Below are positions 1 to 64,000 of a DNA stretch of 64,000 nt, piece after piece. The stretch lies in the IMG/VR virus record IMGVR_UViG_3300045972_000219; one strand, given 5' to 3'. Under the pieces are notes generated by a model. The model made no database searches. It had not been told where the DNA came from and saw only the letters and a program-made list of their open reading frames with translations. This DNA is from a virus. Its lineage: Duplodnaviria; Heunggongvirae; Uroviricota; Caudoviricetes. The translations under genes and the position numbers were made by a program. Numbering within the stretch: position 1 is the stretch's first letter; each line of letters starts with the position of its first letter.

Positions 1-9
1 TTTTTTTTT

Positions 10-465
10 TTACAATAGTCTATTTAGAGTTTTACCATTATCATTCAAAAGATAAGTTTCACAATCAGTAAATATATGATGCTTAACTCCATCCATGATA
101 CATGTAATAGCTAACATTAAACATCCATCTTTATTAGGTTCAATACTACTATCTGTAATAACTGGACCTTGCTTTGTTTCAGTATAGTATGGTGGTTCTC
201 CACGCTGAAAAAGAACAGAGTCTAAATTTCCTAAATAAATATCACTAACTGGTACAATACTATTTAGTAAACTAATCCAATTTTCTCCTTCTGGAAGGAT
301 AGAAGTTACTGGAAGTTTAGCATCTAAAGCCATTTCATCTATTCTTACAACTGTATATCCAAGTCTTCCTGCTAATAGAAATTCATTAACTGTCTCTACT
401 TCAGGTTGAGAAATACCATCAATATACTTCCAAGTATTCCATCCATTATGAAATTTCAAAATCAT
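10..465 (-). CDS. hypothetical protein (151 aa)
   Basis: Intact ORF at the left edge, divergent from the plus-strand arm. No recognisable motif. Confidence 0.45.
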   Translation of the reverse strand: MILKFHNGWNTWKYIDGISQPEVETVNEFLLAGRLGYTVVRIDEMALDAKLPVTSILPEGENWISLLNSIVPVSDIYLGNLDSVLFQRGEPPYYTETKQGPVITDSSIEPNKDGCLMLAITCIMDGVKHHIFTDCETYLLNDNGKTLNRLL

Positions 466-537
466 TGTGTGTCTCCTTTGTTTGTGTGTAAATAAGTGTA
501 TTTGTGTGTAGGTAATTTTATGTTCATTTCTTTTTTT

Positions 538-551
538 AACACATATTATAT
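538..551 (+). promoter_or_regulatory. conserved box AACACATATTATAT after a T-run (copy 1 of 4), putative phage promoter element
   Basis: Exact 14-mer repeated at 13252 and 16394 and as the variant TATACATATTATAT at 5871. Each copy lies about 30-45 nt upstream of an RBS and start codon. Confidence 0.4.
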
Positions 552-583
552 CATAGTCTTAATAACTAATAAAAGGAGGATGT

Positions 584-823
584 ATGAAATTATTTGAGAA
601 TTGTAATGAGTGTATTTACAAAGTAGATTTAAAAACAGACCGTACAAGGAATCATTGTAGACGATTTCCACCACAGTCAACAGGAATACCTGATGGAACA
701 GGTAGAGATTGTTATTGGGAGTTTCCACCTGCATATTATCGATGTGGTGAATATGTGCAAGAACTTTCTAAAGAATGTACTTGCCATAACCATCCTGATT
801 ATTGTGAAAAACATGCAGCATAA
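584..823 (+). CDS. Cys-rich small protein (79 aa)
   Basis: RBS AAAGGAGGATGTATG. Multiple Cys/His residues, possibly zinc-binding. Confidence 0.55.
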   Translation: MKLFENCNECIYKVDLKTDRTRNHCRRFPPQSTGIPDGTGRDCYWEFPPAYYRCGEYVQELSKECTCHNHPDYCEKHAA

Positions 824-833
824 GGAGATTGAA

Positions 834-1037
834 ATGGAAATATTAGTAATCAATCTTAGTGCTATACCTTGGGTGAATGAAAAAATGGATGAAATTAAAA
901 GACGTATTAAACAGGAAGGAATTAATCCTAAGAATATTATAAATATTCAATATGAAAGATATAATGATTATCACAGTTCATGTATTATATTTTATCGAAT
1001 AGAGGAGAATAGAAATGAGTATAGTAGCAACGATTAA
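834..1037 (+). CDS. hypothetical protein (about 67 aa; internal start of track ORF 693..1037)
   Basis: ATG preceded by AAGGAGATTGAA. The upstream part of the track ORF overlaps the previous gene. Confidence 0.4.
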   Translation: MEILVINLSAIPWVNEKMDEIKRRIKQEGINPKNIINIQYERYNDYHSSCIIFYRIEENRNEYSSND

Positions 1038-1203
1038 TATTCAAGTAGAAATTCAAACAGGTGATGATGGAGAACCTTTAATGGGAAGAGAAGAGCTTCA
1101 GATTGCTCTTCAAACAACTGTTAGTGAGTTCGAAGATATTCTTAATCGTAAACCTTTTACTGCAGGTATTTATGATACCAATTTTGATGTGGAGGAGGAA
1201 TAA
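1015..1203 (+). CDS. hypothetical acidic protein (62 aa)
   Basis: RBS AGAGGAGAATAGAAATG. Confidence 0.5.
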   Translation: MSIVATINIQVEIQTGDDGEPLMGREELQIALQTTVSEFEDILNRKPFTAGIYDTNFDVEEE

Positions 1204-1206
1204 CAA

Positions 1207-1383
1207 ATGCCAAGTATGACACTTAAAGCCACACCAACTAGTACTATTCAGGTAAGGACAAAAGAATATATTGATACACTTGCAGATAATACAAACTCAA
1301 TGCCTGAAAGACTAAATGCATCTACTCAGGCAAGACTTCTTATTAATGAGATGGTAAGAAGAGCCAAAATGCAGGGAGACTGA
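1207..1383 (+). CDS. hypothetical protein (58 aa, below track threshold)
   Basis: ATG immediately after the previous stop; in-frame ORF to TGA at 1381-1383. Confidence 0.35.
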   Translation: MPSMTLKATPTSTIQVRTKEYIDTLADNTNSMPERLNASTQARLLINEMVRRAKMQGD

Positions 1384-1385
1384 AC

Positions 1386-1601
1386 ATGAATATTACTAAA
1401 GAGCAAGTAAAAGAAGAATTAGAAAAGATTCTTGCAATGTCCGATGAAGAATTTGCAATATGGAATGATGCCAGATCAACCATTCAAGAAGGTATTGGAG
1501 ATTGTATGAATCATGGGTATATGGATGGTGAAATCTGTCAACTCAATGATTTAAAGGTCACATTAGCAACGTTTATCATATTCTATGATAATGAGGAGTA
1601 A
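1386..1601 (+). CDS. hypothetical protein (71 aa)
   Basis: Tightly coupled to the previous ORF. Confidence 0.5.
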   Translation: MNITKEQVKEELEKILAMSDEEFAIWNDARSTIQEGIGDCMNHGYMDGEICQLNDLKVTLATFIIFYDNEE

Positions 1602-1759
1602 TAAATGAGAGTATGGGTATGTATGTCAGGAGCAGTATCCAGTTCAAAGGTGGTGCATTTATCATTTATCAGAGAGAATTCCCCCGACCAACAAAAGGTT
1701 AAATATTTAGATATTAAATATATAGTAAACAGATCAATATCTAAATAAAAGGAGTAATT

Positions 1760-4216
1760 ATGTCAGTAAAAGTAACAGACTTCTGCGATGTAATGTCTGA
1801 TAGCTTTTTGAAGTATGCATTCAGTGTAGTTATCGGACGTTCAATTCCTGATTTTAGAGATGGCTTAAAGCCAGTACATCGTAGAGTGCTTCAATCATGT
1901 AATGTTGAAGGGATACGTAGTACTTCGCCATGTAAGAAAGCTGCACGACTTGTAGGTGCATGTCTTGGTAGATTTCACCCACATGGAGATGCATCTGTAT
2001 ATGATGCAGCTATTCGTTTAGCTCAACCATGGAAAATGAATGTACCTCTTATGGATTCACAAGGTAATATAGGGTCTATTCATGGAGACAGCTCTGCGGC
2101 GATGAGATATGTGGAGATGCGATCAGCTGCAGTGTGTGAGTATATCTTTAAAGATCTTAAGAAAGAAACTGTACCTTGGTCTCCTACTTATGATTCTTCA
2201 GATGTTGAACCCATGCTGCTCCCTATCCATTTCCCTAATCTCCTGATCAATGGTGCATCAGGTATGGCAGTAGGATATGCAACAGATATTCCTCCTCATA
2301 ATCCGAAGGAGGCTATTGATGCATGTCTACTCTTACTGAAGAAACCTGACGCTACTTTAGATGAAGTAATGAAGGTTATTCCCTCACCAGATTTTCCAAC
2401 AGGAGGACTAATTATTAATCCTTCTGAAATACGTAATGCCTATGCCACTGGTAAAGGTAATCTCCGTGTGAGAGCACCTTATGAAGTGAAAGATCGTAGT
2501 AGAGGTGCATCAAGTATTATTTATAAGACAATCCCATATGGTACATCTACAGATAAGATACGTGAGAAGGTTGCTGAATTAGCAAAGGATAAACGTATTC
2601 AAGTTACTGACTGTAGGGATGAGTCTGATAAGAAAAATTATAGACTCGTTGTAGATGTACCTAATGGTGTATCGCCTGAAACAACTGCAGCATTATTGTA
2701 TCAGCTCACTCCATTGGAATCAACTGTTAAGATTAATCTTAATGGTATTATCAATGATGGAATTAAGCAAGTAGGTATTATTGAAATGCTTAATATCTTT
2801 CTTGAGTTCCGTAGAGGAGTAGTAATTAATCGTACATCATATGAACTCCGTGAGTTTAAATCACGAAAGCATATTGTTGAAGGATTAATCAAGTCATGTA
2901 AAGGTATTGATGAAGTTATCAAGATTGTACGTGCTGCTGAATCAAAGGATGCTGCATCAGTTAAACTTCAAGAGAAGTTTGAATTAACTGAAAGGCAAGC
3001 TGAAGCAGTTCTTGCAATGCGTATCAGTCAGCTGACTAAGCTGAATATCAATCAGTTGAAGGAAGAGAATACCAGTCTTGAGTCTTCAATTAATCAACGT
3101 ATTGATATTTTAAAGACAAAAGAGTATGTAGATGATATCATTTCAGATGAATTGAAAGCTGCATCTAATTCTCTTAAACGTCTTAGACTTACTGAAGTAT
3201 CTTCAGTAGACGTTAAGAAGACTGTTGGTGATGAAGCGTTAGCTGTAACTATTGTTGAAGAAGATGTTGTTATTACAATATCCACACAGGGTTATCTGAA
3301 GCGTATTCCTCAATCAGCATTTACATCACAGGGTCGTGGTGGTAAAGGTCGTAAAGGAATGAAGGCAAGAAAAGATGATATGATTGAGAGGATTCTACAG
3401 TGTTCTTCTCATGATGACTTACTATTATTCACTGATACAGGACGTGTCTTTAGTTCTAAGGCATTCCGTATCCCTGAGTCTACTCCTGATAAAGTAGGTT
3501 CACATGCATCAGCTTTCCTTGCTATGAAAGATGGGGAGAAAGTAGTTGAAGTAATTCCTGTTAAGAAGCTTGGAAAGAAAGATTCAGTCATTATTTGTAC
3601 TGCAAATAATAAGATTAAGAGAACTGCAGCAGAGGAATATACTGATATTCGTCCTTCCGGTGTTATTGCAATTAAGCTAGAAGATAAGGATAAGATTCTT
3701 TCTGCATTTGTCGGAAGGGATGCTGATGAAGTATTTGTAGGTACTAGTGAAGGTAAGAGTTTACGATTTCCTGTAGCAAATATTAATCCAACTAATCGTA
3801 CTACGATGGGCGTAATGGCAATTAATGTAGCTAAAGGTGAAAAGATTGTAAACTGTACAATAGTACCTAAAAAGACTACATGTCAAGTCATAGCAATATC
3901 CAATGAAGGCAATGGTAAGAAAATGGATATTGAAGATTTCCCAACTGCTTCTCGTGGTTGTAAGGGTGTTCTCGCTATGTCCCGTAGACCAAATACTAAG
4001 ATGGTTTATCTCGGTACTGCTTCCGATGAAGATAAAGGTTTAATTATCACAACATCAGAAGGAATTTGTATCAGAATTCGCCTTGAAGATGTTGCATCTT
4101 TAAAACGTGTGACTAAAGGTAGTCGTCTCATTAGACTTACTGAAGGTGACTCTATTATGTCAGTTACTACAACAACTGACGAAATAGAGACAGATGTTGA
4201 GGAAGGTGAAGAATGA
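1760..4216 (+). CDS. gyrA: DNA gyrase subunit A (type IIA topoisomerase A subunit), full length with C-terminal beta-pinwheel domain
   Basis: N-terminal region GRSIPDFRDGLKPVHRRVL...HPHGDASVYDA is the canonical GyrA/ParC breakage-reunion domain with the catalytic Tyr region. QGRGGKGRKG matches the GyrA-box (QRRGGKG) that distinguishes GyrA from ParC. RBS AAAAGGAGTAATTATG. Confidence 0.88.
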   Translation: MSVKVTDFCDVMSDSFLKYAFSVVIGRSIPDFRDGLKPVHRRVLQSCNVEGIRSTSPCKKAARLVGACLGRFHPHGDASVYDAAIRLAQPWKMNVPLMDSQGNIGSIHGDSSAAMRYVEMRSAAVCEYIFKDLKKETVPWSPTYDSSDVEPMLLPIHFPNLLINGASGMAVGYATDIPPHNPKEAIDACLLLLKKPDATLDEVMKVIPSPDFPTGGLIINPSEIRNAYATGKGNLRVRAPYEVKDRSRGASSIIYKTIPYGTSTDKIREKVAELAKDKRIQVTDCRDESDKKNYRLVVDVPNGVSPETTAALLYQLTPLESTVKINLNGIINDGIKQVGIIEMLNIFLEFRRGVVINRTSYELREFKSRKHIVEGLIKSCKGIDEVIKIVRAAESKDAASVKLQEKFELTERQAEAVLAMRISQLTKLNINQLKEENTSLESSINQRIDILKTKEYVDDIISDELKAASNSLKRLRLTEVSSVDVKKTVGDEALAVTIVEEDVVITISTQGYLKRIPQSAFTSQGRGGKGRKGMKARKDDMIERILQCSSHDDLLLFTDTGRVFSSKAFRIPESTPDKVGSHASAFLAMKDGEKVVEVIPVKKLGKKDSVIICTANNKIKRTAAEEYTDIRPSGVIAIKLEDKDKILSAFVGRDADEVFVGTSEGKSLRFPVANINPTNRTTMGVMAINVAKGEKIVNCTIVPKKTTCQVIAISNEGNGKKMDIEDFPTASRGCKGVLAMSRRPNTKMVYLGTASDEDKGLIITTSEGICIRIRLEDVASLKRVTKGSRLIRLTEGDSIMSVTTTTDEIETDVEEGEE

Positions 4217-4319
4217 GATTTAAGGAATTTGTAATGAGCAATCTTGGAGCATTTACGCTACTATCCTTCCTTCTCGGAGGGGTAGTAGCACTCTTTATAA
4301 TTATCAAAGTGGGGGTAAT

Positions 4320-4574
4320 ATGAGACACAGATTAACACAGATCATATTCAGAAGATCAACATCTCTTGAGTGGTATACTGCAAATACTATTTTAGATGAA
4401 CTTGAGATAGCAAGAGAAACTGATACTGATAAATTTAAAATTGGAGACGGTAAGACAGAATGGAACTACTTACCGTATTCAACTACTCTACCTGAAAAGA
4501 TTTATATGTATGCTGGATGTAAGGCACCTAGTAAACAAGAATATATCGATTTAGTTCAGAATTTCAATATATAG
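4320..4574 (+). CDS. hypothetical protein (84 aa)
   Basis: ORF track. A 29-aa hydrophobic mini-ORF (about 4234-4323) precedes it. Confidence 0.45.
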   Translation: MRHRLTQIIFRRSTSLEWYTANTILDELEIARETDTDKFKIGDGKTEWNYLPYSTTLPEKIYMYAGCKAPSKQEYIDLVQNFNI

Positions 4575-4594
4575 TATATTAAAAGGAGTTATTA

Positions 4595-4795
4595 ATGTTA
4601 AAGAAGATGTGGTTTATTGCATTTTGGTTAATCTTTAATATATCTGGATTATCAGGTATATTTATGGGGCTTAATTCACCTAGTACTATTAATGTTTTAA
4701 TGTCAGTTATCGCTATACTAACATTAGTTACAATTAATACACTAATCTATCGTGCAGTCAAAAACAAAAAGGAGAAATTGAATGAGAATGTTTAA
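4595..4795 (+). CDS. small membrane protein (66 aa, 2 TM)
   Basis: RBS AAAAGGAGTTATTAATG; two hydrophobic helices. Confidence 0.5.
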   Translation: MLKKMWFIAFWLIFNISGLSGIFMGLNSPSTINVLMSVIAILTLVTINTLIYRAVKNKKEKLNENV

Positions 4796-5636
4796 ATTTG
4801 TCGTGTTGGTCGTGGTATTGGGGATGCTTACTGGATGTATGACAACTATTGAACCTGGTCATACTGGTATTAAAATCAACAAAGTAGGAGATAACCGTGG
4901 TGTCTCGAAAGAGAATCTTGTATCTGGATGGGTATTTTACTTCCCAATTACTACTAAAATTGTCGAATATCCTACATTCAATCAGCGTGTTGCCTGGACT
5001 GCCAATAAGAATGAAGGAAGCCCTACAAATGAAGAGCTTAGCTTTCAAACAAAAGACAACGTCCCTGTTACGATGGACGTTGCGGTAAACTATACCTTAC
5101 TTGAAGCCAAAGTACCTGAGTTCTATACTAAATTCCGTGCCGATAAGATCAGTTATTTTACTCATGGATTCCTTCGAGATCAGGCACGTAATGCAGTAAC
5201 TCAAATAGGTAGTGAATACTTGTTTGATGAGGTTAATGGGAGTAAGAAAGAAGAATTTCTTACTAAAGTTAATCAGTATCTAGCTAAATCAGTCACAGAA
5301 TTTGGTGTGGTTATTGCAGCTAATGGAGTGTCACTTATAGGTGCAATGCGACCACCTGAGAATCTTCGTAATGCAATCAATGCGAGGGTTCAAGCTATTC
5401 AAGAATCAATGAAAGCAGAAAATGAACTACGTACGTATAAGGCTAATGCTGCAAAGGCAGTAGCTCAAGCTGAAGGTGAAGCTGCATCTATGAGAGCTAA
5501 ATCAGCTTCAATTACACCTCAGTTTATGGAATTGAAGAAGCTTGAAATTGAAGAAGAGCGTATTAAGAAGTGGAATGGAGTTCTACCAGTTACTATGCTT
5601 GGTGGGAATTCTTCTACTTTATTACAGCTTAAGTAA
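4782..5636 (+). CDS. SPFH/band-7 (prohibitin/HflC-like) domain lipoprotein
   Basis: Signal peptide with lipobox LTGC. Central region (NVPVTMDVAVNYTL...ARNAVTQIGSEY...) plus an Ala/Glu-rich coiled coil is typical of SPFH proteins. RBS AAGGAGAAATTGAATG. Confidence 0.7.
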   Translation: MRMFKFVVLVVVLGMLTGCMTTIEPGHTGIKINKVGDNRGVSKENLVSGWVFYFPITTKIVEYPTFNQRVAWTANKNEGSPTNEELSFQTKDNVPVTMDVAVNYTLLEAKVPEFYTKFRADKISYFTHGFLRDQARNAVTQIGSEYLFDEVNGSKKEEFLTKVNQYLAKSVTEFGVVIAANGVSLIGAMRPPENLRNAINARVQAIQESMKAENELRTYKANAAKAVAQAEGEAASMRAKSASITPQFMELKKLEIEEERIKKWNGVLPVTMLGGNSSTLLQLK

Positions 5637-5831
5637 TGTAGCCCAAGGACTCTTACGGTGTGTTAGATTCCAGCGGGGTATAATGGAGTGATAGTTAACA
5701 ACTATCTATGATGGGTATGCGGATAGTATACTAATGTCATAAATCTATCCATGACGCTTTGAGGACGCTCTTAGCCTATCTGGTCTTTCCTGCATTATGT
5801 CGTCTACGTGAGAGTTGGTATAAGCTACATA

Positions 5832-5871
5832 AAGTCCACCATCCTTTTTGGGTGGTGGACTTTCTTTTTTT
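5832..5871 (+). terminator. rho-independent terminator (AAGTCCACCATCC / GGTGGTGGACTT hairpin plus T-run)
   Basis: GC-rich hairpin followed by TTTCTTTTTTT. Lies inside the N-terminal extension of track ORF 5808..6317, which is therefore not coding. Confidence 0.6.
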
Positions 5872-5884
5872 ATACATATTATAT
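5871..5884 (+). promoter_or_regulatory. TATACATATTATAT box (copy 2, variant) directly after the terminator
   Basis: Same terminator-box-RBS arrangement as at 538, 13252 and 16394. Confidence 0.4.
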
Positions 5885-5909
5885 TCTTACTAAACTTAAA
5901 GGAGACTAT

Positions 5910-6317
5910 ATGAAAATGAAGATTTCGAGAGAGTTGTTTGATATATGGAAAGTAGATTATGATAAAGCTGCAATTATTTCAAGAGAAAAATTACTTCCAG
6001 CTATTGACCTTATGAAAACAATTTTAGAAAGAAATTTTCCAATACAAGAGATTATTTTATCTCTTGTTGAAAAAGATCCCGATCATTGGTATACTGGCAT
6101 TGTAAATGTAAATAGTGAGAGAGCACAAGTCCCTATGAGCTTTCATAGTCTAGGTGGAGGAATGTATCTTCGTAATCTTTTAAGAGATAATGGATTTGAT
6201 GATGATTATTTTGGAGTAGGATTAGATTATGTATATGTTGGAATTATTGAGGAAGCTCTCTTTCAGAAGCGTATTACTAAAGATGGAATAGATGATATAT
6301 ACATAGTGGAGGAATAG
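5910..6317 (+). CDS. hypothetical protein (about 135 aa); paralog of minus-arm ORF 44108..44686
   Basis: Start at internal ATG with RBS AAAGGAGACTATATG. C-terminal DDDYFGVGLDYVYVGIIEEALF resembles DSSYFGIELDYVIFGLIEEAIL in 44108..44686. Confidence 0.55.
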   Translation: MKMKISRELFDIWKVDYDKAAIISREKLLPAIDLMKTILERNFPIQEIILSLVEKDPDHWYTGIVNVNSERAQVPMSFHSLGGGMYLRNLLRDNGFDDDYFGVGLDYVYVGIIEEALFQKRITKDGIDDIYIVEE

Positions 6318-6318
6318 C

Positions 6319-6963
6319 ATGTATTTAATTATTTTTACAGATGAGATCTATTGGACTAATGAGATTACAGATGAAGACAAAATTGATGCTAAAGATGCAA
6401 CTTGGTGTCGTATTGTAGATTGTAAAACAAAGAAATATTGGCAGGATGGTCAATGGCATGATGTGATGGAAAGTGTTGTTGATAATATTGAAGGTGATGC
6501 AGATGACGATAACCATGCAGATAACTATGATAAAGAAATAGCTATTAAAGCTATAATTAAATTTACAGAGGAACAGAATAAAATATCTAATGATACAATT
6601 ACAGTTACTAGACCAGTAGGTATGCGTGAAAATGATCCAGTTATATGTAGTTGGTCTAATACTAATGGTTTTGGTTTTGCTAAGTTTGATGCAAGAATTC
6701 CAGGAACTAATGATGTTAAGATTCCAGAAGATGTGAAATTAGACACATTAGAAGTATTTATTAATGGTTTATCAATGCAATTTGGATTTGATTATATTTT
6801 ATCAGATACATCAATTATATTTGATAAAACTAACAGTATAGATGCAACTACATCAGTTAATTTGAGATGGCTAAGTGAATCTATAGTCTATGGTGGAAAT
6901 ACAATAATTATGGATGAATCAAATAAAATAACTATGGAGGAATCAAATGGTGAAAAGAAGTAA
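6319..6963 (+). CDS. hypothetical protein (214 aa)
   Basis: ORF track; start overlaps the previous stop. Confidence 0.55.
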   Translation: MYLIIFTDEIYWTNEITDEDKIDAKDATWCRIVDCKTKKYWQDGQWHDVMESVVDNIEGDADDDNHADNYDKEIAIKAIIKFTEEQNKISNDTITVTRPVGMRENDPVICSWSNTNGFGFAKFDARIPGTNDVKIPEDVKLDTLEVFINGLSMQFGFDYILSDTSIIFDKTNSIDATTSVNLRWLSESIVYGGNTIIMDESNKITMEESNGEKK

Positions 6964-7117
6964 TAAACAAATTCAAGATGATTTTAATAAAATACTAATT
7001 CAGACAGTGATTAATAATCCGCCTAAGAATTTCAATAGTGACTACTTTATGCTATTAGTTCTTTCAGGTCGTACTGATGAAGCTTCAGCTTATTTACAAA
7101 ATTTACAAGTATCATAA
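6947..7117 (+). CDS. hypothetical protein (56 aa)
   Basis: RBS GGAGGAATCAAATG overlapping the end of the previous gene. Confidence 0.35.
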   Translation: MVKRSNKQIQDDFNKILIQTVINNPPKNFNSDYFMLLVLSGRTDEASAYLQNLQVS

Positions 7118-7140
7118 CACTACTTATAAAGGAGTTTAAA

Positions 7141-7380
7141 ATGACAAAATCACAAATTCTTGAAGCCGTATTACAAGCAATTCCATATCCAGATCAGATT
7201 AAAGATATTGATATGGAGTCTAGAACTAGTAGTGTAAAATTTGCATGGCGTGGAGATGTATTCGTAGTTGGAGATACTCTAAATGTAGATTGTTTAGAAG
7301 ATGGATGTCTATGTGGAAACAACATATCTATCATATTTAGAGAACTTCTGAAGAAAACTAAATTTATTAGGGAGCTTTGA
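7141..7380 (+). CDS. hypothetical protein (79 aa)
   Basis: RBS AAAGGAGTTTAAAATG. Confidence 0.5.
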   Translation: MTKSQILEAVLQAIPYPDQIKDIDMESRTSSVKFAWRGDVFVVGDTLNVDCLEDGCLCGNNISIIFRELLKKTKFIREL

Positions 7381-7384
7381 TACA

Positions 7385-7561
7385 ATGAATAGACGTCGAT
7401 TCAGGATGGTTCCTCCAGATGTTAGGTATATGGACTGTATTAAATGTGATAAAAAAGTAGACTTCAAATTAGTTAAAGCTGAACCTAATGATCTTACTTT
7501 ATATTCAGTATCATCTTACTATAAATGTACTGAATGTGGACATTTAATACTAATTATTTAA
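7385..7561 (+). CDS. zinc-ribbon protein (58 aa, CxxC...CxxC)
   Basis: CIKCDK ... CTECGH motifs. Confidence 0.4.
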   Translation: MNRRRFRMVPPDVRYMDCIKCDKKVDFKLVKAEPNDLTLYSVSSYYKCTECGHLILII

Positions 7562-7571
7562 GGAGAATATA

Positions 7572-7757
7572 ATGCAAGTAACTGTACGATGTCCACTTTG
7601 TGGAAAAGATACTTTATTCAATATAAGTACAGCAAGAGTAATGTCCACCCCAGTATTAACTATCGATGATCAAGCTCCATTTGACTTTACTGAGACTGAT
7701 TGTCCTCATTGTAAAAAAGAACTTAGTGTACAATTAACAGTTGAATTATTTGAATAA
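7572..7757 (+). CDS. zinc-ribbon protein (61 aa)
   Basis: CPLCG ... CPHCK. RBS AAGGAGAATATAATG. Confidence 0.5.
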   Translation: MQVTVRCPLCGKDTLFNISTARVMSTPVLTIDDQAPFDFTETDCPHCKKELSVQLTVELFE

Positions 7758-7769
7758 AAGGAGAATATA

Positions 7770-7976
7770 ATGGCTAAAGGTGAGATTAAAGATTATACTC
7801 ACAGACCAAATGTTCAAAAGTTCCTTCCTTGGTGGAGGGAATTCATCCAAAAGAATAATATTCCTAAAGGATCAGGTTTAGAAAAAGCTTTAGTTATTCT
7901 TAAAAAGGGTAAGACAAAATTCCTTGATAGAAAGGATAGAGTTGGTCTTATGCAAGCTCTATCAGATGAAGCTTGA
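7770..7976 (+). CDS. hypothetical protein (68 aa)
   Basis: RBS AAAGGAGAATATAATG. Confidence 0.5.
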   Translation: MAKGEIKDYTHRPNVQKFLPWWREFIQKNNIPKGSGLEKALVILKKGKTKFLDRKDRVGLMQALSDEA

Positions 7977-8302
7977 TGAGAAGTATATTACGGTGTCCTA
8001 AACATCAGATATCTTTTAAAGGAAATGAGTGCTGTCCGAAGTGTTACCCTGATGCAAATAATCATCCTAAAATAAATATAGAGAGGATACATATTATGAA
8101 ATGTCCACATTGCGGATTTAATGATGGTAGAGGAGAAAAGAGTTATTATAAGATAAAAGCTAAGGGAACTAGAGTAGTTAATATACCTCCTGAAACTCAG
8201 TCTGTAGATATTTTTGGATGCCCAAGTTGTCTTAAACTATTTATAAAAGTAGATGGACAAGGAGAGGCTATATGCCAGTCAATGCAACAGGAACAAGCGT
8301 AG
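7973..8302 (+). CDS. multi-zinc-ribbon protein (109 aa)
   Basis: CPKH..CCPKC, CPHCG, CPSC motifs. Confidence 0.5.
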   Translation: MMRSILRCPKHQISFKGNECCPKCYPDANNHPKINIERIHIMKCPHCGFNDGRGEKSYYKIKAKGTRVVNIPPETQSVDIFGCPSCLKLFIKVDGQGEAICQSMQQEQA

Positions 8303-9237
8303 TATTTTCTAGCGGTAATGTTAATAATGGTTATTGGATCCAATCATCCGAGTACACATCTTCATCTGGAACTGGCGTGAATATTATTAGCCATCCTATG
8401 ACTAGTGTAAGCTTTAATCAGAGTGATGACGATGATGAATCAGGTCTTAAACCAACAAAGGGTATTCACCCTAAATTGATATTTAAGTATACTAAGTCTA
8501 GACTTACAAAGCCTGATTTAGATACACTTAAACAGAATTTATCTAAGCTCCGACCTATGATTGTATCAGCTGATATAATGGGTCAACGTGTTTTGTTCGA
8601 AGAGTTATCACAGCAGTTAGCAGTGTGTGTAAAAGAACAAGAAGCTCTAGCTATTGGATGCGGTCATCGCCTTCCAAGAGAACTTGCAAAGAAATATACT
8701 GATAAATGTCGAGATAAGGTTATTCGCTTCGAACCTCTTGAAAAATTCCCTAGAATGATTCCTGAGAGAGTAAGAAATAAGATAATTGAAATCAAAGCAA
8801 CAGATGTATTTGATGAATATTGGGTGTTATTTATTGATGAGTCTAAACAAAAGCTTCAGTCTAATAAGGATAAGATCAAAGAAAAAGATCCTATCTTATT
8901 TGGATGCTTTAAGTTCAATCCTGAGACATTATATTATATCACAGATTGGATTGATGAGTACTGTGATTTAACAATGTCTAAATTAGTAGGTGAAATCAAA
9001 ATTGACGATCCTGAATTTGCATTAGATAGAGTTCCTGATGTAGATCAGAAGTACGTTGATGAGATTGTTGCTGCAGTTAGGGAAAGAGCAAGAAGACTTG
9101 AAATGACTAAAGCTTCTAACTATAAAGAACTTATGGTCGAAGAAGACCGAGTTAAGAAAGAGAAAGAAGTAGCTGAAAACACTATAGGTAAACGTGTCAG
9201 AGATGCATTTGGTCGTTTTATGAAAAGGGGTAAATAA
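8272..9237 (+). CDS. hypothetical protein (321 aa)
   Basis: ORF track; no recognisable motif. Confidence 0.55.
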   Translation: MPVNATGTSVVFSSGNVNNGYWIQSSEYTSSSGTGVNIISHPMTSVSFNQSDDDDESGLKPTKGIHPKLIFKYTKSRLTKPDLDTLKQNLSKLRPMIVSADIMGQRVLFEELSQQLAVCVKEQEALAIGCGHRLPRELAKKYTDKCRDKVIRFEPLEKFPRMIPERVRNKIIEIKATDVFDEYWVLFIDESKQKLQSNKDKIKEKDPILFGCFKFNPETLYYITDWIDEYCDLTMSKLVGEIKIDDPEFALDRVPDVDQKYVDEIVAAVRERARRLEMTKASNYKELMVEEDRVKKEKEVAENTIGKRVRDAFGRFMKRGK

Positions 9238-9642
9238 ATGAGTGAAAAAATAAACTATACAGAAAGAAATAAATATCTTACTATTGCAATAGGGAAATGC
9301 TGGCACGAGCCACATACATCTAGTCCATATCATGATGATACTATATCATGGCACTGTAAATGTGGAATGCCATCAAAGAACCATATTCCTAGAGTTGGTT
9401 TTGGAAGTGATGCAAAACCTGAATTTAAGCAATATTATGATTTTTCATCAGGTGATGGAATGCAAATATTGAAACAGTGGCTTGATAAAAAAGAAAATAA
9501 TTATTTAAATTCCAATTTCTTCACATGGGCTGAACTTCATATTAGATCAAAACCAGATAGTCCATACTGGTGGTGGTGGATTCTTCTTGATCCTGATACA
9601 TTTGCAGATACTCTCTATGAATTTTTGAAAGAAAGGGGTTAA
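9238..9642 (+). CDS. hypothetical protein (134 aa)
   Basis: Start abuts the previous stop. Confidence 0.5.
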   Translation: MSEKINYTERNKYLTIAIGKCWHEPHTSSPYHDDTISWHCKCGMPSKNHIPRVGFGSDAKPEFKQYYDFSSGDGMQILKQWLDKKENNYLNSNFFTWAELHIRSKPDSPYWWWWILLDPDTFADTLYEFLKERG

Positions 9643-9644
9643 TA

Positions 9645-9860
9645 ATGGCATTAAAAAGAATATGTGATGAATGTGGTGCTGATGCAAAGCCACACTATAA
9701 CATTAAGGTTAGAGGAAATAACTATAGAGTTATAGTTCAGAAAGTTGATTTAAAGAAAGAAGAAGATCCAGATGCAGATCTTTGTATATCGTGCCTTTCA
9801 CACAATATAAGTAAATTAGATGATACTCCTAGAGAGTGTACATGTGACTGTCACCGTTAA
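9645..9860 (+). CDS. Cys-rich protein (71 aa)
   Basis: CDECG ... CISCLSH ... CTCDCH. Confidence 0.5.
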   Translation: MALKRICDECGADAKPHYNIKVRGNNYRVIVQKVDLKKEEDPDADLCISCLSHNISKLDDTPRECTCDCHR

Positions 9861-9902
9861 AAAATAGAAGCTAAAATATCTAGGACTTAACTGGAGATAA
9901 TA

Positions 9903-10082
9903 ATGTTAGCTAAAAGAAGATTTAAAGCTAGAAAAAAGAAGAAATCAAAATTTGAAATGATTACTCCATATGAATTTGAACAAATTAAAAAGAATATAAC
10001 AACCACATTTGAAAAGTTCAAGAAACTACTTGAAAGTGAGATACATCAAGGAATAGATGTACCACCAAATTTAATGAGGTAA
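9903..10082 (+). CDS. small basic protein (59 aa)
   Basis: RBS CTGGAGATAATAATG. Lys/Arg-rich N-terminus. Confidence 0.35.
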   Translation: MLAKRRFKARKKKKSKFEMITPYEFEQIKKNITTTFEKFKKLLESEIHQGIDVPPNLMR

Positions 10083-10129
10083 AATAATAAATAACAAAAA
10101 AATATTACAATGATATCAGGAGAAGAAAT

Positions 10130-10654
10130 ATGGCAAGGACTGAAATTATGCGGAGGTACCTTCGGAAACGTGAAGTAAGGTACAAGTTAGATGAAAACTC
10201 AGGCAAGTACGTTGCTCAAAATCATAATAACCCTAAACGTGGTATTATGATTGCCTTCAAATTTGAAGGAAACATTATCATTTCATGGTCTCGTTGCGAT
10301 GTTAATGAAGATAAATGGGATAATAATAAAGCATACGATATGGCAATAAATCGTGCTAATTCATTCATCAATAAGATGAAGCTATATCCTCAGAAGGCTT
10401 CAGATATTGACTTCTATGCCAAGACTCCATTCTCTATCCGTAAAGAATTTGTGATCTTTGCAGATCGTGCAGCTAGAGTCTTTCAAGATGCTAAACTTAC
10501 TCCCTTTATGTATACAGAAGTTGAGAAGTTTAGAAACTCTAAGAAGACAAGAGATGAGAATTCTAAATTAACAACTCATTATAGTGTATTCAAAAATGTA
10601 CCACTTACATGTAAATGTGCATCTACTTGTCCAAGTTGTGATTGTGAAGGGTAA
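10130..10654 (+). CDS. hypothetical protein (174 aa) with C-terminal Cys cluster
   Basis: RBS CAGGAGAAGAAATATG. Ends ...CKCASTCPSCDCEG. Confidence 0.55.
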   Translation: MARTEIMRRYLRKREVRYKLDENSGKYVAQNHNNPKRGIMIAFKFEGNIIISWSRCDVNEDKWDNNKAYDMAINRANSFINKMKLYPQKASDIDFYAKTPFSIRKEFVIFADRAARVFQDAKLTPFMYTEVEKFRNSKKTRDENSKLTTHYSVFKNVPLTCKCASTCPSCDCEG

Positions 10655-10763
10655 TTTATTAAGTAATTAAAACCTACTAAACATCCCGATATGATATTGT
10701 ATTGGAGGAGGCACTTGGTTTGTCCTGAGATGGACTCCCAAGGGAGCAACAGGTAGGTGTATT

Positions 10764-11036
10764 ATGGAAAAGACAGTGGACACTGGACTTAGATGCTTAA
10801 CACCGCTACAATTATCTCTTTTGTTTCATTATCATCACAAGCATGAGTGCTACGATAAAGATGATTTTATCGCAGTACTCGCACATGATGAAATGAGCGA
10901 TATGGGATTATTGGAATGTAAGGCTGGTCACTGGTTTAGTACTAAGCTTGGTACTGGACATGTAAGATTCATTTTGGGTATGTCTATTCAATTAGATAGA
11001 CGTGAAAAGTGCGTGAGGCGTAGAGGTTTGATTTAA
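10764..11036 (+). CDS. hypothetical protein (90 aa)
   Basis: ORF track. Confidence 0.4.
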   Translation: MEKTVDTGLRCLTPLQLSLLFHYHHKHECYDKDDFIAVLAHDEMSDMGLLECKAGHWFSTKLGTGHVRFILGMSIQLDRREKCVRRRGLI

Positions 11037-11044
11037 TGTATATT

Positions 11045-11119
11045 GGTAAGTAACTCAGTTGGCAGAGTCCTTGACTGTTAATCAAGTTGTCGCAGGTTCG
11101 AGCCCTGCCTTACCAGCCA
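11045..11119 (+). tRNA. tRNA-Asn (anticodon GTT)
   Basis: Cloverleaf folded by hand: acceptor TGGTAAG / CTTACCA; anticodon stem CTTGA / TCAAG with loop CTGTTAA; T-arm GCAGG-TTCGAGC-CCTGC; discriminator G; encoded CCA. Confidence 0.8.
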
Positions 11120-11812
11120 TACACTTTTCTAGCTGGACTGTATTCCCTTTGATAAGGATACATATAAACTGACTTCATATCCAAACATGAAGCATCCAGC
11201 TAGATCAAGTTTGAGATAGGTTGTATAGGGGTACGTCTACTACGCCCAGTAAGTGATATATGGAACTACGAGCCTCCTATGATCACCAGAGTAGACTACG
11301 GGACTGTGACAATTGGCGAGGTCACACGTAATAAACATGAAAGGTATGAGACGAAGGCTCTCTTCCCACATGGATCAGGCAAGCTAGAAAAAGGGTACGT
11401 ACTGAAGTAGTAGGGCATTGAGACGTGGTGCTTAGCGAGGATGAATAATCCCAGACGAGTAAACCGGATAACCGAGAAAGGTACTATAAGACTGTCTCTC
11501 TAGCAACGGATAGTAGATTTTGGTCAGCGGCAAGCAGTAGTTAGCTAAAAACTTATATCATTACACTTAACTATGCTTTAATATAAGATGCTAATGAAGT
11601 TAACGTGTACCTGAGAGTGAGCCGAAACTCTCCTTGAAAATTTTATGGAACCCGTCAAGTTTGTGCTTGGACTTTGGATTCTACCCTAGACCACGTTCGA
11701 GTCGTGGATACAACTATCTCACCGGTAATGCCAGTACTATCCTTACTACCGACAACTCCTTGTGCTGAAGGGTTGCTTGAAGAAATCGGAGATGGATAAT
11801 TAAATTAATGAG
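11120..11812 (+). ncRNA. candidate structured ncRNA region (about 690 nt ORF-free, GC-elevated)
   Basis: No ORF of 60 aa or more in any frame. GC is visibly higher than in flanking coding DNA. Long-range inverted repeats (for example CTAGCTGGA...TCCAGCTAG at 11128-11205). A tRNA-like T-arm CCACG-TTCGAGT-CGTGG lies at about 11691-11707. Confidence 0.3.
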
Positions 11813-12043
11813 GTGAATATGGGAGTTCCAATTAAGAACTATAATATGAAAAAAGTAGATGCTGAAATTGATAACTTCTGTCAAGATATCACTCCAGTCA
11901 AAGAAGGTGGAACAAAAATTACTGATTTCGAAGATTTAAAAATAGCTTTTCTTGAGTTAAATGAAAAACACAATAAATTAGCTATAGACTATACTAAATT
12001 AAAATCATCTATTCGTAATCAAATGCTAATAGCAAATATTTAA
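11813..12043 (+). CDS. hypothetical protein (76 aa)
   Basis: RBS GAGGTGAATATG. Confidence 0.45.
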   Translation: MNMGVPIKNYNMKKVDAEIDNFCQDITPVKEGGTKITDFEDLKIAFLELNEKHNKLAIDYTKLKSSIRNQMLIANI

Positions 12044-12055
12044 TGGAGGAAAAAA

Positions 12056-12175
12056 TGGATAGTGCAAGTTTCTTTAGTCACGATAATCAAGCATTGCTGA
12101 TTATTGTATTTGGACTAGTTATAGCTGGACTTGGAATTTTTATATACGATAAATTCTACAAGAAAGAAGACTAAT
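12056..12175 (+). CDS. small membrane protein (39 aa)
   Basis: RBS GGAGGAAAAAATG; single TM helix. Confidence 0.35.
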
Positions 12176-12397
12176 ATGTTTGATCAGGCTACTCAAGACC
12201 AAATAGCTCATATTATGCTTAAAAGTGGAATTCCTAAACAAAAGATAGAAGCTTTAAATTATCTACAAGATACTAGTGTATTAGGTGTAGGTTTGAAGGA
12301 GACGACAATATGTGTGGATCTTCAATTAGTAGTGAAGAAAGACGAATTTTCTTTATTGAAACCAGTATTAAAGACAATGAAGTCGAGGACTTCATAA
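12176..12397 (+). CDS. hypothetical protein (73 aa; internal start of track ORF 12131..12397)
   Basis: ATG directly after the stop of the preceding mini-ORF. Confidence 0.45.
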   Translation: MFDQATQDQIAHIMLKSGIPKQKIEALNYLQDTSVLGVGLKETTICVDLQLVVKKDEFSLLKPVLKTMKSRTS

Positions 12398-12459
12398 GAG
12401 ATATAAGAGCTAAGATTGTTAGAGCTACTGATATATCGGAATTTTTAAAATAGCACTAA

Positions 12460-12543
12460 AGGGTTATGGCGGAATGGCAGACGCACTAGACTTAGGATCT
12501 AGCGGAGGAATCCATGAGAGTTCAAGTCTCTCTAACCCTACCA
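12460..12543 (+). tRNA. tRNA-Leu (anticodon TAG), class II with long variable arm
   Basis: Acceptor AGGGTTA / TAACCCT; anticodon stem CTAGA / TCTAG with loop CTTAGGA; variable arm about 15 nt; T-arm GAGAG-TTCAAGT-CTCTC; encoded CCA. Confidence 0.75.
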
Positions 12544-12562
12544 TCATTCACTGGATAATAAA

Positions 12563-13132
12563 ATGAAAAATATTGTACTTAAAAACTACTATAATGAATT
12601 AATGTTTTGTATAGCATCATTCATTACACTCATTGTAATCATAATAGAATTAAATGTATCTAGTGATTATCATTTATCATCACTATATCTCATACCAATA
12701 TGTATAGTTAGTATGTACTGTCATCCTAATCAAATATACGGAATACTTTTCTTTTGTATAGTTGGATGGACAATAACTAATTTTATTGATGATGAGTATC
12801 ATATTTCTCACATAGTAATCAATAATCTAATACGTGCAATGATATATGGCGGTGTATCATTTGTAGTGTATATGTTTAAAATTACTCTTATAAATGAGAG
12901 AATTGCACTAAATAAACTTCAAGATATCAATGATGAAATAAAGACTCTAGAGGGTTTACTTCCTATTTGTGCATGGTGTCATAAGATTAAGAATGATGAT
13001 GGTTACTGGACTAAATTAGAAGAATATGTTACTGTTCATTCAAGTGCTCATTTTACACATGGTATTTGCACTGATTGCAATACTAAGGTGTTAAATGAGT
13101 TAGAAGTTAGATATAACGAAATAGTACCTTGA
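12563..13132 (+). CDS. polytopic membrane protein with C-terminal Cys/His zinc-binding domain
   Basis: 4-5 TM helices, then LLPICAWCHKIKNDDGYW...HSSAHFTHGICTDC. I recall this motif type from C-terminal extensions of bacterial sensory proteins. Confidence 0.5.
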   Translation: MKNIVLKNYYNELMFCIASFITLIVIIIELNVSSDYHLSSLYLIPICIVSMYCHPNQIYGILFFCIVGWTITNFIDDEYHISHIVINNLIRAMIYGGVSFVVYMFKITLINERIALNKLQDINDEIKTLEGLLPICAWCHKIKNDDGYWTKLEEYVTVHSSAHFTHGICTDCNTKVLNELEVRYNEIVP

Positions 13133-13214
13133 ACGCCTATGGATGACTGCCATCTTAAGCGCATCATTCGAGGTCTATTGTCATAGTTTCAATCTTGGCA
13201 GAGAAAGAAACTAA

Positions 13215-13251
13215 AGAGCATATCCTTTATTGGATATGCTCTTATTTTTTT
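13215..13251 (+). terminator. rho-independent terminator (AGAGCATATCC-TTTATT-GGATATGCTCT plus T-run)
   Basis: 11-bp perfect stem, then a T-run. Confidence 0.7.
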
Positions 13252-13265
13252 AACACATATTATAT
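13252..13265 (+). promoter_or_regulatory. AACACATATTATAT box (copy 3)
   Basis: Exact repeat directly after the terminator T-run. Confidence 0.4.
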
Positions 13266-13428
13266 TTAAGTTACTAATTCGATTTAAGGAGATGTTATGT
13301 GGATTACTGAAAACTGTTATACTATAATGGGATGGACATGCTTTAAATTATCAATTCTTCATTCAGTAGTATCGCATACATTTTTAGATACAAATTTAAT
13401 AATACTATACTAATTAAAGGGGGATTTA

Positions 13429-13710
13429 ATGAGAAAACGTCAAATTAAAAAATTAAGAAAGAAACATATACTACATCCAAATGTAAGGGTGACATTCACT
13501 GACACTGCAGATATGTCAATTAAGGACTTTTTCTTTAATTGGAAAAGCATCGCTGTCCCTGATTCACTACAACCTCCAGTTTTTATTGAGACACAAGAAC
13601 AGTTTCTTGAGTACTTTGGTAAACCTAATCTTGAAGGGACAAAAGGTGATCATAAAGTAGCAATGGATTATTTATATGCAAGTACTATACATCATGATGA
13701 GGAGAAATAA
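13429..13710 (+). CDS. hypothetical protein (93 aa)
   Basis: RBS AAAGGGGGATTTAATG. Confidence 0.5.
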   Translation: MRKRQIKKLRKKHILHPNVRVTFTDTADMSIKDFFFNWKSIAVPDSLQPPVFIETQEQFLEYFGKPNLEGTKGDHKVAMDYLYASTIHHDEEK

Positions 13711-13711
13711 A

Positions 13712-14680
13712 ATGGTAAGATGCTTCTTTCATTCAGCTGATTTAGATGGTCATTCATCAGGTGCAATTGTGAAATATAATGTACCTAATGCTGTATTACA
13801 TGGTATAAATTATGGTCAAGACTTTCCATTTGATATAATTGATAAATCTGATGTTGTTTATATAGTAGACTTTTCTCTACCAATGGACGATATGATTAAA
13901 TTATCTCATATATGTAATCTCGTATGGATAGATCATCATAAATCTAGCATCCTTGAGTATGGAGAAAAGAAGGATCAGTTTGGTATTTCAACTACCACTT
14001 TCTTAAGAGATGGTACTGCTGCCTGTGAATTAACATGGGAGTGGTTCGCTACTGGTTTACTTCATAGTAGTGAATCTGTATGGGTAATGCCAAAAGCAAT
14101 ATATTTATTAGGTCGTTACGATGTTTGGAATTTTGAAGATGTTCCTGATTGTCTCAACTTCCAATATGGTATGAGAAATCATGACACTATTCCATATCTT
14201 CCTGCAACAGATACTAGACCTGAAATAGATAATATGCCTTTTTGGAGAGAACTATTTGATATTTCAAAAGAAGCTAGTTTGAAAATTAATCCAATAATTG
14301 AAGAAGGAAAATTTATACAAGAATATGAAGCTAAACAGAATAAGAAATATTGCGGAGCTACTGCTTTTGAAATTATGTTTAAAGGATTAAAGTGCATTTG
14401 CGTTAATAAAGCACTAACTAATTCTATAGTATTTGATAGTGTCTATGATCCATATAAGCATGATGCCATGTTATCATATTACAGAAGTAAACATGGGGAT
14501 TGGAAGGTGTCAATGTATACTACTCATGATGATGTTGATGTTTCTTTAATCTGTAAAGATATGAAGGGTGGTGGGCATAAAAAGGCGGCAGGCTTTCAAT
14601 GTATGAATATTCATGAAGTAATAGGTTATCCTCAGGTATGTTTAGACTTTCCATCATGTAGCGGAGGAAGATCAATATGA
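13712..14680 (+). CDS. DHH/DHHA1-family phosphoesterase (NrnA/RecJ-like nanoRNase or cyclic-nucleotide phosphodiesterase-like)
   Basis: DHH motif I (FFHSADLDGHSSGAI), motif III (LVWIDHHKSS) and DHHA1 motif (GGGHKKAAGF). RBS AGGAGAAATAAAATG (internal start of track ORF 13676..14680). Confidence 0.8.
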   Translation: MVRCFFHSADLDGHSSGAIVKYNVPNAVLHGINYGQDFPFDIIDKSDVVYIVDFSLPMDDMIKLSHICNLVWIDHHKSSILEYGEKKDQFGISTTTFLRDGTAACELTWEWFATGLLHSSESVWVMPKAIYLLGRYDVWNFEDVPDCLNFQYGMRNHDTIPYLPATDTRPEIDNMPFWRELFDISKEASLKINPIIEEGKFIQEYEAKQNKKYCGATAFEIMFKGLKCICVNKALTNSIVFDSVYDPYKHDAMLSYYRSKHGDWKVSMYTTHDDVDVSLICKDMKGGGHKKAAGFQCMNIHEVIGYPQVCLDFPSCSGGRSI

Positions 14681-15039
14681 GATGTGCTTTTTGTGGAAGA
14701 GAAGGGGCTACCGATTGTGGTAGCCTCACCTTTCAGTGTGAAGGAGAGTGTGATGAGACAACACTCTGTATAGATGAGAAAATGATTAGATGTAGAGAAC
14801 AAGCATATAAAGAAATTATTAGATCTAATCCTTTAGTCTATAATACTTTAAGAGCTGGTGGAACTGATGTAGATGTAATAATTAGTCTTGTAAAAGAGAA
14901 TGAAGATTACAAGAATAGACTTCTTAAAAATTATACAGAAAATCCATGTAGAACCATCATATTCAAAGGAGATTTAAATGCAAGAGCCATTGATACAATT
15001 GAAGGAAATAATTTGGGAGATAACGACAAATTGCAATAA
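14677..15039 (+). CDS. Cys-rich protein (120 aa)
   Basis: N-terminal CAFCG..CGS..CEGEC..C cluster. 3' end overlaps the next gene by about 60 nt. Confidence 0.45.
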   Translation: MRCAFCGREGATDCGSLTFQCEGECDETTLCIDEKMIRCREQAYKEIIRSNPLVYNTLRAGGTDVDVIISLVKENEDYKNRLLKNYTENPCRTIIFKGDLNARAIDTIEGNNLGDNDKLQ

Positions 15040-16033
15040 TGGGTGTAATTATTGCGGTAGTAAAGATATCCTAAACAATGATGCACCTAATAGAATTCAG
15101 ACTATCTGTGATGAGATAGCTGAATATGTTGCAACTGTTGAAGGAACTGTCTCTATCGACATCTCAGGTGGAGATCCGTTATCTTGTTTCTATGCCGATC
15201 ATCAGTATATAATAGATGTAATGCCAGAGAATGTTCGTCTTAAGATACTCGTTAATCCTTTATCATTTTCTAAAGTTGAGATGAGTTCATGGATCAACAT
15301 CCTTAAGATGTACTATTGGGTTGGGATTAGTGTCAATACTATTGAAGAACTTAATGCTCTTAAATACTATTGGCATATGTTTAAGGCTAATGAAGTCAAT
15401 GTAACGATTATCTCTAATTTCTCCCGAGACAATATCTGGCATTATGATGATATTGAATCATTTGTTATTGGCGATCATCCAATTGATGAAGATCAATTAA
15501 CTTGGCAAATTCAATACACAATGGGTGATAACTCCACTGCAATCTATACTAATTCAGATGCACTTAGTATGTTCTTTAACAAGATTACAAACTCTTTTAA
15601 TAATGGTCGTAAATTAGTAATTGCAGATAATATGAATGAAGGAGAATGTTCTGCAGGTAAATATTCTTTAGGTATCCTTCAAAATGGAGATGTAGTTGCA
15701 TGTCTTTCCATGAGAAGTTGGGGTACTCCTGAATCTATGGGTAATATATTAGATACTAAACTATCTACTATATGGGAAAATAACTTTGGGTACTTTAGGA
15801 CACAATCATTTAAGTGCTGTAAAGACGTTTGTAATGCACCCTACTGTGCTGAAACTAAATCAAGATCTATGATGGATATGCTCACTAATCCTAGAGTTCC
15901 AAATCCTAAACCAAAACCATTCACACCACTTCCTGGAATGACTTGTGTATATGGAGTAACCACTAATCCATTATATCCAGGTAATGTATTTGTGTATGGT
16001 GTTGCAACAGACGGTCCAATTCTAAATAAATAG
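14978..16033 (+). CDS. radical SAM enzyme with SPASM/twitch-like C-terminal Cys cluster
   Basis: CNNGCNYCG is a Cx3Cx2C motif. SGGDPL glycine-rich SAM motif. C-terminal region has at least 7 Cys (CSAG...ACLSM...CC..C..C). RBS AAAGGAGATTTAAATG. Confidence 0.7.
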   Translation: MQEPLIQLKEIIWEITTNCNNGCNYCGSKDILNNDAPNRIQTICDEIAEYVATVEGTVSIDISGGDPLSCFYADHQYIIDVMPENVRLKILVNPLSFSKVEMSSWINILKMYYWVGISVNTIEELNALKYYWHMFKANEVNVTIISNFSRDNIWHYDDIESFVIGDHPIDEDQLTWQIQYTMGDNSTAIYTNSDALSMFFNKITNSFNNGRKLVIADNMNEGECSAGKYSLGILQNGDVVACLSMRSWGTPESMGNILDTKLSTIWENNFGYFRTQSFKCCKDVCNAPYCAETKSRSMMDMLTNPRVPNPKPKPFTPLPGMTCVYGVTTNPLYPGNVFVYGVATDGPILNK

Positions 16034-16043
16034 GAGATTAATA

Positions 16044-16349
16044 ATGTCTATAACTTACAAATATGGTTTATCATTTAACTGTGAGACATCTAGTGATGAT
16101 GATATTGGTGATTGCAGTGGTACTTTAGATGCTGTAAGTAACGATCTAGATAAGATAATTAAATGGGCAGTTGAAGGTGATAGTGACTTTGATGGTGAGA
16201 TATTAACTGATCATGAACTCATTGGTGAAGAAGTGTGTGATCTTGGAGGAGAGATTGTAGCTGTCCTTGTTGAAAAAGGTGATGAAGATCAATGTGCTGT
16301 AGCTGTAATATTTGAAGAAGCAGAGTATAAGACTATCATATTAGAATAG
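16044..16349 (+). CDS. acidic Cys-containing small protein (101 aa), candidate partner or substrate of the radical SAM enzyme
   Basis: Immediately downstream of the radical SAM gene. Asp/Glu-rich with 5 Cys. Confidence 0.45.
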   Translation: MSITYKYGLSFNCETSSDDDIGDCSGTLDAVSNDLDKIIKWAVEGDSDFDGEILTDHELIGEEVCDLGGEIVAVLVEKGDEDQCAVAVIFEEAEYKTIILE

Positions 16350-16353
16350 AAAT

Positions 16354-16393
16354 AAGCGAGTATACCTTAATTGGTATACTCGCTTATTTTTTT
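16354..16393 (+). terminator. rho-independent terminator (13-bp stem, loop TTAATT, T-run)
   Basis: AAGCGAGTATACC-TTAATT-GGTATACTCGCTT followed by ATTTTTTT. Confidence 0.75.
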
Positions 16394-16407
16394 AACACAT
16401 ATTATAT
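16394..16407 (+). promoter_or_regulatory. AACACATATTATAT box (copy 4)
   Basis: Exact repeat directly after the terminator. Confidence 0.4.
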
Positions 16408-16436
16408 CTTAGTCAAATAAAACTAAAGGAGGTTAT

Positions 16437-16676
16437 ATGATATTAAATGGAATGATAGAAAGAGATATTAGAATTCGTGTTGAAGTAGAAATTACTGAAA
16501 ATAATAATTATACGTGGAAAAGAGATCCGACTGAATATGCTAAAGAAGTCATAGGAAAAATGACATGTAGTAAATTTGATATAATGCTTTACTCTGAAAT
16601 TTATCCAGAGGTTAATGTGATAAAAGTATTTATTAACGATTTTCAGACTATGCAATTTATTAGGGAGACTATATGA
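16437..16676 (+). CDS. hypothetical protein (79 aa)
   Basis: RBS AAAGGAGGTTATATG. Confidence 0.45.
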   Translation: MILNGMIERDIRIRVEVEITENNNYTWKRDPTEYAKEVIGKMTCSKFDIMLYSEIYPEVNVIKVFINDFQTMQFIRETI

Positions 16677-17095
16677 GAGAATACAAATTCGTTGGAGAAA
16701 CTGAAATTGATGAGATAGCTAACCTTCTTGAGTTAGAAGATAGTACTGTCCGTCTCATCTATGGAATCGAACAAAATAAAAATGGTTGGGATGCAGTATC
16801 CTATGTAGTCTACAGCGGCCACATTATCTTTGGTAGTTCAAAGAATGTTAATCCACCTAGTGGAATGAGTGCATTTGTACTTGACTCTACACATCCAGTA
16901 TTTGAAAAAAGTGATATTATAAGCACTCTTCATGTTATGGAATTTTGTATGATGGCTGAAGGAGCCACTATTAATTTATTCTTAAATGATTGTCAAGAAT
17001 TAGACAAAGCTAGACCTTCAGCAACATGTTACTGGTTTTTCAGAAAATATACTGATCTTTTAGAACATACACTATCACAATATCGAGGAGAATAA
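16673..17095 (+). CDS. hypothetical protein (140 aa)
   Basis: ORF track. Confidence 0.5.
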   Translation: MREYKFVGETEIDEIANLLELEDSTVRLIYGIEQNKNGWDAVSYVVYSGHIIFGSSKNVNPPSGMSAFVLDSTHPVFEKSDIISTLHVMEFCMMAEGATINLFLNDCQELDKARPSATCYWFFRKYTDLLEHTLSQYRGE

Positions 17096-17098
17096 AAT

Positions 17099-17470
17099 AT
17101 GAAAATAGTAGAAGAAAAATTAAATTTAATTTGCGATAATTGTGGTGAGAGAAATGGTCTTCATTCGTTAATTAATTTAACATGTCCATCTAAAAAACAA
17201 CGATTAACAGGAGTAACTGAATGGGATGAATCCAGTAAGTTCAAATTAAAACCTGAAGATAGGGAAACTGAATTACAGATTCTTAAAGATTTAATTAAAA
17301 AACATGAGTATTCTTGCATTAAAGCTTATGAAAAAATAGATCTAGAGTTAATGATTAAACAAGGAGATATTATTACTGCACACTTGATTGATCAGACTCT
17401 TAAAAATGTGTCTATAATTAATTATAGTGCAGGAATTACTGACAATGTAGATTTTCTAGAGGAGAAGTAA
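17099..17470 (+). CDS. hypothetical protein with N-terminal zinc ribbon (123 aa)
   Basis: CDNCG ... CPSKK. Confidence 0.5.
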   Translation: MKIVEEKLNLICDNCGERNGLHSLINLTCPSKKQRLTGVTEWDESSKFKLKPEDRETELQILKDLIKKHEYSCIKAYEKIDLELMIKQGDIITAHLIDQTLKNVSIINYSAGITDNVDFLEEK

Positions 17471-17673
17471 TGGAATTCTTTATACTTGTTAGAAGAAAGA
17501 AAGGTCTCCATTATATTCAAGGTAATCTTTACTGGAAAGGACTGGACTCGGTTGAAGATATTCTGAACTGTACTAGATTTGATACAAAGAAAGAGGCTGA
17601 AGAATTCATTACTGAACGATTATATGGTTATGGACTCAAGATTAAGAAAGTTACATTAACATTGGAGGGATAA
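17470..17673 (+). CDS. hypothetical protein (67 aa)
   Basis: ORF track. Confidence 0.45.
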   Translation: MEFFILVRRKKGLHYIQGNLYWKGLDSVEDILNCTRFDTKKEAEEFITERLYGYGLKIKKVTLTLEG

Positions 17674-19757
17674 TGGGTATCAAGGCAGATCGTCTCAAGC
17701 TTAAAGGAACTGCTGCTCATTGGGTTAATCGTAATGAGGGTAGTCCTAGTTTCAACTTCCAGAAATATCTATGCTCCGAAAAGCCCTTAAAAGATCTGAG
17801 GGATGATGTAGAGAAACTCTGTAAGAAGCTTCTCAAAGTCAAATATAGCGTTACGACAATGATGCCATATATCAATAGGTACTTATACTCCGATAGAGTA
17901 CCTGGAGACTGGCAGCTACAAAGGGTAATTGAATATGCAAGGACTAATCCTGAACAGTCTAATGCAACTCTAATCGAGGCAGTAAATAAAGACCGTAAAA
18001 AGATTATGGATGAATGGATTGAATATCTTTATACTGTTAATGAAGAATACAAGATGGATCCATTCTTTCGTTTCTTTGTAATGTCAGCTATCCTTGACGA
18101 TCTTAAAGATGGAGAGCCTTCAGTTCCCCCAACATTAGATGCTGCAGCTCTATCAATGGTTTATAGTGATATCGACAAGCATCCAGAACACCAGTCATTT
18201 AGTAAATTATACTCTAAGTTTGGTATTGTAATTGCCACAGATCGTGCCAAAAATAGCGGTAATAACTTCGAGATGGCAAGTGGAGGTACTTGGATTAAAG
18301 TACCGAGAACATATAAAAGTGACCCAATGTGGAAGATTAACTATGAGCAGGTAAGATTGATCTCTCACAGTAAATGGTGTACTGCAGGTACAGCCGCAGA
18401 ATCATATCTCCCAAGAGGAGATTTTTGGGTATTCCATGAGCATGGTGGAGCTAAACTTGCCATACGTTTTGAAGGAGATAACGTTGGTGAGATACAAGGC
18501 CCACAAAATAATGGAGTTATTCCTGCATCTCATGCAGATAAAGTTGAAGAACTAGTCTTATCAAAGGGAATTAATCTTAATGATCAACAGACCCTTCAGC
18601 TAGCTATTGTATTAGAGCAAGGAGATGAAGGCTCTCTCAACTATGAAGGAATCAAATTTAATTTTGACGACTGTATTAAAATGAATGCTAAGGGTACTAC
18701 TTATCTACAAAATTATGTAGAAGGTAAAGTTAATAGTTCTAATGAGAAGAACTATGCTAATCATTACCATGTTCAAAATATGGGGAGCAACAAAGTAAAG
18801 GCAATGGCAGAGGGATATATAGTTGTATCTGGAATGTCTAGTGGGAGAGGTAAACCACCTAGAATTTATATTCATCCAGATAATACTTCATTTACCATCA
18901 TTCAGAATATGAATAAAAATCTCTTTTACTTATCTAAATGTGATCATCGTGTCATAATGATGCTTGCATTATTAGGTAATCAAGATGCAATTGATTTACT
19001 TAGAGATAGTCTAAGAGAAAATAGAAATCGTTATCATACTTTTGAGGAAGCTATAATTGCTCATGTAAATATTAGTGATAAATTGACTGATATTTTAGAT
19101 AATACTGATCTTAATGAATTAATTATTCCTAAGTACATAGTATCTAAACCATCTAGAATACCTAAGAGTAAATACATTTATGGAGCCACTCCTACACCAA
19201 TGGTATATCAAGTTAAAGGTTTAGATGATAATATGGAGATTCATTATGATGAAGAATTTTCACGAAGTAATTGGGATAGGTTAGATATTAAAATTGATGG
19301 ATTAATTGCAGGATATTTAGCTATTCGATGGGATGATGTATATTTCAATAATCCCAATATATCTACTGATAAAAAAAGAAATTTACTTAAATTTGTAAAG
19401 CAAATACACATAGAACTTAAGGATATAGAATTTAGTGATTATGATATAAATACTTATAGGATAGGTGATGATTACCAAAGTCATTATTTTGAAAAGATTT
19501 ATAGAGTGCCTTGGAAAGGTAAATGGGGTGGATTTAGAGTAGATGGTAGTCCGGTAAAAGAATACGACTGGAGTGATAGATATAAGCATTTTAATATTCT
19601 CCATAAACAAATGGATACTATTAAACAACGTGTACCTAAAGTTACTGAAGTAGATCCGTTCATTCCTAAACCCCTTCCAACAGCTAAGGATATTAAAAGA
19701 ATGTCTTTAGGTTTAGAAAAAGTTACTAAACGTTACAAAACACTATTGGAGGTATAA
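17673..19757 (+). CDS. large hypothetical protein (694 aa)
   Basis: Long intact ORF; I recognise no catalytic motif. Confidence 0.6.
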   Translation: MGIKADRLKLKGTAAHWVNRNEGSPSFNFQKYLCSEKPLKDLRDDVEKLCKKLLKVKYSVTTMMPYINRYLYSDRVPGDWQLQRVIEYARTNPEQSNATLIEAVNKDRKKIMDEWIEYLYTVNEEYKMDPFFRFFVMSAILDDLKDGEPSVPPTLDAAALSMVYSDIDKHPEHQSFSKLYSKFGIVIATDRAKNSGNNFEMASGGTWIKVPRTYKSDPMWKINYEQVRLISHSKWCTAGTAAESYLPRGDFWVFHEHGGAKLAIRFEGDNVGEIQGPQNNGVIPASHADKVEELVLSKGINLNDQQTLQLAIVLEQGDEGSLNYEGIKFNFDDCIKMNAKGTTYLQNYVEGKVNSSNEKNYANHYHVQNMGSNKVKAMAEGYIVVSGMSSGRGKPPRIYIHPDNTSFTIIQNMNKNLFYLSKCDHRVIMMLALLGNQDAIDLLRDSLRENRNRYHTFEEAIIAHVNISDKLTDILDNTDLNELIIPKYIVSKPSRIPKSKYIYGATPTPMVYQVKGLDDNMEIHYDEEFSRSNWDRLDIKIDGLIAGYLAIRWDDVYFNNPNISTDKKRNLLKFVKQIHIELKDIEFSDYDINTYRIGDDYQSHYFEKIYRVPWKGKWGGFRVDGSPVKEYDWSDRYKHFNILHKQMDTIKQRVPKVTEVDPFIPKPLPTAKDIKRMSLGLEKVTKRYKTLLEV

Positions 19758-19759
19758 TA

Positions 19760-20284
19760 ATGATTAAGATCATACATAAAGAAGAGAGACCATTCATACT
19801 TGAAAATGAATCATCGTGGAGAAATTTATTTACTCTCCACGAGTATAAACTCATGAATGATAAAAAGAAATTAGCTACAGCTAAAATAACCGAAATACCT
19901 TTTGGTTATATGAAACATTTTAATATTCCACTTCATTGCTATACAGATGATTATAGTTATGAAATGGGAACAACCTTAGATCAACTAGTTGATGAAGAAA
20001 ATGTAATGATAGGATTTTCAAGTATTCCTGATAAAATCTATTATATTGATGAATTAAAATCATGGGATAAAGGTTATGGACAGGCATTACTGTCAGATAT
20101 CATAAATTCATTTGATTCTTACACGAGACATATGTTTTGTCTTTTCGCTTATCCAATACTGAAAGATAAGAATGAATTTCATGAGGGTAGTAAAGAAGAA
20201 GTAAAAAAACTTATAGATTATTATAAACAGTTTGAGTTTAAGCAGTCTGTATCTCATAAAGGTGTAATGTATCTTGTAAAATAA
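19760..20284 (+). CDS. hypothetical protein (174 aa)
   Basis: ORF track. Confidence 0.55.
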   Translation: MIKIIHKEERPFILENESSWRNLFTLHEYKLMNDKKKLATAKITEIPFGYMKHFNIPLHCYTDDYSYEMGTTLDQLVDEENVMIGFSSIPDKIYYIDELKSWDKGYGQALLSDIINSFDSYTRHMFCLFAYPILKDKNEFHEGSKEEVKKLIDYYKQFEFKQSVSHKGVMYLVK

Positions 20285-20349
20285 TCGCATATTAAATTAA
20301 GGTATTAAATACTAATAACAATTAATCACTACAATAAAAGGAGAAATAA

Positions 20350-20751
20350 ATGAGCGTTTTATCACCATTGGAAGTGTTACAGGCAAAGTATAATGCATTA
20401 GAAATTAAATATCTTGATCTTGAAAGTCAGTTAAAATCAGTTCTTTCATCAACATTTGAAGGTCAAAGTGAACTATTTGACCTAAGAAGTAAACTAGAGA
20501 CAATCTTTAATGTTATCGTTGATGATGAAGATATTGATGATGAAGATACTGAGTCATGTGATGGTGAATGTAATAAGTGTGATATTAATGATGCGCTTAA
20601 TACTCCATATGCTGATGAATTCTTTGATGATGCAAAACAGAAAGATACAGATCCTGAAACTAAACCACATGCAGTACCATCTGTAAATGACGTTCTTGGT
20701 ATGATCCAGGCAACAATTGCACAAATCAACAAGAATGGCGGTCGTGTTTAA
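20350..20751 (+). CDS. acidic coiled-coil protein (133 aa)
   Basis: RBS AAAAGGAGAAATAAATG. DDEDIDDEDTESCDGECNKCD acidic/Cys segment. Confidence 0.5.
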   Translation: MSVLSPLEVLQAKYNALEIKYLDLESQLKSVLSSTFEGQSELFDLRSKLETIFNVIVDDEDIDDEDTESCDGECNKCDINDALNTPYADEFFDDAKQKDTDPETKPHAVPSVNDVLGMIQATIAQINKNGGRV

Positions 20752-20762
20752 TAACAAAGAAT

Positions 20763-20799
20763 TACTACACTGGACTCAGTCAGTCCAGTGTAGTAATAA
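20763..20799 (+). promoter_or_regulatory. 16-bp perfect hairpin without U-tract (ATTACTACACTGGACT-CAGTC-AGTCCAGTGTAGTAAT)
   Basis: Perfect inverted repeat ending at the RBS of the next gene. It could be a processing or attenuation site. Confidence 0.4.
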
Positions 20800-21149
20800 T
20801 GAGGTATATTATGTTTTTACAAGAAATGTCAACAATAGGAGTATACGATAATCATAAGATTACTGTATATGAAGAACCATTTGCAAATCCTAGCTTTCAT
20901 GTAAGATATAAAGATGAGTGGGAAGTAATTCTGCAGATTAAAGACTTTGAAATTTTAGAAAAGAAATTTGGTAAGTATGAGAAAGGTACCCATCTACCAA
21001 AAAAAGAGATAAAAGAGTTAGTTAATTACCTTCAGCAAAATAATAAATTTCTTAAAAATAATACTAATTGGGAGTATTTAATTACAACATGGAATACAAA
21101 TAATCCTAGATATGAAGTTAGTATTGATTTCAAAATACCAATTCAATGA
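20799..21149 (+). CDS. hypothetical protein, paralog A of a duplicated 115-aa family
   Basis: About 55% identical to 23119..23466 (shared VGVYD.HK.TVYEE...NPSFH..YK.EWE..LQI.DF). Lies directly upstream of the tmRNA. Confidence 0.55.
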   Translation: MRYIMFLQEMSTIGVYDNHKITVYEEPFANPSFHVRYKDEWEVILQIKDFEILEKKFGKYEKGTHLPKKEIKELVNYLQQNNKFLKNNTNWEYLITTWNTNNPRYEVSIDFKIPIQ

Positions 21150-21152
21150 TTT

Positions 21153-21570
21153 GGGGGTGAACTAGTTTCGACGGGGGACTAATAGTTATAAACACGCTCA
21201 GAGGTTTCTCGTTGGCCTCTTTAAACTACGAGAACACAATTAATTGCCAACGCTATTAATGCAGTACGTAACTTCTTTGCAGCAGACAACTATGCCTTTG
21301 CAGGTGTAGCAGCTGCTTAAGAAGTAAAAATTCCTACAGCTTAATCGTAGGTGGGGTAGAGAGTAGAGAGCGACCTTGTAACTCTTCACCCATCAACAGA
21401 AGAAACAATTAGGAAGAAATTAGTTTGACTGATACTAATCAACAACAGTCTAGAGTCCAATCCGATTTGCCTTTTTGGGATACAGCTCGAAACACTAAAC
21501 AGGCTATGAGCGTACATGTTGTAATGAAAGGTTTTTCGGACCCGAGTGGCAGTACTCGGCACCTCCACCA
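21153..21570 (+). ncRNA. ssrA: tmRNA (SsrA-like transfer-messenger RNA), phage-encoded
   Basis: The 5' end GGGGGTGAACTAGTTTCGACGGGGG matches the tmRNA 5' consensus (E. coli GGGGCUGAUUCUGGAUUCGACGGG). The 3' end CACCTCC-A-CCA pairs with the 5' 7-mer and includes a G3:U70 wobble, the Ala identity element. TTTCGGAC precedes the T-arm as in E. coli. Internal tag ORF 21279-21320 GCAGCAGACAACTATGCCTTTGCAGGTGTAGCAGCTGCTTAA encodes AADNYAFAGVAAA-stop. The T-loop is non-canonical (CCGAG-TGGCAGTA-CTCGG). Confidence 0.7.
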
Positions 21571-22612
21571 AATTTAAGATAAGGGAAAACCTACTTGATA
21601 GGTAATGGTTAAATTGGACTCCGAGGGTTAATTTCTCTCTAGTAATACCAGTCCTACCTTATCTTAATCCTTCTATTCCTTCCACCACGGAGAAATCTAC
21701 ATCTCCACTAGATTGTAGAACGGTCTAAAAGCTTAATGTGAGTTTGATCACTCAACGAGAGCTTAATAGCATAGGGGTTCTGGAGGCTTTTATGCTGGCG
21801 GAAGGAAATCAATTTGGGCATCACTGACGAAAGCTGCTCTATCCGTTTTACTTTAAAGGTTTTGATGCATGCATCTTTATCTTTCTAAAGTAAAGCCTGA
21901 TAGAACCAGTTCGTAAACGCATGCCAAGTCAATGGGCTTATTAATTTAAGCCCATTGGCGGTACTAATTTGTCGGTAAGGGCTTAAGCCACCCTTACAAA
22001 TTCCGTGTCCTACCTCTCGATATAGGATTACGTTGGTATAGTGTTAACCTTGCCAGTAGCAAGCATTTAATGATCGTCTGATCTGAGGATGTAAGACTTG
22101 TGAATCGTGCTGGTTGAACTCGATAGGACTTAGCTCCGCTATACAAGGTTCAAGAGGAGAGATTACTTCAAACTATCTTGATAAATCGAATCGAAGAAGT
22201 CCAAGAGAGATATTCTCCTTGGCCTCAGTCTATAATTTATTATAGACAATCAGTCCCACTATCAACTATAGGTAGGGGAGTCATGCTAACTGACAACTGA
22301 TGAGCCTATTGCCGTTAGATAGAGAAAAGTGGAGGGACGAAAGACTATATGTCATTTATATCCCGTAGAAGCGCACCTAATTGTGGTTGACTATAAAAAC
22401 TTATCAGTAAATTCAAGTCAAGATAAGAAATCACAATACAATAGGTTAAGTCTCTAGGCAAGTTGGAGCTAGTCCAGACATAAAGATGTAGAGCGACTTA
22501 GGACTCTACAAGCTATTCGAGAAAGAGATGCTATCGGATAGAAGTCATGAATACTTAAGGGGGTATGGCCGTATACCCATCATCTCCGGCCAATAAATTA
22601 TAGGAGACCATA
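21571..22612 (+). ncRNA. candidate large structured ncRNA (about 1040 nt ORF-free, GC-elevated) directly 3' of the tmRNA
   Basis: No ORF of 60 aa or more in six frames. GC is higher than in flanking coding DNA. Many local hairpins. Ends at the RBS of ORF 22613. Confidence 0.3.
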
Positions 22613-22816
22613 ATGGTTAGAATTCTTCCAATAGGGACTAGAGTTAAAATCATTATGAACTTATATAATAGTGATGAGACTCATATAGTTGTAGAGAAAG
22701 GTACATTAGCAACTGTCATTGATAACGTGGAAGATGAAGGAATTAATGTCCATGTTGATGACACAGTATTCACTAATATGGCTTTATGTGATTGGGAGTA
22801 TGAGGTTATACAATGA
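22613..22816 (+). CDS. hypothetical protein (67 aa)
   Basis: RBS TAGGAGACCATAATG. Confidence 0.45.
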   Translation: MVRILPIGTRVKIIMNLYNSDETHIVVEKGTLATVIDNVEDEGINVHVDDTVFTNMALCDWEYEVIQ

Positions 22817-23106
22817 AACCAAAGAATGCAGATAAATTAAAAGCTCTTCAAAATGAAGTGAGAGTACTAAAAGCTAGTCAATTATTTGTCTTAACTGATG
22901 CTTATCGAAAAATTGATAAATGTGGTCAAGATAGATATATGGGTAGTGGTATAACTCTCACAATTAAAAATATAAATAAAGATAACAATGTTATTGTAGA
23001 GGAAGTAATCATTACTGATGGACTTAGCCCTGAAACAATAGCTGCTATAAAAGCAGATCTTAAAAGAAGTTATGAAACTATGTCATATCCTCATAATAAG
23101 ATCTAA
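22813..23106 (+). CDS. hypothetical protein (97 aa)
   Basis: Start overlaps the previous stop. Confidence 0.5.
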   Translation: MKPKNADKLKALQNEVRVLKASQLFVLTDAYRKIDKCGQDRYMGSGITLTIKNINKDNNVIVEEVIITDGLSPETIAAIKADLKRSYETMSYPHNKI

Positions 23107-23118
23107 AAAGGAAAATTT

Positions 23119-23466
23119 ATGGTACAGCCAATATTTCTAACAGAAATGGCTACTGTAGGTGTATACGATAGTCATAAAGTAACAGTGTACGAAGAAACTT
23201 TAGGTAATCCATCATTTCATATCAAATATAAAAATGAATGGGAAATAGTATTGCAAATCAGAGACTTTGTAATTTTAGAAGTTAAACATGGTAATTTTAA
23301 AAAAGGTGATAAATTTCCTAGAAAAGAATATAAGGATCTAATTAAATTTCTCAATTCTAATGATGAGGATCTAAATATTAGTAATTGGAAATATTTAATT
23401 GATGCATGGAATAGAAATAATCCTAAATATAAAATATCTACAAGCACACAACTACCAATTTATTAA
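23119..23466 (+). CDS. hypothetical protein, paralog B of the 115-aa family
   Basis: See 20799..21149. RBS AAAGGAAAATTTATG. Confidence 0.55.
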   Translation: MVQPIFLTEMATVGVYDSHKVTVYEETLGNPSFHIKYKNEWEIVLQIRDFVILEVKHGNFKKGDKFPRKEYKDLIKFLNSNDEDLNISNWKYLIDAWNRNNPKYKISTSTQLPIY

Positions 23467-23508
23467 AAAATAAACGGGCATGTATCCCAACGGCAGAGGA
23501 ACAAGATT

Positions 23509-24027
23509 GTGGCTGTAAAAATTAGTGGAGGAAATATGGGAAGTAAACTAACATGGAATGTTAAAATCCTTCCAAAGATTGTTGAAAAGTCATTTTCAGT
23601 TGATTCAGTTCTAAAACAATTAGATCTTAAATTAACTGGAGGAAATAGAGAAACTGTTAAGCGTTACATTAATTCTATGAATCTAGATACATCTCATTTT
23701 ACAGGTCAAGGACATCGTAAGGGTATAGTCGGTCAGCCTTTATATATTGGGATGACACTAGATGAAATAATGATAAGAGATAGCACCTACACTAATACTC
23801 ACAGACTAAAGCTTCGCATGATCAAAGAAGGTCTACGTGATCATAAATGTGAGAAGTGTGGTTTAAATGAATGGGTAGGAAAACCTATACCACTTGAGTT
23901 ACATCATAAAAATGATATAAGAAATGATCATCGTAATAAAAATATCGAATTAATATGCCCTAATTGTCATGCACTCACAGATAATTACAGAGCTAAAAAT
24001 ATAGATATTAAATATAGATCAGCTTAA
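23509..24027 (+). CDS. HNH endonuclease (free-standing homing-endonuclease-like)
   Basis: CEKCG...ELHHKNDIRNDHRNKNIELICPNCH is a canonical HNH motif with a zinc-finger cysteine pair. Likely start at the internal ATG (about 23536) with RBS GGAGGAAATATG. Confidence 0.75.
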   Translation: MAVKISGGNMGSKLTWNVKILPKIVEKSFSVDSVLKQLDLKLTGGNRETVKRYINSMNLDTSHFTGQGHRKGIVGQPLYIGMTLDEIMIRDSTYTNTHRLKLRMIKEGLRDHKCEKCGLNEWVGKPIPLELHHKNDIRNDHRNKNIELICPNCHALTDNYRAKNIDIKYRSA

Positions 24028-24031
24028 TATC

Positions 24032-24116
24032 GCTTGTGTGGTGGAATTGGTATACACAAGGCACTTAAAATGCCTCGGCTTTAGCCATAGCAGTTCGAGT
24101 CTGCTCACAAGCACCA
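24032..24116 (+). tRNA. tRNA-Leu (anticodon TAA), class II
   Basis: Acceptor GCTTGTG / CACAAGC; anticodon stem AGGCA / TGCCT with loop CTTAAAA; variable arm about 13 nt; T-arm AGCAG-TTCGAGT-CTGCT; encoded CCA. Starts 5 nt after the HNH stop. Confidence 0.75.
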
Positions 24117-24133
24117 ATTAAAAGGAGGTTCTA

Positions 24134-24328
24134 ATGCAACCACATCAAGAAAGAGTAGTTCAAGAGAAAGAGGAACTTGATAAAAAAGCTAATGCATTAA
24201 GTGATTTTATAGGGAATAGTCCAATTTTCGAAACAATTGATCCTGAAGAACAAGAACGACTTAAAGAACAAAATGATATCATGTGGCAATACTCTGAAGT
24301 ACTTGGTAAGCGTATTGCAGCTTTCTAA
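24134..24328 (+). CDS. hypothetical protein (64 aa)
   Basis: RBS AAAAGGAGGTTCTAATG. Confidence 0.5.
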   Translation: MQPHQERVVQEKEELDKKANALSDFIGNSPIFETIDPEEQERLKEQNDIMWQYSEVLGKRIAAF

Positions 24329-24329
24329 T

Positions 24330-24895
24330 GTAATCTAAAAACAGCCTATAAGATTCTTAGGGACGGTTAAGCCACGTAGGATACAGTCTCATGAACTGTA
24401 CTCTGAAGGGATAACTCCATGATTACAGTAGATGTTTACCACTACTTGCCAGATAAACAATAGGTTATTGCAACGTATTGCTGGAGAGGTAATAAGCTAA
24501 CTAGATAGGTCTATGCATGGATGCTATCTAGTGACGTCGAAATAAGAAGGTTATTCTAGATAGTCCTTCTTAGCGGTAAACACTTTAAACAAATTAATGT
24601 GTGGGTGACAAGCGGAATTGTTTAAACGTCTCTTCAGAGCAAGGAGAGGCCCACACATTTAATATGAAAGATTGATCTTGATATCCAACTTCTAACGGTA
24701 CAATTCCGTTGATGGTACCAATAAGGCAATGTATTAGACTGCAATCTAATCGAAGCCAAATGGTTGCCCTTGCAGGGGAGAAGTGTGAAAGAGAGAATTA
24801 GTTGCGGGAGACAATCTGCGGACTGTCAAACAGATGCATTTTCTATGACACGGAAGTGTGGATATCAAGATGAATGTTCCATATAAAAGGAGAAA
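24330..24895 (+). ncRNA. candidate structured ncRNA region (about 570 nt ORF-free)
   Basis: No ORF on the plus strand. GC-elevated. Only an overlapping minus-strand ORF (24746..25033), which is probably spurious. Confidence 0.25.
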
Positions 24896-24899
24896 TGTT

Positions 24900-25001
24900 A
24901 TGAAGTGTGGAATAACTAAAGAGAAGATGTATTGCATTACATGTAAACAAGTAGTAGATGGAACAAGTGGTATTTGTCCTAATTGTGGAGCAGCTATATA
25001 A
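24900..25001 (+). CDS. zinc-ribbon mini-protein (33 aa, MKCGITKEKMYCITCKQVVDGTSGICPNCGAAI)
   Basis: Strong RBS AAAAGGAGAAATGTTATG. CxxC...CxxC motif. Embedded between two ORF-free regions. Confidence 0.4.
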   Translation: MKCGITKEKMYCITCKQVVDGTSGICPNCGAAI

Positions 25002-25029
25002 AACCGTATTTGAATATTACGAATATTCT

Positions 25030-26183
25030 TCAATAAAAAATTATTAACATAAAATTACATAACTCAGATTGACCCATGAGTACGGTTTTCTTTCGGGAAG
25101 ACAGTGCAATAATGGGGTGTCATGGGGGGGCAGGTTTCATGTCCTCGTTGGAGGTAAACCAACGGAAGAATAACTCTAGTAATAGAGATAAAAGATTTCT
25201 ATGATCCATAAGTAGAGTCTGGTGAGAAATATGCTATCCATTGTGAATGCACTCACTTCAATTGAAAACCATTAATACACAATATTCTTGGGCGGAGGAA
25301 ACCCTAAAGGCTTCCAAAGAGAATATTACTTGGTATGAAGGTCGCATACTGAGTTGAGTCGAAAGACAATAGAATGTATTAATGCTTGTAATGTGCAATG
25401 GACTAGTCATCCGGAGTGCGTACATGAGTTATCGGTTATCCCTATTGCGTTTGCCAAAGCGCACCTAGATTGGCATCTAGGTCAAGAAATTGGTGGGAAA
25501 TGACTAAATACAGTAAGTATCCTTGACAGGAGAAAACAGAAGGGTGACGCATCTAAACTACTCAAAAGGTAGCATGATGACAACGTCAACCTCATCCTTC
25601 ATCAAACGACTAATGGATAAATTCTATTATAATCATTGGATCTGAAATCCAAACTATATGAGATGATATCTATAAAAGCAAAAGTGTTGACGGCATTTGA
25701 ACTAAAATGAACTTATTCCTCTGTAATATGGGGATATCTGAAAGTACCGCAAGGAAATCAGATAAGAAGAAACGAGTAACATTGACCTAACAGGTGGGAA
25801 CCTGTGAACTCTGCCAAGAGAGGATGTGTGAAAGAAGTAATCTATACAGTCAGATGCAGAAGAGTTGCAAGACTCTAAAACTTGTGTTCATGGATGCTAC
25901 TATCTTGAAAGGGATAGTGTGTAAAGAGTTTCGAAAGAAATTTTAACGTATCCATTACGGGTCAATTTACTCAGCCCAACAATTAATAATCGCCTTATTC
26001 CCCTCCATAGGAATAAGGCGATTTATTAAATCTCCTTTCCACCGTAGATTAATGGGAGATGAGCACTCATGTAGAGCATGCTACCTTTATGGTCACAATG
26101 CATGTACTAAGTCTGGCAATCTCGATGTGATCCCGACTCTCGCTCACAAGTGGATGGACATCCACTATAAATAACGTCTAAAT
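25030..26183 (+). ncRNA. candidate large structured ncRNA (about 1150 nt ORF-free, GC-elevated) ending at a terminator
   Basis: No ORF in any frame. GC is markedly above the genome average. Ends with an intrinsic terminator at 26184-26230. Confidence 0.3.
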
Positions 26184-26230
26184 TAACCCTTATTCCTTAA
26201 TTGGAAAAAGGGTTAATTTTTTTTTTTTAC
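26184..26230 (+). terminator. rho-independent terminator (TTAACCCTTATTCC-TTAATT-GGAAAAAGGGTTAA plus T11)
   Basis: Hairpin with the same CC-TTAATT-GG loop as the terminators at 16354 and 26975, followed by 11 T. Confidence 0.75.
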
Positions 26231-26308
26231 CGCATTATTAAATAATATATATGTATATTAATATAGTATAAGAAGTTCAAATTCGATGTATAAAAAAAGG
26301 AGAAACAA

Positions 26309-26971
26309 ATGAAAACGACAGTATGGATGATCATTCTAATTATTATGATTGGACTGATGGGATGTAAGACTGAGGACAAGTTTTCAGGAAAGTACGGTTC
26401 TAGTGATGTCGCACTAACGATTGAGAAGAATGAGAATGTTAAAGATGAATACAAATTCACATTTTCAGGCAGTCCGATGTTTGGTGAGTTTGATGTACTT
26501 GTCAATGTGAAAACAGATGGAACTGCACATTACGTTATGAAAGATCATTACATAATTGACAGTGGAAAAGAGACTAAGAATAAATGTGAACTTGATATCA
26601 AGTTCTTCAATGACACAGTAACAATAAAAGAAGAGCCATGCGGTATATACACAGTTGATGGTGTATATAAAAAAGAAAACGTCCAATCATCAAATGCTCA
26701 GACAGCGAATACAGTTAAACCAGTAGCTAAAACAGAAGCTCCAAAGAGCACTGAAGTTGAACAGAAGATCATATTTCAAACCAACAGTATACAGTATGAT
26801 AAATCTGTATACAATCCAGCAGTAGAGTGTAACAGAGAGTGTAACAAAGTATCCGAAAAAGTAGTAGATTATACATCACAAGGATGGAAAGTAGTTTCTT
26901 CAGTACCACGTACGCAAGCAGTTGCTACATGGTGTAAATGTGACGGAGTTGAGTATATAGTATCGAAATGA
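26309..26971 (+). CDS. secreted lipoprotein (220 aa)
   Basis: Signal peptide with lipobox LMGC. RBS AAAAAGGAGAAACAAATG. Last gene of the plus-strand arm. Confidence 0.55.
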   Translation: MKTTVWMIILIIMIGLMGCKTEDKFSGKYGSSDVALTIEKNENVKDEYKFTFSGSPMFGEFDVLVNVKTDGTAHYVMKDHYIIDSGKETKNKCELDIKFFNDTVTIKEEPCGIYTVDGVYKKENVQSSNAQTANTVKPVAKTEAPKSTEVEQKIIFQTNSIQYDKSVYNPAVECNRECNKVSEKVVDYTSQGWKVVSSVPRTQAVATWCKCDGVEYIVSK

Positions 26972-26974
26972 AAA

Positions 26975-27017
26975 TAACCCTCATTCCTTAATTGGAATGA
27001 GGGTTATTTTTTTTTTA
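26975..27017. terminator. bidirectional intrinsic terminator at the convergence of the plus and minus arms
   Basis: ATAACCCTCATTCC-TTAATT-GGAATGAGGGTTAT is a 14-bp stem flanked by AAAA on the left and T9 on the right. The stop codon of minus-strand ORF 27015..27266 lies in the T-run. Confidence 0.7.
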
Positions 27018-27266
27018 GATTTTAGTATGACATCCCTTACACATTGTTGGACCAGATGTTTTAGCATGACATCCTTTACACTCTTTATGAGCATAATTCT
27101 TTCCAATACCATCAATTTTACCAACTCTTAGTATATGGCATGCGTTACATTTATTAGCTGTTGCGTGTGTTGTATGATTAAAACTAACATCTTTACCCAA
27201 CTTAATAATCTCTGATGCATATACTGATTGGCTAACGAGTACAATCATTAAAATTAAAATCTTCAT
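27015..27266 (-). CDS. triheme cytochrome c7-family protein (PpcA-like periplasmic c-type cytochrome)
   Basis: Signal peptide MKILILMIVLVSQSVYASE. Three CxxCH haem-binding motifs (CNACH, CKGCH, CKGCH) in a mature domain of about 66 aa. From memory, the motif spacing aligns with Geobacter PpcA (V.F.H..H...C..CH...GKI.G.GK..AH..CKGCH....GPT.C..CH.K). Confidence 0.7.
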   Translation of the reverse strand: MKILILMIVLVSQSVYASEIIKLGKDVSFNHTTHATANKCNACHILRVGKIDGIGKNYAHKECKGCHAKTSGPTMCKGCHTKI

Positions 27267-27436
27267 TGATATTCCTTCTATACCACAGGTGGGTATTTTT
27301 GTAATAGTGATTTATCTATGTGTATCTTACAAATAAAATGACGCTTACCAAAGGCAAACATTCTAACTAGGTCTTCTCTGGGTTTCATTTCATTACATTG
27401 GATGCATTTGAAGTGAGTCAATTTAGGCATAACAAA

Positions 27437-28138
27437 TTACCCCTTGATGTATCTAATAAAGCCTACTACTTGAAACGTCTTACCTATATCCAGTTTTCTA
27501 GTCCTTCGATAAACTCCGTCTCCTTCTCTTTGACTTCCTTTAGCTCCTGGACCTGTGTTACCTTCTATGTCGTCAAATTCATTTTTAGCTATTTGCCTTT
27601 CAATAGTTCCACCATGTCCAGCAAAATTACCAGTAGCTTCCCCATGTGCCCAAATAGCTATATCTCCTAAGGCTAAGTTTTCTATACCAAGAAATACTCT
27701 ATTGGCAGGAATAACTTTATATGCAAATGGATTCTTTTGGCAGGCTTTATATAATAGACTAGCTCTAGCTAACTTAGGAAATACATCTGGTTGCTTTGTT
27801 TTCTCTGCAGCTATATGATAATTATAGAGAGCAAAAGCCACACAGTACGGATTTCCTTTAGGAAGTCCTACATATCTAAGAAATGTTTCTACTTCTGGTC
27901 CATCGTTATTACCTGTTTTTTCTTGTGTTCCGATATATTTTCTAGCATTTCCAACTGCTATTTCTTGAAGAGTAGTAACTCTTTTAGGTTCTTCTTTTTT
28001 AACTATAGCAGTTGGTATATGACAGTCAATACATTTAGCTATTGACAGTGATGGAAATAGAGCAAGCGAGAATAAACATACCAAGATATACTGCAGCGGC
28101 AATATTCCCTTCAACAAAGATCTCTCTAAGAACGTCAT
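27437..28138 (-). CDS. secreted CHAP/NlpC-P60-like cysteine peptidase (putative cell-wall hydrolase or endolysin) with N-terminal CxxCH motif
   Basis: N-terminal hydrophobic signal or anchor, then KCIDCH (CxxCH). Catalytic-type Cys in GNPYCVAFALYNYH and His in AIWAHGEATGNFAGHGGTIE at CHAP-like spacing. Confidence 0.5.
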   Translation of the reverse strand: MTFLERSLLKGILPLQYILVCLFSLALFPSLSIAKCIDCHIPTAIVKKEEPKRVTTLQEIAVGNARKYIGTQEKTGNNDGPEVETFLRYVGLPKGNPYCVAFALYNYHIAAEKTKQPDVFPKLARASLLYKACQKNPFAYKVIPANRVFLGIENLALGDIAIWAHGEATGNFAGHGGTIERQIAKNEFDDIEGNTGPGAKGSQREGDGVYRRTRKLDIGKTFQVVGFIRYIKG

Positions 28139-28430
28139 ATTTAGTACCCCTAGTGAATTTAATTATAGCAAATGAGGCAATAACTAAAAGTGTTAAATTA
28201 ATAAATTTAGTTGTAACAATTTGAAGATTACTACCAGACAATACTTGAGCAAAATAACCTAACACTCCAGCTATAATAATTGTAATAATAACTAAATATT
28301 TCTCATCAAATCCAATACGTTTTAACTTACTCATCTTTTTCTCTGGCTCTGGTGTAGTTTCAAATCCTACTGTTTTTTCTTCACTCATCTTTTTCTCCTT
28401 ATTTAAGTGGGATAATAACCTTATCGACAT
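28035..28430 (-). CDS. membrane protein (131 aa, 3 TM), possible holin-like partner of the downstream peptidase
   Basis: Three hydrophobic helices. Located immediately upstream of the peptidase gene in the transcription direction. Confidence 0.45.
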   Translation of the reverse strand: MSIRLLSHLNKEKKMSEEKTVGFETTPEPEKKMSKLKRIGFDEKYLVIITIIIAGVLGYFAQVLSGSNLQIVTTKFINLTLLVIASFAIIKFTRGTKYDVLREIFVEGNIAAAVYLGMFILACSISITVNS

Positions 28431-29730
28431 CGATTTTAGTTACTTTAATAGTCATGTCATGACGTTTCTTTAGGTTAGCATTGAGTAATGATGCAGATAG
28501 TCTTGAACAAAGTAGACCTACATTATCGATTCCCATTCTATAGTACAATTCACCTGCACATTTACTACAAATATGCTCTGTTGTACAATATAGGGGTGAT
28601 CGTAACATAACTGTTTTATCTACGTATTTGGGTAGATTCTCAGCATCTAGCAATACTAGTTTATTCTTATCTACTACATATCGTAGATAATAGTCTTTTT
28701 TGTTCTTGTCTGTGATTTTAGCAGTGTAACCTTTTTTAGTCTTACAATCTGTGCCAGGTTTATCAAGAACAACAGACTGGAAGGAAGCATTCATCTTCTT
28801 TGTTTCATAACCACCTATCTGAGTACCTACAGCAGATGAGAATGAGGCAGTAGTAATCATATCAGCATAGATATCAGTCTCATCTTTTTGAATACCTTCA
28901 GTTAAGTTACTTGTAGATAACTGAAGATTGTTTTCATCATCAGATTTTTGAGACATACCACGCATAATAGCTACGTTCTTATAGGTATTTTCGTATGATC
29001 CACCCTTATAACCAGAGTCATATAGATCAAGACCACCAGCATCAGTCCTATCTAGTTCAGTTCTAGCTAAATCAAGAAGTTCTTTTTCGATCTTCTGAAC
29101 TGTAGATGCATCTAGTTTACCTACATATTTCTTTAATAGTTCTTCTTTTCTTTTCTTTACAGCTGGAAAAGAGAGAATACTATTATAGTCATATGAACCT
29201 GAAGTGAATGCAACAGTGCCATAACTAATCCAAGCTATACGATCTAAATGATTAATAAATTCTTCAGATGTTATCTTTTCCTCTAATAGGAGAACTGATA
29301 AATCACTATTTAATTTACCTAGAGTACTACTATTGAATGGAGAATTATAGTACGGCATTTTAGATCTAATATTTTCACTTCCACCTAATACAAATAGATT
29401 TATTATATATCTACCAACAGTAGTTAATACTTCACCATTAAATCCTAAAGCCCATGCAGGAGTTAGATTAGGTTTAGGATTACCTGATTTAGTTACTACT
29501 TCTTTACTAAAAGAAAACTCAGCATGAGATTCTATACGTGGTGGTTCATCTTTTTTATTAGCTACATTTGTCTTAAGCCAGTCCATAGTAATGTCATCTG
29601 GCTGAAGGCTTAGAAGTTCGTTTACGAGGGTTGGACTTAATTTGCTTCTCTTTAACATCACTACTCCTTTCTTGAAAGACAAATAGAAATGCAAGACCAG
29701 CCACAGATAGAAAGTGGGTAGCAAATCCAA
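28399..29730 (-). CDS. hypothetical protein (about 420-443 aa) with C-terminal Cys cluster
   Basis: Track ORF begins with a non-ATG start. The likelier start is the internal ATG near 29657 (MLKRSKLS...). The C-terminus has CTTEHICSKCAG...C. Confidence 0.55.
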   Translation of the reverse strand: MDLLPTFYLWLVLHFYLSFKKGVVMLKRSKLSPTLVNELLSLQPDDITMDWLKTNVANKKDEPPRIESHAEFSFSKEVVTKSGNPKPNLTPAWALGFNGEVLTTVGRYIINLFVLGGSENIRSKMPYYNSPFNSSTLGKLNSDLSVLLLEEKITSEEFINHLDRIAWISYGTVAFTSGSYDYNSILSFPAVKKRKEELLKKYVGKLDASTVQKIEKELLDLARTELDRTDAGGLDLYDSGYKGGSYENTYKNVAIMRGMSQKSDDENNLQLSTSNLTEGIQKDETDIYADMITTASFSSAVGTQIGGYETKKMNASFQSVVLDKPGTDCKTKKGYTAKITDKNKKDYYLRYVVDKNKLVLLDAENLPKYVDKTVMLRSPLYCTTEHICSKCAGELYYRMGIDNVGLLCSRLSASLLNANLKKRHDMTIKVTKIDVDKVIIPLK

Positions 29731-29947
29731 GTGTCACTGCATCAAGAATAAATGCAAATATTGTTGCAGTAATTCCAAAGCATAATCTACATCGTATCCA
29801 ATGCTTATAATCTGGACATTCAACATTAGGATGAAGAAAAGGTGTTTTTCTTTCGATCCACACCCTTGCATTTTCAAATAATGATCCATCAACAATTATC
29901 TTACAAATTATATAGCTTGCAAGCGCTAATTCAATAAGGTGCAACAT
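29594..29947 (-). CDS. membrane protein (117 aa)
   Basis: 3 hydrophobic helices. The 3' end overlaps the 5' extension of the next track ORF. Confidence 0.4.
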   Translation of the reverse strand: MLHLIELALASYIICKIIVDGSLFENARVWIERKTPFLHPNVECPDYKHWIRCRLCFGITATIFAFILDAVTLGFATHFLSVAGLAFLFVFQERSSDVKEKQIKSNPRKRTSKPSAR

Positions 29948-29956
29948 AAGAAGTCC

Positions 29957-30850
29957 TTATGCATAAATGTAATATTCAATAATCAAGCTTTTATTTGCTC
30001 CTGCTTTAGTCAAATCCATACCAAGAGGCTCAGAAGGAAAAGTAATTCTTGAGAACATTTCAAGATTGATATAGTGTTTATCAGCTGAAATAGTTTTACC
30101 AGTACTATCAAGAACTGGTATACCGTCTGCATCAGTCTCAACAAGTGATTCTTCAGCAAAGAATAGTGCAAGCTCATTGACATACGGTACATAATTAGCT
30201 AGATAGCTAGTATTAGTTTTGTTTTCTTCAATCATACTAGCTGTAGGAGCAAATCTTAAGTCACGGTCACTAATTCTTAATGTAAGAAGACGATAAATGA
30301 TAGGATCATCTTCATCCTTTTTAAGACTCCATTTACCATTAAGATTATACTCATCTGCATCAGTTGCACACTGACCCTGTGTCTCAAATTCCTTATAGTA
30401 ATACTCTTCAGAAGTACCTACTACTTTCTTTCCATAGTATTTACCTAACTCACTAGGACTGAATGTAGTAGCATTTTTAGTTGCAATACTAGTATTATCA
30501 ATAACTCTAAATGGCACTGGACTGGTAAGACCCATTTCAAGATTAGCTACATCAATTGGAACGAATGGAACACCATTAGGTGTACCACCTTGACCAATTT
30601 GAAAAAGACAAACTCGTCTATTAAGGTTATTACGATATACTTGAGTATTTAAATCAGTATCATTGATACCTACATTAAATAACTTTTCAAGTAAGAATGT
30701 TCTTCCTCTTAATACAATCAAGTTATCTTTAGAACAAAGAACTTCACCAGTCTGTTCATCTTTAATAACAACTCTGCCACCAATGGAAATACCAAAACGA
30801 TCTTTTGATAAGATTCCATCAGCTAGTTTTAATGTTTTTACATCTTCCAT
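29957..30850 (-). CDS. hypothetical protein (297 aa)
   Basis: ORF track; possibly structural; no motif. Confidence 0.55.
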   Translation of the reverse strand: MEDVKTLKLADGILSKDRFGISIGGRVVIKDEQTGEVLCSKDNLIVLRGRTFLLEKLFNVGINDTDLNTQVYRNNLNRRVCLFQIGQGGTPNGVPFVPIDVANLEMGLTSPVPFRVIDNTSIATKNATTFSPSELGKYYGKKVVGTSEEYYYKEFETQGQCATDADEYNLNGKWSLKKDEDDPIIYRLLTLRISDRDLRFAPTASMIEENKTNTSYLANYVPYVNELALFFAEESLVETDADGIPVLDSTGKTISADKHYINLEMFSRITFPSEPLGMDLTKAGANKSLIIEYYIYA

Positions 30851-30860
30851 AAACAGTCTC

Positions 30861-33362
30861 CTAAATATCTATTACTAGAGGATTGATACATACATTATAT
30901 TTTCTTTGTATTAAAATAGTTTCATTATTCCCAATGTGGAAATATGAATCTAATACAGTTCTACCATTTTTCCTAGAGTTTTTATATTGAGCTTCTACGT
31001 CTTCAAATTTACATCTCTGGATGGATTCATTTATGCGAAATTTGGAAGTTATACGAGAATCATCATAAATTTCAATATACTCTTTCCAAGAGAACTTAGT
31101 GAAGAATTTATCGTCATCTATTGTCTTAGCCATATCATCTACTACATAGTAAAACTCTAATGTCTTCAAATCAACAGTATATGCTTTGAAGTAGTTAATC
31201 ATTTTACGTATGTACTCTATAATATATTCAGTACCTATTACATTCAATTTTAATGATGTACTAGATATAAATGATTCAATGGCATGAATAATAGTTTCCA
31301 TAGCTCTTCTAAGATAGAGTTCACCAGTTAATAAATCTTTATCCTGCTGTTTAGCATTATTAATGAATGCTAATAATTGAGGAGATTTAGCTTGTAGATA
31401 ACTAGTTAAAGTAGTATGCCCCTCATATATATCTGTAGTAGGACTACCTTTTGATTTAAAGAGACTTTCATAATCTTTCTTAAAAGAAGCATATGATTCA
31501 TAGTGAGTTGTCAATTTTATAGCTTTCTCTAAAACAAGCCTTAATGTAGTGTTACCATCATATTTAGATGCAACTTCACTAGATTCAACTGGATTGGACG
31601 TTGGATTATTTGGGCTTGCTTTTTCCCATATAAATCCATCCATATTAATCTTACTAGTTACATTCATATTGTAATCATGAATCATTTCAGCTGTCTTAGG
31701 AAACATCGCAGCTAATTCGTCATTAGTCTTATTCCAAGTGGTATCTAGATTAAAACTATGAAGCTTATCACTAATTGGAATAACTTTATCTTGGAATCCT
31801 AGTAGACTACAAGATATTAGATGAATTGCAACAAACGAATCTAATAGATTAATTGACTGACCAGCTATTTCAGATGCAGTAAATGATAAATTAGTTGAAG
31901 ATACATGCTTCTTTATCCAGCATAACATTGTATATAGATAAGATGTACTAACGCTTAGATCAGTTAAATCTATTGCTGCACTAACTGAAATGTATTTAGT
32001 TTGAATAGCACTAAAATTCTGTTTTAATGCATCTTCTCTAGTTGCCATCCAAGTATCATCAGGAGCAATAGCTACATCATAGTCTTCAATACTAGCAATC
32101 CAACTATCCATATTATTAGTGATAAATGAATCTAAATCACTAGCATTATATGGTACCCTATTAAACTGAAGAACTTCAGTAGGATTTCTTTTTAGTTCAT
32201 TCTTACCAGTCTCTTTATTATATTGAGTGTACAAACCTTGTGATCTAGTCAAATAATGGGAGTAGACATTGATATTATCAAATCCAAATATATTTAATAT
32301 AGTTGAAAAGATTTTATCTGTACCTTTATACCTAAATAGGTCATTCAAGTTCTTAAGGATTTTCTTTTGGATGGATATGTGAAGATCATCTAAGAAGTCA
32401 ATATTTAGTGAATAGAGAAGGTTTCTTACTCCCCACTCATCTAACGTATCAACATCAAACAGTGTCTCCATCTTATCATTGAGCATGTTCTGAATAGTCA
32501 TAAATGTCACAAACATTCTTGCAAATTTACGATACATTCCAGACCAAGCAAGACCATAAGTAAATAGAACTCGTTTAAAATAAACAAGGTTCTTTATATA
32601 ATACTTTTGGAATTGAATGATTTCATTTTCAGATAAATAATTACTAGACATCTTAAGTATTTCAAAGTCTTCAGCATATCTAGCTCTATACATGTCTACT
32701 TCATATTGTCCATGAAGATTGAGATAGTAATCATTTAACTCATGAACAGTTCCTACAGTATAGATAGTCATACTATAATCTGAGCCAATAGGAATTATCT
32801 TACTAACCCAATTAATTACTACTCTATTATATTCATTGACAAGTTTGTAATGTTCAGGTGGAATTATTTGAGTAGATTTATTAGCTTTAATTATTACACA
32901 TTTACTAAAGTTTGGTATCATATTTGCTACTTTTAAATTCATTACATCATAAGTATCATTACTACGATTAATGGTTAATGATGCAGGAACAGCTATAGCG
33001 TCTAATCTGGTTAATATATCAGATGCTATAGGATTAAGTTCTATATATGTACTAGTACTATTTACATTATCCAGATACTTTGCTTTAGTTGTACCTTCAA
33101 ATTCAGCAGCAAACTTAAGGTCTGCAGCAGGATCATAAGTGTTAACATAATCTACTGGTGGATCTTCTAACGCACTACCTAGCAGAATCCTACGTCTTGC
33201 TTCAAGATAAGCAGACGAGACTGAGATTGTTTTCTCAGTCTCGTATTTTTCTGCTTCTAATGTATCTTTTATGATAAGCTCTTTAGAAAAATTCACTAAC
33301 TTAGTAAATTCATTAATTGAATTTTTTTCAAGAGTAGACAATACTTCATTAGTGGTTGCCAT
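30861..33362 (-). CDS. large hypothetical protein (833 aa)
   Basis: Long intact ORF; no recognisable catalytic motif. Confidence 0.6.
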   Translation of the reverse strand: MATTNEVLSTLEKNSINEFTKLVNFSKELIIKDTLEAEKYETEKTISVSSAYLEARRRILLGSALEDPPVDYVNTYDPAADLKFAAEFEGTTKAKYLDNVNSTSTYIELNPIASDILTRLDAIAVPASLTINRSNDTYDVMNLKVANMIPNFSKCVIIKANKSTQIIPPEHYKLVNEYNRVVINWVSKIIPIGSDYSMTIYTVGTVHELNDYYLNLHGQYEVDMYRARYAEDFEILKMSSNYLSENEIIQFQKYYIKNLVYFKRVLFTYGLAWSGMYRKFARMFVTFMTIQNMLNDKMETLFDVDTLDEWGVRNLLYSLNIDFLDDLHISIQKKILKNLNDLFRYKGTDKIFSTILNIFGFDNINVYSHYLTRSQGLYTQYNKETGKNELKRNPTEVLQFNRVPYNASDLDSFITNNMDSWIASIEDYDVAIAPDDTWMATREDALKQNFSAIQTKYISVSAAIDLTDLSVSTSYLYTMLCWIKKHVSSTNLSFTASEIAGQSINLLDSFVAIHLISCSLLGFQDKVIPISDKLHSFNLDTTWNKTNDELAAMFPKTAEMIHDYNMNVTSKINMDGFIWEKASPNNPTSNPVESSEVASKYDGNTTLRLVLEKAIKLTTHYESYASFKKDYESLFKSKGSPTTDIYEGHTTLTSYLQAKSPQLLAFINNAKQQDKDLLTGELYLRRAMETIIHAIESFISSTSLKLNVIGTEYIIEYIRKMINYFKAYTVDLKTLEFYYVVDDMAKTIDDDKFFTKFSWKEYIEIYDDSRITSKFRINESIQRCKFEDVEAQYKNSRKNGRTVLDSYFHIGNNETILIQRKYNVCINPLVIDI

Positions 33363-33372
33363 ATGGTCACCT

Positions 33373-34224
33373 TTACTCTATTTTATACGATCTAATAAGT
33401 TGTTTCTGTCTACGTTTTATTAACCATGTAACAACTGATATGAAACCACCACTTCCTAAAATCCCCATTATTTTATCAAAGTTCTTAGCAGACCATAACA
33501 TCATACTATACCAAGGGCTAGAGTCAACTATTACTTCTTTACGAGATATTGGTATAACTTTAGGAATACTCTTAAATACCATAGATGCTTCTACAGTAAT
33601 AACACGTTTACCTGATCTAATAGGTGTTACATCAAAAGACCATATAGACTTACCGAATCTAGCATCTACCTTTTGTATTTCAGCAGATCTGTTATCTACA
33701 ATAAAGTCTTTCTTGTCATATTTTAATTCAACTTTCATGTCGCTACTAACAGGTAGTTCTGTACTCTTTGTACTTTTATCTTTGATGTCATTAGTGATCT
33801 TTACTGTAACTACAACTTTATCACCAACTTTCATCTTAGCTGGAATGTCGTCTTCTATATTTCCTAAACGAACTTCCTCATAATCTCTATCTTTAGTAAT
33901 TACTTTAACTGGTTTATAGACTTTAGGTATAATAGGTTGCGCCACTTGGACACTTACTGGAGTAGGAACAGACTCCTCAGTTCTAGGCGCATAACGTGGC
34001 ATAGATGTAGTTGGATGACCTTTTGGTTTGAATATAGGGTCATAAGTCTGTTTCTCATGAACGATAGGCTTCATCTGAGTTGCAGGTTCTTTTATATCTT
34101 TTGTTTCAAATTTATACATATCTAGTTGTGGATCAGCCTTACTCTTACATGATGCACAACCAGTACTAATTAATACTATAATTAAAAGAGCAAAATATCT
34201 CATTAGTTTCTTCATGATCCGCAT
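33373..34224 (-). CDS. lipoprotein with C-terminal membrane anchor (283 aa)
   Basis: Signal peptide with lipobox ISTGC. C-terminal hydrophobic helix followed by basic residues. Confidence 0.55.
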   Translation of the reverse strand: MRIMKKLMRYFALLIIVLISTGCASCKSKADPQLDMYKFETKDIKEPATQMKPIVHEKQTYDPIFKPKGHPTTSMPRYAPRTEESVPTPVSVQVAQPIIPKVYKPVKVITKDRDYEEVRLGNIEDDIPAKMKVGDKVVVTVKITNDIKDKSTKSTELPVSSDMKVELKYDKKDFIVDNRSAEIQKVDARFGKSIWSFDVTPIRSGKRVITVEASMVFKSIPKVIPISRKEVIVDSSPWYSMMLWSAKNFDKIMGILGSGGFISVVTWLIKRRQKQLIRSYKIE

Positions 34225-35378
34225 CTCCCAATCTGAATGATTAATGCAATGTATGTGAATAGTGCTCTACGATATGAAATCTTTGTAGCTTCTCTCTGCG
34301 TCTCCTGAAAGCGAGGGCAATTATCAGCCAGCATACGACTAAGGTTATTTTTGATAAGAATGATATTCTTATCTGTGATATTAGAACGAGCATATATCGA
34401 AAGAACAAATGGTAAGTACATTTGAGTACATACAATCTTGAACTCAGGGTCATGCTTCTCAGAGATAAGTAATTCTAAGATAGACACCATAATATGCTCT
34501 ACCCCTTCATCTCCCTTCTTTCTGAGAATTTCTAGAGCAGAACGCAGCATACCAGTAGATATTTCATTACCTCTAGCTGCAATATTTATTAGACGCTCAT
34601 CTGGTGCTGTAGAGAGAAAATGCATAAATGCACCTCTAGCTACATTATAAACAGCACCTGAATCTGATCCACGTTCAGGTCTATAATTATCTTCTTCACC
34701 TTCATTGGATGTATCATCCACATTCATATATAGTTTTTTATCATTAATGTCATAGTATTGTCTTGCATAGTTTACTACAAAAGAGTTTGTTCTACTCCAC
34801 ATATTTACAGAGTACTTTAAGATCTGTTCATCATCATTAGATGTCAGATCTTTAATATATCCAGCATGGCAGTTTTCAGCCATTTTTTCTAAGGCGGAGT
34901 TCAATGAACCTAAACGTTTTAAGTCATTCTTTAATGATAGTTGGTTGACCATGTAATCCATTACTTCTTTTTTAGTACCGTGAGGAAACTGTCTTTTATG
35001 TAACATAGAGTAGTGACGGTATACAATAACCATATATACAATCCTAGTAGCTAGTTCATTCTTTTCTTTAAGAAAGAATCTAACCACTAGGGACATTGCA
35101 AGTATGTATTCACTATTTAATACTTTCCATGCAGAATTAACTGATGGAATTCTTTTCATTGTGTTTTTTATGTCATCTCTAGTTACACCTATAGATTCCA
35201 TCATTTCATCTTCTAATGACACTGGAAAATAAGGACGCTCTTCCAGAGTATTAGCAGTAATAATAGACGTATTTGAATCAAACCACCCTTTACAAAGATC
35301 AAGTAGTCTTTTTTTATGTATAGGATTAGACATGTTTGTATCTATTTTTTTATATAATATAACTAGTTCAGATGACAT
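34212..35378 (-). CDS. hypothetical protein (388 aa)
   Basis: ORF track. Confidence 0.55.
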   Translation of the reverse strand: MSSELVILYKKIDTNMSNPIHKKRLLDLCKGWFDSNTSIITANTLEERPYFPVSLEDEMMESIGVTRDDIKNTMKRIPSVNSAWKVLNSEYILAMSLVVRFFLKEKNELATRIVYMVIVYRHYSMLHKRQFPHGTKKEVMDYMVNQLSLKNDLKRLGSLNSALEKMAENCHAGYIKDLTSNDDEQILKYSVNMWSRTNSFVVNYARQYYDINDKKLYMNVDDTSNEGEEDNYRPERGSDSGAVYNVARGAFMHFLSTAPDERLINIAARGNEISTGMLRSALEILRKKGDEGVEHIMVSILELLISEKHDPEFKIVCTQMYLPFVLSIYARSNITDKNIILIKNNLSRMLADNCPRFQETQREATKISYRRALFTYIALIIQIGRCGS

Positions 35379-35381
35379 AAT

Positions 35382-35741
35382 TTACTCCAAATTATTTTCA
35401 GATTTATACTGAGAAAGAGCATCATTATATTTATTACACTCTGGAAATTTATTAACTAGCATCTGTAGTGACTCGATAATCATTTGAGTAGTAGATTCAT
35501 TCTTTATTCCCCTACCAATAATAGTATAACTAAACCCACTTATAATATCTTGAGATGATAACGATTCATTCCTATGAATTTCATCTAATTCAGAATCATT
35601 AGGAAGTCTATATGTGGTTCTTTCAAATATAGATACACCTTCATCTAATTTATCTTTTTCAGCTACATCTAAATTTAGACTAGGTTCGTCTAGTACAGTA
35701 CTACGTAATCCATTTTTTTCTAAGAAATCTTGAATAGCCAT
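35382..35741 (-). CDS. hypothetical protein (119 aa)
   Basis: RBS AAAGGAGAATTAAAATG on the minus strand. Confidence 0.5.
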   Translation of the reverse strand: MAIQDFLEKNGLRSTVLDEPSLNLDVAEKDKLDEGVSIFERTTYRLPNDSELDEIHRNESLSSQDIISGFSYTIIGRGIKNESTTQMIIESLQMLVNKFPECNKYNDALSQYKSENNLE

Positions 35742-35797
35742 TTTAATTCTCCTTTTTATGTTTTTATTATATTATTATTATGTTCTTGTATAATCTG

Positions 35798-36172
35798 TTA
35801 GCCTGTAGCTTTAGAGACAGCTTTAGCCCATTTTTTACAATCTTCTTCAGTTTTACAAACATCACCTTTTTTAATACCATCAGTGCCTATTAAAATATGG
35901 TCATTAATATTGATTTTATCACCTATTTTAAAGCCGCATATCGCCCGATGACTCCATCCATACCACTTTTTAGATTCAGATGAATAACCTATACTACCTG
36001 ATTCAAACTTATCTATTTTAAACTTTTTAGCTAGACGTTCTTTGTGACTATCTTTAGATTTACCTTTATTTTTCTTTCCTTCTAATAAAAAATCTTCTTT
36101 AAGGCATATTTCTTGAATAATATCAAATTCTTCTAATAATTCTTCTGTTAAGAATAAACAGTGTTCTCTCAT
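35798..36172 (-). CDS. hypothetical protein (124 aa)
   Basis: RBS AAAAGGAGTAAATCC...ATG on the minus strand. First gene of a minus-strand unit. Divergent from the plus-strand island at 36292. Confidence 0.5.
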   Translation of the reverse strand: MREHCLFLTEELLEEFDIIQEICLKEDFLLEGKKNKGKSKDSHKERLAKKFKIDKFESGSIGYSSESKKWYGWSHRAICGFKIGDKININDHILIGTDGIKKGDVCKTEEDCKKWAKAVSKATG

Positions 36173-36291
36173 TGGATTTACTCCTTTTAGTTTTTAGTTA
36201 ATATAATAATTTATTATGTCTCTACCGTATTTTATATAAGTGAAATGTCATATTATTTAAATAAGAAATAAACTAATTAAAGGAGAATATC

Positions 36292-36825
36292 ATGTTATCT
36301 TATTTAAAGAATTTTTGGATGATGATGAAATTAAGCTTTACAAGAGAGTTTTGTTTAACCTGCCATAAAAATGGTACATACTGGTCGCAGTCTAAACATA
36401 TTAGTCAAAATGAACATTTTGAAATTCGTTTATGGAATATGAAGGTATTTGCATTTACTTCATATTGGAAAAATCCAGCTTTAGTTCTTCAGACAGTGGA
36501 CAATGAACCAGTTGTTTTCATAAATGATGCATTTATGAAAGTAGATGAAGATATTCAGATATTTGCATTAAATCATGAAGTTGGACATTTACAATTCAAA
36601 CATTTGGAAAATCTACAACCTAATACACTACATTGTAATGTATTACATGAAGTGGAGGCAGATAGTTTTGCAGTAGGAGTTATGGTCTCATTAGGATATG
36701 ATGAAGAAAGAATAACTGATACAATCAAACGTCTACTTCCTATTGATAGTGTTTATTATCAGGAGAGAATAAACTGTATTCCATTTGCTTATGAAGGAGC
36801 TATTAATCAACTTAAAGTAGTATAA
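36292..36825 (+). CDS. ImmA/IrrE-family HExxH zinc metallopeptidase
   Basis: HEVGHLQFKH followed about 25 aa later by EVEADSFAVGVMVSLG, which is the ImmA/IrrE (COG2856-type) signature. Opposite-strand island inside the minus arm. RBS AAAGGAGAATATCATG. Confidence 0.65.
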   Translation: MLSYLKNFWMMMKLSFTREFCLTCHKNGTYWSQSKHISQNEHFEIRLWNMKVFAFTSYWKNPALVLQTVDNEPVVFINDAFMKVDEDIQIFALNHEVGHLQFKHLENLQPNTLHCNVLHEVEADSFAVGVMVSLGYDEERITDTIKRLLPIDSVYYQERINCIPFAYEGAINQLKVV

Positions 36826-36839
36826 GAAAGGAGCATCAC

Positions 36840-37025
36840 ATGTTCACAGAAGAAGAAATGAGAATGCTTCTTATTCTTGTTGAAAAAGAGATGCAGTTCA
36901 GTAAATTGACTGCATCTTTGTTGGTTGGCGTTAAAGATAAATTAAACAATGAGCTTACCCTTCATGAGAAGGGTAAAGTTTACATCGATGGTGATTATAA
37001 TAATGGGATAGGAAATTGTCCATAA
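36840..37025 (+). CDS. hypothetical protein (61 aa) co-transcribed with the metallopeptidase
   Basis: RBS AAGAAAGGAGCATCACATG. Confidence 0.45.
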   Translation: MFTEEEMRMLLILVEKEMQFSKLTASLLVGVKDKLNNELTLHEKGKVYIDGDYNNGIGNCP

Positions 37026-37042
37026 GGAATTTATCATAAAAT

Positions 37043-37072
37043 AAGGAGGGGTCACTTCCCTTCTTTTTTTTA
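37043..37072 (+). terminator. putative intrinsic terminator ending the plus-strand island
   Basis: GGAGGGG-TCACTT-CCCTTCT imperfect hairpin, then T8. Confidence 0.45.
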
Positions 37073-37255
37073 TATATGGAACGTAGGAAAATCGTCAAGA
37101 TATATTATATCTACTAACTTCCAGTTATGATCAAACATAGTCCGTATACGATATACTGTAAAACTTATACCAAATGGGCTTCTAATAACATCACCAATTT
37201 TATATTTCTGATAATCAGTAAACATCTTCTTTGTAATAGATTCTAAATAATTCAT
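37070..37255 (-). CDS. hypothetical protein (61 aa)
   Basis: ORF track. Confidence 0.4.
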   Translation of the reverse strand: MNYLESITKKMFTDYQKYKIGDVIRSPFGISFTVYRIRTMFDHNWKLVDIIYLDDFPTFHI

Positions 37256-37266
37256 ATTAACCTTCT

Positions 37267-37542
37267 TTATAACTTCCCTATATGTTTAATTCCACCAGTA
37301 TCCATATCTTTTTTATTAGTTATTTTTCTGATAATGTCTTCTAATTCCATTAATTCTTTTCTAAGTTTTCTTCTCTGGTACATTTTATCTACAACTATCT
37401 TAGGAACATCTTCTTTTTTTATAATTTCTTTTTGCACTAATATAACTATTAAATCTTCTAAAAATCTGACGATAGCTTTATCTGATTCAGTTAGTTCCTG
37501 ATGAATTTTAGTTAATCTCATACGAGCATCAATTGGTAGCAT
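37267..37542 (-). CDS. hypothetical protein (91 aa)
   Basis: ORF track; Lys/Glu-rich. Confidence 0.45.
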   Translation of the reverse strand: MLPIDARMRLTKIHQELTESDKAIVRFLEDLIVILVQKEIIKKEDVPKIVVDKMYQRRKLRKELMELEDIIRKITNKKDMDTGGIKHIGKL

Positions 37543-37572
37543 AATTTGTCCCTCATTCTTCTAAATCTTCTA

Positions 37573-37612
37573 AAAAAAAAATTAGAAAGGAGTTGTTAGC
37601 TCCTTTCTAATC
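37573..37612 (-). terminator. rho-independent terminator for minus-strand transcripts
   Basis: On the minus strand: TTAGAAAGGAG-CTAACAA-CTCCTTTCTAA, an 11-bp perfect stem, then T9 (plus-strand A-run 37573-37582). Confidence 0.7.
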
Positions 37613-37622
37613 ATTTGTTCAA

Positions 37623-37967
37623 TTAAGTTTCAACTTCGAGGTCAATAACCAATCGGTCATTATCAAAATCGTACTCGATATGGATTGGATCACCATCTTC
37701 ATCAATAAGTTGCCGAAATAAAAGATAATCAATAAGATTTATTTCATGTTCAGACATTTTCTCAGTAATAGCCGCTAAGACTTCTGGAAATTGTTTTTCA
37801 ATCTGTGGATGAATGTGAACAAATTTATAAAGCTCTTTGAATTTTTCATAAGCTTCAATCATAATGGCATTTCCAGTGGCACCTTTACCTGCTGCTGCAA
37901 ACGACATCATACGAACAGCTTTATACTGCTCTTCAAGGATCAATGGGTAAGGGTATCTAGATATCAT
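37623..37967 (-). CDS. hypothetical protein (114 aa)
   Basis: ORF track. Confidence 0.5.
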   Translation of the reverse strand: MISRYPYPLILEEQYKAVRMMSFAAAGKGATGNAIMIEAYEKFKELYKFVHIHPQIEKQFPEVLAAITEKMSEHEINLIDYLLFRQLIDEDGDPIHIEYDFDNDRLVIDLEVET

Positions 37968-38373
37968 TAGCTGACCACCTTCCTTCCTCTTGATAATTTT
38001 TTATGTCATGAATATTAGAGTCAATTTCTTCTTTACCATGACTATTGATTTCGAATATCTCATCAATAGATTGCCCTGTACCTTCATGTACAAGGTTGAT
38101 AACTTGATCTGTGAATGAATTAAGAAGATTATTCATTTCCTTAGATTTAAAATCAACTACAACATTTGGACGAATAGTTTTTCCTAAATATGGACCACTT
38201 ATATAATTTTGAAATTCAATATGAGTTGAACCTTTATTAATTACTACTTCATAGTGAAGTTCATGATCACCATCTTTATTTGTTACTTTGATGTTTGCAG
38301 AAAATATACAGTATACTGGATTGATTGACATCTCGATTTTCTTATGCATTATTGATCCTCCTCTATTTCGCAT
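37957..38373 (-). CDS. hypothetical protein (138 aa)
   Basis: ORF track. Confidence 0.5.
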   Translation of the reverse strand: MRNRGGSIMHKKIEMSINPVYCIFSANIKVTNKDGDHELHYEVVINKGSTHIEFQNYISGPYLGKTIRPNVVVDFKSKEMNNLLNSFTDQVINLVHEGTGQSIDEIFEINSHGKEEIDSNIHDIKNYQEEGRWSANDI

Positions 38374-38570
38374 GGTGGTTGTACATTATGAATGATATTA
38401 TCTATAATACTATCATAGCTAATAGTAAATATATGACCGTTGTGTTCAACAGTCACAGTACGCTTTTCTTCTGCAGCTAACAATAGTGCATCCTCTATAC
38501 ATGTTCTAACACTACAACCTGCTGATGCAGATGTTTCGATTCTTCGGATATGTAAATATTTTCTTTCCAT
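38349..38570 (-). CDS. hypothetical protein (73 aa)
   Basis: ORF track. Confidence 0.45.
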   Translation of the reverse strand: MERKYLHIRRIETSASAGCSVRTCIEDALLLAAEEKRTVTVEHNGHIFTISYDSIIDNIIHNVQPPCEIEEDQ

Positions 38571-38785
38571 TATAGTATAAACCTCTCATTCACAATTGAT
38601 TGGATTGTATTAAGCCGTGTTTCGTATTCTTTATTAACTCTATCCATACCTTCAGCTCTTACTTTAGCTCCAAGATATAATACAGTTAAGGTTGCAGCGT
38701 CAAATGCAACGAATTCACCATCAGGAGTACTTCTATAGTGAAGTACTCCATCTATAGTTTTTTCTTCATAATACATATTTTTCAT
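38570..38785 (-). CDS. hypothetical protein (71 aa)
   Basis: ORF track. Confidence 0.45.
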   Translation of the reverse strand: MKNMYYEEKTIDGVLHYRSTPDGEFVAFDAATLTVLYLGAKVRAEGMDRVNKEYETRLNTIQSIVNERFIL

Positions 38786-38884
38786 TCCCTCCTTTTCAAC
38801 AACTCAATAATCACAGCAAGCATCACAATGATGACAAAAAGAAGTAAATTAGTACCAAGCAGCATCCATGTAATTGTCATTCAT

Positions 38885-39298
38885 TTATCCTTTCTTATCA
38901 AAGATATTTATTGGGGGAATTTCCTCAACATATGACCCTAATTTATTACTAAAATCAGTATCTTTCAGCATATTTATAAGTATCTTAGCTGTCTCAGGTT
39001 CAAATTGCCCATGTTGGTAGTTGTACAACTGGATTATAAGACCATCCAATCCAGGTCTAGACTGATAATTTGAATCTTCACCATCTTCTTCTCTGATAGA
39101 ATCAGACTCTCCAAAACATCTAATAGGAAAATCTAATGTAACGAATCCTGCTGATACTAGAGTCCAGAAGACTCTTCTTTCCATATTCTCAGGTAAGGAA
39201 CGCATAGCCTGAAGCATATGAACATGAGCAACTTGTTTAGGAAAGATGAACGGAATATCTCGTGTACCATCATTCATCATTATATATTTAAATTCCAT
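38885..39298 (-). CDS. hypothetical protein (137 aa)
   Basis: ORF track. Confidence 0.5.
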   Translation of the reverse strand: MEFKYIMMNDGTRDIPFIFPKQVAHVHMLQAMRSLPENMERRVFWTLVSAGFVTLDFPIRCFGESDSIREEDGEDSNYQSRPGLDGLIIQLYNYQHGQFEPETAKILINMLKDTDFSNKLGSYVEEIPPINIFDKKG

Positions 39299-39723
39299 TA
39301 TGGTAGCTCCTTATAGACCTTACGCCACAGGTAGTCTAGTATTTGTGCATTTCTAGGTGCAGGATTATTAGGTGTGATGAACTTAAAAGTTCTTATGAAT
39401 CTACCAGATCTATCTTTGATCTTATCTCTTTTATCATTACATTTAACAGTAAAAGACATTTCATGCCTAGATAGGTCAAATGATTTTGGAATAAGATTAC
39501 ACCATGTTCCATAACTATCATGTATAGACAGTGTATCTTCACTCATCATAACTTCAACAGGAGAAGGTCTAACTGTCACTATACTAAGTCTAGATGAGTG
39601 TGGATTTTGATCAATAACTACATATAATCTATCTAACATGAATGCTTCTAATGATGCTTTAAATTCATCCTTCGATAGCTCTTCCGTATCCTGACTAATA
39701 ATACTCATTAAATTATTTTCCAT
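39298..39723 (-). CDS. hypothetical protein (141 aa)
   Basis: ORF track. Confidence 0.5.
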   Translation of the reverse strand: MENNLMSIISQDTEELSKDEFKASLEAFMLDRLYVVIDQNPHSSRLSIVTVRPSPVEVMMSEDTLSIHDSYGTWCNLIPKSFDLSRHEMSFTVKCNDKRDKIKDRSGRFIRTFKFITPNNPAPRNAQILDYLWRKVYKELP

Positions 39724-39724
39724 T

Positions 39725-39985
39725 TTAATCCTCCAATTTTAATGAATCAAGATAATCTGCAAATTCAGTGGCCATTCTTGCAAGGATTCTTAATTTTTCA
39801 GTTCCATTTTCAAAATCATGCAGATATACAGTTTCACTACATCCATGAATAATGAATAAAGTATTCATTTTTTCTGGATCGTCTTCATGAGCTATAGATG
39901 CTTTATTCTTTTTACCATGAAATGCTTCTACTGCTGAAAATGAATGATATCCTTTTGGATTAAGCCATTCTCGCTTATGATACAT
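39725..39985 (-). CDS. hypothetical protein (86 aa)
   Basis: ORF track. Confidence 0.45.
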   Translation of the reverse strand: MYHKREWLNPKGYHSFSAVEAFHGKKNKASIAHEDDPEKMNTLFIIHGCSETVYLHDFENGTEKLRILARMATEFADYLDSLKLED

Positions 39986-39988
39986 CTT

Positions 39989-40513
39989 TTAATCCTCCAA
40001 ATCTTTTAATGTAAGATCACCCTCTCTCATTTTCTTATTAAAGGCTTCAGTTCTGATGGATATTAAAAGTCCTATATTTTCTTTTGGTTTAGTTAGCTTT
40101 AATTTTTCTCTTTCTTCATATTGTTTTTGTTTTAGACTTTCCATATTATCTCTATATTCCAGTTCTTTAAATGCATCTTTACAAATACAGCAGTACCCAG
40201 TAATACTATAATTATTTTGTCTCATTATCCATGCTTGAATAGGAAGCATTATATTACCACAATAAATACAACGTTCTTTTCCACCTATCTCAATAAACTT
40301 AGTAGGTCTAAGATCTTCATGTGTTGAATCCCAACTACGCTCATAACCAGTACTAGTTCTAGATGTTCCAAAGCAATTCCTAAAGAATTTATCAGCTTGT
40401 TTATCGATTTTCTTACCATTTATTTCCATTTTAATTCTCCTCCTTTTCTCTATTTTGTATTTTTTCTTGGAGATGTTGTACAGCTGTATCAGATAAAAAT
40501 ATTTCTTTACCAT
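39989..40513 (-). CDS. hypothetical protein with Cys cluster (174 aa)
   Basis: CIYCG ... CCICK motifs. Confidence 0.5.
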   Translation of the reverse strand: MVKKYFYLIQLYNISKKKYKIEKRRRIKMEINGKKIDKQADKFFRNCFGTSRTSTGYERSWDSTHEDLRPTKFIEIGGKERCIYCGNIMLPIQAWIMRQNNYSITGYCCICKDAFKELEYRDNMESLKQKQYEEREKLKLTKPKENIGLLISIRTEAFNKKMREGDLTLKDLED

Positions 40514-40612
40514 TTGGGACTTTCACAAGAAACCCAACACCTACATCATTGATTTCAAATTCCATACAACCATATTCTTCATCTATAATAAAACTGACTT
40601 TTTCTTTCATTT

Positions 40613-40951
40613 TTAATCCTCCTTAACTACCTCAAATGGTTGTCCATTGGAATCCAACCAACATGCAGTATACAAAATCCCCTGACAATTTTCTTCTGGA
40701 ATGTATATGAAGTAATCTTCCTCACCAATATAAACCCAATTAATTTCCTCTTTATCTTTGATTAGTTTCAGGTTGTTATCTCTAACTGCTTTAATCTCAT
40801 AGGATGGTAACTCATAATCATGTTTTTTAATGAATTTCTCAATATCCTTTACAATCCTATCTACTGGTTCTTCAGTATTAACCACTCCAATGAATCCTAA
40901 GAAATCACATTCCCATGGTACGTTATTATTTGTGAATATAGCAAATAACAT
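40613..40951 (-). CDS. hypothetical protein (112 aa)
   Basis: ORF track. Confidence 0.5.
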   Translation of the reverse strand: MLFAIFTNNNVPWECDFLGFIGVVNTEEPVDRIVKDIEKFIKKHDYELPSYEIKAVRDNNLKLIKDKEEINWVYIGEEDYFIYIPEENCQGILYTACWLDSNGQPFEVVKED

Positions 40952-41223
40952 TAATCCTCCTCCCTGATAAGATAGTTATCAAACATACTTAGTCTAAAGA
41001 ACGGTTTATCCATTACTTCTTCTAACATTTCATCAGCCCATTTTTCAATGTTAGTAATTGAGAAGTCTTGATTACTGTTAATAAACTCTTTGACACTATG
41101 ATTAGTATCCCATGTTTCTTTTCTAAGTAAAGAATATTCTTCTTCTTTAATTAACCGATGAATCATCGTAATTCGATTTATTGCTTTTTCTCTCGTAATA
41201 TACTGTGTTGATTGGATACCCAT
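40951..41223 (-). CDS. hypothetical protein (90 aa)
   Basis: ORF track. Confidence 0.45.
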   Translation of the reverse strand: MGIQSTQYITREKAINRITMIHRLIKEEEYSLLRKETWDTNHSVKEFINSNQDFSITNIEKWADEMLEEVMDKPFFRLSMFDNYLIREED

Positions 41224-41235
41224 TTTAATCCTCCT

Positions 41236-41466
41236 TTAATAACCATAACCATTTTTTAGTGGACATTTATCAGGGATTGCTTTATTAATTCTGATTACTC
41301 GATGCTTCCAATCATATTTATCATCTTTAATATCTTTTGCAAAACAATTTACTGCTTTAGGATGATCACATACAGGCTTTGCTTCTCCTACAGTGAACCC
41401 ACCAGAGTGACTTAAATGTCTACACTCTGTACATCGTTTTATTGTAATTTCGATAGTTACACTCAT
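41236..41466 (-). CDS. zinc-finger protein (76 aa)
   Basis: CTECRH ... CDHP ... C. Confidence 0.45.
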   Translation of the reverse strand: MSVTIEITIKRCTECRHLSHSGGFTVGEAKPVCDHPKAVNCFAKDIKDDKYDWKHRVIRINKAIPDKCPLKNGYGY

Positions 41467-41576
41467 ATTATCCTCCTTAATTATATTATCAGCTAAAAAA
41501 TAATATGTAATTACTTTCTTCTTCGTATCGCCTCTATCATCTTCTGTAGCAACTCATATGCTGGTTGACGATGATC

Positions 41577-41616
41577 AGAGCATCCCTTACTAAATAGATT
41601 TAGTAAGGGATGCTCT
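41577..41616. promoter_or_regulatory. 19-bp perfect palindrome (AGAGCATCCCTTACTAAAT-AG-ATTTAGTAAGGGATGCTCT) in a 190-nt intergenic gap
   Basis: Perfect inverted repeat with no adjacent U-tract on either strand. Candidate operator, RNase III site or U-less terminator. Confidence 0.4.
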
Positions 41617-41655
41617 TTCATGAATTTATCAGCATCTGAGGCTAGTTTGTCTAGC

Positions 41656-41949
41656 CTATCCATTAGAACTCCTAGCTGTAGATATGGTGTATGCAGGTTC
41701 TTTAGAGATATATACTTGTTTACTTTGGATGAGTTCAGCTACTCTAACTATCGTCATCTTCTTAAATGCATCCCAGTTTAATTCGTAATACTGTATAGCT
41801 GGATAAGTCATTTTAATATAGATACGATGCTCAAGCATTTTCTTTGCTAGAGTATGAATACAGTTAATCCTGACCATCGATTTAACATCATGAAGCTTAC
41901 CTGAAGCGGTAGTTGTTTTCCAACCTTCCATTTCATTAGTTTTACACAT
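41656..41949 (-). CDS. hypothetical protein (97 aa)
   Basis: ORF track. Confidence 0.45.
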   Translation of the reverse strand: MCKTNEMEGWKTTTASGKLHDVKSMVRINCIHTLAKKMLEHRIYIKMTYPAIQYYELNWDAFKKMTIVRVAELIQSKQVYISKEPAYTISTARSSNG

Positions 41950-41951
41950 AA

Positions 41952-42137
41952 CTATTCCCTTTCATTATAAATTAGAAATGAACATATAACTGCAATCATT
42001 ATTGCAAATAATACTTTCCACCATGAATAATTGTACGATGGATTTAACGATGATAAATGAGATGCATTAATACCAGCAACATTTCCTAGTAAAAATATTA
42101 TCAATGGTAGAATTACATATCTTACTATATTATTCAC
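41952..42137 (-). CDS. small membrane protein (61 aa)
   Basis: 2 TM helices. Confidence 0.4.
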   Translation of the reverse strand: MNNIVRYVILPLIIFLLGNVAGINASHLSSLNPSYNYSWWKVLFAIMIAVICSFLIYNERE

Positions 42138-42149
42138 TATATTTCTCCT

Positions 42150-42422
42150 TTAATTCCATGGATGGTTATATGGTTTTGGTTTAACTAAAAAGGTAACATC
42201 TTCAATTCTCTTATAAATAAATACACCATGTCCATCATTAGTTAAATCACATTTTATATCTACATGTGGCGGAGCTAATACTTCTATCCACGGAAAAAAT
42301 GTTAAAAATAATCGCATCATTAATGTTGGTTCTTGTTCGTATGTAAGAACTTCTTCCCAAGTATAATCTATTTTAGGTTTATCAATATCTTTAGATTGTA
42401 ATAGCCTATCTCGCATCAGCAT
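42150..42422 (-). CDS. hypothetical protein (90 aa)
   Basis: ORF track. Confidence 0.45.
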   Translation of the reverse strand: MLMRDRLLQSKDIDKPKIDYTWEEVLTYEQEPTLMMRLFLTFFPWIEVLAPPHVDIKCDLTNDGHGVFIYKRIEDVTFLVKPKPYNHPWN

Positions 42423-42434
42423 TTTATTTCTCCT

Positions 42435-42617
42435 TTATTTTGCTTTTTCGAGTGGACACCATTCAGGAAACTCATCGAGTAGTGGCACCTGTTTTTTACC
42501 TGTAGCAGTGCAATCAAAGTTTGGATATCCGTAACCAGTAGCTTGTGGGTTTTTGAAGTGTCTACAATTTTCACATTTATCAGTTCCAATGGGGTACAGT
42601 CGCTTATATTTTTTCAT
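42435..42617 (-). CDS. zinc-ribbon protein (60 aa)
   Basis: CENCRH ... C ... CPLEK. Confidence 0.45.
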   Translation of the reverse strand: MKKYKRLYPIGTDKCENCRHFKNPQATGYGYPNFDCTATGKKQVPLLDEFPEWCPLEKAK

Positions 42618-42637
42618 TTCATTTCTCCTTTTTTTTT

Positions 42638-42832
42638 TTATTTATTTTTTGGGAATACTTCATCGATATTTCTAGGCTCTCTACCAAGTAAACGAGCAGT
42701 GTCATGTTCAAGTTCAATCCATCGAATACGCCAAACTTGTATTTTTAAATTATTTATTAACATACCCCAAGCAAAGAAACCAATTGCAGTTGCAATTAAA
42801 ACAATACTAAATAATATGTCTTGATTCATCAC
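42638..42832 (-). CDS. small membrane protein (64 aa)
   Basis: 1 TM helix. Confidence 0.4.
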   Translation of the reverse strand: MMNQDILFSIVLIATAIGFFAWGMLINNLKIQVWRIRWIELEHDTARLLGREPRNIDEVFPKNK

Positions 42833-43056
42833 ATATCCTCCAAAGCCTTATTAAGTGATTTGACTACATTCTTAACAGACTTTTCAGCTATTTCTCTAGC
42901 TCTCATTCTATCGTAGCATACATATTTTAGCTGACGTCCATTAGCCCTAATGACATAAGAGCCATCCTGACAGAGAATAACTCTCATCGTCAGGATGGCT
43001 CTTATGATAACAAGTGTATCTATTCCGTTATGACTAGTCCAGTTCATTTTAATCAC
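42829..43056 (-). CDS. hypothetical protein (75 aa)
   Basis: ORF track. Confidence 0.45.
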   Translation of the reverse strand: MIKMNWTSHNGIDTLVIIRAILTMRVILCQDGSYVIRANGRQLKYVCYDRMRAREIAEKSVKNVVKSLNKALEDM

Positions 43057-43693
43057 TACTACATGATGAACTTGAATCTGAACAGGATGAAGAAGATGAA
43101 TCTGAAGAATAACTGCTTGAAGAACTCGAATCAGATGAATAAGAGCTACCTGAGTCTGAAGAATATGAAGAACGATCAGGTTCAGTAACTACAGTAGGTG
43201 CATCATCATAAGAACTAGATGATCCTCCTCCATCAAACTCTCCTCCACCTGTTACAAACTTTTCTTCTTCAGTTACATCAGATAAGAATGCTGCAGCAAC
43301 CATAGCTCCTGTAGCCATTCCTACTCCACCAGCTACAGCCATGTTAACATTACTGTCAATTTCTCGTACAGTTACTACTGGTTTATTATCTTTTGTGAGA
43401 TATTGCTTATTAATATGATTTAATCCTTGATTAGTTACTACATTATTAGTACTTTTGAGACTACTAACAGTATTACCAGCTATAGCTAATTCTTTATTAA
43501 GAGTAATTATCTCACAATTCAATCTAGATATTTCTTCTCTATTAACTTGGTTAGCTTCTTTTGATCTGATTGCTGCATCTTCAAGATCTTGATTAGCTTT
43601 CTTTAGTTTAGACATTTTAGTCATCATACTAATTGTAAGTATCATGTCAATTACCGCTAATACAGATACAATTATAATCATTCCTGTGCTCAT
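43049..43693 (-). CDS. membrane-anchored coiled-coil protein with Ser-rich low-complexity tail (214 aa)
   Basis: N-terminal TM helix, coiled coil, then SSYSSDSGSSYSSDSSSSSSYSSDSSSSSCSDSSSSCSSD. Confidence 0.5.
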   Translation of the reverse strand: MSTGMIIIVSVLAVIDMILTISMMTKMSKLKKANQDLEDAAIRSKEANQVNREEISRLNCEIITLNKELAIAGNTVSSLKSTNNVVTNQGLNHINKQYLTKDNKPVVTVREIDSNVNMAVAGGVGMATGAMVAAAFLSDVTEEEKFVTGGGEFDGGGSSSSYDDAPTVVTEPDRSSYSSDSGSSYSSDSSSSSSYSSDSSSSSCSDSSSSCSSD

Positions 43694-43908
43694 TTATTTC
43701 TCCCTTTGTTTTTTGATGAAAATCCATAACATGCATGTTCACAGCATATATTACACTCACCAATACCATCTAGATGATCAGATTGTGGATGACCGCATAT
43801 GCAATTTTTATCTAACTGAGATTTTTGTTTCTTTTCAGCTATCATCTCAGCCATTACTTGTTTCTTTACCCATAATTCTTCTCGATCACTTAACATTATA
43901 AACCTCAT
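43690..43908 (-). CDS. Cys/His-rich protein (72 aa)
   Basis: CICGHPQSDH ... CNICCEHAC. Confidence 0.45.
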   Translation of the reverse strand: MRFIMLSDREELWVKKQVMAEMIAEKKQKSQLDKNCICGHPQSDHLDGIGECNICCEHACYGFSSKNKGRNK

Positions 43909-44111
43909 TATACTCGATATAAATTAACTTCCCTATCACAGAAACTACAATATACTTTATCTTTATCAGGCACAGCTTTGTGCTGATGGGCGAAGGTATT
44001 ACATTTAGGACATTTACCTTTTCTAAATCTTACTACCCTCTTTATTTCTACTCTTCTATGAGCTGATTTTTCCATAGCTACTAGACTTAAGAAACCCCCT
44101 TCGATAATCAT
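43908..44111 (-). CDS. zinc-ribbon protein (67 aa)
   Basis: CPKCN ... CSFCD. Confidence 0.45.
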   Translation of the reverse strand: MIIEGGFLSLVAMEKSAHRRVEIKRVVRFRKGKCPKCNTFAHQHKAVPDKDKVYCSFCDREVNLYRV

Positions 44112-44686
44112 ATTACAGTTTCTCCTTTCATATAAGCTTCAATTTGTTCATGTGTATCACCCTGAGTCTCAGGGTTAAAATCTAGTGTATGACCTGACAT
44201 GCTAGGGAATTCTTTAATACATTCTTCTAGTATAACATCTTCTTCATGTATACTATCATCATCTTCTGGATTGGTAATAATAAATCTAGTTTTAGGATTC
44301 TGCTGGAGGTATCCAATAATATTCCAATGATTAACTTCATCCTTAGTAAAGCGATAATCAAGAATAGCTTCTTCAATAAGACCAAAGATTACATAATCTA
44401 ATTCTATACCAAAGTATGAGCTATCGAAACATGCGTCTTCTAATTCTTCGTATATCTTATTATACGTTGGATTTACAATGAACTGCGTTTCTGAAACCCA
44501 TTTTTGTTCATGTTTCTTCATTGAATCATATAGACTGAGACCCCATCTAAATTGATCTGTAATTCTTCTAAGGAACTCTACTGCTGGTTTACGCATATTA
44601 CTTGGGATGGCTCGAACTTTATCAAACTTCTTATCCCAAAACTTCTCAGCTTCCATAATAGACATCGCAGTTGTTCCTTCAGTCAT
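44108..44686 (-). CDS. hypothetical protein (192 aa); paralog of 5910..6317
   Basis: Shared motif DSSYFGIELDYVIFGLIEEAIL. Confidence 0.55.
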   Translation of the reverse strand: MTEGTTAMSIMEAEKFWDKKFDKVRAIPSNMRKPAVEFLRRITDQFRWGLSLYDSMKKHEQKWVSETQFIVNPTYNKIYEELEDACFDSSYFGIELDYVIFGLIEEAILDYRFTKDEVNHWNIIGYLQQNPKTRFIITNPEDDDSIHEEDVILEECIKEFPSMSGHTLDFNPETQGDTHEQIEAYMKGETVI

Positions 44687-44699
44687 TTGTCTTCTCCTT

Positions 44700-44993
44700 T
44701 TAGTGTCCTTGAGCTTCCATAGTATATGGTAACCATGAGTGTACTATCTTTCCAGTATCAGTTATAAAATGTATTTCACCATTACTTACTGCTACTTTAT
44801 GACCCATATAAATTGCTCCTGAATGAGTAGTAATTTTCCATACAGTGGGGTCATCACTAGTTTGAGGTTGACTTACTCTACCATCTACATCTTCTCTTTT
44901 TTTACAGCTGGATAGCATGGAAGAACTAGTTATCGCAAAAGTAAATATACTAAGTATAAAGATGATACTATATACTATTTTAATTAGCCTCAT
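44700..44993 (-). CDS. small lipoprotein (97 aa)
   Basis: Signal peptide and lipobox-like LSSC. Confidence 0.45.
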   Translation of the reverse strand: MRLIKIVYSIIFILSIFTFAITSSSMLSSCKKREDVDGRVSQPQTSDDPTVWKITTHSGAIYMGHKVAVSNGEIHFITDTGKIVHSWLPYTMEAQGH

Positions 44994-45291
44994 TTGAATC
45001 TCCTTTATTTACAACTGTATCAATATTAATTTCTTTTAATTTCAATTCACCATTAACATGAATATCTACATCTACAACATGTTTAACAGAGATAACATTT
45101 ACATCATGTCCGATCATAGATAATTTAAATGGTAGACCAGCACCTCTCCAATGTGCAATTCCAGCATCTCCACCTTTAGAAGCCTCTTCTTTCCATGACT
45201 GTAAAAACTCTGAAAATTTTGATGCATGATCTAGATTTTCAAATTCGACTACAACTCTACTAGGTGTATCATTTCTCATGTTATCCTCCAT
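44980..45291 (-). CDS. hypothetical protein (103 aa)
   Basis: ORF track. Confidence 0.45.
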   Translation of the reverse strand: MEDNMRNDTPSRVVVEFENLDHASKFSEFLQSWKEEASKGGDAGIAHWRGAGLPFKLSMIGHDVNVISVKHVVDVDIHVNGELKLKEINIDTVVNKGDSNEAN

Positions 45292-45394
45292 TTAGTTTAT
45301 TTAACAGAATCATAATATGTATCCGTATTTTAAATAATAATATACTCATATTAGTTTAATAAGAAATTAACCTATTAAAAAAAAGGAGATAAAA

Positions 45395-45763
45395 ATGAAA
45401 AGAAGTATTATTACTATAAGTCGATTTATGTATACTGAAAAGGGAGATTTCTACGGACAGGAATCTTTCTTTACTACTGATCATTGTCAAGGAGTAGAAT
45501 CTGGTAAAAGAGGAAAACCATTAGGAGATGACTGGGTTCCTTGTACATCTTATCTTCCAATGACAGTTGTTGAAAGACCAGGAATTGAAGATGGTGTCGT
45601 TGATACTCTTGAAAAATTCTTAGTGCTTCGATGGGGTACAAGGTGGATTCCTAATCCTGACCCTGATTTCAGAGTACCTGAATTTGAAGATGTAGTTGTT
45701 AGACTTGAAGAAGACTTAACAAGGCTTGTAGAAAGGATAGAGATTTATAAAAAGAAGGATTAA
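45395..45763 (+). CDS. hypothetical protein (122 aa) on the opposite strand, moron-like
   Basis: Own AT-rich upstream region with RBS AAAAAAGGAGATAAAAATG. Ended by a bidirectional terminator. Lone plus-strand gene inside the minus arm. Confidence 0.55.
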   Translation: MKRSIITISRFMYTEKGDFYGQESFFTTDHCQGVESGKRGKPLGDDWVPCTSYLPMTVVERPGIEDGVVDTLEKFLVLRWGTRWIPNPDPDFRVPEFEDVVVRLEEDLTRLVERIEIYKKKD

Positions 45764-45769
45764 AAGTAA

Positions 45770-45808
45770 TAAAAAAGAAAGAGAGATGAGTCTCTCTTTC
45801 TTTTTTAT
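45770..45808. terminator. bidirectional intrinsic terminator
   Basis: AAGAAAGAGAGA-TGAG-TCTCTCTTTCTT is a 12-bp perfect stem flanked by an A-run and a T-run. It lies between convergent genes 45395..45763 (+) and 45808..46188 (-). Confidence 0.75.
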
Positions 45809-46188
45809 TATGACTTTTCAGCCCACTTACGAACAAATGCGGCATCTTCATTATCTAATTCAACTAATCCTGATTCAGTTACAAAGCATGCATCTAGTAA
45901 TTTATTAGCATGATTTTCAACTACCCACCCATGACACCTCCAACTATCAAGAAAATCAGATGTACGCACTACGAATTCTTTAGCAGAGTATCTACTATTT
46001 AATGAGTCTTTAAAGTCTTTTTTAAATTTACCAAAGAGAAAGATACAAAGAAATTTCATTCTCATTCTTCGTCTCATTATTTTATCTACTTCTTTATCAA
46101 GGAGTTCTTTACGAGATGTCTTAATTTGTTCAATAGCATTCTTTGCTGCTTGAACAACTAATTCTTTCTTTACTTTAAATACACTCAT
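45808..46188 (-). CDS. hypothetical protein (126 aa)
   Basis: ORF track. Confidence 0.5.
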   Translation of the reverse strand: MSVFKVKKELVVQAAKNAIEQIKTSRKELLDKEVDKIMRRRMRMKFLCIFLFGKFKKDFKDSLNSRYSAKEFVVRTSDFLDSWRCHGWVVENHANKLLDACFVTESGLVELDNEDAAFVRKWAEKS

Positions 46189-46452
46189 TTATATTCCTTT
46201 TTCTTCTTGAAGTTTTACAAAGTGATGTTCAATTTTATCTGATAAAGAGTATATATCAGATTTACCCGAATCTAATACATCCGCTATATGTTCAACAACT
46301 TTATCTATTTCAATACTATTTAATGGTTCACTTAATGTAAGCTCTACTTCAAATTTAATCTTTGTTGCACGATCACCAATTACTTCTACTGGATTTCTAA
46401 ACCCTTTCTCATTCAGTTTATAATCGTCATTTAAATCAGGATGTCTAGACAT
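46189..46452 (-). CDS. hypothetical protein (87 aa)
   Basis: ORF track. Confidence 0.45.
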   Translation of the reverse strand: MSRHPDLNDDYKLNEKGFRNPVEVIGDRATKIKFEVELTLSEPLNSIEIDKVVEHIADVLDSGKSDIYSLSDKIEHHFVKLQEEKGI

Positions 46453-46474
46453 AATTATTTTCCTTTCTTATCTC

Positions 46475-46753
46475 TTAGTATTTTCTACCAAGTACGTCTT
46501 CATCACAATAAGGGCAATTGTCATGATAATTATATACGTAACAACTACAATTATCACATCTAACCATTCCCTCAACTGCTTTTTTATGTAATACTTCCAA
46601 TCTATTTTTATCTTTCATATCTCCATATAATATACCGCAACGAGAACACTTAGCTGAAGGAGGTGGAGGAGCATTACGAATAATGACTCCTGCCTCCCTT
46701 AGCATCCAAGTCCAGTTATGCCAACCTAAAGCACATCTGATAGATCGTTTCAT
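46475..46753 (-). CDS. zinc-ribbon protein (92 aa)
   Basis: CSRCG ... CDNCSC ... CPYCD. Confidence 0.45.
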   Translation of the reverse strand: MKRSIRCALGWHNWTWMLREAGVIIRNAPPPPSAKCSRCGILYGDMKDKNRLEVLHKKAVEGMVRCDNCSCYVYNYHDNCPYCDEDVLGRKY

Positions 46754-46884
46754 TAGAATTTACCTTCCCACCAATTTGAGTTATTGATGAAATCTAACAA
46801 GATTGTATTTGGAGAGTTGTTAGGTGTAAAACAGTTGTATGTATCGCATGCACAACAGTAATATCTTGAGACAATATATTCCAT

Positions 46885-47148
46885 TTAGTTATCCTTTTCA
46901 ACAATACTCTTAAGATAAGATTCAGGTGGATTTTCAGTACCTATACATGCATTACAATCAACAGTTAATACTCCATCCTCATTATAATTAGTATCGTGTT
47001 TTGCATGAAACATTCCATACCCTTGTTCATCTAGAACAAGTTCATCTGTTTCTTCAGTCATACAAAATATATCACCTTCTTTAATATCTATCAAACCTCT
47101 TTGAAGATATTCAAATCCATCTTCTGTTTGTCTAAATGTTTTTCTCAT
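46885..47148 (-). CDS. hypothetical protein (87 aa)
   Basis: ORF track. Confidence 0.45.
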   Translation of the reverse strand: MRKTFRQTEDGFEYLQRGLIDIKEGDIFCMTEETDELVLDEQGYGMFHAKHDTNYNEDGVLTVDCNACIGTENPPESYLKSIVEKDN

Positions 47149-47503
47149 TGTAGTGACCCTCTTCTTGATATATCTCCGATTTAGTTAAATCCAATGATCC
47201 CATCTTAACTGCATACTTCATATGTTTTTTTATCTTAGCTTTCTTAGCATCAATTCTCCATCTACCTTTTAAGTCTGAATCAAAATTAATTAGGTGAGTT
47301 GGAATTTGAAGTGAAATACCACTATCCTGAAGTAATTCAATAGCTCCTAATAAATCATATATCTCATTAGTGAGCATTTCTAAATTACCTGTACCATCAG
47401 GATAATTACCTGATAAAGAGAAGCGAGTGATTTTCATAGCAGCTTGAGTTATTTCACTCGCTTCTTCAGCTATACATTGAAAGATATGTTCAACTGCATT
47501 CAT
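47132..47503 (-). CDS. hypothetical protein (123 aa)
   Basis: ORF track. Confidence 0.5.
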   Translation of the reverse strand: MNAVEHIFQCIAEEASEITQAAMKITRFSLSGNYPDGTGNLEMLTNEIYDLLGAIELLQDSGISLQIPTHLINFDSDLKGRWRIDAKKAKIKKHMKYAVKMGSLDLTKSEIYQEEGHYNEKNI

Positions 47504-47775
47504 ATTATTTTCCTCATTTTAACAGTGAATTCAACATTAGTCATTTTTTCCATATAATGTAAATCTACTAATGGAAAGATATCAAATGTCTCTGATTCTG
47601 GATAAACAAAGTTTTTATCTTCAGACTTCATAACCTTTTTACCAGTTATATCAATCAACGTATGTGCATTATCCACTAAACGCATAGGAAGTGTATGATG
47701 ACCGATTACTGATATAGGTCTGACAAATTTAAAATACATGTCATTCTTTAGTCTTACAAAATAATGATTGACCAT
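47500..47775 (-). CDS. hypothetical protein (91 aa)
   Basis: ORF track. Confidence 0.45.
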   Translation of the reverse strand: MVNHYFVRLKNDMYFKFVRPISVIGHHTLPMRLVDNAHTLIDITGKKVMKSEDKNFVYPESETFDIFPLVDLHYMEKMTNVEFTVKMRKII

Positions 47776-48371
47776 TAGAGTTTATAGCTCTCCTTTTCTT
47801 CTTTTCGTCTTACTCGTATAACAACGGGAACATCTAAACCAATATCTTCTAATACTTTATGAAGTTCCCAGACGTAACAATTGAAGTTACCATCTCTACG
47901 TATTTCTCCTTCTACTTCCACTTCTTCTTTTCGTTGTACTCGTAGTTCTTGTCTATAAGCATCTCTACATTGACATTGCATTTCATAGTCAGCATTTAAG
48001 TCGCTTAATTGTTGTTTAACATTATAATAATCATTGGATGCAATTTGAAATTTAGTTACCATTGAGGCTAGTTGTTCTTTAGCCTCAACAAGCTCTCTAT
48101 TTAAACACAGTATAAGTGTTTCTCTAGCTGATATAATCTCTTCTGCTCTAGCGTGATTATCTTGTTTTTGAAGTTCAAGATCGACAAGGCGTTGTAATAA
48201 AACTTCACAACACTTATCTTTAGTTTCACTCTGTTTAACTAAAGAATTTTTAGCTTCAGCAAGTTCATTAGTGAGACGACTGATAGTACAAAATGGACAT
48301 ATACCCATAAACTCATACCGTGCAACAGTATCAATGTTTTTATGTTCTTCACACACCGTTATCTTCGTCAT
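47775..48371 (-). CDS. coiled-coil protein with N-terminal Cys cluster (198 aa)
   Basis: CEEHK ... CPFC; long heptad-like region. Confidence 0.5.
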   Translation of the reverse strand: MTKITVCEEHKNIDTVARYEFMGICPFCTISRLTNELAEAKNSLVKQSETKDKCCEVLLQRLVDLELQKQDNHARAEEIISARETLILCLNRELVEAKEQLASMVTKFQIASNDYYNVKQQLSDLNADYEMQCQCRDAYRQELRVQRKEEVEVEGEIRRDGNFNCYVWELHKVLEDIGLDVPVVIRVRRKEEKESYKL

Positions 48372-48694
48372 ATTAATCCTCTCTTTCTAAATTTATCAAA
48401 GTACTGTTCAGTCAACATTTTACAGTATCTCCATGCCATCTTATGACGAACTCTACGTCTTTTAATATGTCTATCAAAGACAAATATCTTATCTTCAAAA
48501 GACACGATACTAATATTTTTAGTTCGATAAAGTTTAGGAGCATAAGCTAATGCTTGAGCATGGTTGTGAGCTAATAGTTGAGCTTTGAGTACTCCTCTCC
48601 CCTCAACTTTAGCATCACTACCACCAAATAATCTACCCATAACACCATGAGCCAAGTCAACTACATCTAGTTTAGAGCTTATACATTCAGCCAT
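48368..48694 (-). CDS. hypothetical protein (108 aa)
   Basis: ORF track. Confidence 0.45.
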   Translation of the reverse strand: MAECISSKLDVVDLAHGVMGRLFGGSDAKVEGRGVLKAQLLAHNHAQALAYAPKLYRTKNISIVSFEDKIFVFDRHIKRRRVRHKMAWRYCKMLTEQYFDKFRKRGLI

Positions 48695-48821
48695 TATTTA
48701 TCCCCTCAATAGTGACCAGTATACATGATATAATCGCTGATAATATAAGCATACTTCCAATAATAATGAATATTGCCCATAGTAAATCAGCTACATTTGT
48801 ACATTCAGTCATTATCAACTC

Positions 48822-49103
48822 CTATATTTTCGATGGATTAAAAGGCTTATCTACAAAAACATGAGCATCCTTTTTAAAATACCTATGACGCTCATTTTCC
48901 TGTTTCTTCCCCAATTCAATACCAGCAAGGAAAAACCACATGCGTTCTGCATCACGGTCAGCAAACTGCCACTCATCGTGAGATTCCCACTTAGATTTAG
49001 CATCCTCAAACTCTTCTTCTACTCTTTTATCTTTTTTATCTTCTGTAATGAGGCTGGATTTTAGTTCTTCCATTGAAGGCACTACACGTTTAAATAACTC
49101 CAT
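48822..49103 (-). CDS. hypothetical protein (93 aa)
   Basis: ORF track. Confidence 0.45.
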   Translation of the reverse strand: MELFKRVVPSMEELKSSLITEDKKDKRVEEEFEDAKSKWESHDEWQFADRDAERMWFFLAGIELGKKQENERHRYFKKDAHVFVDKPFNPSKI

Positions 49104-49142
49104 AATTCCTCCTTTTTAGCTATCTTATTATACTTATTTCCA

Positions 49143-49454
49143 TTATGGGAAGAATTTACGAAAATCCGATTTATCCTTTGGAGGTATGTTAATATTATTT
49201 GAGTAACATATGATATCTAATCCCTGCTCTATAGCAAATGCCTTCATATTTTCAAAGGCATCTTTCCATCTATTTGTCTGTTCTATTTGTTTTTCATAGT
49301 CAATTAAAATATCAAACGCAAGTTGACGTTGAACTTTAAATCTCTCTTTCCATTTTGCTATTTCTTCTTTTAATTCATCACATTCATTCATTATTATCTC
49401 CTTGTTCCTTTGGTTTAATGTTGATACCATGAATTCTATAGTATTTAGGATCAA
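49143..49454 (-). CDS. hypothetical protein (103 aa)
   Basis: ORF track. Confidence 0.45.
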   Translation of the reverse strand: MILNTIEFMVSTLNQRNKEIIMNECDELKEEIAKWKERFKVQRQLAFDILIDYEKQIEQTNRWKDAFENMKAFAIEQGLDIICYSNNINIPPKDKSDFRKFFP

Positions 49455-49830
49455 CTATTCCACCATCTGTAATCCTACCAGAGCTAATCATTTCAACTTC
49501 TAAATTAGATTTATTACCAGCAATAATATCTTTCACACCAGTATTATATAGTGTAATATCAAATTCAAGCTTATTATCTTCATCTATTCTAGCACCTGTA
49601 ACTGATCCAATCACTTTAGATAAATCAGTTATACCTATGTCAGACATATTAGGTTCAGTCATCCTACCATTCTGATCAAATGTTACAGCCATTCCAAAGG
49701 AAGCATGTACAGCTTTTTCTAATGCGATCTTAGGGTAGATTCTATTATTAGCTGTAGGAACATCAGCTTGAATTGAATTGACTTTAAGAGTAATTGTATT
49801 AGAATCTTCAACTAATTCTTCTTTGACCAT
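49384..49830 (-). CDS. hypothetical protein (148 aa)
   Basis: ORF track. Confidence 0.5.
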   Translation of the reverse strand: MVKEELVEDSNTITLKVNSIQADVPTANNRIYPKIALEKAVHASFGMAVTFDQNGRMTEPNMSDIGITDLSKVIGSVTGARIDEDNKLEFDITLYNTGVKDIIAGNKSNLEVEMISSGRITDGGIVDPKYYRIHGINIKPKEQGDNNE

Positions 49831-49842
49831 TGTTATCTCCTT

Positions 49843-50187
49843 TTATTCTATAGGCTCTATTTTTAAACTAAGTGATTTTCTTTTCATTAGCTCTTTTTTA
49901 ACAGTTAAATGAAAAGCATTTTTTATTACATTATATATTTCATTATTTGTATTGATATCAATGTTTAAATAATATATTTTTTCACTTGTAAGAATATCAT
50001 AAATAAATTTTAAAATACCTACATTTTCAGGTGTATCTTCAAAATATACTTTATCATACTCATTATCAGTAAAACTACATTGAAACATCCAATAATCAAA
50101 ATCCTGTTCATTTACAGCATAAAGACGTTTATCATCACCCTGACCAAATATCATAAAACCAGAATTACTTATAGCTGCTATTAACAT
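49843..50187 (-). CDS. hypothetical protein (114 aa)
   Basis: ORF track. Confidence 0.45.
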   Translation of the reverse strand: MLIAAISNSGFMIFGQGDDKRLYAVNEQDFDYWMFQCSFTDNEYDKVYFEDTPENVGILKFIYDILTSEKIYYLNIDINTNNEIYNVIKNAFHLTVKKELMKRKSLSLKIEPIE

Positions 50188-50197
50188 TATAATCTCC

Positions 50198-50599
50198 TTA
50201 GTGTGGAATACTTACTGATTCAGCATAATTATCATCTTCAAAAAACATATTTGTAAGTTTAATTCCTTTTTGATCATAAGTAATTATTACTGAAGTTGGA
50301 TATTCTTCGTATAATACTGATACAACTAAAGGTACAATAGCATACTTAACCATCACTACATTACCTTTACCTGTATCAGGTTTCTTATCAACAATCAGAT
50401 ATACTTTGTTATCTTTAGGATGAGTAAAGATTTCAAAGACATTATGCGATCTAGCTGCTTTTATTTTATTTTCATGTACTATCTTATCAAATTTATAGGA
50501 TTGTATGCCACCAAGTATAGATAATCCTATAACAGTTATAAGTAATATACATGCAATAAGTAATACTGCAATGGGAAAATAATGTCTTCTTAGTATCAT
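50198..50599 (-). CDS. membrane-anchored protein (133 aa)
   Basis: N-terminal TM helix. Confidence 0.5.
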   Translation of the reverse strand: MILRRHYFPIAVLLIACILLITVIGLSILGGIQSYKFDKIVHENKIKAARSHNVFEIFTHPKDNKVYLIVDKKPDTGKGNVVMVKYAIVPLVVSVLYEEYPTSVIITYDQKGIKLTNMFFEDDNYAESVSIPH

Positions 50600-50832
50600 T
50601 ATAGTCTCCCTACTTTAATGAAAAATAAATCACCTTTCATTGCACCAACGAATCCTGCAAGACGCATTACATCTTTAGTATCAGCAGCTCCATAACCAAA
50701 TTTTGCACCAACTATACAATCAGCAGCAACTCCACCTTCATCATATATAGCTTTTCCTTCTTCTATTAGTTGTTTATGAAGATCAGCTAATTCCTGATTA
50801 ACAAATCCTTCAACTTCAATAGGTTGTGTCAT
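50599..50832 (-). CDS. hypothetical protein (77 aa)
   Basis: ORF track. Confidence 0.45.
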   Translation of the reverse strand: MTQPIEVEGFVNQELADLHKQLIEEGKAIYDEGGVAADCIVGAKFGYGAADTKDVMRLAGFVGAMKGDLFFIKVGRL

Positions 50833-50847
50833 TAATATCTCCTTATT

Positions 50848-51396
50848 TTAAATAAATCGATTGATGTTGCCATCAAGAATATTATCAGCAGAAATACGAG
50901 CTAGTTCTTCAGCATTAAGTTTATGACTCATTGCGTCAAGAAATCCTGCAAGACGGTATAAATCTGCACCGTTACACTGATGCCACTGTGCTCCACTCTT
51001 GAGCAGAGTCATAGCGGATTCTCCATTATAGTAGGCTTGAACCCCTTGCTCATAACACTTTTCAGGATACTCGTTTCTCTCCTTCTCGTAAGCCTCTTTC
51101 TTAACTTTAAGTTCTTCATCAGTAGGATTAATTCGGTTAAGATCTTCCACAATCTTTCCTTCAAGATATGAAAAATTAAACCAGTGACGACATTCAGGGT
51201 TGGAACATAGAATATTTATATGTGAGCCACCAGATGGTCCATCATAGAACTCTGTACCCTGACAATGAGGACATACAATCTTTTCTTCTTCAGCTTCTTT
51301 ACATATATACACTGGTTTTTCTCCTTTAAGCTTACGAATAAGATATAATAATTCTTTGAATTTACTAAACATAATTATACTCCCTCCGTAATACAT
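50848..51396 (-). CDS. zinc-ribbon protein (182 aa)
   Basis: CPHCQG ... CSNPEC. Confidence 0.5.
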   Translation of the reverse strand: MYYGGSIIMFSKFKELLYLIRKLKGEKPVYICKEAEEEKIVCPHCQGTEFYDGPSGGSHINILCSNPECRHWFNFSYLEGKIVEDLNRINPTDEELKVKKEAYEKERNEYPEKCYEQGVQAYYNGESAMTLLKSGAQWHQCNGADLYRLAGFLDAMSHKLNAEELARISADNILDGNINRFI

Positions 51397-51569
51397 TCAG
51401 CGTTAATAATGATTCCTTTTACCCCTGTATAATTGATAAATACATTATCTGGGTGTTTAGCCTTCTGTATAAACATACTACCTAATGCTTCAAGTTCTTC
51501 AGCCGTTCCTATAAAAGTGTATTCTTCAATCATCATCACTAAAGATGATTTATTTTGTATTATTTTCAT
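51375..51569 (-). CDS. hypothetical protein (64 aa)
   Basis: ORF track. Confidence 0.4.
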   Translation of the reverse strand: MKIIQNKSSLVMMIEEYTFIGTAEELEALGSMFIQKAKHPDNVFINYTGVKGIIINAECITEGV

Positions 51570-51657
51570 TTCATCCTCTCAATCAATTGGATTATGGTTA
51601 CTGCTATAATCACTAATATAACCATAATCCAATGTCTGTCGTATTTTATATGTTTCA

Positions 51658-52176
51658 TCATTCTAACCTTTGAGTTATATTTTTTATTCCTACGCTTTGC
51701 GATCTGTCATTCAAACCATCTAGTTCTAGAGTATATTCAATTTTCATTGAAGAGAGTACTGCTAGCTGATTATTAAGAAGATCAAGTATAGCTTTCATCT
51801 CAGTTACAAGTTGCTGAGGTGATTTATCAAGTATTGCTTTAGTATCAACAAGAGGTGTATCTCTTTCACTTACAATACTTCCATTACAAAGTGCCATGTT
51901 ATTCTCCTTTAGTCTCATTGGATTTCCTTTAAAATAAGTATTAGTATATTCTTTACATCCTATAAGTCGCTGATTGTCGTGAGGACATTTTAAATCAGCA
52001 TACTGATGTTTCCCTTTACGATATCCGCATATTTCGCATATAATATTGCTATCGCATGTATCACACACTACTATTGTACTTTTATTATATATCTCTTCAG
52101 GAGTAAATGGTATTTCACCAGAAGCATTGACTTTTTCAGTTTCACATATAGGGCATATACTTATTAAACTCCTCAT
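51658..52176 (-). CDS. multi-zinc-finger protein (172 aa)
   Basis: CPICE, CDTCD..CEICG, CPHD..C motifs. Confidence 0.5.
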   Translation of the reverse strand: MRSLISICPICETEKVNASGEIPFTPEEIYNKSTIVVCDTCDSNIICEICGYRKGKHQYADLKCPHDNQRLIGCKEYTNTYFKGNPMRLKENNMALCNGSIVSERDTPLVDTKAILDKSPQQLVTEMKAILDLLNNQLAVLSSMKIEYTLELDGLNDRSQSVGIKNITQRLE

Positions 52177-52397
52177 TAATGCATTCCTCCACCTGATGAT
52201 GCAGGTAATTCATGACCATTCATATTATTACCCGCTATGTAATCTACATCTTGATTTCTCTCATAATTCTGAAAGATACCACACGCAGTACATGAGAATT
52301 GTTTAGGAATGTCTATAGCTCTAGTGAAACGACCATTATGAGTATGACAACATTTACAAACTACATCAAATACTAAGTCTGTTTTACATGCGCTCAT
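52176..52397 (-). CDS. Cys-rich protein (73 aa)
   Basis: CKCCHTHNG ... CTAC. Confidence 0.45.
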   Translation of the reverse strand: MSACKTDLVFDVVCKCCHTHNGRFTRAIDIPKQFSCTACGIFQNYERNQDVDYIAGNNMNGHELPASSGGGMH

Positions 52398-52433
52398 ATT
52401 ATTCTCCTTTTAAATAAATGTATATGGATACAT

Positions 52434-52631
52434 TTATCCTCCGATATAAGGTCTATCAACTATTGAGAAAGTTATATTAGGAGAGCCATCTTCGACTCTC
52501 CCCTCCATAATTTGTCGTTCTTCATTTTTTAAGTGACAATTTTTAACATGTTGAATTACTTCATCTGAACTCTCATGTTTAAATTCACAATGGCCACATT
52601 TACATATTCCACTTGCAGGATTGTAACTCAT
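52434..52631 (-). CDS. zinc-finger protein (65 aa)
   Basis: CKCGHCEF ... H..C. Confidence 0.45.
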   Translation of the reverse strand: MSYNPASGICKCGHCEFKHESSDEVIQHVKNCHLKNEERQIMEGRVEDGSPNITFSIVDRPYIGG

Positions 52632-52633
52632 AT

Positions 52634-53020
52634 TTAATCCTCATAATATTCATTTAAACCACATGAAACACATCTACGACCTATTACATCATCGTCATCA
52701 GTGATAGCTGGTTCGATTTCTTGGAAGATATTTATCCAGTTATGGTCACATTTCTTAAGTTCATCATCTTCTTCTCCAAAATAAGCAGTAATTTCTGATT
52801 TTGCAAAATCTAATTTATCCTTAATTGTAGTCAAACGTCCTTGCATCTTATGATATGCAGTTAGTACTTCATAATGACTCATCATCTGACCATTTTTGTA
52901 ATAGAAGTTACCTGCTCCATCTAATAAAACAGTAGGGTTACAATCATATGCAAGTAGATGCGATTCATTAACCAGTTCATGAGCTTTATCAGTTATCGAT
53001 TTCATTATTAGTCTCCTCAT
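52634..53020 (-). CDS. hypothetical protein (128 aa)
   Basis: ORF track. Confidence 0.5.
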   Translation of the reverse strand: MRRLIMKSITDKAHELVNESHLLAYDCNPTVLLDGAGNFYYKNGQMMSHYEVLTAYHKMQGRLTTIKDKLDFAKSEITAYFGEEDDELKKCDHNWINIFQEIEPAITDDDDVIGRRCVSCGLNEYYED

Positions 53021-53684
53021 TTCTTAATATGTTGATTAAATTTTTTCTTCTTAGATAATCTATTGCTTTATCTTTGAAAGGATGTAATGGTGCAATTTTA
53101 CAAAATCTCTTAACTATCATAGCTAAGTCTTGAACTTGTATTTCAAGCTTTTTATTTCTTTCTCTAGTTATTTTACAGAATTTACAATCAATAGCTTTCA
53201 TATCTAGTACTACTCCGTATTCATCTGATGAGAGTAAACATGTCTCATATGGGTAATATATTCCTACTGATACATGATCTTTATAAATAACTATATTATA
53301 AAGAGATACATTCATTCTAGCTTTAAAATTAATAATAATTGCAAATTCATTTACATTTGATAATTCTACTGATGGTTCATCTGAAAGAATTCTAATGTCT
53401 TCAAAATACTTTAGAATAGAATATACTCTAGCATTAGAGTCATTCCAGTTTGATTGAGAATCTAAATCTTCAGATGCTAATATAATTGACTGTAAACGAG
53501 TTGCAATCATAGTAAGAATCAACTTGATTTCAATTTCTTCAGATAATGCTATGAGCAAATTAAACAGAGGATCAAGTACAGTAAGATCATCCATCCTATC
53601 TAATTCAGCATTTCTAATCTTAAGTGATTCTTTAATCCATTTAAACATTATTCCTCTAGGTGTCATTTTATATCTCCAGTACAA
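52989..53684 (-). CDS. hypothetical protein (231 aa)
   Basis: ORF track. Confidence 0.5.
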   Translation of the reverse strand: MYWRYKMTPRGIMFKWIKESLKIRNAELDRMDDLTVLDPLFNLLIALSEEIEIKLILTMIATRLQSIILASEDLDSQSNWNDSNARVYSILKYFEDIRILSDEPSVELSNVNEFAIIINFKARMNVSLYNIVIYKDHVSVGIYYPYETCLLSSDEYGVVLDMKAIDCKFCKITRERNKKLEIQVQDLAMIVKRFCKIAPLHPFKDKAIDYLRRKNLINILRNEETNNEIDN

Positions 53685-53738
53685 TTAGTAGATTTACAGT
53701 TAGGGCATATAGGACCAATGCCAGGTTTATAATTGTAA

Positions 53739-53939
53739 TTATCCCCCTCTACCTATAGCTTCAAATACTTTGTCAGGAGTGCATATACAGCTAAAAGTCA
53801 TTTCTTCAACAATACAGTCAGAATCAATAACTGTTATTTCCCCTTCTAAAATTTTAGCACAACTGGAACATACAAAAGTTTCAGTACAATCAATGCATGG
53901 ATCTTCGTTTACATTATAGTTCATCATTTTTCCCCACAT
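53739..53939 (-). CDS. Cys-rich protein (66 aa)
   Basis: CIDC ... CSSC ... C.C. Confidence 0.4.
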   Translation of the reverse strand: MWGKMMNYNVNEDPCIDCTETFVCSSCAKILEGEITVIDSDCIVEEMTFSCICTPDKVFEAIGRGG

Positions 53940-54132
53940 TAGTTGTCCTCTTATGGACTTTTAATTTACTTCTAAAAGCAATCATATCAGAGTCTATTAG
54001 TTCAAAACTAACAAACCCACATGAACCATACATCATTGTATACTGACCATGAATAGTGAGAGCTGGACTGTCAGCCCAGGTCCAATCACCTTTATCATTA
54101 AATGTAAAGTGACCAATCATAAGTCTTTCCAT
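53914..54132 (-). CDS. hypothetical protein (72 aa)
   Basis: ORF track. Confidence 0.4.
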   Translation of the reverse strand: MERLMIGHFTFNDKGDWTWADSPALTIHGQYTMMYGSCGFVSFELIDSDMIAFRSKLKVHKRTTNVGKNDEL

Positions 54133-54423
54133 CTTGTTTTAGCAACAGCAGGACTAATTGGTTTATCTTCATCATGGTATTTATCTCCGAATACACAGAT
54201 GAAGCATGGTCTTTGCCAATAGTCAGTATTATGATCTACACATGTTTCACACTTAGGATCTTTATTCGCCATTAGTTATCTTCCTTCTCGACTTTTAATT
54301 TAGCTCCACATATGGTACACCATACATGATCGACATCATTTTGAGTAGCTAATATATTTATATCACCATCCACACCACATTCACATTTTTCATATACAAT
54401 AGTTAAAATATTTTGCGTAGCCA

Positions 54424-54675
54424 TTAGATACCTACCTTTTTTTGTTTAAGCCTCCACCAATGTGGCTGAGTGCTTTTATTAAGGAATGTTAGATCTTTTA
54501 CACCTTTAATATCAAAATTAAAAGTGGAACTACAAGTAGTAAAGACATTTACCATTTCTTTTATGATTTCTTTCTTGACTTCAGTTTTATTTCCCTTATA
54601 GATATGAACTTTAAGGATACATGATATTTCCACGTCTTCATAATCTTTCTTTTTAGACATATGACTTATCTCCAT
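54424..54675 (-). CDS. hypothetical protein (83 aa)
   Basis: ORF track. Confidence 0.45.
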   Translation of the reverse strand: MEISHMSKKKDYEDVEISCILKVHIYKGNKTEVKKEIIKEMVNVFTTCSSTFNFDIKGVKDLTFLNKSTQPHWWRLKQKKVGI

Positions 54676-54878
54676 TATCGTTGAGTTTTTAATTCAAATT
54701 TTTCAAGAGTATAAATTATTTCACCAGAGATTGGAAGAATGTGTCTACCTTCAACCATACATCCTCTAATACCTTCTAATAGATGAGTGTCAACAATATT
54801 CCATCCATCATCTAGAAGTTTATTAAAATTAGTTAAACTACTCTCATCGTTCTGTAGTATTTTAGCAATTCGGATCAT
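54675..54878 (-). CDS. hypothetical protein (67 aa)
   Basis: ORF track. Confidence 0.45.
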   Translation of the reverse strand: MIRIAKILQNDESSLTNFNKLLDDGWNIVDTHLLEGIRGCMVEGRHILPISGEIIYTLEKFELKTQR

Positions 54879-54960
54879 ACATTTCTCTTTAGTAAAAAAT
54901 TAAGCCTCTCCCAATAATAGGAAGAGGCTTTAAGTTATCTAATAAATAATATGCATTTTC

Positions 54961-55335
54961 ATTTTTCAGCTTGCAAAACTATCTCAGGGATTGCAGATTC
55001 TAATGCTTTCCTACTTTCATGGAAGCCATCGAGAGTTTTGATTAGTGCTCGACCTCCCATGTAATGCCAGTCCATACGTAAACCTTTCTGGCATGCCACA
55101 CTGACAATTGCTTCTAAAATATAAGGGATTCCAACAGCTGTTGCTATTACTTCCCCATTCTTATATACATCCCAATTACAACATGAAATATCCTCTTCTA
55201 GAGTCTTAACCTTAGGGTAACAGACAGGATTTTGTCTTAGACTAATTATATCAGTCTTAAGACGTTGATCTAGATAACATCGAGCTAAGTTACTTGCATC
55301 TTGGTTTCTTAAAGCTAGCTCATAAGCTTCTTCAT
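54961..55335 (-). other. frameshifted extra copy of the C-terminal repeat domain of the 708-aa protein (about 125 codons, open but without start codon)
   Basis: Immediately 3' of the stop of 55315..57441, in the -1 frame. Nucleotide repeat of 55531-55590 at 55311-55375 with a 1-nt deletion. Conceptual translation INHEEAYELALRNQDASNLARCYLDQ... is paralogous to the in-frame INHEEAYQLALVKQEESNLSRCYLDM... Confidence 0.5.
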
Positions 55336-57441
55336 GGTTGATACTGTACCTTCAACTTCTACTATCTCTTTCTTCTCAGTATTCACCCTAGTTTTTAGTG
55401 GACTGTTAGGTCCATTTAGATATGTATTGAAGTTAGCTCTAAGAGTATTATGCACACTTCTGAGAGTCTTATACTTATCACACATATCTAAATAACAACG
55501 AGACAAATTACTTTCTTCCTGTTTTACTAAAGCTAGTTGGTAAGCTTCTTCATGGTTGATTACTACGCCTTTAACTTTTACTATCTCATCTTCCTGTTTA
55601 GGTATGTATGGAAATAATGCATTTCCATCGATGTCCAATCTAACATCAATGTTGTGAGGCTCTTTTAATTCTATCTTATCTTTTTTAACTATACCACGTT
55701 TTAAAGACCATCCCTGCTGTTTACAATATCTTTCTACATCTATTTCTGAATATGCAGCTATCCATTTAACACCACGAGTTAATACTTCATAAACATTAAG
55801 TTCTGGAAGTTCCTCTTTTCTTCTTAATGATACTAACTCTAATTGGTAAGCTCTAACCTCATCAGTACAGTTAATAATATATCCTGATTCAGCTACAACA
55901 ACATCTACGCCCATATTTAATAAATCAGATGTACAAAATTTGAGATTTAAGTTAGTACTGTTTATTAAATCTGGACATTTAGTAATATCTCCTTGATAAT
56001 TCCATCTAAGCGCCTCACAGATTCTTTGCACTGCTGATTCTGAAGGTGCTGCTATCCAACGTGTCCCTTCATCAGAGTCTGAGTCATACCCAATTAATAC
56101 TATTTGATATATTTCATGATTAGATATATCATTATTTTCCTCTGATTCTCCGAATATCCTCTCTTGATGCTTCTTAACTGCATCATCATACCATGACTTA
56201 TAAAATTCTAGACTCTTTTTTAATTCAGATAATTCTTCAGTGTCCATAATGGATTGCAATTCACTTACGGCTTTTATACTTGTCAACTTCTGTTCTTCTT
56301 TAAAGAATGGTGCATTCTCAGCTAACTTAACTGCATTCTCATAACGTTCTTTAAGACCTGTATTCTCTTCATTCAACTTATCATTAGATTCCATAAGTCC
56401 ATTAATTTCTTGAGTCATTCTATTAATTCTAGCTGCGAGTATTACTAATTCATTATTAGCTTGCTCAAACTGGTCACATTTAGTCTGATGAGCTTTACTT
56501 AGGATAGTTCTTTCTTCAGTGACAGACTTAATAGACTTTGTTAAATGAATGTATTTTTCGCTCTGCTCTTTGTACACCTGACCAAGCATAGCAGATTCTC
56601 TCTTTTCCTGTTCTAACTCACCCTTGAGAGTTCTTCTCTCTTTATCAAAATTACCAGTTAATTCAAGAACGAATTTACTATTTCTATCAACTTCTTCCCT
56701 TAAGGCAATTTTAAGATTATTATTTTCACTAATAAGTTCTCCAGCAGAATTACTGTAATCATTTTGAAGACCTCTAATCTGCTGATTAGCTTGAAATAAT
56801 TCTTCATTCATAGCGGCATACTGCTCCATATCTGTTTTATGCTGCTCTTCTAATGCTAAATTACGCATAGATAAGTTATGAACAAGGTCTTGTTCAGACT
56901 TTAACTGTTCTGATAGTTCTTGCATAACTGATTTACCCGCTTGTACAGGACTAGAAAATACTACTTTATCCTTTGATACTTGAGTCTTTAATAATTCACT
57001 AAAAAGATTACTATCAGATTGCTTAACAGCGTTCCAACCTTCACCATATGAATATGATACATATAAATTATCTTTATCAACACCTTCTACACTAATAACA
57101 GCAGGCCCAAGTCCAATGTATATTGCATCCTCGTCACTGTCGCCTAACTGATAAACAGGAGCACACATAAATTCTGTAATTATAGTTTGATCAGATCCTT
57201 CTTTTGCCAAGTCATAATTTGTCTTTTTAATAGAAGCACAACTATCTAGACCATGTGGAAGAAAATTCTCTCCAATTGTATTATCATCAAACTTTACATC
57301 ATATAATTCAGGGTAAGGTCCAAGATGTAAATCGCCAATCATATATGCATCCCTACTACGAATGGCAATTATAGTTCCGTAACGTATACCCTTACCTGTA
57401 TCATTACGTCTTACTCTTTCATTTAGTTGAAATGTACTCAT
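55315..57441 (-). CDS. coiled-coil protein with tandem C-terminal domain repeats (708 aa)
   Basis: RBS AAGGAGAATGTATG on the minus strand. About 250 aa of heptad-like coiled coil (residues about 160-410). Internal repeats (WIAAPSESAVQRICEALRW / WIAAYSEIDVERYCKQQGW; INCTDEVRAYQLELVSL / INHEEAYQLALVKQ). Confidence 0.65.
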   Translation of the reverse strand: MSTFQLNERVRRNDTGKGIRYGTIIAIRSRDAYMIGDLHLGPYPELYDVKFDDNTIGENFLPHGLDSCASIKKTNYDLAKEGSDQTIITEFMCAPVYQLGDSDEDAIYIGLGPAVISVEGVDKDNLYVSYSYGEGWNAVKQSDSNLFSELLKTQVSKDKVVFSSPVQAGKSVMQELSEQLKSEQDLVHNLSMRNLALEEQHKTDMEQYAAMNEELFQANQQIRGLQNDYSNSAGELISENNNLKIALREEVDRNSKFVLELTGNFDKERRTLKGELEQEKRESAMLGQVYKEQSEKYIHLTKSIKSVTEERTILSKAHQTKCDQFEQANNELVILAARINRMTQEINGLMESNDKLNEENTGLKERYENAVKLAENAPFFKEEQKLTSIKAVSELQSIMDTEELSELKKSLEFYKSWYDDAVKKHQERIFGESEENNDISNHEIYQIVLIGYDSDSDEGTRWIAAPSESAVQRICEALRWNYQGDITKCPDLINSTNLNLKFCTSDLLNMGVDVVVAESGYIINCTDEVRAYQLELVSLRRKEELPELNVYEVLTRGVKWIAAYSEIDVERYCKQQGWSLKRGIVKKDKIELKEPHNIDVRLDIDGNALFPYIPKQEDEIVKVKGVVINHEEAYQLALVKQEESNLSRCYLDMCDKYKTLRSVHNTLRANFNTYLNGPNSPLKTRVNTEKKEIVEVEGTVSTMKKLMS

Positions 57442-57450
57442 ACATTCTCC

Positions 57451-57813
57451 TTAATTTTTATTTAGCCCTTCATTATTGAAGCATTCAATTGTAATTATTC
57501 TACTGACAAGCCTTATACCAGTATGTTCAGGTAAAATATCATATTTAAGTCTACTCCACATTAAGAAGCTCCAGAACCCTATTCTGAATGAGTGATAGTA
57601 TGTATCATCTCTATATGCATCTACTGATATTCCAGCATCACTTATCTTAGAAACAAAATTCTTTTTGAATTTATTTCTTTGATAATCATTTTTAAATGGA
57701 CCGACATAAATGTATCTATTCGTTGGATCAGCCTTCATGATGTCATATTCGCCAACAATTGGTGAAAGCATCTTTAATGCTTTATTAGGATTATCATGTG
57801 AGTAAACACTCAT
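57451..57813 (-). CDS. hypothetical protein (120 aa)
   Basis: ORF track. Confidence 0.5.
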   Translation of the reverse strand: MSVYSHDNPNKALKMLSPIVGEYDIMKADPTNRYIYVGPFKNDYQRNKFKKNFVSKISDAGISVDAYRDDTYYHSFRIGFWSFLMWSRLKYDILPEHTGIRLVSRIITIECFNNEGLNKN

Positions 57814-58004
57814 ATATCAATCCCTTTAATATCAGTTCTTCCAATATTATTGGAAAACAATATTAACATAATTGCAAGACTTACTTTCCAACTAGTTAAA
57901 TATCCCAACCATACTGTTGCACCAATACCTATACTTATGGCAATTATAGCACGAATTACTATATATTTAATTTTATATACGTGATCAGATCTAACTCCCA
58001 TCAT
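57810..58004 (-). CDS. small membrane protein (64 aa)
   Basis: 2 TM helices. Confidence 0.4.
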   Translation of the reverse strand: MMGVRSDHVYKIKYIVIRAIIAISIGIGATVWLGYLTSWKVSLAIMLILFSNNIGRTDIKGIDI

Positions 58005-58155
58005 ATTCCCCTTTAACTATTTTTTAGTCGTTTAGCAACTGTTTTCCAATAATTTAATTTTTTACGAAGTATGGGAGCACATCTAGTTACTTCTCCATTT
58101 TCAACTATAAATGCAGCACATAAATATGAAGTATATACTACCCATATTCCATCTT

Positions 58156-58635
58156 TCATGATATAAATGGTGTTGCTGGATGTTTACTGCAATGAATAGT
58201 ATGCTTCTCACCTAATTGAAGACATTCATCACACATATCAGTCTCATCTAGTACTTGATTAAATACTAATTTAAGTTTAACTTCTAATTCTTTAATAGTT
58301 CCTGATATTGCAATAAATGGACCATCCATATTAGCGGGGGCAAACCTTTTTCTTTCCATATCACAAATTTGCTTGATGTAGTCGATTGAGCTTTGAATTC
58401 CTTGAGGAATTTTATCCGACTGTTTAAAAGGTGGAATAATATCTAAAGTCATAGGTGGCTCTCCTTCTTTACATTGAAAAGTAATTTTATCTTCAGTAAG
58501 ATTACGAGTGTGAAACCACTTATCTTTTATAATTTCATTAGTAGTCATCTTTCCTCCACGTATGCTAATTCCCATAATTAATTCACATTTTAATTTCATT
58601 CCTGCAATAAGGGCAGTAAATATAATCCTCTTCAA
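58156..58635 (-). CDS. hypothetical protein with C-terminal Cys/His cluster (159 aa)
   Basis: CDECLQLGEKHTIHCSKH. Confidence 0.5.
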   Translation of the reverse strand: MKRIIFTALIAGMKLKCELIMGISIRGGKMTTNEIIKDKWFHTRNLTEDKITFQCKEGEPPMTLDIIPPFKQSDKIPQGIQSSIDYIKQICDMERKRFAPANMDGPFIAISGTIKELEVKLKLVFNQVLDETDMCDECLQLGEKHTIHCSKHPATPFIS

Positions 58636-59674
58636 TTATTAGCGGACTATTACCACAATCAGTTACTATTTTTCTATTTACAACTTTCCATTCACATTTG
58701 GTTTGAGTTTCTTCCAAATTATCTGATGAAAGGACTTCCGAATGCAGATTCTTACTTGTTACTTGATCCAAAAGCATTTGAAGCGAAAAGACCGGCTTAG
58801 TGGCTGGTTCTGTCTTAATGGCTATATCGATATTTAGATTATGACCATCACATAATATACCAGTAGCCCATCGTTTCTTTTGTTCTTGTTCTACTAAACC
58901 ACGATATAGCTTATCATCAGATTTTGCTATATCTCCAATAGTATCTATTTCATCTATGATATTCCATAGTTGTTCAATAATCTTTTTATACTGTTTTTCA
59001 TAATTTTCACTCATTTTTGTTTCTCCTTGTAGTTTGATAAAATCATCTGCTAGGCGTTTGAAGTTTGTTGCTAGTTGTTCGTACTCACCTCTTATTTCTT
59101 CACATTCTCGTTCCGCATATATTGCTCTTTGGAGTGCATCACCAAGTTTATGATCTATTGCATGCATATCTTTGATAATAGCTACTAATCTATCTGTAAG
59201 ATAAACATTATGCTCTGCTACCTCGTCTCGTCCAGTAGTTGTGGCTGTAAGTTTATCTCGGATACCTGTATACATATTATCAATTTGAGTAATTATACCT
59301 GCCACGGAATCGCACAACGAAAAGCAAGGTGATTCCTCTTTGTAGTGATGTTTCCACATGTACAAGGCTAATGAGGATGCCTCTATGTGCGCCTTTTCCA
59401 GTTCACATTTTTTGGCTTCAGCTCTATTGTGATTATATTTTGCATTCTCTTTCCACTCTTCCAGCTCCGCTTGAGTGGTGGATAACTGTTGTTCAAGAGA
59501 TGATATCCTAGAAACAGGATGAATGTTGTTACAGCCATCCCAATACCAAAGTCCTGGCTTTTCAAAAGTATTGTCAGCAACATACACATTAAGTCCATTT
59601 ATGTTTGTTAAGTAAAACATTTCTGAGCTATTCATTATTTTTCTCCTTTTATAAGATCTCATCAACAAATCCAT
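58583..59674 (-). CDS. coiled-coil protein (363 aa), C-terminal CxxC pair
   Basis: Long heptad regions; ends ...CPYCRNEIKM. Confidence 0.55.
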   Translation of the reverse strand: MDLLMRSYKRRKIMNSSEMFYLTNINGLNVYVADNTFEKPGLWYWDGCNNIHPVSRISSLEQQLSTTQAELEEWKENAKYNHNRAEAKKCELEKAHIEASSLALYMWKHHYKEESPCFSLCDSVAGIITQIDNMYTGIRDKLTATTTGRDEVAEHNVYLTDRLVAIIKDMHAIDHKLGDALQRAIYAERECEEIRGEYEQLATNFKRLADDFIKLQGETKMSENYEKQYKKIIEQLWNIIDEIDTIGDIAKSDDKLYRGLVEQEQKKRWATGILCDGHNLNIDIAIKTEPATKPVFSLQMLLDQVTSKNLHSEVLSSDNLEETQTKCEWKVVNRKIVTDCGNSPLIIEEDYIYCPYCRNEIKM

Positions 59675-60254
59675 ATTTAAGACATTCTTTAGCAGTTAAG
59701 TCAATATCTCTAACTAATAACTTATCTAGTGTTTTCTTATCTATTTTTGTATAAGTAAGATAGATATCTTTGATAGTTTTCATCATAGTTTCAAGATTAA
59801 TGGATTTATCAACAAACTCACTATGTTTACCATTGAACCATGTAGATAACTGGTGGATCATCATGGTTGAATGTTTACCTATAGTTCGTTTACTACCTAC
59901 AACACTAATGAATGTAGCTGCACTTGCTGCTTCTCCTGTTACATGTGTATGAATAGGGGTACCTTGTGCAATACACTTACGAATATTCTCAAGTATAGAT
60001 ACTCCAACACATACATATCCACCTACACTATTAATATATACATTAATTGGAATATTACTGATTCCTAAGTCTGCCTGAATTTTAAGATTATAACATCTAC
60101 ATTCATCTAATGCTTTTGCAAATGCAATACCGCACTTCCAATCAATCATATCGTAAATGTAGATGTTATTATTTCTCCATGATATTTCAGCATCACTTCC
60201 ATGACCATTCTTTTCTTTAGCATCAAATAGTGAAGGATCTTTACCCCAATACAT
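59649..60254 (-). CDS. ClpP-family (S14) serine protease
   Basis: INSVGGYVCVGVSILENI ... GEAASAATFI (Ser) ... STMMIHQL (His) ... AKECLKYGFVDEIL parallels ClpP INSPGG ... GQAASMG ... MIHQP ... AVEYGLVDSIL, with the catalytic triad conserved. RBS AAGGAGAATATATG on the minus strand. Confidence 0.75.
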   Translation of the reverse strand: MYWGKDPSLFDAKEKNGHGSDAEISWRNNNIYIYDMIDWKCGIAFAKALDECRCYNLKIQADLGISNIPINVYINSVGGYVCVGVSILENIRKCIAQGTPIHTHVTGEAASAATFISVVGSKRTIGKHSTMMIHQLSTWFNGKHSEFVDKSINLETMMKTIKDIYLTYTKIDKKTLDKLLVRDIDLTAKECLKYGFVDEIL

Positions 60255-60382
60255 ATATTCTCCTTAGTCTTCGTTAGTAACTTCTTTTATAATCCATTTA
60301 CGTTTACACTGAGAACATTTATATATTGTACCACTACCCGATATACCTGTAGTATGTAAACTACTTGTACATTTAGGACAAT

Positions 60383-60610
60383 TCATATTTTTCTCCCTTC
60401 ATTATTTATTTTGTCGATTGGAATTCTTTGAGATGCTGAATATACCACAAAATAATTATCAGTTGTTATATAGCGATGTTTTTCTATTCTTTTAATAACA
60501 TCAGCTTGACCTGCTTTGAATCCATCTTTATAGAAATATTCTATACCTGCAACTGAAAATAGAGCTACAAAAATTATACCATACGTTACTAATATTGTAC
60601 TATTATTCAT
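60383..60610 (-). CDS. membrane protein (75 aa)
   Basis: 1 TM helix. A 41-aa zinc-ribbon mini-ORF lies just downstream (about 60263-60385). Confidence 0.45.
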   Translation of the reverse strand: MNNSTILVTYGIIFVALFSVAGIEYFYKDGFKAGQADVIKRIEKHRYITTDNYFVVYSASQRIPIDKINNEGRKI

Positions 60611-60891
60611 AGTCTATACCTCGTCTCATATCTTCTATCAAGATATTTAGGTCTGTATTTAGGACGTTTATTTTTAGTTATTCTTTTTCTTATAGTAGTT
60701 AAAGTAGTTGTTTCATAAACTGGAGGTGGCCATTCACGAGGTGCCTCTCTAAAAGTGTTAGGACTAGGTTTAAATATACATTGAATTAATTCTCCAGCTA
60801 ATCCAATTAGACCAATAAGTATTAAAAATGTGAAGAACATAACTAGCGCATCTTGAGCTTCCATTATTTTATTTCCTTTCCATAGTGACAT
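60607..60891 (-). CDS. membrane protein (94 aa)
   Basis: 1-2 TM helices; basic C-terminus. Confidence 0.45.
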   Translation of the reverse strand: MSLWKGNKIMEAQDALVMFFTFLILIGLIGLAGELIQCIFKPSPNTFREAPREWPPPVYETTTLTTIRKRITKNKRPKYRPKYLDRRYETRYRL

Positions 60892-61301
60892 TCATTACAA
60901 GATGTATCCCATCCAATTATTTGACCATCAAAGTACTCATTATATAGAATACCATTTTGATCAACTCCTACCTTTGTTAGATGAAAATTAATACTTCTAC
61001 CATCATAATATTTATCATTTATTACTAATAGCTTATTCTTGTATACAACCATGCTACCACGTCTAGAACTTTTAAGAATATCCTTAACGTTATTAAACTC
61101 GTTAATATCAATTGCACGCTGAATTATAGGGTCTATTTTATTATAATTTCCTTTTGTAATAAACCATGTAGATATAGTAATTGTAGATATCAATATTATT
61201 ATAAACATAATTAATTTGAATACCATACTATCCATTAAGTAACTAACTATGGAAAATCTTCCTCCACTCCACATACCTTTACCATAATATGAATCATTCA
61301 T
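60864..61301 (-). CDS. membrane-anchored protein (145 aa)
   Basis: N-terminal TM helices. Confidence 0.5.
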   Translation of the reverse strand: MNDSYYGKGMWSGGRFSIVSYLMDSMVFKLIMFIIILISTITISTWFITKGNYNKIDPIIQRAIDINEFNNVKDILKSSRRGSMVVYKNKLLVINDKYYDGRSINFHLTKVGVDQNGILYNEYFDGQIIGWDTSCNECHYGKEIK

Positions 61302-61313
61302 ATTTTTCCCCTT

Positions 61314-61520
61314 TCATATAAGTTCTCCGTTTTCGTTAACTTGTACAATTTCGTATTTACCTTCACCATAAGCTTCAATAAAATCAAGTAAAGTATTTTT
61401 TGTATAGTCTTCTGATTGAGCCGGAGTTTCAACATTGCCAGTAGAAATATTAACTAAAGAAAACCATTTTACCTGAACACTATGTTCTTTCATATCACTC
61501 TCCAGTTTTAGGTTCTTCAC
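61314..61520 (-). CDS. hypothetical protein (68 aa)
   Basis: ORF track. Confidence 0.45.
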   Translation of the reverse strand: MKNLKLESDMKEHSVQVKWFSLVNISTGNVETPAQSEDYTKNTLLDFIEAYGEGKYEIVQVNENGELI

Positions 61521-61893
61521 CCAGTATAGACCAAAAGTCTTTAGCTAGTATTACTGCACGATCAACAGGTATTGGATTGGCTGATGTAAAGTACTTCCTC
61601 AATTCACTTAATTTTCTTTCTTGTTCAACTACAACTAGTTTAAGTTCATGAGTAAGACGCTCAAGATCATTTACTTGTCTGTCCATACGTGTGACTAACA
61701 CACCAATTCCATTAAAAACACTTCTAGCTCTTTCTTTAGGAACTCCACACATACTAAGATAATTGAATGCTGCATCTTGTTCTTTTTGGTAATCTGAATA
61801 TTTAATCCAATCACCTTCATCTACTGGTGCTTCATCTATCTGCCCATCAATCCAATATCGTTTCATACATTCTCCTGATGTATCGACCTTCAT
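61495..61893 (-). CDS. hypothetical protein (132 aa)
   Basis: ORF track. Confidence 0.5.
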   Translation of the reverse strand: MKVDTSGECMKRYWIDGQIDEAPVDEGDWIKYSDYQKEQDAAFNYLSMCGVPKERARSVFNGIGVLVTRMDRQVNDLERLTHELKLVVVEQERKLSELRKYFTSANPIPVDRAVILAKDFWSILGEEPKTGE

Positions 61894-61918
61894 CCAATTA
61901 AGGATAAAGGTCGATACA

Positions 61919-62314
61919 TTATTTTTTAGCTGCAGTCATTGATGATTTATATAGAGTATAAGTTTCATCACCTGAGACAGATCCTTCAGGTATATGAATT
62001 ATATCTACAGAGCTAACACTCCATCTAGATGTCTTATATTTCCTACAGTTTTCACCAGGTCTGGATGAAATCTCTTTACTATTAGGCTCAGTTACGAAGA
62101 AATCGCCTTTATCTTTAAGAATAATTACATTTAGTGCATCTTTATCATTCTGTTCATTATAGTGATGAACAAGTCCATACTCACCAATATTAGAATTAAA
62201 TACAACAAAACCACGCATAAAGTTAGTGGTTCTAATTTCTACTAATTGTTTAGCTGTAAGCATCACATCTGTCTTAATACTAGTTTCAATTTCAATAGTT
62301 CTAGGTAGGTGCAT
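61919..62314 (-). CDS. hypothetical protein (131 aa)
   Basis: ORF track. Confidence 0.5.
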   Translation of the reverse strand: MHLPRTIEIETSIKTDVMLTAKQLVEIRTTNFMRGFVVFNSNIGEYGLVHHYNEQNDKDALNVIILKDKGDFFVTEPNSKEISSRPGENCRKYKTSRWSVSSVDIIHIPEGSVSGDETYTLYKSSMTAAKK

Positions 62315-62316
62315 TT

Positions 62317-63648
62317 TTATTTCCTCTCTTTTAATATAATTAATTGCTGTTTAGCTCTAGTTATCCCAGTATACATGAGTCTTAAATGTTTTTCACGAGC
62401 CATGAACTGTTCCTCAAATAGAACAACCTTATCGAATTCACTCCCTTGTGATTTATGCGTTGTGATACAATCTGCAAACTGGAAGAATTCTAGTCTACCC
62501 TTCATCTCAGGTTCTTTTGTTTCATACAGTACTGCTTCATCAATCTCTAGATAAGGATAGCTGCTTCCATCCTCATCAGTAAATCCAATAGTCAGTGAAC
62601 CAGTTTTATTATTTTGAGTGGAATTTACTAATGCTTTTAATAGGTCATTATCCTTTTTATTGAAAGACATTCCAAAGCAATCAAATATATCTTCACTACC
62701 GAAATTACCACCTACAGTAGCTATACCCATCTGACCGTTTACAATACCTTTCTTCCAGTTATTGCGGATACACATTACTTTATCACCAGTAGTGAGAAGC
62801 GGTCCAAATCCTTTAGCTTCTCTAATTTCCTGAGTGATATCTCTGCGAGTATCATTCTTACCACAGAGAACCTGATTAGCTTTAAGAATTAGATTAATAC
62901 TTACTTCATCTGGATCGAGCACCCATACATTTTTACCGTATTGACCGTAATTGAGCTTCTGACCCTTAATCATCATATGTGCTACTTGAACTATACCACC
63001 TGCATTACGATGAATTGTCTCAAGAGTAAAATCTCCTTGATCATTAATAACTGATTCTCCATGAATTGGTGGGAGCTGTTTATGATCACCAGATAAGAGA
63101 ATTGAAATATTATAACTGAGAAGATCATCTAGATACTTTTGATTAATCATTGAAGCTTCGTCAACAATAATCAATTTAATAGTATTAGGTATCTCATCTT
63201 TTGTTCTCTTACGGAATATAAGAGTCTTTTTCTTCTTTACTTTATCTAATTGATCTGCAGCTAAAATATAATCCATTTCGTAACCACATGCTTCACATAT
63301 AGCTATATCACCTAATACTATCATATGCTGCTGTTTACACTCAGGACACATCTGTACAATTGATGCCATTCCATCATATTCAGGAACATACATAAATTTA
63401 TGCATAGAAGTAGCTGGCATTCCTTTACGTTTCATAACCATAGCTGCTTTACCAGTATATGTTATATATACTACTTCAGAAGGATTTAGACCTAATTCTG
63501 AGCGTATATATCTTAAAAGGGAAGACTTCCCAGTCCCTGCGGATCCCCTTAGAATAAAATATTGTTTTGTTCCTCTATAAAACCACTCTAAAATCTTCTT
63601 AGCTGCATCCTTCTGTTCACCTTCCAATATTATATGATCTTCAGCCAT
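62317..63648 (-). CDS. SF1 DNA helicase, Dda/RecD-like, with zinc-ribbon insertion
   Basis: Walker A GSAGTGKSS; Walker B IIVDEASM; motif VI-like TTHKSQGSEFD. Inserted CPECKQQH...CEACGYE between motifs. Likely start at internal ATG (MAEDHIILEG) with RBS AGGAGACTATATG. The track ORF extends to 63708. Confidence 0.75.
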   Translation of the reverse strand: MAEDHIILEGEQKDAAKKILEWFYRGTKQYFILRGSAGTGKSSLLRYIRSELGLNPSEVVYITYTGKAAMVMKRKGMPATSMHKFMYVPEYDGMASIVQMCPECKQQHMIVLGDIAICEACGYEMDYILAADQLDKVKKKKTLIFRKRTKDEIPNTIKLIIVDEASMINQKYLDDLLSYNISILLSGDHKQLPPIHGESVINDQGDFTLETIHRNAGGIVQVAHMMIKGQKLNYGQYGKNVWVLDPDEVSINLILKANQVLCGKNDTRRDITQEIREAKGFGPLLTTGDKVMCIRNNWKKGIVNGQMGIATVGGNFGSEDIFDCFGMSFNKKDNDLLKALVNSTQNNKTGSLTIGFTDEDGSSYPYLEIDEAVLYETKEPEMKGRLEFFQFADCITTHKSQGSEFDKVVLFEEQFMAREKHLRLMYTGITRAKQQLIILKERK

Positions 63649-63656
63649 ATAGTCTC

Positions 63657-63956
63657 CTATGAGTCTTCGAGTTCGTCCTTCTCTGGTTGCATCGTAGATA
63701 CAATCCATGCAGTCAGTATTTTATACTGGTTGTATCTACACTCTTCCTTCAGGTCATTGAAATAATAATTGATTACTACAAAGAATGAATGGCTTATCAA
63801 AGCTTTTGTATTTACTGACTCTATATCAAATGTTACAATTGATTTATCTTTCAAAGTAATTTCTATTGTCTGGACGATAAAGTTCTCGCTACCAGTACCG
63901 TCTTCATCTATGAATATAGACTCAACATCCTCATAATCAGGTATTGTGATATCCAT
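63657..63956 (-). CDS. hypothetical protein (99 aa)
   Basis: RBS AAAAGGAGAGTAAAGATG on the minus strand. Confidence 0.5.
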   Translation of the reverse strand: MDITIPDYEDVESIFIDEDGTGSENFIVQTIEITLKDKSIVTFDIESVNTKALISHSFFVVINYYFNDLKEECRYNQYKILTAWIVSTMQPEKDELEDS

Positions 63957-64000
63957 CTTTACTCTCCTTTTTGTAAGTTACCCACTGATCACAATGACTA

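Follow-up and report, generated by a model that had tools for sequence, protein, structure and literature searches.

What lies in the kilobase of DNA that directly follows the tmRNA gene of this phage, and is it a large structured RNA? The window, by which we mean the whole 64-kb stretch of DNA analysed here, is AT-rich (GC 0.33), densely coding and phage-like, with genes for GyrA, a Dda-like helicase and HNH endonucleases, plus three tRNAs. The genome to which it belongs is at least 171 kb long, because an identical protein is also found on a 171-kb JGI contig. Every gene between 0.7 and 27 kb is oriented on the + strand, and ordinary spacers elsewhere in the window measure 40-250 nt. A first-pass annotation had described the genome as about 95% coding, which is an overestimate: genes chosen greedily occupy about 82% of the window, and ORFs of at least 60 aa occupy about 92%. 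The same annotation had singled out the ORF-free sequence 3' of the tmRNA as a candidate large structured RNA. The features that define this locus are as follows:

21153 to 21570, + strand: tmRNA (Rfam RF00023, 104.3 bits, gathering score 47, model positions 1-374 of 374)
21571 to 22601, + strand: noncoding block with raised GC and no ORFs, a candidate for a structured RNA, whose usable 3' limit is the SD at 22602-22606
22613 to 22816, + strand: 67-aa ORF with a strong SD and positive coding potential, which sets the 3' boundary of the block

The SD of the 67-aa gene reads AGGAG and its ATG is at 22613. An HNH endonuclease gene and duplicated DUF4160 genes are located near the block.

The tmRNA reported directly 5' of the block is genuine. 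It matches the full RF00023 model, and the block starts one base past its CCA. Its 3' end consists of the acceptor 3' strand followed by the encoded CCA (...CACCTCCACCA). Its acceptor includes a G3:U pair, and its T-loop is atypical. Translation of the tag ORF (21246-21320) gives ANAINAVRNFFAADNYAFAGVAAA*. ARAGORN overlooked this gene, probably because of the atypical T-loop. The idea that the block belongs to a longer or two-piece tmRNA was rejected, as RF00023 aligns end to end (1-374) inside 21153-21570; within the block, Rfam gave no tmRNA or permuted tmRNA match.

In none of the six frames do positions 21572-22612 contain an ORF that reaches 60 aa, in agreement with the first-pass annotation. 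The longest stop-free run in any frame of the block is 58 codons, and the block is the second-longest ORF-free gap of the 64-kb window, the longest being a GOLLD-containing gap at 25034-26226. Each of the six frames has 20-28 stops distributed over TAA, TAG and TGA, and no single stop reassignment opens a frame; the best outcome was 144 codons on the - strand. Codon-usage log-odds, with 31 long ORFs from the window as the training set, were negative in all six frames over 21100-22600. The flanking genes scored +10 to +33 bits per 120 nt and can be read normally under code 11. Six-frame translations of the block contained no Pfam remnant at E ≤ 1 beyond one chance match of 13.6 bits. The block sequence is identical among the covering assemblies, which come from three samples and represent one phage population; sequencing error is excluded because these assemblies agree exactly. 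Thus, the hidden protein gene (alternative code or frameshift) that had been named as one possible refutation of the RNA proposal is excluded by the stops, the codon usage and the Pfam searches. With mixed stops in every frame, negative coding potential, identical assemblies and no Pfam match, a protein gene masked by an alternative code, a frameshift or a sequencing error is extremely improbable. The block is noncoding.

The reported rise in GC content was also borne out, with 0.399 in the block compared with 0.327 in CDS and 0.310 in 25 ordinary short spacers. Among RNA comparators, GC is 0.433 in the tmRNA and 0.374 in the GOLLD 3' domain, and the block is tied for the highest-GC kilobase of the window. 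One kilobase at GC 0.40, where ordinary spacers have 0.31, argues against neutral filler. The 5' 680 nt of the block have a GC skew of 0.03, an AT skew of -0.03 and a purine fraction of 0.497; in nearby + strand coding windows both skews are mostly positive. These near-zero skews fit a heavily paired RNA and speak against neutral drift. The 3' 350 nt are purine-rich with an mRNA-like skew.

We asked whether the block belongs to a known RNA family by running cmscan with all 4227 families of Rfam 15, lax filters and a cutoff of E ≤ 10 on positions 21100-22700. The only matches were to tmRNA, to tmRNA_permuted (inside the tmRNA) and, by chance, to mir-279 over the start of the next gene. The families put forward in the first-pass annotation (GOLLD, ROOL, HEARO, OLE, group I and II introns and RNase P) had no match in the block at this cutoff, and scanning at the Rfam gathering thresholds likewise returned nothing there. 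Its other suggestion, an intron-like or decayed element, fared no better, with no group I or II intron match and no Pfam protein remnant. Neither tRNA, tRNA-like, sRNA, riboswitch nor small-ribozyme matches were found in the block (Rfam, E ≤ 10), and ARAGORN detected no tRNA there. Strings of the form CUGAUGA...GAAA, seen by eye near 22294-22345, were considered as a hammerhead and rejected; stem II closes improperly and there is no Rfam hammerhead match. Membership of the block in GOLLD was likewise rejected, the model of the conserved 3' domain being unmatched at E ≤ 10, and the GOLLD motifs AAAGCAAAAGU, CGCAAG and CUCAGCC are absent from the block. This absence is meaningful because the same model detects the GOLLD that this phage carries at 25539-25977. 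The block belongs to no Rfam family. Our search of the literature found no description of a large RNA beside a phage tmRNA and no paper citing the source samples.

The GOLLD at 25539-25977 is divergent. It is a full-model match to RF02032 in the conserved 3' domain, with 80.6 bits and an E value of 1e-20, or of 3e-19 when the Rfam library was run over the whole window at E ≤ 5, yet its bit score is below the Rfam gathering score of 150. The conserved GOLLD elements AAAGCAAAAGU, CGCAAG, AGUAAU and CUCAGCC are aligned in it. The ORF-free gap that holds it, 25034-26226, is downstream of a tRNA-Leu (24032-24116). The tRNA-Leu is followed by a 64-aa ORF and then by about 1.9 kb of noncoding sequence (24329-26226) with the GOLLD inside. 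The expectation of a GOLLD in a tRNA or tmRNA context was therefore right for this phage but not for the block, as the GOLLD is about 3 kb further downstream; the accession given for it, RF01998, should read RF02032. A third noncoding block, at 11120-11812 and with a GC content of 0.42, follows the tRNA-Asn. A tRNA-type gene followed by a large, GC-enriched, ORF-free block thus occurs three times in the window, and a known family, GOLLD, is recognized only in the third. No sequence similarity was detected between the block studied here and the other noncoding blocks of the window. It is mainly the recurrence of this pairing of tRNA-type gene and noncoding block that keeps the candidate alive.

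Folding was evaluated from the single sequence. Against dinucleotide shuffles, the minimum free energy (MFE) of the 1-kb block had a z score of -5.2 on the + strand and -3.0 on the - strand; the GOLLD block had -5.0 and a coding control -3.3. The MFE of the block per 100 nt, -29.7, was the lowest among 36 segments tested, comparators being the shuffles (-25.0±0.9), 16 CDS segments (-24.1±2.3) and the GOLLD block (-28.4). Over 150-nt windows, mean z scores on the + and - strands were -1.5 and -0.4 in the block and -2.0 and -0.2 in GOLLD, the same asymmetry, with a background of -0.4 to -0.9. The strongest local signal of the block was in the 150-nt window at 21901 (z of -4.9 on the + strand). 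The many local stem-loops noted earlier were recovered as 30 helices with a pair probability of at least 0.7 on the + strand. These comprise 182 high-probability pairs, 18 of them G.U, compared with 138 pairs in 23 helices on the - strand. The block contains two perfect local inverted repeats with arms of at least 11 nt, a number reached by none of 300 dinucleotide shuffles. These thermodynamic results are suggestive of + strand structure in the block. The ensemble was less distinctive. One partner at p ≥ 0.7 was predicted for 0.38 of nucleotides and the entropy was 0.79; this well-definedness is about 1-1.6 sd better than that of shuffles and inside the CDS range. GNRA tetraloops were predicted in none of the 22 hairpins of the block, in 7 of the 23 hairpins of the GOLLD block and in none of those of the CDS controls, and UNCG tetraloops were also absent from the block's 22 predicted hairpins. 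As judged from the predicted folds, GNRA richness, a hallmark of ornate RNAs, is missing from the block. No high-probability helix linking the 5' and 3' ends of the block was found. Long perfect hairpins are commoner as processing or termination signals than in ornate RNAs.

The predicted domains and hairpins of the block are:

21574 to 21667, + strand: D1, a 94-nt domain with a perfect 11-bp closing helix, TTAAGATAAGG / CCTTATCTTAA (p 0.96)
21677 to 21806, + strand: D2, a predicted five-way junction with a 7-bp closing helix and four hairpins, containing inverted repeat I7
21833 to 21910, + strand: D3, a long hairpin with imperfect pairing, its roughly 29 bp stacked as 5 segments (p 0.76-1.00)
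21928 to 21959, + strand: D4, a 13-bp hairpin with 11 bp of perfect Watson-Crick pairing, a UUAAUU loop and inverted repeat I8 (p 0.99)
22126 to 22475, + strand: D6, a 350-nt multibranched domain with closing helices 22126-22137 / 22465-22475 (p 0.99)
22487 to 22510, + strand: a 7-bp hairpin (p 0.93) with a terminator-like score on the - strand
22561 to 22578, + strand: a GC-rich 3' hairpin, GGGUAUG-GCCG-UAUACCC, about 24 nt before the SD of the next gene and without a U-tail

D1 corresponds to inverted repeat I6, has an inner hairpin at 21613-21643 and is predicted in the MFE and centroid structures alike. The four hairpins of D2 are at 21689-21706, 21709-21727, 21729-21764 and 21769-21795, and all of its helices have p 0.96-0.99. 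The last of these hairpins is predicted on the + strand only, because 5 of its 11 pairs are G.U. The RNAalifold structure behind the D2 model, R1, has the same fold. D4 is not an intrinsic terminator, because no U-run follows it. D6 is composed of two sub-domains, 22146-22307 and 22310-22460, whose inner helices have p 0.77-1.00, and it appears in folds of 1042 nt and of 1000 nt. A perfect 12-nt complement pairs 22230-22241 with 22592-22603, adjoining the SD of the next gene.

We looked for relatives of the block by several routes. Distant-mode blastn of the block against GenBank phages returned nothing at E ≤ 1e-5 or at E ≤ 5, and neither did megablast with 15 kb of context or blastn against plasmids. 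Queries with the tmRNA and with the GOLLD block returned nothing relevant from the phages. Overall, no homologs of the block were found in GenBank phages, plasmids, IMG/VR, JGI metagenomes or GTDB genomes, nor in 35 loci with homologs of the flanking genes. The 694-aa protein encoded upstream has one diverged homolog, P0002 (59% identity), among 5.8 billion clusters, and no relatives in IMG/VR or the JGI metagenome collection. Homologs of the 97-aa downstream gene fall into 16 clusters; the seven with readable contigs show unrelated gene contexts with neither a tmRNA nor the block. For the DUF4160 gene next to the tmRNA, two homologs were found; in both cases protein-coding genes come next, and neither the tmRNA nor the block is retained. 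Patterns derived from the tmRNA had no matches in IMG/VR. In GTDB genomes and JGI metagenomes they retrieved 212 ordinary bacterial tmRNA loci (1.2 Mb), with nothing block-like in any of them. Three patterns derived from the block yielded only one chance 17-mer in IMG/VR (locus L236). ORF-poor stretches in two loci, L019 and L238, had no similarity to the block and no RNA family. A covariance model of D2, built from the single sequence, matched only itself in 224 kb.

Repeats and transcription signals were also considered. The block contains no tandem repeats, iterons or arrays and no AT-rich unwinding element. An ssrA-integrated island was rejected as an explanation, as the distal direct repeat of the tmRNA 3' end is absent: the window holds no second copy of the last 17 nt of the tmRNA with up to 3 mismatches, and no att-like repeat or integrase was found. 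Short stretches of the tmRNA complementary to the block (I3-I5) are near chance in number, the expectation here being our estimate and not a computed value. A consensus scan found no intrinsic terminator or promoter-like site on the + strand inside the block. Because all genes here are on the + strand and there is no internal terminator or promoter, the block is very probably transcribed together with the tmRNA and the downstream genes.

Based on these results, the proposal of a large structured RNA stands in part. The block is noncoding, has an RNA-like composition, shows a folding excess on the + strand and is located in a stable-RNA island; it matches no named family and lacks GNRA richness. 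Our leading, although tentative, explanation is that the block is a structured RNA restricted to this lineage, which shares a transcript with the tmRNA in this island. Its transcription, processing, function and existence as one unit are inferred. The island comprises the tRNA-Asn with the 0.7-kb block, a tRNA-Leu, the tmRNA with the 1-kb block, and a tRNA-Leu with about 1.9 kb that includes the GOLLD. Rightward transcription would carry the block together with the phage tmRNA, and maturation of the tmRNA 3' CCA end would free it from the precursor. It could then fold into stable modules, namely the 94-nt domain, the five-way junction, the long hairpins and the 350-nt multibranched domain.

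The main alternative, possible if on the unlikely side, is a spacer with roles in processing or stability or as a leader: the block would be a 3' trailer of the tmRNA and a 5' leader of the 67-aa and 97-aa genes. Its hairpins would then be RNase III or RNase E sites, exonuclease blocks or elements of translational control, the remainder being filler in a genome of at least 171 kb. The perfect 11-13 bp hairpins do resemble processing or stabilizer signals, and the 12-nt complement sits beside the next SD. The absence of GNRA tetraloops, a well-definedness not clearly above controls, the mRNA-like skew in the 3' third and the lack of an internal terminator or promoter are all in keeping with a spacer, and a lack of found homologs is what would be expected of a fast-evolving sequence. 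However, 1 kb is very long beside the 40-250 nt of other spacers, and a GC content of 0.40 versus 0.31 runs against the mutational bias of the genome. The block also has the lowest MFE density of all segments tested, and its elevated GC is common to three large tRNA-adjacent blocks, one of which contains a bona fide GOLLD.

The modularity of the predicted fold raises the prospect that several small RNAs, each independent, are clustered in the block (sRNAs, or tRNA-like RNAs that are degenerate or act as decoys), with D1, D2, D3/D4 and D6 as separate products. Each domain is self-closed, no high-probability helix runs from end to end, and the RNAs of phage tRNA islands are cut out of polycistronic precursors. 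Such a cluster is nonetheless clearly unlikely, given that no tRNA, tRNA-like or sRNA family matched at E ≤ 10, that internal promoters and terminators are lacking and that the domains do not repeat each other. A DNA-level element or relic, such as a replication or packaging site, a recombination hotspot, a mobile or homing remnant or a segment captured from a host with the tmRNA, would account for a GC content unlike the rest of the phage and equal to that of the tmRNA, as if the two had been acquired together. The nearby HNH and duplicated DUF4160 genes indicate local mosaicism, and homologs of the 97-aa gene occur in unrelated contexts. We consider this origin very unlikely. The block has no iterons, tandem repeats, AT-rich unwinding element, duplicated tmRNA 3' end or att-like repeat, the 212 bacterial and metagenomic loci have nothing block-like after the tmRNA, and there is no protein remnant. 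In addition, folding that favours one strand and includes helices relying on G.U pairs is a sign of RNA rather than DNA.

Our preferred reading remains that of a structured RNA particular to this lineage and made in one transcript with the tmRNA. A more far-reaching version of it is speculative and has a low probability. In that version, the block would represent a new phage RNA class of about 1 kb, made as one transcript with the tmRNA and acting on host ribosomes or ribosome rescue, or forming an RNA particle. It might even remain joined to the tmRNA, much as tRNAs are retained in the linker of GOLLD. If this were true, then, counting GOLLD and the block after the tRNA-Asn, a single phage would have three distinct large RNAs, each coupled to a tRNA-like gene.

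Large structured RNAs are rare in bacteria and phages. If the block is a real RNA, it would be a new class linked to trans-translation, and its novelty would lie within the known large phage RNAs of tRNA islands. A phage with a tmRNA, a GOLLD and up to two more kilobase-scale, GC-enriched noncoding blocks would be a compact natural system, in which it could be tested what large RNAs do and whether co-transcription with tRNA-like genes is part of their mechanism. If the block is only a spacer, the lesson would be that ORF-free, GC-rich sequence beside a tRNA-type gene is insufficient to call an ornate RNA.

Several known systems resemble the block to different degrees. In ssrA-integrated genomic islands of bacteria, foreign-looking sequence also starts at the 3' end of the tmRNA gene. 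Unlike these islands, the block is 1 kb long, gene-free and in a phage, and it comes with no integrase and no duplicated ssrA 3' segment. The trailers of tRNA and tmRNA precursors, as in T4-type polycistronic transcripts, are alike in that the block starts at the tmRNA CCA with no terminator between; as with such trailers, the block would need to be cut away when the tmRNA 3' end is processed. Known trailers and spacers in phage tRNA islands span tens of nucleotides, compared with about 1 kb for the block, and do not form GC-enriched structured modules.

The closest comparison is with GOLLD and ROOL, which have recently been shown to form RNA-only nanocages. The Rfam accession of ROOL is RF03087. 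Like the block, ROOL is a large phage or prophage RNA near tRNA islands; its model, however, is unmatched in the block at E ≤ 10. GOLLD and ROOL are both RNAs of phages and prophages that occur near tRNA islands and are possibly co-transcribed with tRNAs (PMC12286853, PMC5737381). ROOL is of unknown function, is thought to act without protein partners and has few highly conserved nucleotides (PMC5737381, PMC12286853). In GOLLD the 3' region is conserved and the 5' region variable, and tRNAs are sometimes present in the linker (PMC12286853, PMC5737381). The block lacks a match to the GOLLD 3' domain, the GOLLD motifs, GNRA loops and any similarity to the GOLLD block of this phage, and because all of these are lacking it is not a member of GOLLD. 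The block shares the context of GOLLD and ROOL, but location aside, every family membership test run was negative. The likeness to GOLLD (RF02032) lies in a large noncoding phage RNA, of about 0.8-1 kb, beside a tRNA-type gene with which it is probably co-transcribed, in a GC content above the genome background and in an MFE z score of -5.2 for the block compared with -5.0 for the GOLLD block. On our tentative reading, the block would be an orphan large structured phage RNA whose role is broadly like that of GOLLD and ROOL, without being a member of either family.

Downstream of the tmRNA unit, and of a tRNA-Leu(taa) gene at 24032-24116, the window carries an RNA that we assign to GOLLD as a divergent member. 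The following features make up this part of the window, together with the DUF4160-like genes and the hairpin that flank the tmRNA unit.

20761-20797, perfect 16-bp hairpin of 37 nt, in the gap that follows the 133-aa gene and precedes the first DUF4160 gene
20799-21149 (+), DUF4160-like paralog 1, ending 3 nt upstream of the tmRNA
23119-23466 (+), DUF4160-like paralog 2, followed by the HNH endonuclease gene and then tRNA-Leu
23509-24027 (+), HNH endonuclease gene (phrog_10822, E=4e-42)
24134-24328 (+), 64-aa ORF downstream of tRNA-Leu(taa), Pfam annotation PF21825 'Sequestin'
24329-25538 (+), noncoding stretch of about 1.2 kb that runs from the 64-aa ORF to the GOLLD 3' domain
25539-25977 (+), divergent GOLLD RNA 3' domain, a covariance-model match to RF02032 inside the ORF-free block 25034-26226

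In the Rfam scan the match at 25539-25977 covered the full RF02032 model (1-416) with 80.6 bits and an E-value of 3e-19 in the whole-window scan and 1e-20 in a local scan. The conserved motifs AAAGCAAAAGU, CGCAAG, AGUAAU, and CUCAGCC of the RF02032 model are aligned in it. The score falls under the gathering score of 150 for this family, so this GOLLD RNA is invisible to a standard scan at the gathering threshold. The stretch upstream of it (24329-25538) has a GC content of 0.38 and negative coding potential. We expect the variable 5' region of GOLLD to take up a portion of this stretch, leaving about 0.7 kb unaccounted for.

Assemblies of the same phage population break at this RNA island. 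Two assemblies made independently, with different assemblers and from different samples, end inside the GOLLD 3' domain at window positions 25691 (L002) and 25679 (L003), no more than 12 nt apart. L003 also starts inside the target block, at 22028, and L006 ends at 21033 inside the first DUF4160 gene. The sole difference seen among the assemblies was one SNP, C/A at 20989. Such breaks might stem from strain heterogeneity, or from difficulties that coverage or structure pose in the RNA island.

The two DUF4160-like paralogs share 55% identity and enclose the tmRNA, the target block, and two small genes. Only two homologs were found elsewhere, neither of them adjoining RNA genes. The HNH endonuclease gene ends 4 nt before tRNA-Leu(taa). 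On the - strand, the hairpin just upstream of the tmRNA unit has a terminator-like score; it may serve either as a bidirectional terminator or as a processing signal. The phage tmRNA itself (21153-21570, +) is atypical. It was not called by ARAGORN, its T-arm reads CCGAG-UGGCAGUA-CUCGG in place of the canonical T-loop, and the Rfam model fits its central pseudoknot region poorly. The encoded tag is 24 aa long (ANAINAVRNFFAADNYAFAGVAAA).

Another noncoding block, the third adjacent to a tRNA, lies further upstream.

11120-11812 (+), noncoding block of 693 nt directly 3' of tRNA-Asn (11044-11119)

Its GC content of 0.42 is the highest in the window. It contains no ORF of at least 60 aa, an Rfam search at E<=5 gave no match, and its sequence does not resemble the target block. 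Separately, a weak PrrB/RsmZ-like match (36941-37071, +; 26.9 bits where the gathering score is 44, E=0.029) sits in an intergenic gap where the strand switches; it may represent a GGA-rich sRNA of the sponge type, or have arisen by chance.

The 97-aa gene downstream of the target block belongs to a small family whose members (loci L007-L021 and L237-L241) are 40-70% identical. Upstream of one homolog, on a JGI contig (L019, 152-1704), are about 1.5 kb without + strand gene calls, in which GC is not raised relative to the flanks, Rfam matches were palindrome-type noise only, and nothing similar to the target block was found. Family members are dispersed over unrelated phage contigs with GC contents from 0.40 to 0.60, frequently among many tiny ORFs and near a CCA-adding/poly(A) polymerase-like gene and a Pyr_excise gene. 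This scattered distribution and recurring tiny-ORF setting suggest that the 97-aa gene is a mobile gene of the 'moron' type.

What the first reader, a model, noticed from the sequence alone, without database searches (positions are those of the whole stretch)
25030..26230. Second large ORF-free GC-rich block (about 1.15 kb) ending in a strong terminator, preceded by a 33-aa zinc-ribbon mini-gene
Between the mini-ORF at 24900..25001 and the terminator at 26184-26230 there is no ORF in any frame. GC is far above the genome background. The terminator shares the CC-TTAATT-GG loop of other terminators in this phage, which implies a discrete transcription unit whose product is RNA.
Basis: partly seen in the sequence, partly recalled or inferred. 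Interest (0 to 1): 0.65.

Follow-up and report, generated by a model that had tools for sequence, protein, structure and literature searches.

The report
GOLLD giant RNA gene in phage
The gene-free stretch is a divergent copy of GOLLD, a known ~850-base phage RNA that self-assembles into hollow RNA cages and whose function is unknown, so it is a real RNA gene but not a new kind of one.

Summary
Window 25055-26229 has no stop-free run of 80 or more codons in any frame. It ends in a strong intrinsic terminator (26180-26228) and follows a 33-aa CxxC...CxxC mini-ORF. GC is raised only modestly (38.1% against 33.0%, about +2 sd), not "far above" background.

The block is a full-length GOLLD-family RNA gene on the + strand, about 25125-25977 (853 nt).
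- **3' domain (25539-25977):** matches Rfam RF02032 over the whole model (80.6 bits, E 1e-20). This is below Rfam's 150-bit gathering score, so default annotation misses it.
- **5' domain (25125-25538):** starts with the GOLLD 5'-terminal two-hairpin motif. A covariance model built only from relatives finds it once in the 64 kb (E 1.6e-6), at the canonical spacing of about 410 nt.

Ten viral-contig relatives score 70-118 bits, and pairing and covariation exceed the controls. The host is a jumbo phage whose one tested RNA-polymerase subunit is closest to AR9/PBS1 phages. The RNA lies in an island with a tmRNA and tRNAs.

This is a new, divergent member of a known family. Cage assembly and function are inferred, not tested. 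Interest is modest.

The parts
24900..25001 (+). 33-aa CxxC...CxxC (zinc-ribbon-like) mini-ORF upstream of the RNA. Alternative starts are at 24858 (GTG) and 24870 (ATG). It is probably a separate small gene and not part of GOLLD.
   Evidence: ORF list. An AAAGGAG Shine-Dalgarno-like sequence lies upstream. Only sub-threshold Pfam zinc-ribbon hits were found (DZR 18.7 bits against a cut-off of 27.3). No comparable mini-ORF lies within 2.5 kb of GOLLD in 16 other loci.
25046..25057 (+). Candidate promoter: AACA-TAAAAT-TA, matching the AR9 late-promoter consensus AACA-(6N)-TA/G. The start site would be 25057. This is weak and inferred.
   Evidence: The consensus comes from PMC5312081. The motif is enriched about 2.5-fold in + strand intergenic DNA but not on the - strand half of the window, so support is weak.
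25125..25538 (+). GOLLD 5' domain (414 nt). It contains hairpin 1 at 25128-25144 (GGGCA-GGUUUCA-UGUCC), an extra hairpin at 25146-25165, AAUAA, a GNRA hairpin at 25173-25186 (CUCUA-GUAA-UAGAG) and AUAAAAG. Further blocks are shared with relatives (GAAAACCA, and AGUAAGUAUCCUUGACAGGAGAAAACA at the 3' edge).
   Evidence: CM R1, built from 7 relatives without the window, hits 25125-25200 at 31.3 bits and E 1.6e-6; the next best hit has E 0.66. R1 also hits canonical GOLLD loci about 403 nt upstream of their 3' domains. The alignment is A1, and covarying hairpins are shown. The fold z-score is -2.26 for 25060-25538, a stretch that starts 65 nt upstream of the domain.
25539..25977 (+). GOLLD 3' domain (439 nt). 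The first hairpin spans 25539-25600 and carries the UCAAAAG loop. An AU-rich linker at 25601-25692 ends with AAAGCAAAAGU (25675-25685). The multi-helix core and 3' hairpins end in CUCAGCC.
   Evidence: Rfam RF02032 model positions 1-416 of 416, 80.6 bits, E 1.1e-20, against a gathering score of 150. A relatives-only nhmmer profile gives E 1e-36. 75 of 98 model pairs are canonical and all 15 helices are represented. Covariation is counted on A2.
25983..26029 (+). Long hairpin 6 nt after the GOLLD 3' end. Its arms resemble the phage's terminator stems (CCUUAUUCC...GGAAUAAGG), and it is followed by UUAUUAAAU. It is probably a first, leaky terminator or a 3'-end-protecting hairpin.
   Evidence: Fold of 25978-26235 gives z -6.1. 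The terminator scan lists the same stem, but on the - strand only; reading it as a + strand terminator rests on the fold and the sequence.
26030..26183 (+). Unassigned spacer between the two hairpins. No family match, no significant structure and no convincing ORF.
   Evidence: Fold z -0.74. No Rfam hit of note at E<=10. The 40-aa ORF at 26052-26174 has no Pfam hit and no Shine-Dalgarno sequence.
26180..26228 (+). Strong intrinsic terminator that closes the unit: AAAUUAACCCUU-AUUCCUUAAUUGGAAA-AAGGGUUAAUUU plus a U-run.
   Evidence: It shares the TTCCTTAATTGGAA core with the terminator at 26970-27011.

Best explanation
[quoted passage not shown] It is carried by a jumbo phage whose one tested RNA-polymerase subunit is closest to AR9/PBS1 phages. 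It lies inside a + strand RNA-gene island that also holds a tmRNA, a tRNA-Leu and, further upstream, tRNA-Asn and a second tRNA-Leu.

Shown here: both GOLLD domains are present at the canonical spacing. These are a roughly 414-nt 5' domain starting with the family's two-hairpin motif, and a roughly 439-nt conserved 3' domain. The helices are kept by compensatory changes across relatives. The gene is co-oriented with its neighbours and is followed by a hairpin and a strong terminator.

Inferred from published work on other GOLLDs (PMC12286853, PMC12990946): the transcript folds into two separate domains and self-assembles, without protein, into a closed dihedral homo-oligomer of 10-14 copies. 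This is a hollow nanocage with the AU-rich linker (here 25601-25692, with no tRNA insert) facing inwards. It accumulates during lytic growth.

What the cage does is unknown for the whole family. Published suggestions include holding tRNAs, ribosomes or other cargo. Its position here, beside translation-related RNAs, fits a role linked to phage translation.
For: 1. Rfam cmscan matches 25539-25977 on the + strand to RF02032 over model positions 1-416 of 416, at 80.6 bits and E 1.1e-20.
2. Ten viral-contig relatives with sequence-similar 3' domains were found. Nine of them give full- or near-full-length GOLLD matches of 70-118 bits, E 5e-16 to 2e-30; the tenth, L024, was scanned at E<=0.001 and no GOLLD match was listed. 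A profile built from relatives without the window finds 25542-25975 with E 1e-36.
3. The Rfam structure threaded on the window gives 75 canonical, 14 non-canonical and 9 deleted pairs out of 98. All 15 helices are represented.
4. On a 13-sequence MAFFT alignment that includes two canonical GOLLDs (288 and 292 bits), 65.9% of cells pair, against 35-49% when partners are slid. The covariation score is 0.391 against at most 0.202, and 0 of 500 shuffles reach it.
5. CM R1, built from the 5' motif of 7 relatives only, hits the window once, at 25125-25200 (E 1.6e-6), 414 nt upstream of the 3' domain. The same model hits canonical GOLLD loci L043, L076, L041 and L005 about 403 nt upstream of their 3' domains. 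The motif is also visible at the 5' end of the cryo-EM construct env-38.
6. The context is typical of the family. The element is in a phage with a tmRNA and tRNAs nearby. Relatives also have tmRNAs next to GOLLD, tRNAs flanking it or tRNAs inside its linker.
7. The 853-nt RNA folds better than shuffles (z -3.47).
Against: - The Rfam score (80.6 bits) is well below the curated gathering score (150). The gathering-mode scan therefore reports nothing.
- A sequence-only profile of three canonical GOLLDs does not detect the window, which is about 41% identical to them.
- Several helices pair poorly on the MAFFT alignment (25-40% of cells). This may reflect misalignment or real structural differences.
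- There are no close relatives, so there is no covariation specific to this sequence's 5' domain beyond two hairpins.
- Expression, RNA ends, oligomerisation and function were not and cannot be tested here.
- The residues that form the intermolecular bridges could not be mapped. The env-38 sequence recovered from the PDF text is 816 nt rather than 833 nt.
Confidence: 0.88

Rival explanations
1. It belongs to a sister clade that shares ancestry and overall fold with GOLLD. That clade has diverged enough to assemble differently (a different copy number or no cage) or to do something different from canonical GOLLD.
For: The window and every relative that gave a GOLLD match score 70-118 bits, below the 150-bit gathering score, while canonical loci score 184-292. 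Identity to canonical 3' domains is about 41%. The window has a shortened hairpin at 25717-25734 and missing pairs in three helices. Published GOLLDs already differ in copy number (10, 12 or 14) according to which helices they carry (PMC12990946).
Against: The match covers the full model. All 15 helices and the invariant sequence blocks (UCAAAAG, AAAGCAAAAGU, CGCAAG, GUGUG, CUCAG) are retained. The 5' motif is the same and sits at the same spacing as in canonical GOLLDs. The genomic context is the same.
Confidence: 0.08
2. It is a decaying, no longer functional GOLLD remnant carried passively by the phage.
For: It has the second-lowest Rfam score of the scored set (80.6 bits; L039 scores 70). 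14 pairs are non-canonical and 9 are deleted. No close relatives are available to show purifying selection.
Against: Both domains are complete and correctly spaced. The invariant blocks are intact. The terminal helices are fully canonical at 9/9, 6/6, 8/8 and 3/3 pairs. The fold is significantly stable. Terminators follow. Phage genomes rarely keep about 1 kb of dead sequence.
Confidence: 0.03
3. It is a degenerate protein-coding gene, or a long 5' leader or regulatory region for the downstream lipoprotein-like gene (26309-26971).
For: Small ORFs of up to 55 aa exist in the block. The block lies upstream of a + strand gene.
Against: No protein-family similarity was found for any small ORF. Homology to relatives follows RNA helices with compensatory changes. 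A strong terminator separates the block from the downstream gene. In relatives the element is flanked by tRNAs and ribozymes, not by this gene.
Confidence: 0.01

Closest known systems
GOLLD RNA (Rfam RF02032); structurally characterised examples are env-38 (833 nt, 14-mer, PDB 9MEE) and Streptococcus agalactiae GOLLD (700 nt, 12-mer, PDB 9L0R)
   Same: It has the two-domain architecture, with a variable 5' domain of about 410 nt and a conserved 3' domain of about 430 nt. It shares the 5'-terminal hairpin-AAUAA-GNRA hairpin-AUAAAG motif, the UCAAAAG loop, the AAAGCAAAAGU junction, the CGCAAG loops and the CUCAGCC 3' end. It has an AU-rich linker after the first 3'-domain hairpin. It is in a phage near tRNA and tmRNA genes.
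   Different: It scores 80.6 bits, below Rfam's 150-bit threshold. Its 3' domain is about 41% identical to those of canonical viral-contig GOLLDs. It has an extra hairpin between the first two 5' hairpins, one shortened hairpin and a few missing pairs. It is not embedded in a tRNA array and has no tRNA in the linker. Its host phage resembles AR9/PBS1 jumbo phages in the one RNA-polymerase subunit tested.
Sub-threshold GOLLD clade in large viral contigs (L069/L086, L053, L056, L114, L036, L039, L055, L117, L024)
   Same: The 3' domains are similar in sequence at 46-56% identity, and Rfam scores are 70-118 bits for the nine members that gave a GOLLD match (L024 gave none). They share the 5' motif and several 5'-domain blocks. 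The contigs are mostly 80-550 kb.
   Different: None is close to the window: the best are L086 at 56.2% and L069 at 55.6%. Most relatives have tRNAs directly flanking the RNA or inside its linker. L086 and L069 have a Pistol ribozyme 3' of the RNA, and L024 has a hammerhead-like element just 3' of it. The window instead has a hairpin, a spacer and a terminator.
ROOL RNA (a large phage-associated RNA that also forms cages)
   Same: It is a large ornate RNA of phages and prophages, often near tRNAs, that forms a homo-oligomeric nanocage (PMC5737381, PMC12286853).
   Different: Its sequence and fold are unrelated. No ROOL match appears in 24100-26400 at E<=10.

Membership tests
GOLLD RNA (RF02032) | Statistically significant, full-length match of the conserved 3' domain to the family covariance model | tested here: met
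   25539-25977 on the + strand, model positions 1-416 of 416, 80.6 bits, E 1.1e-20.
GOLLD RNA (RF02032) | Score at or above Rfam's curated gathering score of 150 bits. This is an operational annotation cut-off, not a biological feature. | tested here: not met
   80.6 bits, so the element is absent from the gathering-mode scan. Every relative that gave a GOLLD match also falls below it (70-118 bits), while canonical loci score 184-292. I treat this as divergence within the family, because every structural and sequence feature below is met.
GOLLD RNA (RF02032) | The 3'-domain helices are present and maintained by compensatory change | tested here: met
   All 15 model helices are represented and 75 of 98 pairs are canonical in the window. 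On a 13-sequence alignment, 65.9% of cells pair against 35-49% when slid. 60 pairs show double changes, and the covariation score is 0.391 against at most 0.202. Five helices pair poorly on the MAFFT alignment.
GOLLD RNA (RF02032) | Invariant sequence blocks of the 3' domain (UCAAAAG loop, AAAGCAAAAGU junction, CGCAAG loop, GUGUG, 3' CUCAG) | tested here: met
   These are invariant columns of alignment A2, which includes the window and two canonical GOLLDs.
GOLLD RNA (RF02032) | A separate 5' domain of about 400 nt that begins with the conserved terminal hairpins | tested here: met
   The relatives-only CM R1 hits 25125-25200 (E 1.6e-6), 414 nt before the 3' domain. It hits canonical GOLLD loci about 403 nt before theirs. 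The motif is seen at nt 3-48 of env-38. The internal 5' helices were not resolved.
GOLLD RNA (RF02032) | Variable, unstructured linker after the first 3'-domain hairpin, sometimes carrying a tRNA | tested here: met
   The AU-rich stretch 25601-25692 aligns to the variable-length region. L036 and L039 carry tRNA sequence there and the window does not.
GOLLD RNA (RF02032) | Phage or prophage location, commonly near tRNA genes | tested here: met
   Phage RNA polymerase subunit and virion proteins are present. A tRNA-Leu lies 1 kb upstream, a tmRNA 3.5 kb upstream, and two more tRNAs are in the window.
GOLLD RNA (RF02032) | Protein-free assembly into a closed dihedral homo-oligomer (nanocage), with conserved intermolecular bridges | not testable with these tools
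   This needs cryo-EM or mass photometry. Mapping of bridge residues was abandoned because the env-38 sequence recovered from the supplement text is 816 nt rather than 833 nt.
GOLLD RNA (RF02032) | Expressed as a discrete RNA that rises during lytic growth | not testable with these tools
   No transcript data exist for this uncultured phage. Only strand, hairpin and terminator support a transcription unit.
ROOL RNA, group I/II introns and other large Rfam RNAs | Match to the family covariance model | tested here: not met
   No such family appears in 24100-26400 at E<=10, or in the whole window at gathering score.

The most novel reading that the evidence does not exclude
The window's RNA and its ten or so relatives may form a distinct GOLLD lineage of large and jumbo phages that standard Rfam annotation misses; every member that gave a GOLLD match scores 70-118 bits. 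This lineage has its own variations: an extra 5' hairpin, a shortened 3' hairpin, and self-cleaving ribozymes or terminator hairpins rather than tRNAs at the 3' end. It could therefore build a cage of different copy number or cargo. In this phage the RNA would be made by the phage's own multisubunit RNA polymerase, as part of a tmRNA/tRNA/GOLLD island. The neighbouring ORF-free stretches (24329-24860, 21571-22812, 11120-12124) might encode further, undescribed large RNAs.
Probability: 0.2. Interest if true: 0.55.

Novelty: new member of a known kind. Interest (0 to 1): 0.33.

Why it matters
GOLLD is one of the largest structured bacterial and phage RNAs. It forms RNA-only nanocages, and its function is still unknown.

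This example adds a divergent, full-length member in a jumbo phage whose tested RNA-polymerase subunit is closest to AR9/PBS1 phages. Here the RNA sits with a tmRNA and tRNAs rather than inside a tRNA array. That strengthens the link between GOLLD and phage-encoded translation-related RNAs.

It also shows that a whole clade of GOLLDs in large phages falls below Rfam's gathering score. GOLLD is therefore probably under-annotated in viral metagenomes.

It does not by itself make GOLLD's function testable, because the phage is uncultured and has no close relatives in the collections searched.

Tried and rejected
- **GenBank phages:** blastn of 24330-26300 against GenBank phage records found no match.
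- **Close relatives of the phage:** a search via its RNA polymerase subunit in viral contigs found none.
- **Exact-word searches:** an exact 32-mer from the window's 5' domain found nothing in viral or genome contigs. An exact 26-mer shared with L069 and L086 only recovered that same lake-phage clade, in both viral contigs and metagenomes.
- **5' domain by sequence alone:** an nhmmer profile of the relatives' 5' regions found nothing in the window. A small covariance model was needed.
- **Canonical-only profile:** a sequence profile of three canonical GOLLDs does not detect the window.
- **Ribozyme in the 3' flank:** I looked for a self-cleaving ribozyme like the Pistol ribozymes in L086 and L069. 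There is no Rfam hit at E<=10, and 26030-26183 is not significantly structured.
- **Zinc-ribbon partner protein:** I tested whether the mini-ORF is a conserved GOLLD partner. It is absent near GOLLD in 16 other loci.
- **AR9-type late promoter:** I tested the AACA-N6-TA motif as a promoter signal. Enrichment is weak and confined to one strand, so it remains only a candidate.
- **Quaternary contacts:** I tried to map published env-38 bridge residues onto the window. The sequence extracted from the supplement text is 17 nt short, so residue numbers are unreliable.
- **Pseudogene hypothesis:** no Pfam similarity was found for any small ORF.

Full report
**1. The observation**

The window is AT-rich (33.0% GC) and phage-like. 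All genes up to about 27000 are on the + strand, and the orientation then switches.

A six-frame scan shows that 25055-26229 (1175 nt) has no stop-free run of 80 or more codons. The longest run inside the reported block is 75 codons, and the longest start-to-stop ORF is 55 aa. Nine small ORFs in the block give no Pfam match that reaches a family cut-off; the one listed hit is noise.

The block's GC is 38.05%. That is about +2 sd for 1.2-kb windows, at the 96th percentile. It is raised, but not "far above" background.

The terminator is real. A stem of 12 or more base pairs spans 26180-26219 and is followed by a T-run. Its TTCCTTAATTGGAA core is repeated exactly in the next + strand terminator at 26984. 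The motif occurs seven times with up to 2 mismatches, against 1.44 expected.

The 33-aa CxxC...CxxC mini-ORF at 24900-25001 has a Shine-Dalgarno-like AAAGGAG, but only sub-threshold zinc-ribbon matches.

**2. What it is: the 3' domain**

Rfam at its gathering thresholds reports only a tmRNA (21153-21570) and three tRNAs in the window.

With E-value reporting, 25539-25977 on the + strand matches GOLLD (RF02032) over the complete model (positions 1-416 of 416). The score is 80.6 bits with E 1.1e-20, below the curated gathering score of 150.

A GOLLD-motif pattern search of viral contigs, followed by iterative nhmmer, found ten loci with sequence-similar 3' domains.
- Nine of the ten give full- or near-full-length GOLLD matches of 70-118 bits, all below the gathering score. 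The tenth, L024, gave no GOLLD match at E<=0.001.
- Canonical GOLLDs in the same set score 184-292 bits.
- A profile built from the relatives without the window finds 25542-25975 with E 1e-36.
- A three-sequence profile of canonical GOLLDs finds nothing, because identity to them is only about 41%.

The window therefore belongs to a divergent GOLLD clade. That clade is recognisable only with structure-aware models or through intermediate sequences.

**3. Structure of the 3' domain**

I threaded the Rfam consensus structure onto the window sequence.
- All 15 model helices are represented.
- Of 98 pairs, 75 are canonical, 14 are non-canonical and 9 are deleted.
- The closing helix (9/9), the 25892-25953 helix (6/6), its inner hairpin (8/8) and the 3'-terminal hairpin (3/3) are fully canonical.

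I then projected the structure onto a 13-sequence MAFFT alignment that includes two canonical GOLLDs.

| Measure | Observed | Control |
|---|---|---|
| Cells forming standard pairs | 65.9% | 35-49% with partners slid 1-3 columns |
| Pairs with changes on both sides | 60 | 31-42 with partners slid 1-3 columns |
| Covariation score | 0.391 | at most 0.202 |
| Shuffles reaching the observed covariation score or paired % | 0 of 500 | n/a |

Five helices pair poorly on this alignment, which is not structure-aware. That is a limitation.

The invariant columns are the known GOLLD blocks: UCAAAAG, AAAGCAAAAGU, CGCAAG, GUGUG and CUCAG.

**4. The 5' domain**

GOLLDs have a less conserved 5' domain (PMC12286853). 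Sequence profiles of the relatives' upstream regions did not find the window.

Alignment did show shared blocks and two covarying hairpins. I built a 55-position covariance model (R1) from seven relatives only. It covers hairpin 1, a spacer, AAUAA, a GNRA-loop hairpin and AUAAAG.

With filters off, R1 finds exactly one significant site in the 64-kb window. This is 25125-25200 on the + strand, at 31.3 bits and E 1.6e-6. The next best hit has E 0.66. The site lies 414 nt upstream of the 3' domain.

The same model hits the canonical GOLLD loci L043, L076, L041 and L005 about 403 nt upstream of their 3' domains. The motif is also readable at the very 5' end of the env-38 GOLLD used for cryo-EM, as GGCC-GCUAU-GGUC, AAUAA, AUAC-GAAA-GUAG, GAUAAAG (Supplementary Table 4 of PMC12286853).

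The gene is therefore about 25125-25977, or 853 nt, compared with 833 nt for env-38. It has a 5' domain of 414 nt and a 3' domain of 439 nt. The whole RNA folds better than shuffled sequences (z -3.47).

**5. Flanks and transcription unit**

- **Hairpin after the 3' end.** Six nt after the GOLLD 3' end, a long hairpin (25983-26029) has arms resembling the phage's terminator stems. It is followed by a U-rich, interrupted tract. The terminator scan lists this stem on the - strand only.
- **Spacer.** 26030-26183 has no family match and no significant structure (z -0.74).
- **Terminator.** The strong terminator comes next, at 26180-26228.
- **Possible promoter.** At 25046-25057, AACA-TAAAAT-TA fits the AR9 late-promoter consensus AACA-(6N)-TA/G (PMC5312081). 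Motif enrichment in this window is weak, so this is only a candidate.
- **Mini-ORF.** It is not found near GOLLD in 16 other loci, so it is not a conserved partner.

**6. Context**

The phage encodes a multisubunit RNA polymerase subunit that is about 41% identical to those of the Bacillus jumbo phages AR9 and PBS1. It also encodes jumbo-phage virion proteins.

GOLLD lies 1 kb downstream of tRNA-Leu(UAA) and an HNH endonuclease gene, and 3.5 kb downstream of a tmRNA.

In the relatives and in the canonical loci:
- tmRNAs lie next to GOLLD in L039, L043 and L076.
- tRNAs flank it directly in L053, L056 and L114.
- tRNA sequence sits inside the linker in L036 and L039.
- Pistol ribozymes follow it in L086 and L069.

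This is the published GOLLD context (PMC5737381, PMC12286853, PMC12990946).

**7. How it most likely works**

Shown here: this is a homologous, complete, two-domain GOLLD gene, co-oriented with its neighbours and followed by terminators.

Inferred from solved GOLLDs: the RNA self-assembles, without protein, into a closed dihedral homo-oligomer of 10-14 copies. The 5' domains form the caps, the 3' domains form the rings, and the AU-rich linker faces the interior. The RNA rises during lytic growth.

The biological role is unknown for the whole family. Holding or protecting tRNAs, or interacting with ribosomes, have been proposed. I could not check the bridge-forming residues, because the env-38 sequence recovered from the supplement text is 17 nt short.

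**8. Rivals**

- A functionally diverged sister clade is possible (about 0.08).
- A dead remnant is unlikely, given intact domains, conserved blocks and terminators (about 0.03).
- A pseudogene or cis-regulatory leader is effectively excluded.

**9. Verdict**

The element is a new, divergent member of a known family. GOLLD is already known from large phages such as the phiCbK-like Caulobacter phages listed in the alignment of PMC12286853.

Interest is modest. The useful points are that a whole clade of large-phage GOLLDs falls below Rfam's threshold, and that this one sits in a tmRNA/tRNA island of a jumbo phage with its own RNA polymerase.

Noticed in passing
window 21571-22812: This is the 'first' ORF-free block. 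It is 1.24 kb at 38.8% GC and lies directly 3' of the tmRNA (21153-21570). It has no Rfam match at E<=1, no similarity to the GOLLD profile and no hit by R1. It may be another, undescribed large RNA.
   Followed up: partly
window 11034-12124: A third ORF-free stretch of 1.09 kb begins with tRNA-Asn and lies in the most GC-rich part of the window (up to 44% in a 500-nt window). Rfam finds only the flanking tRNAs at E<=1.
   Followed up: partly
window 24329-24860: A 530-nt ORF-free, 40% GC stretch lies between a crAss001_48-family gene (24134-24328, PF21825) and the zinc-ribbon mini-ORF. It folds somewhat better than shuffles (z -2.57). No Rfam match and no homologue were found.
   Followed up: partly
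window 27015-27266 (-) and 27437-28138 (-): An 83-aa secreted protein carries three CxxCH haem motifs and matches Class III cytochrome c (PF02085, 23.3 bits, just above the cut-off). The neighbouring 233-aa protein carries a CIDCH motif and matches phage endolysin families. A multihaem cytochrome in a phage is unusual and hints at the host's physiology.
   Followed up: partly
window 20799-21149 and 23119-23466: Two paralogous 115/116-aa ORFs give weak DUF4160 matches. Each sits just upstream of an RNA-gene block: the tmRNA block, and the block holding the HNH gene, tRNA-Leu and GOLLD.
   Followed up: no
L086:3451-3512 (-), L069:4605-4666 (+), L024:6991-7072 (-): Pistol self-cleaving ribozymes (55-56 bits, above the gathering score) lie 3' of the GOLLD gene in two relatives, 5 nt away in L086. 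A hammerhead-like (RAGATH-1) match of 50.4 bits, below its 56.3-bit gathering score, lies 3' of a third. This suggests ribozyme-mediated 3'-end processing of GOLLD transcripts in this clade.
   Followed up: no
L039:10969-11041 and L036 (linker region of 4326-4785): tRNA sequence is embedded in the GOLLD linker of two relatives. In L053, L056 and L114 a tRNA ends about 25-35 nt before the GOLLD 5' hairpin.
   Followed up: partly
window 26193, 26984, 13531, 11826, 16363, 60039, 61892: A family of terminator hairpins shares the TTCCTTAATTGGAA loop region, with 7 copies against 1.44 expected by chance. The hairpin at 25983-26029 has related arms.
   Followed up: partly
window 23509-24116: A free-standing HNH endonuclease gene (phrog_10822, E 4e-42) ends a few bases before tRNA-Leu(UAA) at 24032-24116.
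   Followed up: no
window 28399-29730 (-): A phage multisubunit RNA polymerase beta-type subunit is about 41% identical to those of the Bacillus phages AR9 and PBS1, and 36-40% identical to Staphylococcus and Listeria jumbo phages. No close relative exists in the viral-contig collection.
   Followed up: partly

Follow-up and report, generated by a model that had tools for sequence, protein, structure and literature searches.

A large phage of low GC content carries, as the last gene of a minus-strand string that also holds its endolysin, an 83-codon gene whose predicted product is confirmed by sequence comparison and structure modelling as a diverged PpcA-like triheme cytochrome c7 with the c7 fold (Table 1). 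The gene lies in what we call the window, the whole 64,000-nucleotide stretch of DNA that was analysed. The original prediction had read a signal peptide and three CxxCH motifs within about 66 mature residues and had pointed to the PpcA family of Geobacter; the elements are present, on the minus strand, and sequence search, family model, invariant ligands and predicted fold all agree on the family. In phmmer searches of the PDB, the protein aligned end to end with PpcE (3h34, E=1.8e-13) and PpcA (1os6, E=3.8e-10), and it matched PpcD, PpcB and the Desulfuromonas c7 over their full length (E 1.8e-13 to 4.6e-9 for all five together). The NCBIfam model NF043011 (CytC7_Geobact) matched residues 5-80 of 83 at E=1.4e-19, and the Cytochrom_CIII profile (Pfam PF02085), proposed earlier as a check, gave 23.3 bits, just above its gathering threshold of 22.9. 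Scores fell below the cut-offs of NF043011 (70.3 bits, equivalog cut-off 120) and PF14522 (15.7 bits, curated cut-off 24.8), which marks the protein as a diverged c7 and not a PpcA equivalog. A word-indexed protein search returned no match besides c7 itself. The AF2 model (pLDDT 84) was placed by Foldseek on PpcB (3bxu) with a TM of 0.74 and an rmsd of 2.3 A, and on PpcE (3h34) with a TM of 0.76 and an rmsd of 2.1 A.

The residues expected of a working c7 are all in place. The precursor opens with MKILILMIVLVSQSVYA, hydrophobic over residues 1-15, and continues as mature SEII...; alanine at position -1 recurs almost without exception across the family and the mature start aligns with that of PpcA, so that export to the periplasm via Sec is predicted. 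An alignment with 11 homologues showed invariant columns at F29, H31, H34, C40, C43, H44, H60, C63, C66, H67, C76, C79 and H80. The ligand columns from H31 to H80 were also invariant across 50 sequences (c7 and 49 homologues), where F29 was nearly so; thus all 12 haem-binding cysteines and histidines are invariant in both alignments, and the GPT turn and the conserved Phe are intact. Only one ORF in the window had three or more CxxCH motifs, compared with none in 50 shuffles of the window.

We asked whether the gene belongs to the phage. The source is a jumbo phage of about 171 kb and 33% GC that is distantly related to AR9/PBS1, and the region holds the AR9-type RNA polymerase (RNAP) beta subunit and virion proteins, bearing out the claim that the cytochrome is phage-borne: RNAP beta and AR9/PBS1-type virion genes flank c7 on one side, and tRNA, tmRNA and replication genes flank it on the other. 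The tmRNA, which had also been claimed, is real (21153..21570, Rfam 104 bits), even if ARAGORN missed it. The GC3 of c7, at 19%, is in line with that of the RNAP and virion genes (about 20%), and four contigs from four different runs were 100% identical across the c7 region; because independent contigs agree exactly and the codon composition is typical of a phage gene, we rejected assembly chimera and host contamination as sources of the gene. Codon composition has been fully ameliorated to that of the phage, which implies that the gene has long resided there with its reading frame intact. By RNAP beta, the nearest relative is P0292 (70% identical). In another relative, L096 (RNAP beta 41% identical), the order of the virion and RNAP genes is kept and the membrane protein, CHAP and c7 genes are absent, which identifies these three as an accessory module. 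A metagenome scan for phage relatives yielded distant ones only, and no GenBank phage matched a 20-kb portion of the window by megablast.

On the minus strand, the gene order runs RNAP subunit, membrane protein with three transmembrane (TM) segments, CHAP endolysin, a possible small ORF, c7 and terminator. Homologues of the RNAP beta fragment occur in Bacillus phage Goe21, Listeria phage LPJP1 and Staphylococcus jumbo phages. The membrane protein, correctly placed upstream by the original prediction, lies directly before the endolysin gene, which it overlaps by 104 nt in a different reading frame; it has TM segments at residues 25-53, 55-80 and 90-117 (Kyte-Doolittle), an AAGGAG ribosome-binding site ahead of Met15 and a match to Pfam DUF350 below threshold (E=7e-4, 20 bits, threshold 26). 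One homologue of the endolysin (P0204) joins DUF350 and CHAP domains in a single protein. A proposed likeness between the last helix of the membrane ORF and the DUF350 part of P0204 was dropped when BLASTP found no match. The small ORF between the endolysin and c7 genes has a Shine-Dalgarno-like AAGGGGT 8 nt upstream, a GC3 of 33% that is atypical for the phage and family matches below threshold only; gene callers did not predict it, and whether it is a real gene is uncertain. A strong hairpin terminator begins 4 nt past the c7 stop codon and is predicted to work in both directions, ending the late minus-strand operon behind c7 and, from the other side, the convergent lipoprotein gene on the plus strand. 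The sole family match of that lipoprotein was HtaA, below threshold (E=0.003), and its assignment as a haem-binding HtaA protein was rejected, as the PDB held no relative and NCBIfam gave no support.

Table 1. Positions of the cytochrome c7 gene, its neighbours and their sites in the window.
Feature	Position	Strand	Remarks or basis
Cytochrome c7 precursor gene	27015..27266	-	83 aa, 66 aa mature, pI ~9.3, basic
Sec signal peptide of c7	27216..27266	-	predicted cut after VYA; sequence reading and family alignment
Haem-attachment motif 1, CNACH (haem I)	27135..27149	-	sequence and alignment
Haem-attachment motif 2, CKGCH (haem III)	27066..27080	-	sequence and alignment
Haem-attachment motif 3, CKGCH (haem IV)	27027..27041	-	sequence and alignment
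Distal haem ligand His31 of c7	27174..27176	-	invariant alignment column
Distal haem ligand His34 of c7	27165..27167	-	invariant alignment column
Distal haem ligand His60 of c7	27087..27089	-	invariant alignment column
Possible 50-codon ORF, CxxC...C..H pattern, tightly packed between endolysin and c7	27278..27430	-	ORF list
CHAP-family endolysin, 233 aa	27437..28138	-	PHROG families, homologues, fold
Endolysin catalytic Cys99	27842..27844	-	invariant
Endolysin catalytic His175	27614..27616	-	invariant
CIDCH, candidate haem-c attachment site, endolysin residues 36-40	28019..28033	-	sequence reading
Small membrane protein, 3 TM segments, holin candidate, DUF350-like	28035..28388 (..28430 from first start codon)	-	
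AR9/phiKZ-type multisubunit RNAP beta-subunit fragment, heads minus-strand gene string	28399..29661	-	phrog_2962 at 3.5e-68
18-bp hairpin flanked on each side by T/A runs, predicted bidirectional terminator	26970..27011	.	terminator scan, repeat search
Second copy of terminator hairpin, 89% identical	26180..26225		repeat search
220-aa lipoprotein gene, lipobox LMGC, convergent, flanked by the two terminator hairpin copies	26309..26971	+	ORF list, repeat search

The expectation that c-type cytochromes are very rare in phages stood for deposited genomes and fell for metagenomic phages. Neither tblastn of c7 against 50,697 GenBank phage genomes (E<=1) nor Foldseek of its model against the BFVD viral structures found a match, and a search of the literature on phage c7 and on phage cytochromes beside endolysins found no description of a phage c7. 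Peptide-pattern scans of IMG/VR (c7 alone, A3 alignment, RNAP beta alone, A5 alignment) returned no relatives. Hand-written degenerate DNA patterns recovered phage c7 genes from IMG/VR; a looser pattern, FNHxxH...CxxCH, was overwhelmed by hits to a recurring non-coding frame and yielded no more of them. In all, c7/c3-like genes occurred in at least 10 further types of low-GC phage-like contig from metagenomes (L010/L011, L012, L092, L094, L095, L099, L100, L101, L230/L231 and L237). A 163.7-kb IMG/VR contig has two tandem c7 genes, and one phage-like contig encodes a monohaem cytochrome c as well as c7. The most regular arrangement was seen in a group of large phages unrelated to the source phage, where c7 lay 9-200 nt upstream of an endolysin with GH108 and PG_binding_3 domains in every member seen (L010, L011, L092, L093, L099, L101, L230 and L231); within this group the c7s are mutually 39-52% identical and the endolysins 64-66% identical. 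Elsewhere, an Amidase_2 gene lay 1.2 kb upstream of c7 (L094), c7 followed a RecA/UvsX-like gene (L012) or c7 stood among small ORFs near replication genes (L095), the last two with no adjoining endolysin. The recurrence of c7 in uncultivated low-GC phages is new here.

The cellular relatives of the protein point to a likely host. An exhaustive HMMER search found 239 relatives among 1.84 billion representative proteins, and those with names were all c7s of Oryzomonas, Geobacter or Geotalea. Among 185,579 species genomes we found 334 relatives; the best 80 were 39-51% identical and nearly all labelled Geobacterales, Desulfuromonadales or unresolved Deltaproteobacteria, with two labelled otherwise (Dongiaceae and Pedobacter). 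The c7s of Geobacterales and Desulfuromonadales that come nearest are 41-51% identical. The mature core reached at most 60% identity, to a protein of a Desulfuromonadaceae MAG. All cellular c7 loci retrieved had a GC content of 46-66%, compared with 33% for the phage; AR9/phiKZ-type jumbo phages typically have a GC content far below that of their hosts. A Gram-negative (two-membrane) anaerobe rich in c-type cytochromes, most likely one of the Desulfuromonadota, is a plausible host. A phage that encodes c7 would need a host with a working cytochrome c maturation system.

We think it probable that the gene is a genuine, functional c7 owned by the phage, which serves as an auxiliary periplasmic electron carrier late in infection. 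Along with the host, we infer from the analysis that haem is attached, that the protein has a redox role and that the phage benefits. Transcribed last in the late gene string, the precursor would be exported via Sec and cut after VYA, and the host maturation system would add three bis-His haems covalently. The mature protein (basic, about 9 kDa and periplasmic) would take electrons from quinol oxidoreductases of the inner membrane and then store them or hand them to outer-membrane conduits, as PpcA-family proteins do. The gain for the phage would be that electrons keep moving through the periplasm, upholding the proton-motive force and with it the supply of ATP, at a stage when phage RNA polymerases are in control and the host may have stopped renewing its carriers. 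A sustained proton-motive force would also avert premature holin triggering, which would explain why c7 is co-expressed with lysis genes.

The original prediction had taken the neighbouring peptidase for a CHAP-like enzyme with a haem-c motif of its own. The first part of that claim was borne out, by a route other than the one proposed: a Pfam search of the protein itself gave no match at E<=0.1, the CHAP model (PF05257) included, and its membership in the CHAP family follows from PF05257 in many of its 380 homologues and from matches to PHROG endolysin families (2.6e-10 and 4.7e-9). C99, H175, E192 and N194 were invariant in 32 sequences. The AF2 model (pLDDT 88) had the CHAP endolysins PlyPy, LysK and LysGH15 as its best PDB folds, with a Foldseek probability of 1.00 and a modest TM of 0.39-0.57 for PlyPy and the LysK CHAP domain. 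Homology and model agree in predicting a CHAP endolysin whose cysteine-peptidase domain is joined through a flexible linker (about 25 residues) to an N-terminal helix that serves as signal or anchor. Its close homologues P0172, P0173 and P0175 lie on unrelated phage or prophage contigs of 46-50% GC that do not carry c7.

The second part of the claim, a haem-bearing endolysin, found no comparative support. The N-terminal helix (hydrophobic span residues 7-38, Kyte-Doolittle) ends ...PSLSIA and is followed by KCIDCH; the motif is present as described, one residue past the predicted cleavage site, and its standing as the opening of the mature protein depends on that predicted cut after SIA. None of the 119 other homologues retrieved has a CxxCH motif, their signal peptides running directly into the CHAP domain, so haem binding by the endolysin is plausible but unsupported by its relatives. 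By a narrow balance we hold that CIDCH is not a haem site but arose by chance or forms a CxxC thiol-disulfide pair, the endolysin then being an ordinary secreted or membrane-tethered CHAP enzyme. In addition to the missing conservation, single CxxCH motifs occur in five other ORFs of the window (HNH or zinc-finger type), a background of about 6 per 64 kb; as such motifs are not rare in this phage, this one is much weaker evidence than the triple motif of c7. The similarity of the N-terminus to known haem sites was weak and non-significant (NrfH, E=0.011; 7lq5, E=0.6). CHAP enzymes need a free cysteine, making thiol chemistry in the linker a natural regulator, and the pair could, for instance, cage the catalytic Cys99 in the manner of SAR endolysins such as P1 Lyz. 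Against a non-haem motif stand its position within a predicted exported, unstructured segment (low-confidence coil in the AF2 model, pLDDT 58-71), the presence of c7 in the same phage and, at the motif frequency of the window, a chance of less than 1% that a 25-residue linker would contain a CxxCH. Minimal exported CxxCH peptides receive haem from System I, and haem attachment to the endolysin in vivo would thus be likely, whether functional or not.

That c7 sits with lysis genes and not with metabolic ones, and that it is fixed beside an endolysin in another phage group, suits a part in lysis no less well than a purely metabolic role. It would then set or report the signal for holin timing (redox state of the periplasm or proton-motive force), or reduce or activate the exported endolysin, a cysteine peptidase that may bear haem on its CIDCH linker. 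Several observations favour this reading: no more than 171 nt separate c7 from the CHAP endolysin, whose CxxCH sits exactly where the maturation system would see it; the pairing with GH108 endolysins persists in an unrelated phage group despite c7 divergence to 39-52% identity; and with the Amidase_2 gene near one c7, three unrelated endolysin families accompany these cytochromes, which is hard to credit to transfer of a single module. The GH108 endolysins, however, have no catalytic cysteine, signal peptide or CxxCH, so activating the enzyme by redox chemistry cannot account for the pattern in general, and two of the phage c7 genes (L012, L095) adjoin no endolysin at all. The ends of late operons and lysis regions are also hot spots for accessory genes, and we know of no lysis system that uses a cytochrome. 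We consider a lysis role unlikely, if still a serious contender. An undescribed form of redox-controlled lysis, in which a tethered, haem-bearing CHAP endolysin would trade electrons with c7 and the respiratory state of the host would gate the moment of lysis, is more speculative again, and we give it little credence.

It is very unlikely that c7 is a passenger, a captured host gene of no use to the phage and possibly decaying. The module's absence from the distant relative L096 and the position of c7 at the end of an operon, beside a strand switch, would suit such a gene, but the haem-binding residues, conserved Phe and GPT turn are all intact, the codon composition is ameliorated (GC3 19%) and c7 is retained across many divergent phages. 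Small Cys/His-rich ORFs are common in this phage, yet the idea of a zinc-binding mini-protein that has its three CxxCH motifs by coincidence is refuted, to near certainty, by E-values of 1e-13 to 1e-19 against c7 structures and models (phmmer and NCBIfam), three distal histidines conserved in register, the predicted c7 fold, the Sec signal peptide and the lack of any three-motif ORF in shuffled windows.

In Geobacter-type bacteria, which reduce iron, manganese and uranium and produce current in bioelectrochemical systems, c7 cytochromes are the chief carriers of electrons in the periplasm. An auxiliary phage c7 would extend viral electron carriers, so far mainly associated with photosynthesis and nitrogen cycling, to extracellular respiration, and would imply that infecting viruses adjust how their hosts reduce metals. 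The gene also flags a set of large uncultivated phages that probably infect electroactive bacteria; to our knowledge, almost no lytic phages of such bacteria are known. Its position beside endolysins, together with the candidate haem motif of the endolysin, raises the possibility of a link between respiration and the timing of lysis.

The endolysin resembles LysK (CHAPK, 4csh), LysGH15 (4olk) and PlyPy (5udn) in its invariant Cys-His pair and CHAP fold, and it shares with most of its close homologues an N-terminal export helix comparable to those of the signal-peptide and SAR endolysins of Gram-negative phages. A unique insert, KCIDCHIPTAIVKKEEPKRVTT (about 22 residues), sets it apart from these enzymes by placing a CxxCH right behind the helix, and the start of its gene overlaps the upstream membrane-protein gene. 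The N-termini of NapC/NirT/NrfH-type cytochromes look similar in having C-(I/L)-x-C-H-(V/I) no more than a few residues beyond a single TM helix, a similarity that is non-significant; unlike them, the endolysin has a single motif and the remainder of the protein is a peptidase.

The cytochrome itself is closest in design to PpcA-PpcE of Geobacter sulfurreducens (1os6, 3bxu, 3h33, 3h4n, 3h34), with which it shares a Sec signal peptide and, in register, three CxxCH motifs, three distal histidines, the Phe and the GPT turn: H31, H34 and H60 match His17, His20 and His47 of PpcA. It falls in the same size class (66 aa mature vs 70-75) and is basic like PpcA (pI 9.3 and 9.2, respectively), and in Foldseek alignments of its model with solved c7 structures identity was 41-44% and TM 0.65-0.76. 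In contrast to PpcA-PpcE, the protein has fewer charges (11 K+R and 4 D+E vs 17 and 10) and has a loop between haems I and III that is one to two residues shorter (ILRVGK vs EKGPGK), and its gene lies in a 33% GC jumbo phage rather than a bacterial chromosome of 50-60% GC. The c7 of Desulfuromonas acetoxidans (c551.5; 1hh5, 1ehj, 1kwj) belongs to the same family (E=4.6e-9) and clusters with the GH108-associated phage c7s in a weak NJ tree, whereas our phage c7, through its GKI(D/E)G(I/F)GK loop, is nearer to the Geobacter PpcA type. Phage auxiliary genes for electron carriers are familiar from cyanophages, which carry plastocyanin and ferredoxin. Similarly, amoC-phages carry a multihaem cytochrome c of the NapC/NirT family (bioRxiv 10.64898/2026.06.18.733297). 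Like these carriers, the phage c7 is a small, host-like redox protein of a large lytic phage, presumed to sustain host electron transport; unlike them, it belongs to a family tied to extracellular and metal respiration and is sited in, or at the end of, a lysis cluster.

Searches with phmmer against all PDB chains matched the phage c7 over its full length to PpcE of the Geobacter sulfurreducens c7 family (3h34, E=1.8e-13) and likewise to PpcD (3h4n, 3.3e-11), PpcA (1os6, 3.8e-10), PpcB (3bxu) and the c7 of Desulfuromonas acetoxidans (E=4.6e-9). The NCBIfam model CytC7_Geobact covered residues 5-80 at E=1.4e-19, its 70 bits falling below the equivalog cut-off of 120. The profile check suggested in the original prediction came out divided: Pfam Cytochrom_CIII was narrowly above threshold (23.3 bits against 22.9), but Cytochrome_C7 aligned end to end with a score under its threshold. 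Exhaustive HMMER searching of 1.84 billion representative proteins returned 239 relatives, the best 46-49% identical, and those with a name were all c7 proteins of Oryzomonas, Geobacter or Geotalea. Alignment to 11 relatives showed the six cysteines, three proximal histidines, three distal histidines and the family phenylalanine to be invariant, with distal H31, H34 and H60 corresponding to His17, His20 and His47 of PpcA; across 50 sequences the haem Cys/His columns were still invariant and the Phe nearly so. The AlphaFold model (pLDDT 84), the second check suggested at the outset, superposed on PpcB and PpcE (TM 0.74-0.76, rmsd 2.1-2.3 A), and, once mature, the protein has a basic pI (9.3) close to that of PpcA (9.2). 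The family matches, conserved haem ligands and c7-like predicted fold exclude a zinc-binding mini-protein. Judged by sequence and modelled fold, the phage protein belongs to PpcA-family c7 in every respect but the strict curated score cut-offs; the triheme, PpcA-like identity first read from its motifs is supported by the PDB and NCBIfam matches, ligands in register and the fit to PpcB/PpcE.

The c7 gene, the endolysin with its KCIDCH motif and the membrane ORF were all found on the minus strand where they had originally been placed. When the window was shuffled 50 times, no ORF with three CxxCH motifs arose. A single CxxCH, of HNH or zinc-finger type, is present in each of five other window ORFs, so that the lone motif of the endolysin counts for far less as evidence than the three in c7. 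The ORF between endolysin and c7 is only possible as a gene, because it was missed by the gene callers and has a GC3 unusual for this phage.

Features of the c7 locus
Feature	Position	Strand	Remarks
c7 precursor	27015..27266	(-)	83 residues; Sec signal peptide MKILILMIVLVSQSVYA, VYA cleavage site
Haem motif CNACH in c7	27135..27149	(-)	read in translation
Haem motif CKGCH in c7, first copy	27066..27080	(-)	read in translation
Haem motif CKGCH in c7, second copy	27027..27041	(-)	read in translation
Endolysin	27437..28138	(-)	233 residues; hydrophobic N-terminal helix to ...PSLSIA, then KCIDCH
KCIDCH motif of endolysin	28019..28033	(-)	directly after ...PSLSIA helix end
3-TM membrane protein	28035..28388	(-)	upstream of endolysin
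Possible 50-codon ORF	27278..27430	(-)	between endolysin and c7; Shine-Dalgarno-like motif present
Strong 18-bp hairpin	26970..27011		after c7 stop codon; also closes convergent lipoprotein gene 26309..26971

Several local features were seen at this locus. Within c7, a 23-nt direct repeat, 91% identical (27020..27042 and 27059..27081), encodes the two CKGCH-(T/A)-K motifs and may have arisen by duplication within the gene or by gene conversion between the haem III and IV codons. The 104 nt at 28035..28138 (-) encode, in two frames, the last TM helix of the 3-TM ORF and the signal/anchor helix of the endolysin. In P0204 (277 aa), a homologue of the endolysin, a DUF350 and a CHAP domain are combined in one protein; the overlap might be a fusion remnant or a frameshift site, and BLASTP gave no support for homology between the membrane parts of the 3-TM ORF and P0204. 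A 46-nt terminator hairpin is present in two copies, 89% identical (26180..26225 and 26971..27016), that flank the lipoprotein gene. This gene looks like a self-contained cassette placed at the strand-switch point, near 26-27 kb, where the sign of the GC skew is reversed. In the neighboring stretch at 24.3-26.3 kb, which is poor in ORFs, the segment 25539..25977 (+) matches the Rfam GOLLD RNA model along its whole length (1-416 of 416; E=2e-20; 80.6 bits against a gathering score of 150), and terminator-like hairpins come after it (25988..26023 and 26180..26225). The segment may specify a large, GOLLD-like but divergent non-coding RNA of the jumbo phage.

The gene lies in phage surroundings: an AR9/phiKZ-type RNAP beta fragment (phrog_2962, 3.5e-68) is nearby, as are virion proteins, one of which (833 residues) shares 26% identity with PBS1, AR9 and phiR1-37 proteins. 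Also encoded in the window are GyrA, a UvrD/RecD-like helicase, a radical-SAM/SPASM protein (14978..16033 (+)), three tRNAs and one tmRNA, and an SPFH/Band-7 lipoprotein lies at 4782..5636 (+). GyrA (1760..4216 (+)) is full-length and bacterial-type, matching DNA_topoisoIV at 442 bits and also having the gyrase C-terminal propeller, and might carry a host-lineage signal. The tmRNA at 21153..21570 (+), noted in the original prediction, is real (Rfam RF00023, full model, 104 bits, E about 1e-40), though ARAGORN did not report it; an insertion of ~50 nt makes its tag frame ambiguous, and the tag first read, AADNYAFAGVAAA, is only one of two candidates, the other being ANAINAVRNFFAADNYAFAGVAAA.

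The longest recorded contig with the c7 protein spans 171,491 bases. With 31.7% GC and 19% GC3, the c7 gene has the same composition as the RNAP and virion genes, and the region is 100% identical in four contigs from four runs. It follows that c7 is a long-resident phage gene, and both a chimera and a recent capture are ruled out. L096, distantly related to this phage (41% identity in RNAP beta), keeps the virion-virion-RNAP order and lacks the membrane protein-CHAP-c7 module downstream; the module is therefore accessory. A sister phage is closer, with an RNAP beta (P0292, encoded on an 11 kb contig) of 70% identity.

The rarity originally supposed for such genes holds for deposited genomes, in that tblastn (E<=1) found no c7 in 50,697 phage genomes and none was found among the BFVD viral structures, but not for metagenomic phage-like contigs, in which c7 recurs. 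These contigs (26-41% GC) were found through low-GC-looking c7 relatives and degenerate DNA patterns run over IMG/VR. In L010 and L011, a monohaem cytochrome c, c7 and a GH108 plus PG_binding_3 endolysin occur in that order, with Phage_30_3, HNH and SAM-lyase genes nearby. The trio lies in a row at 7674..8869 of L010 (ENA REYS20-1 scaffold_644; phage-like, 31% GC); its monohaem cytochrome (105 aa) has a signal peptide, CKICH and a weak Cytochrome_CBB3 match, its c7 has 90 aa, and the contig also encodes sugar-modification enzymes. In L092/L093, L099 and L101 (an 88.8 kb IMG/VR contig), c7 is followed by a GH108 endolysin, and in L230 (163.7 kb) and L231 a tandem pair of c7 genes precedes it. 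The tandem genes (L230 2418..2977, IMG/VR 3300025997_000004, and L231) are different triheme c7-like genes of 99 and 87 aa with a 4-nt overlap, between a ThyX-like gene upstream and the GH108 endolysin directly downstream. Elsewhere, an Amidase_2 gene precedes c7 by 1.2 kb (L094), a RecA/UvsX-like gene comes before it (L012), or its neighbors are small ORFs, with DnaB, PhoH and RNase H genes nearby (L095); L100 and L237 carry tetrahaem variants. Within the GH108 group, the c7s are 39-52% and the endolysins 64-66% identical to one another, and the gene pair is always kept. Thus c7 and an endolysin are adjacent in two unrelated phage lineages, with CHAP upstream of c7 in one and GH108 downstream in the other.

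PHROG endolysin families matched the CHAP protein of the window, many of its 380 homologues carried PF05257, Cys99, His175, Glu192 and Asn194 were invariant, and the top fold matches of its model were the CHAP endolysins PlyPy, LysK and LysGH15, all in line with the CHAP-like peptidase first proposed. Most close homologues have a plain signal peptide leading straight into the domain; the insert KCIDCHIPTAIVKKEEPKRVTT was present in the window endolysin alone, CxxCH was found in none of the 119 other homologues, and the AlphaFold model put the motif in a low-confidence coil between membrane helix and domain. Matches of its N-terminus to real haem sites were non-significant (NrfH, E=0.011; PDB 7lq5, deposited as 'Cytochrome c', 'FPNLTKADCLECHV', E=0.6). 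Because an exported CxxCH peptide, even a minimal one, can receive haem from System I, such attachment is plausible in a host rich in cytochromes. That it takes place in vivo is possible if somewhat doubtful, and a functional role for such a haem is less likely again; no less likely are a chance occurrence of the motif and, on the pattern of P1 Lyz, a thiol switch in which CxxC controls the catalytic cysteine. Two further membrane ORFs carry cysteine motifs, and neither had a family match in Pfam or NCBIfam. One (60864..61301 (-), 145 aa, one N-terminal TM segment at 16-51) has CNECH eight residues from its C-terminus, which would be a second candidate haem-c site if that end is periplasmic; the other (12563..13132 (+), 189 aa, N-terminal TM segment) has the C-terminal motif LPICAWCHKIKNDDGYW, originally described as a sensor-type CxxC domain.

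A scan of 185,579 species, one genome each, gave 334 c7 relatives. Nearly all of the best 80 were labelled Geobacterales, Desulfuromonadales or unresolved Deltaproteobacteria (39-51% identity); two of these 80 were labelled Dongiaceae and Pedobacter and are probably mis-binned contigs. For the mature core, identity reached 60% with a Desulfuromonadaceae MAG, and a weakly resolved neighbor-joining tree put the phage c7 at the base of the PpcA-type clade. From these relationships we infer that the host probably belongs to Desulfuromonadota or, failing that, is a Gram-negative (two-membrane) bacterium with a cytochrome c maturation system. Cellular c7 loci have 46-66% GC; AR9/phiKZ-type jumbo phages usually show a large GC gap to their hosts. 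A c7-like gene (P0030) also adjoins uvrA on a bacterial-looking contig of 31% GC (L102, 622..918), so low-GC bacteria with c7-type cytochromes exist and could host low-GC c7 phages.

We consider it probable, by analogy with PpcA, that c7 serves as a periplasmic electron carrier or sink that sustains respiration until programmed lysis. The steps are drawn from gene anatomy and established PpcA biology: late transcription would run along the minus-strand gene string to the hairpin, the precursor would be exported by Sec and then cleaved, and host machinery would attach the three haems, allowing c7 to maintain respiratory electron flow and proton-motive force until lysis. The sustained proton-motive force would also postpone holin triggering, which would explain co-expression with the lysis genes. 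The main rival, a direct part in lysis timing or endolysin activation, is favored by the conserved adjacency and by the CxxCH of the window endolysin, but we rate it unlikely. The GH108 enzymes, which have no catalytic cysteine, signal peptide or haem motif, speak against it. That c7 is a passenger gene is very improbable because its haem ligands are intact, its codon composition is ameliorated to the phage and it recurs in other phages.

A NapC/NirT multihaem cytochrome has been reported in amoC-phages (2026 preprint, bioRxiv 10.64898/2026.06.18.733297). Neither a phage c7 nor a pairing of a cytochrome with an endolysin was found described in the literature searched, coverage of which was incomplete, and the c7-endolysin pairing, together with a possibly haem-tagged endolysin, is potentially new biology. 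The phage protein shares its family with the PpcA-type c7 and would work alike; as a phage gene, it groups with auxiliary electron carriers such as the plastocyanin and ferredoxin of cyanophages.
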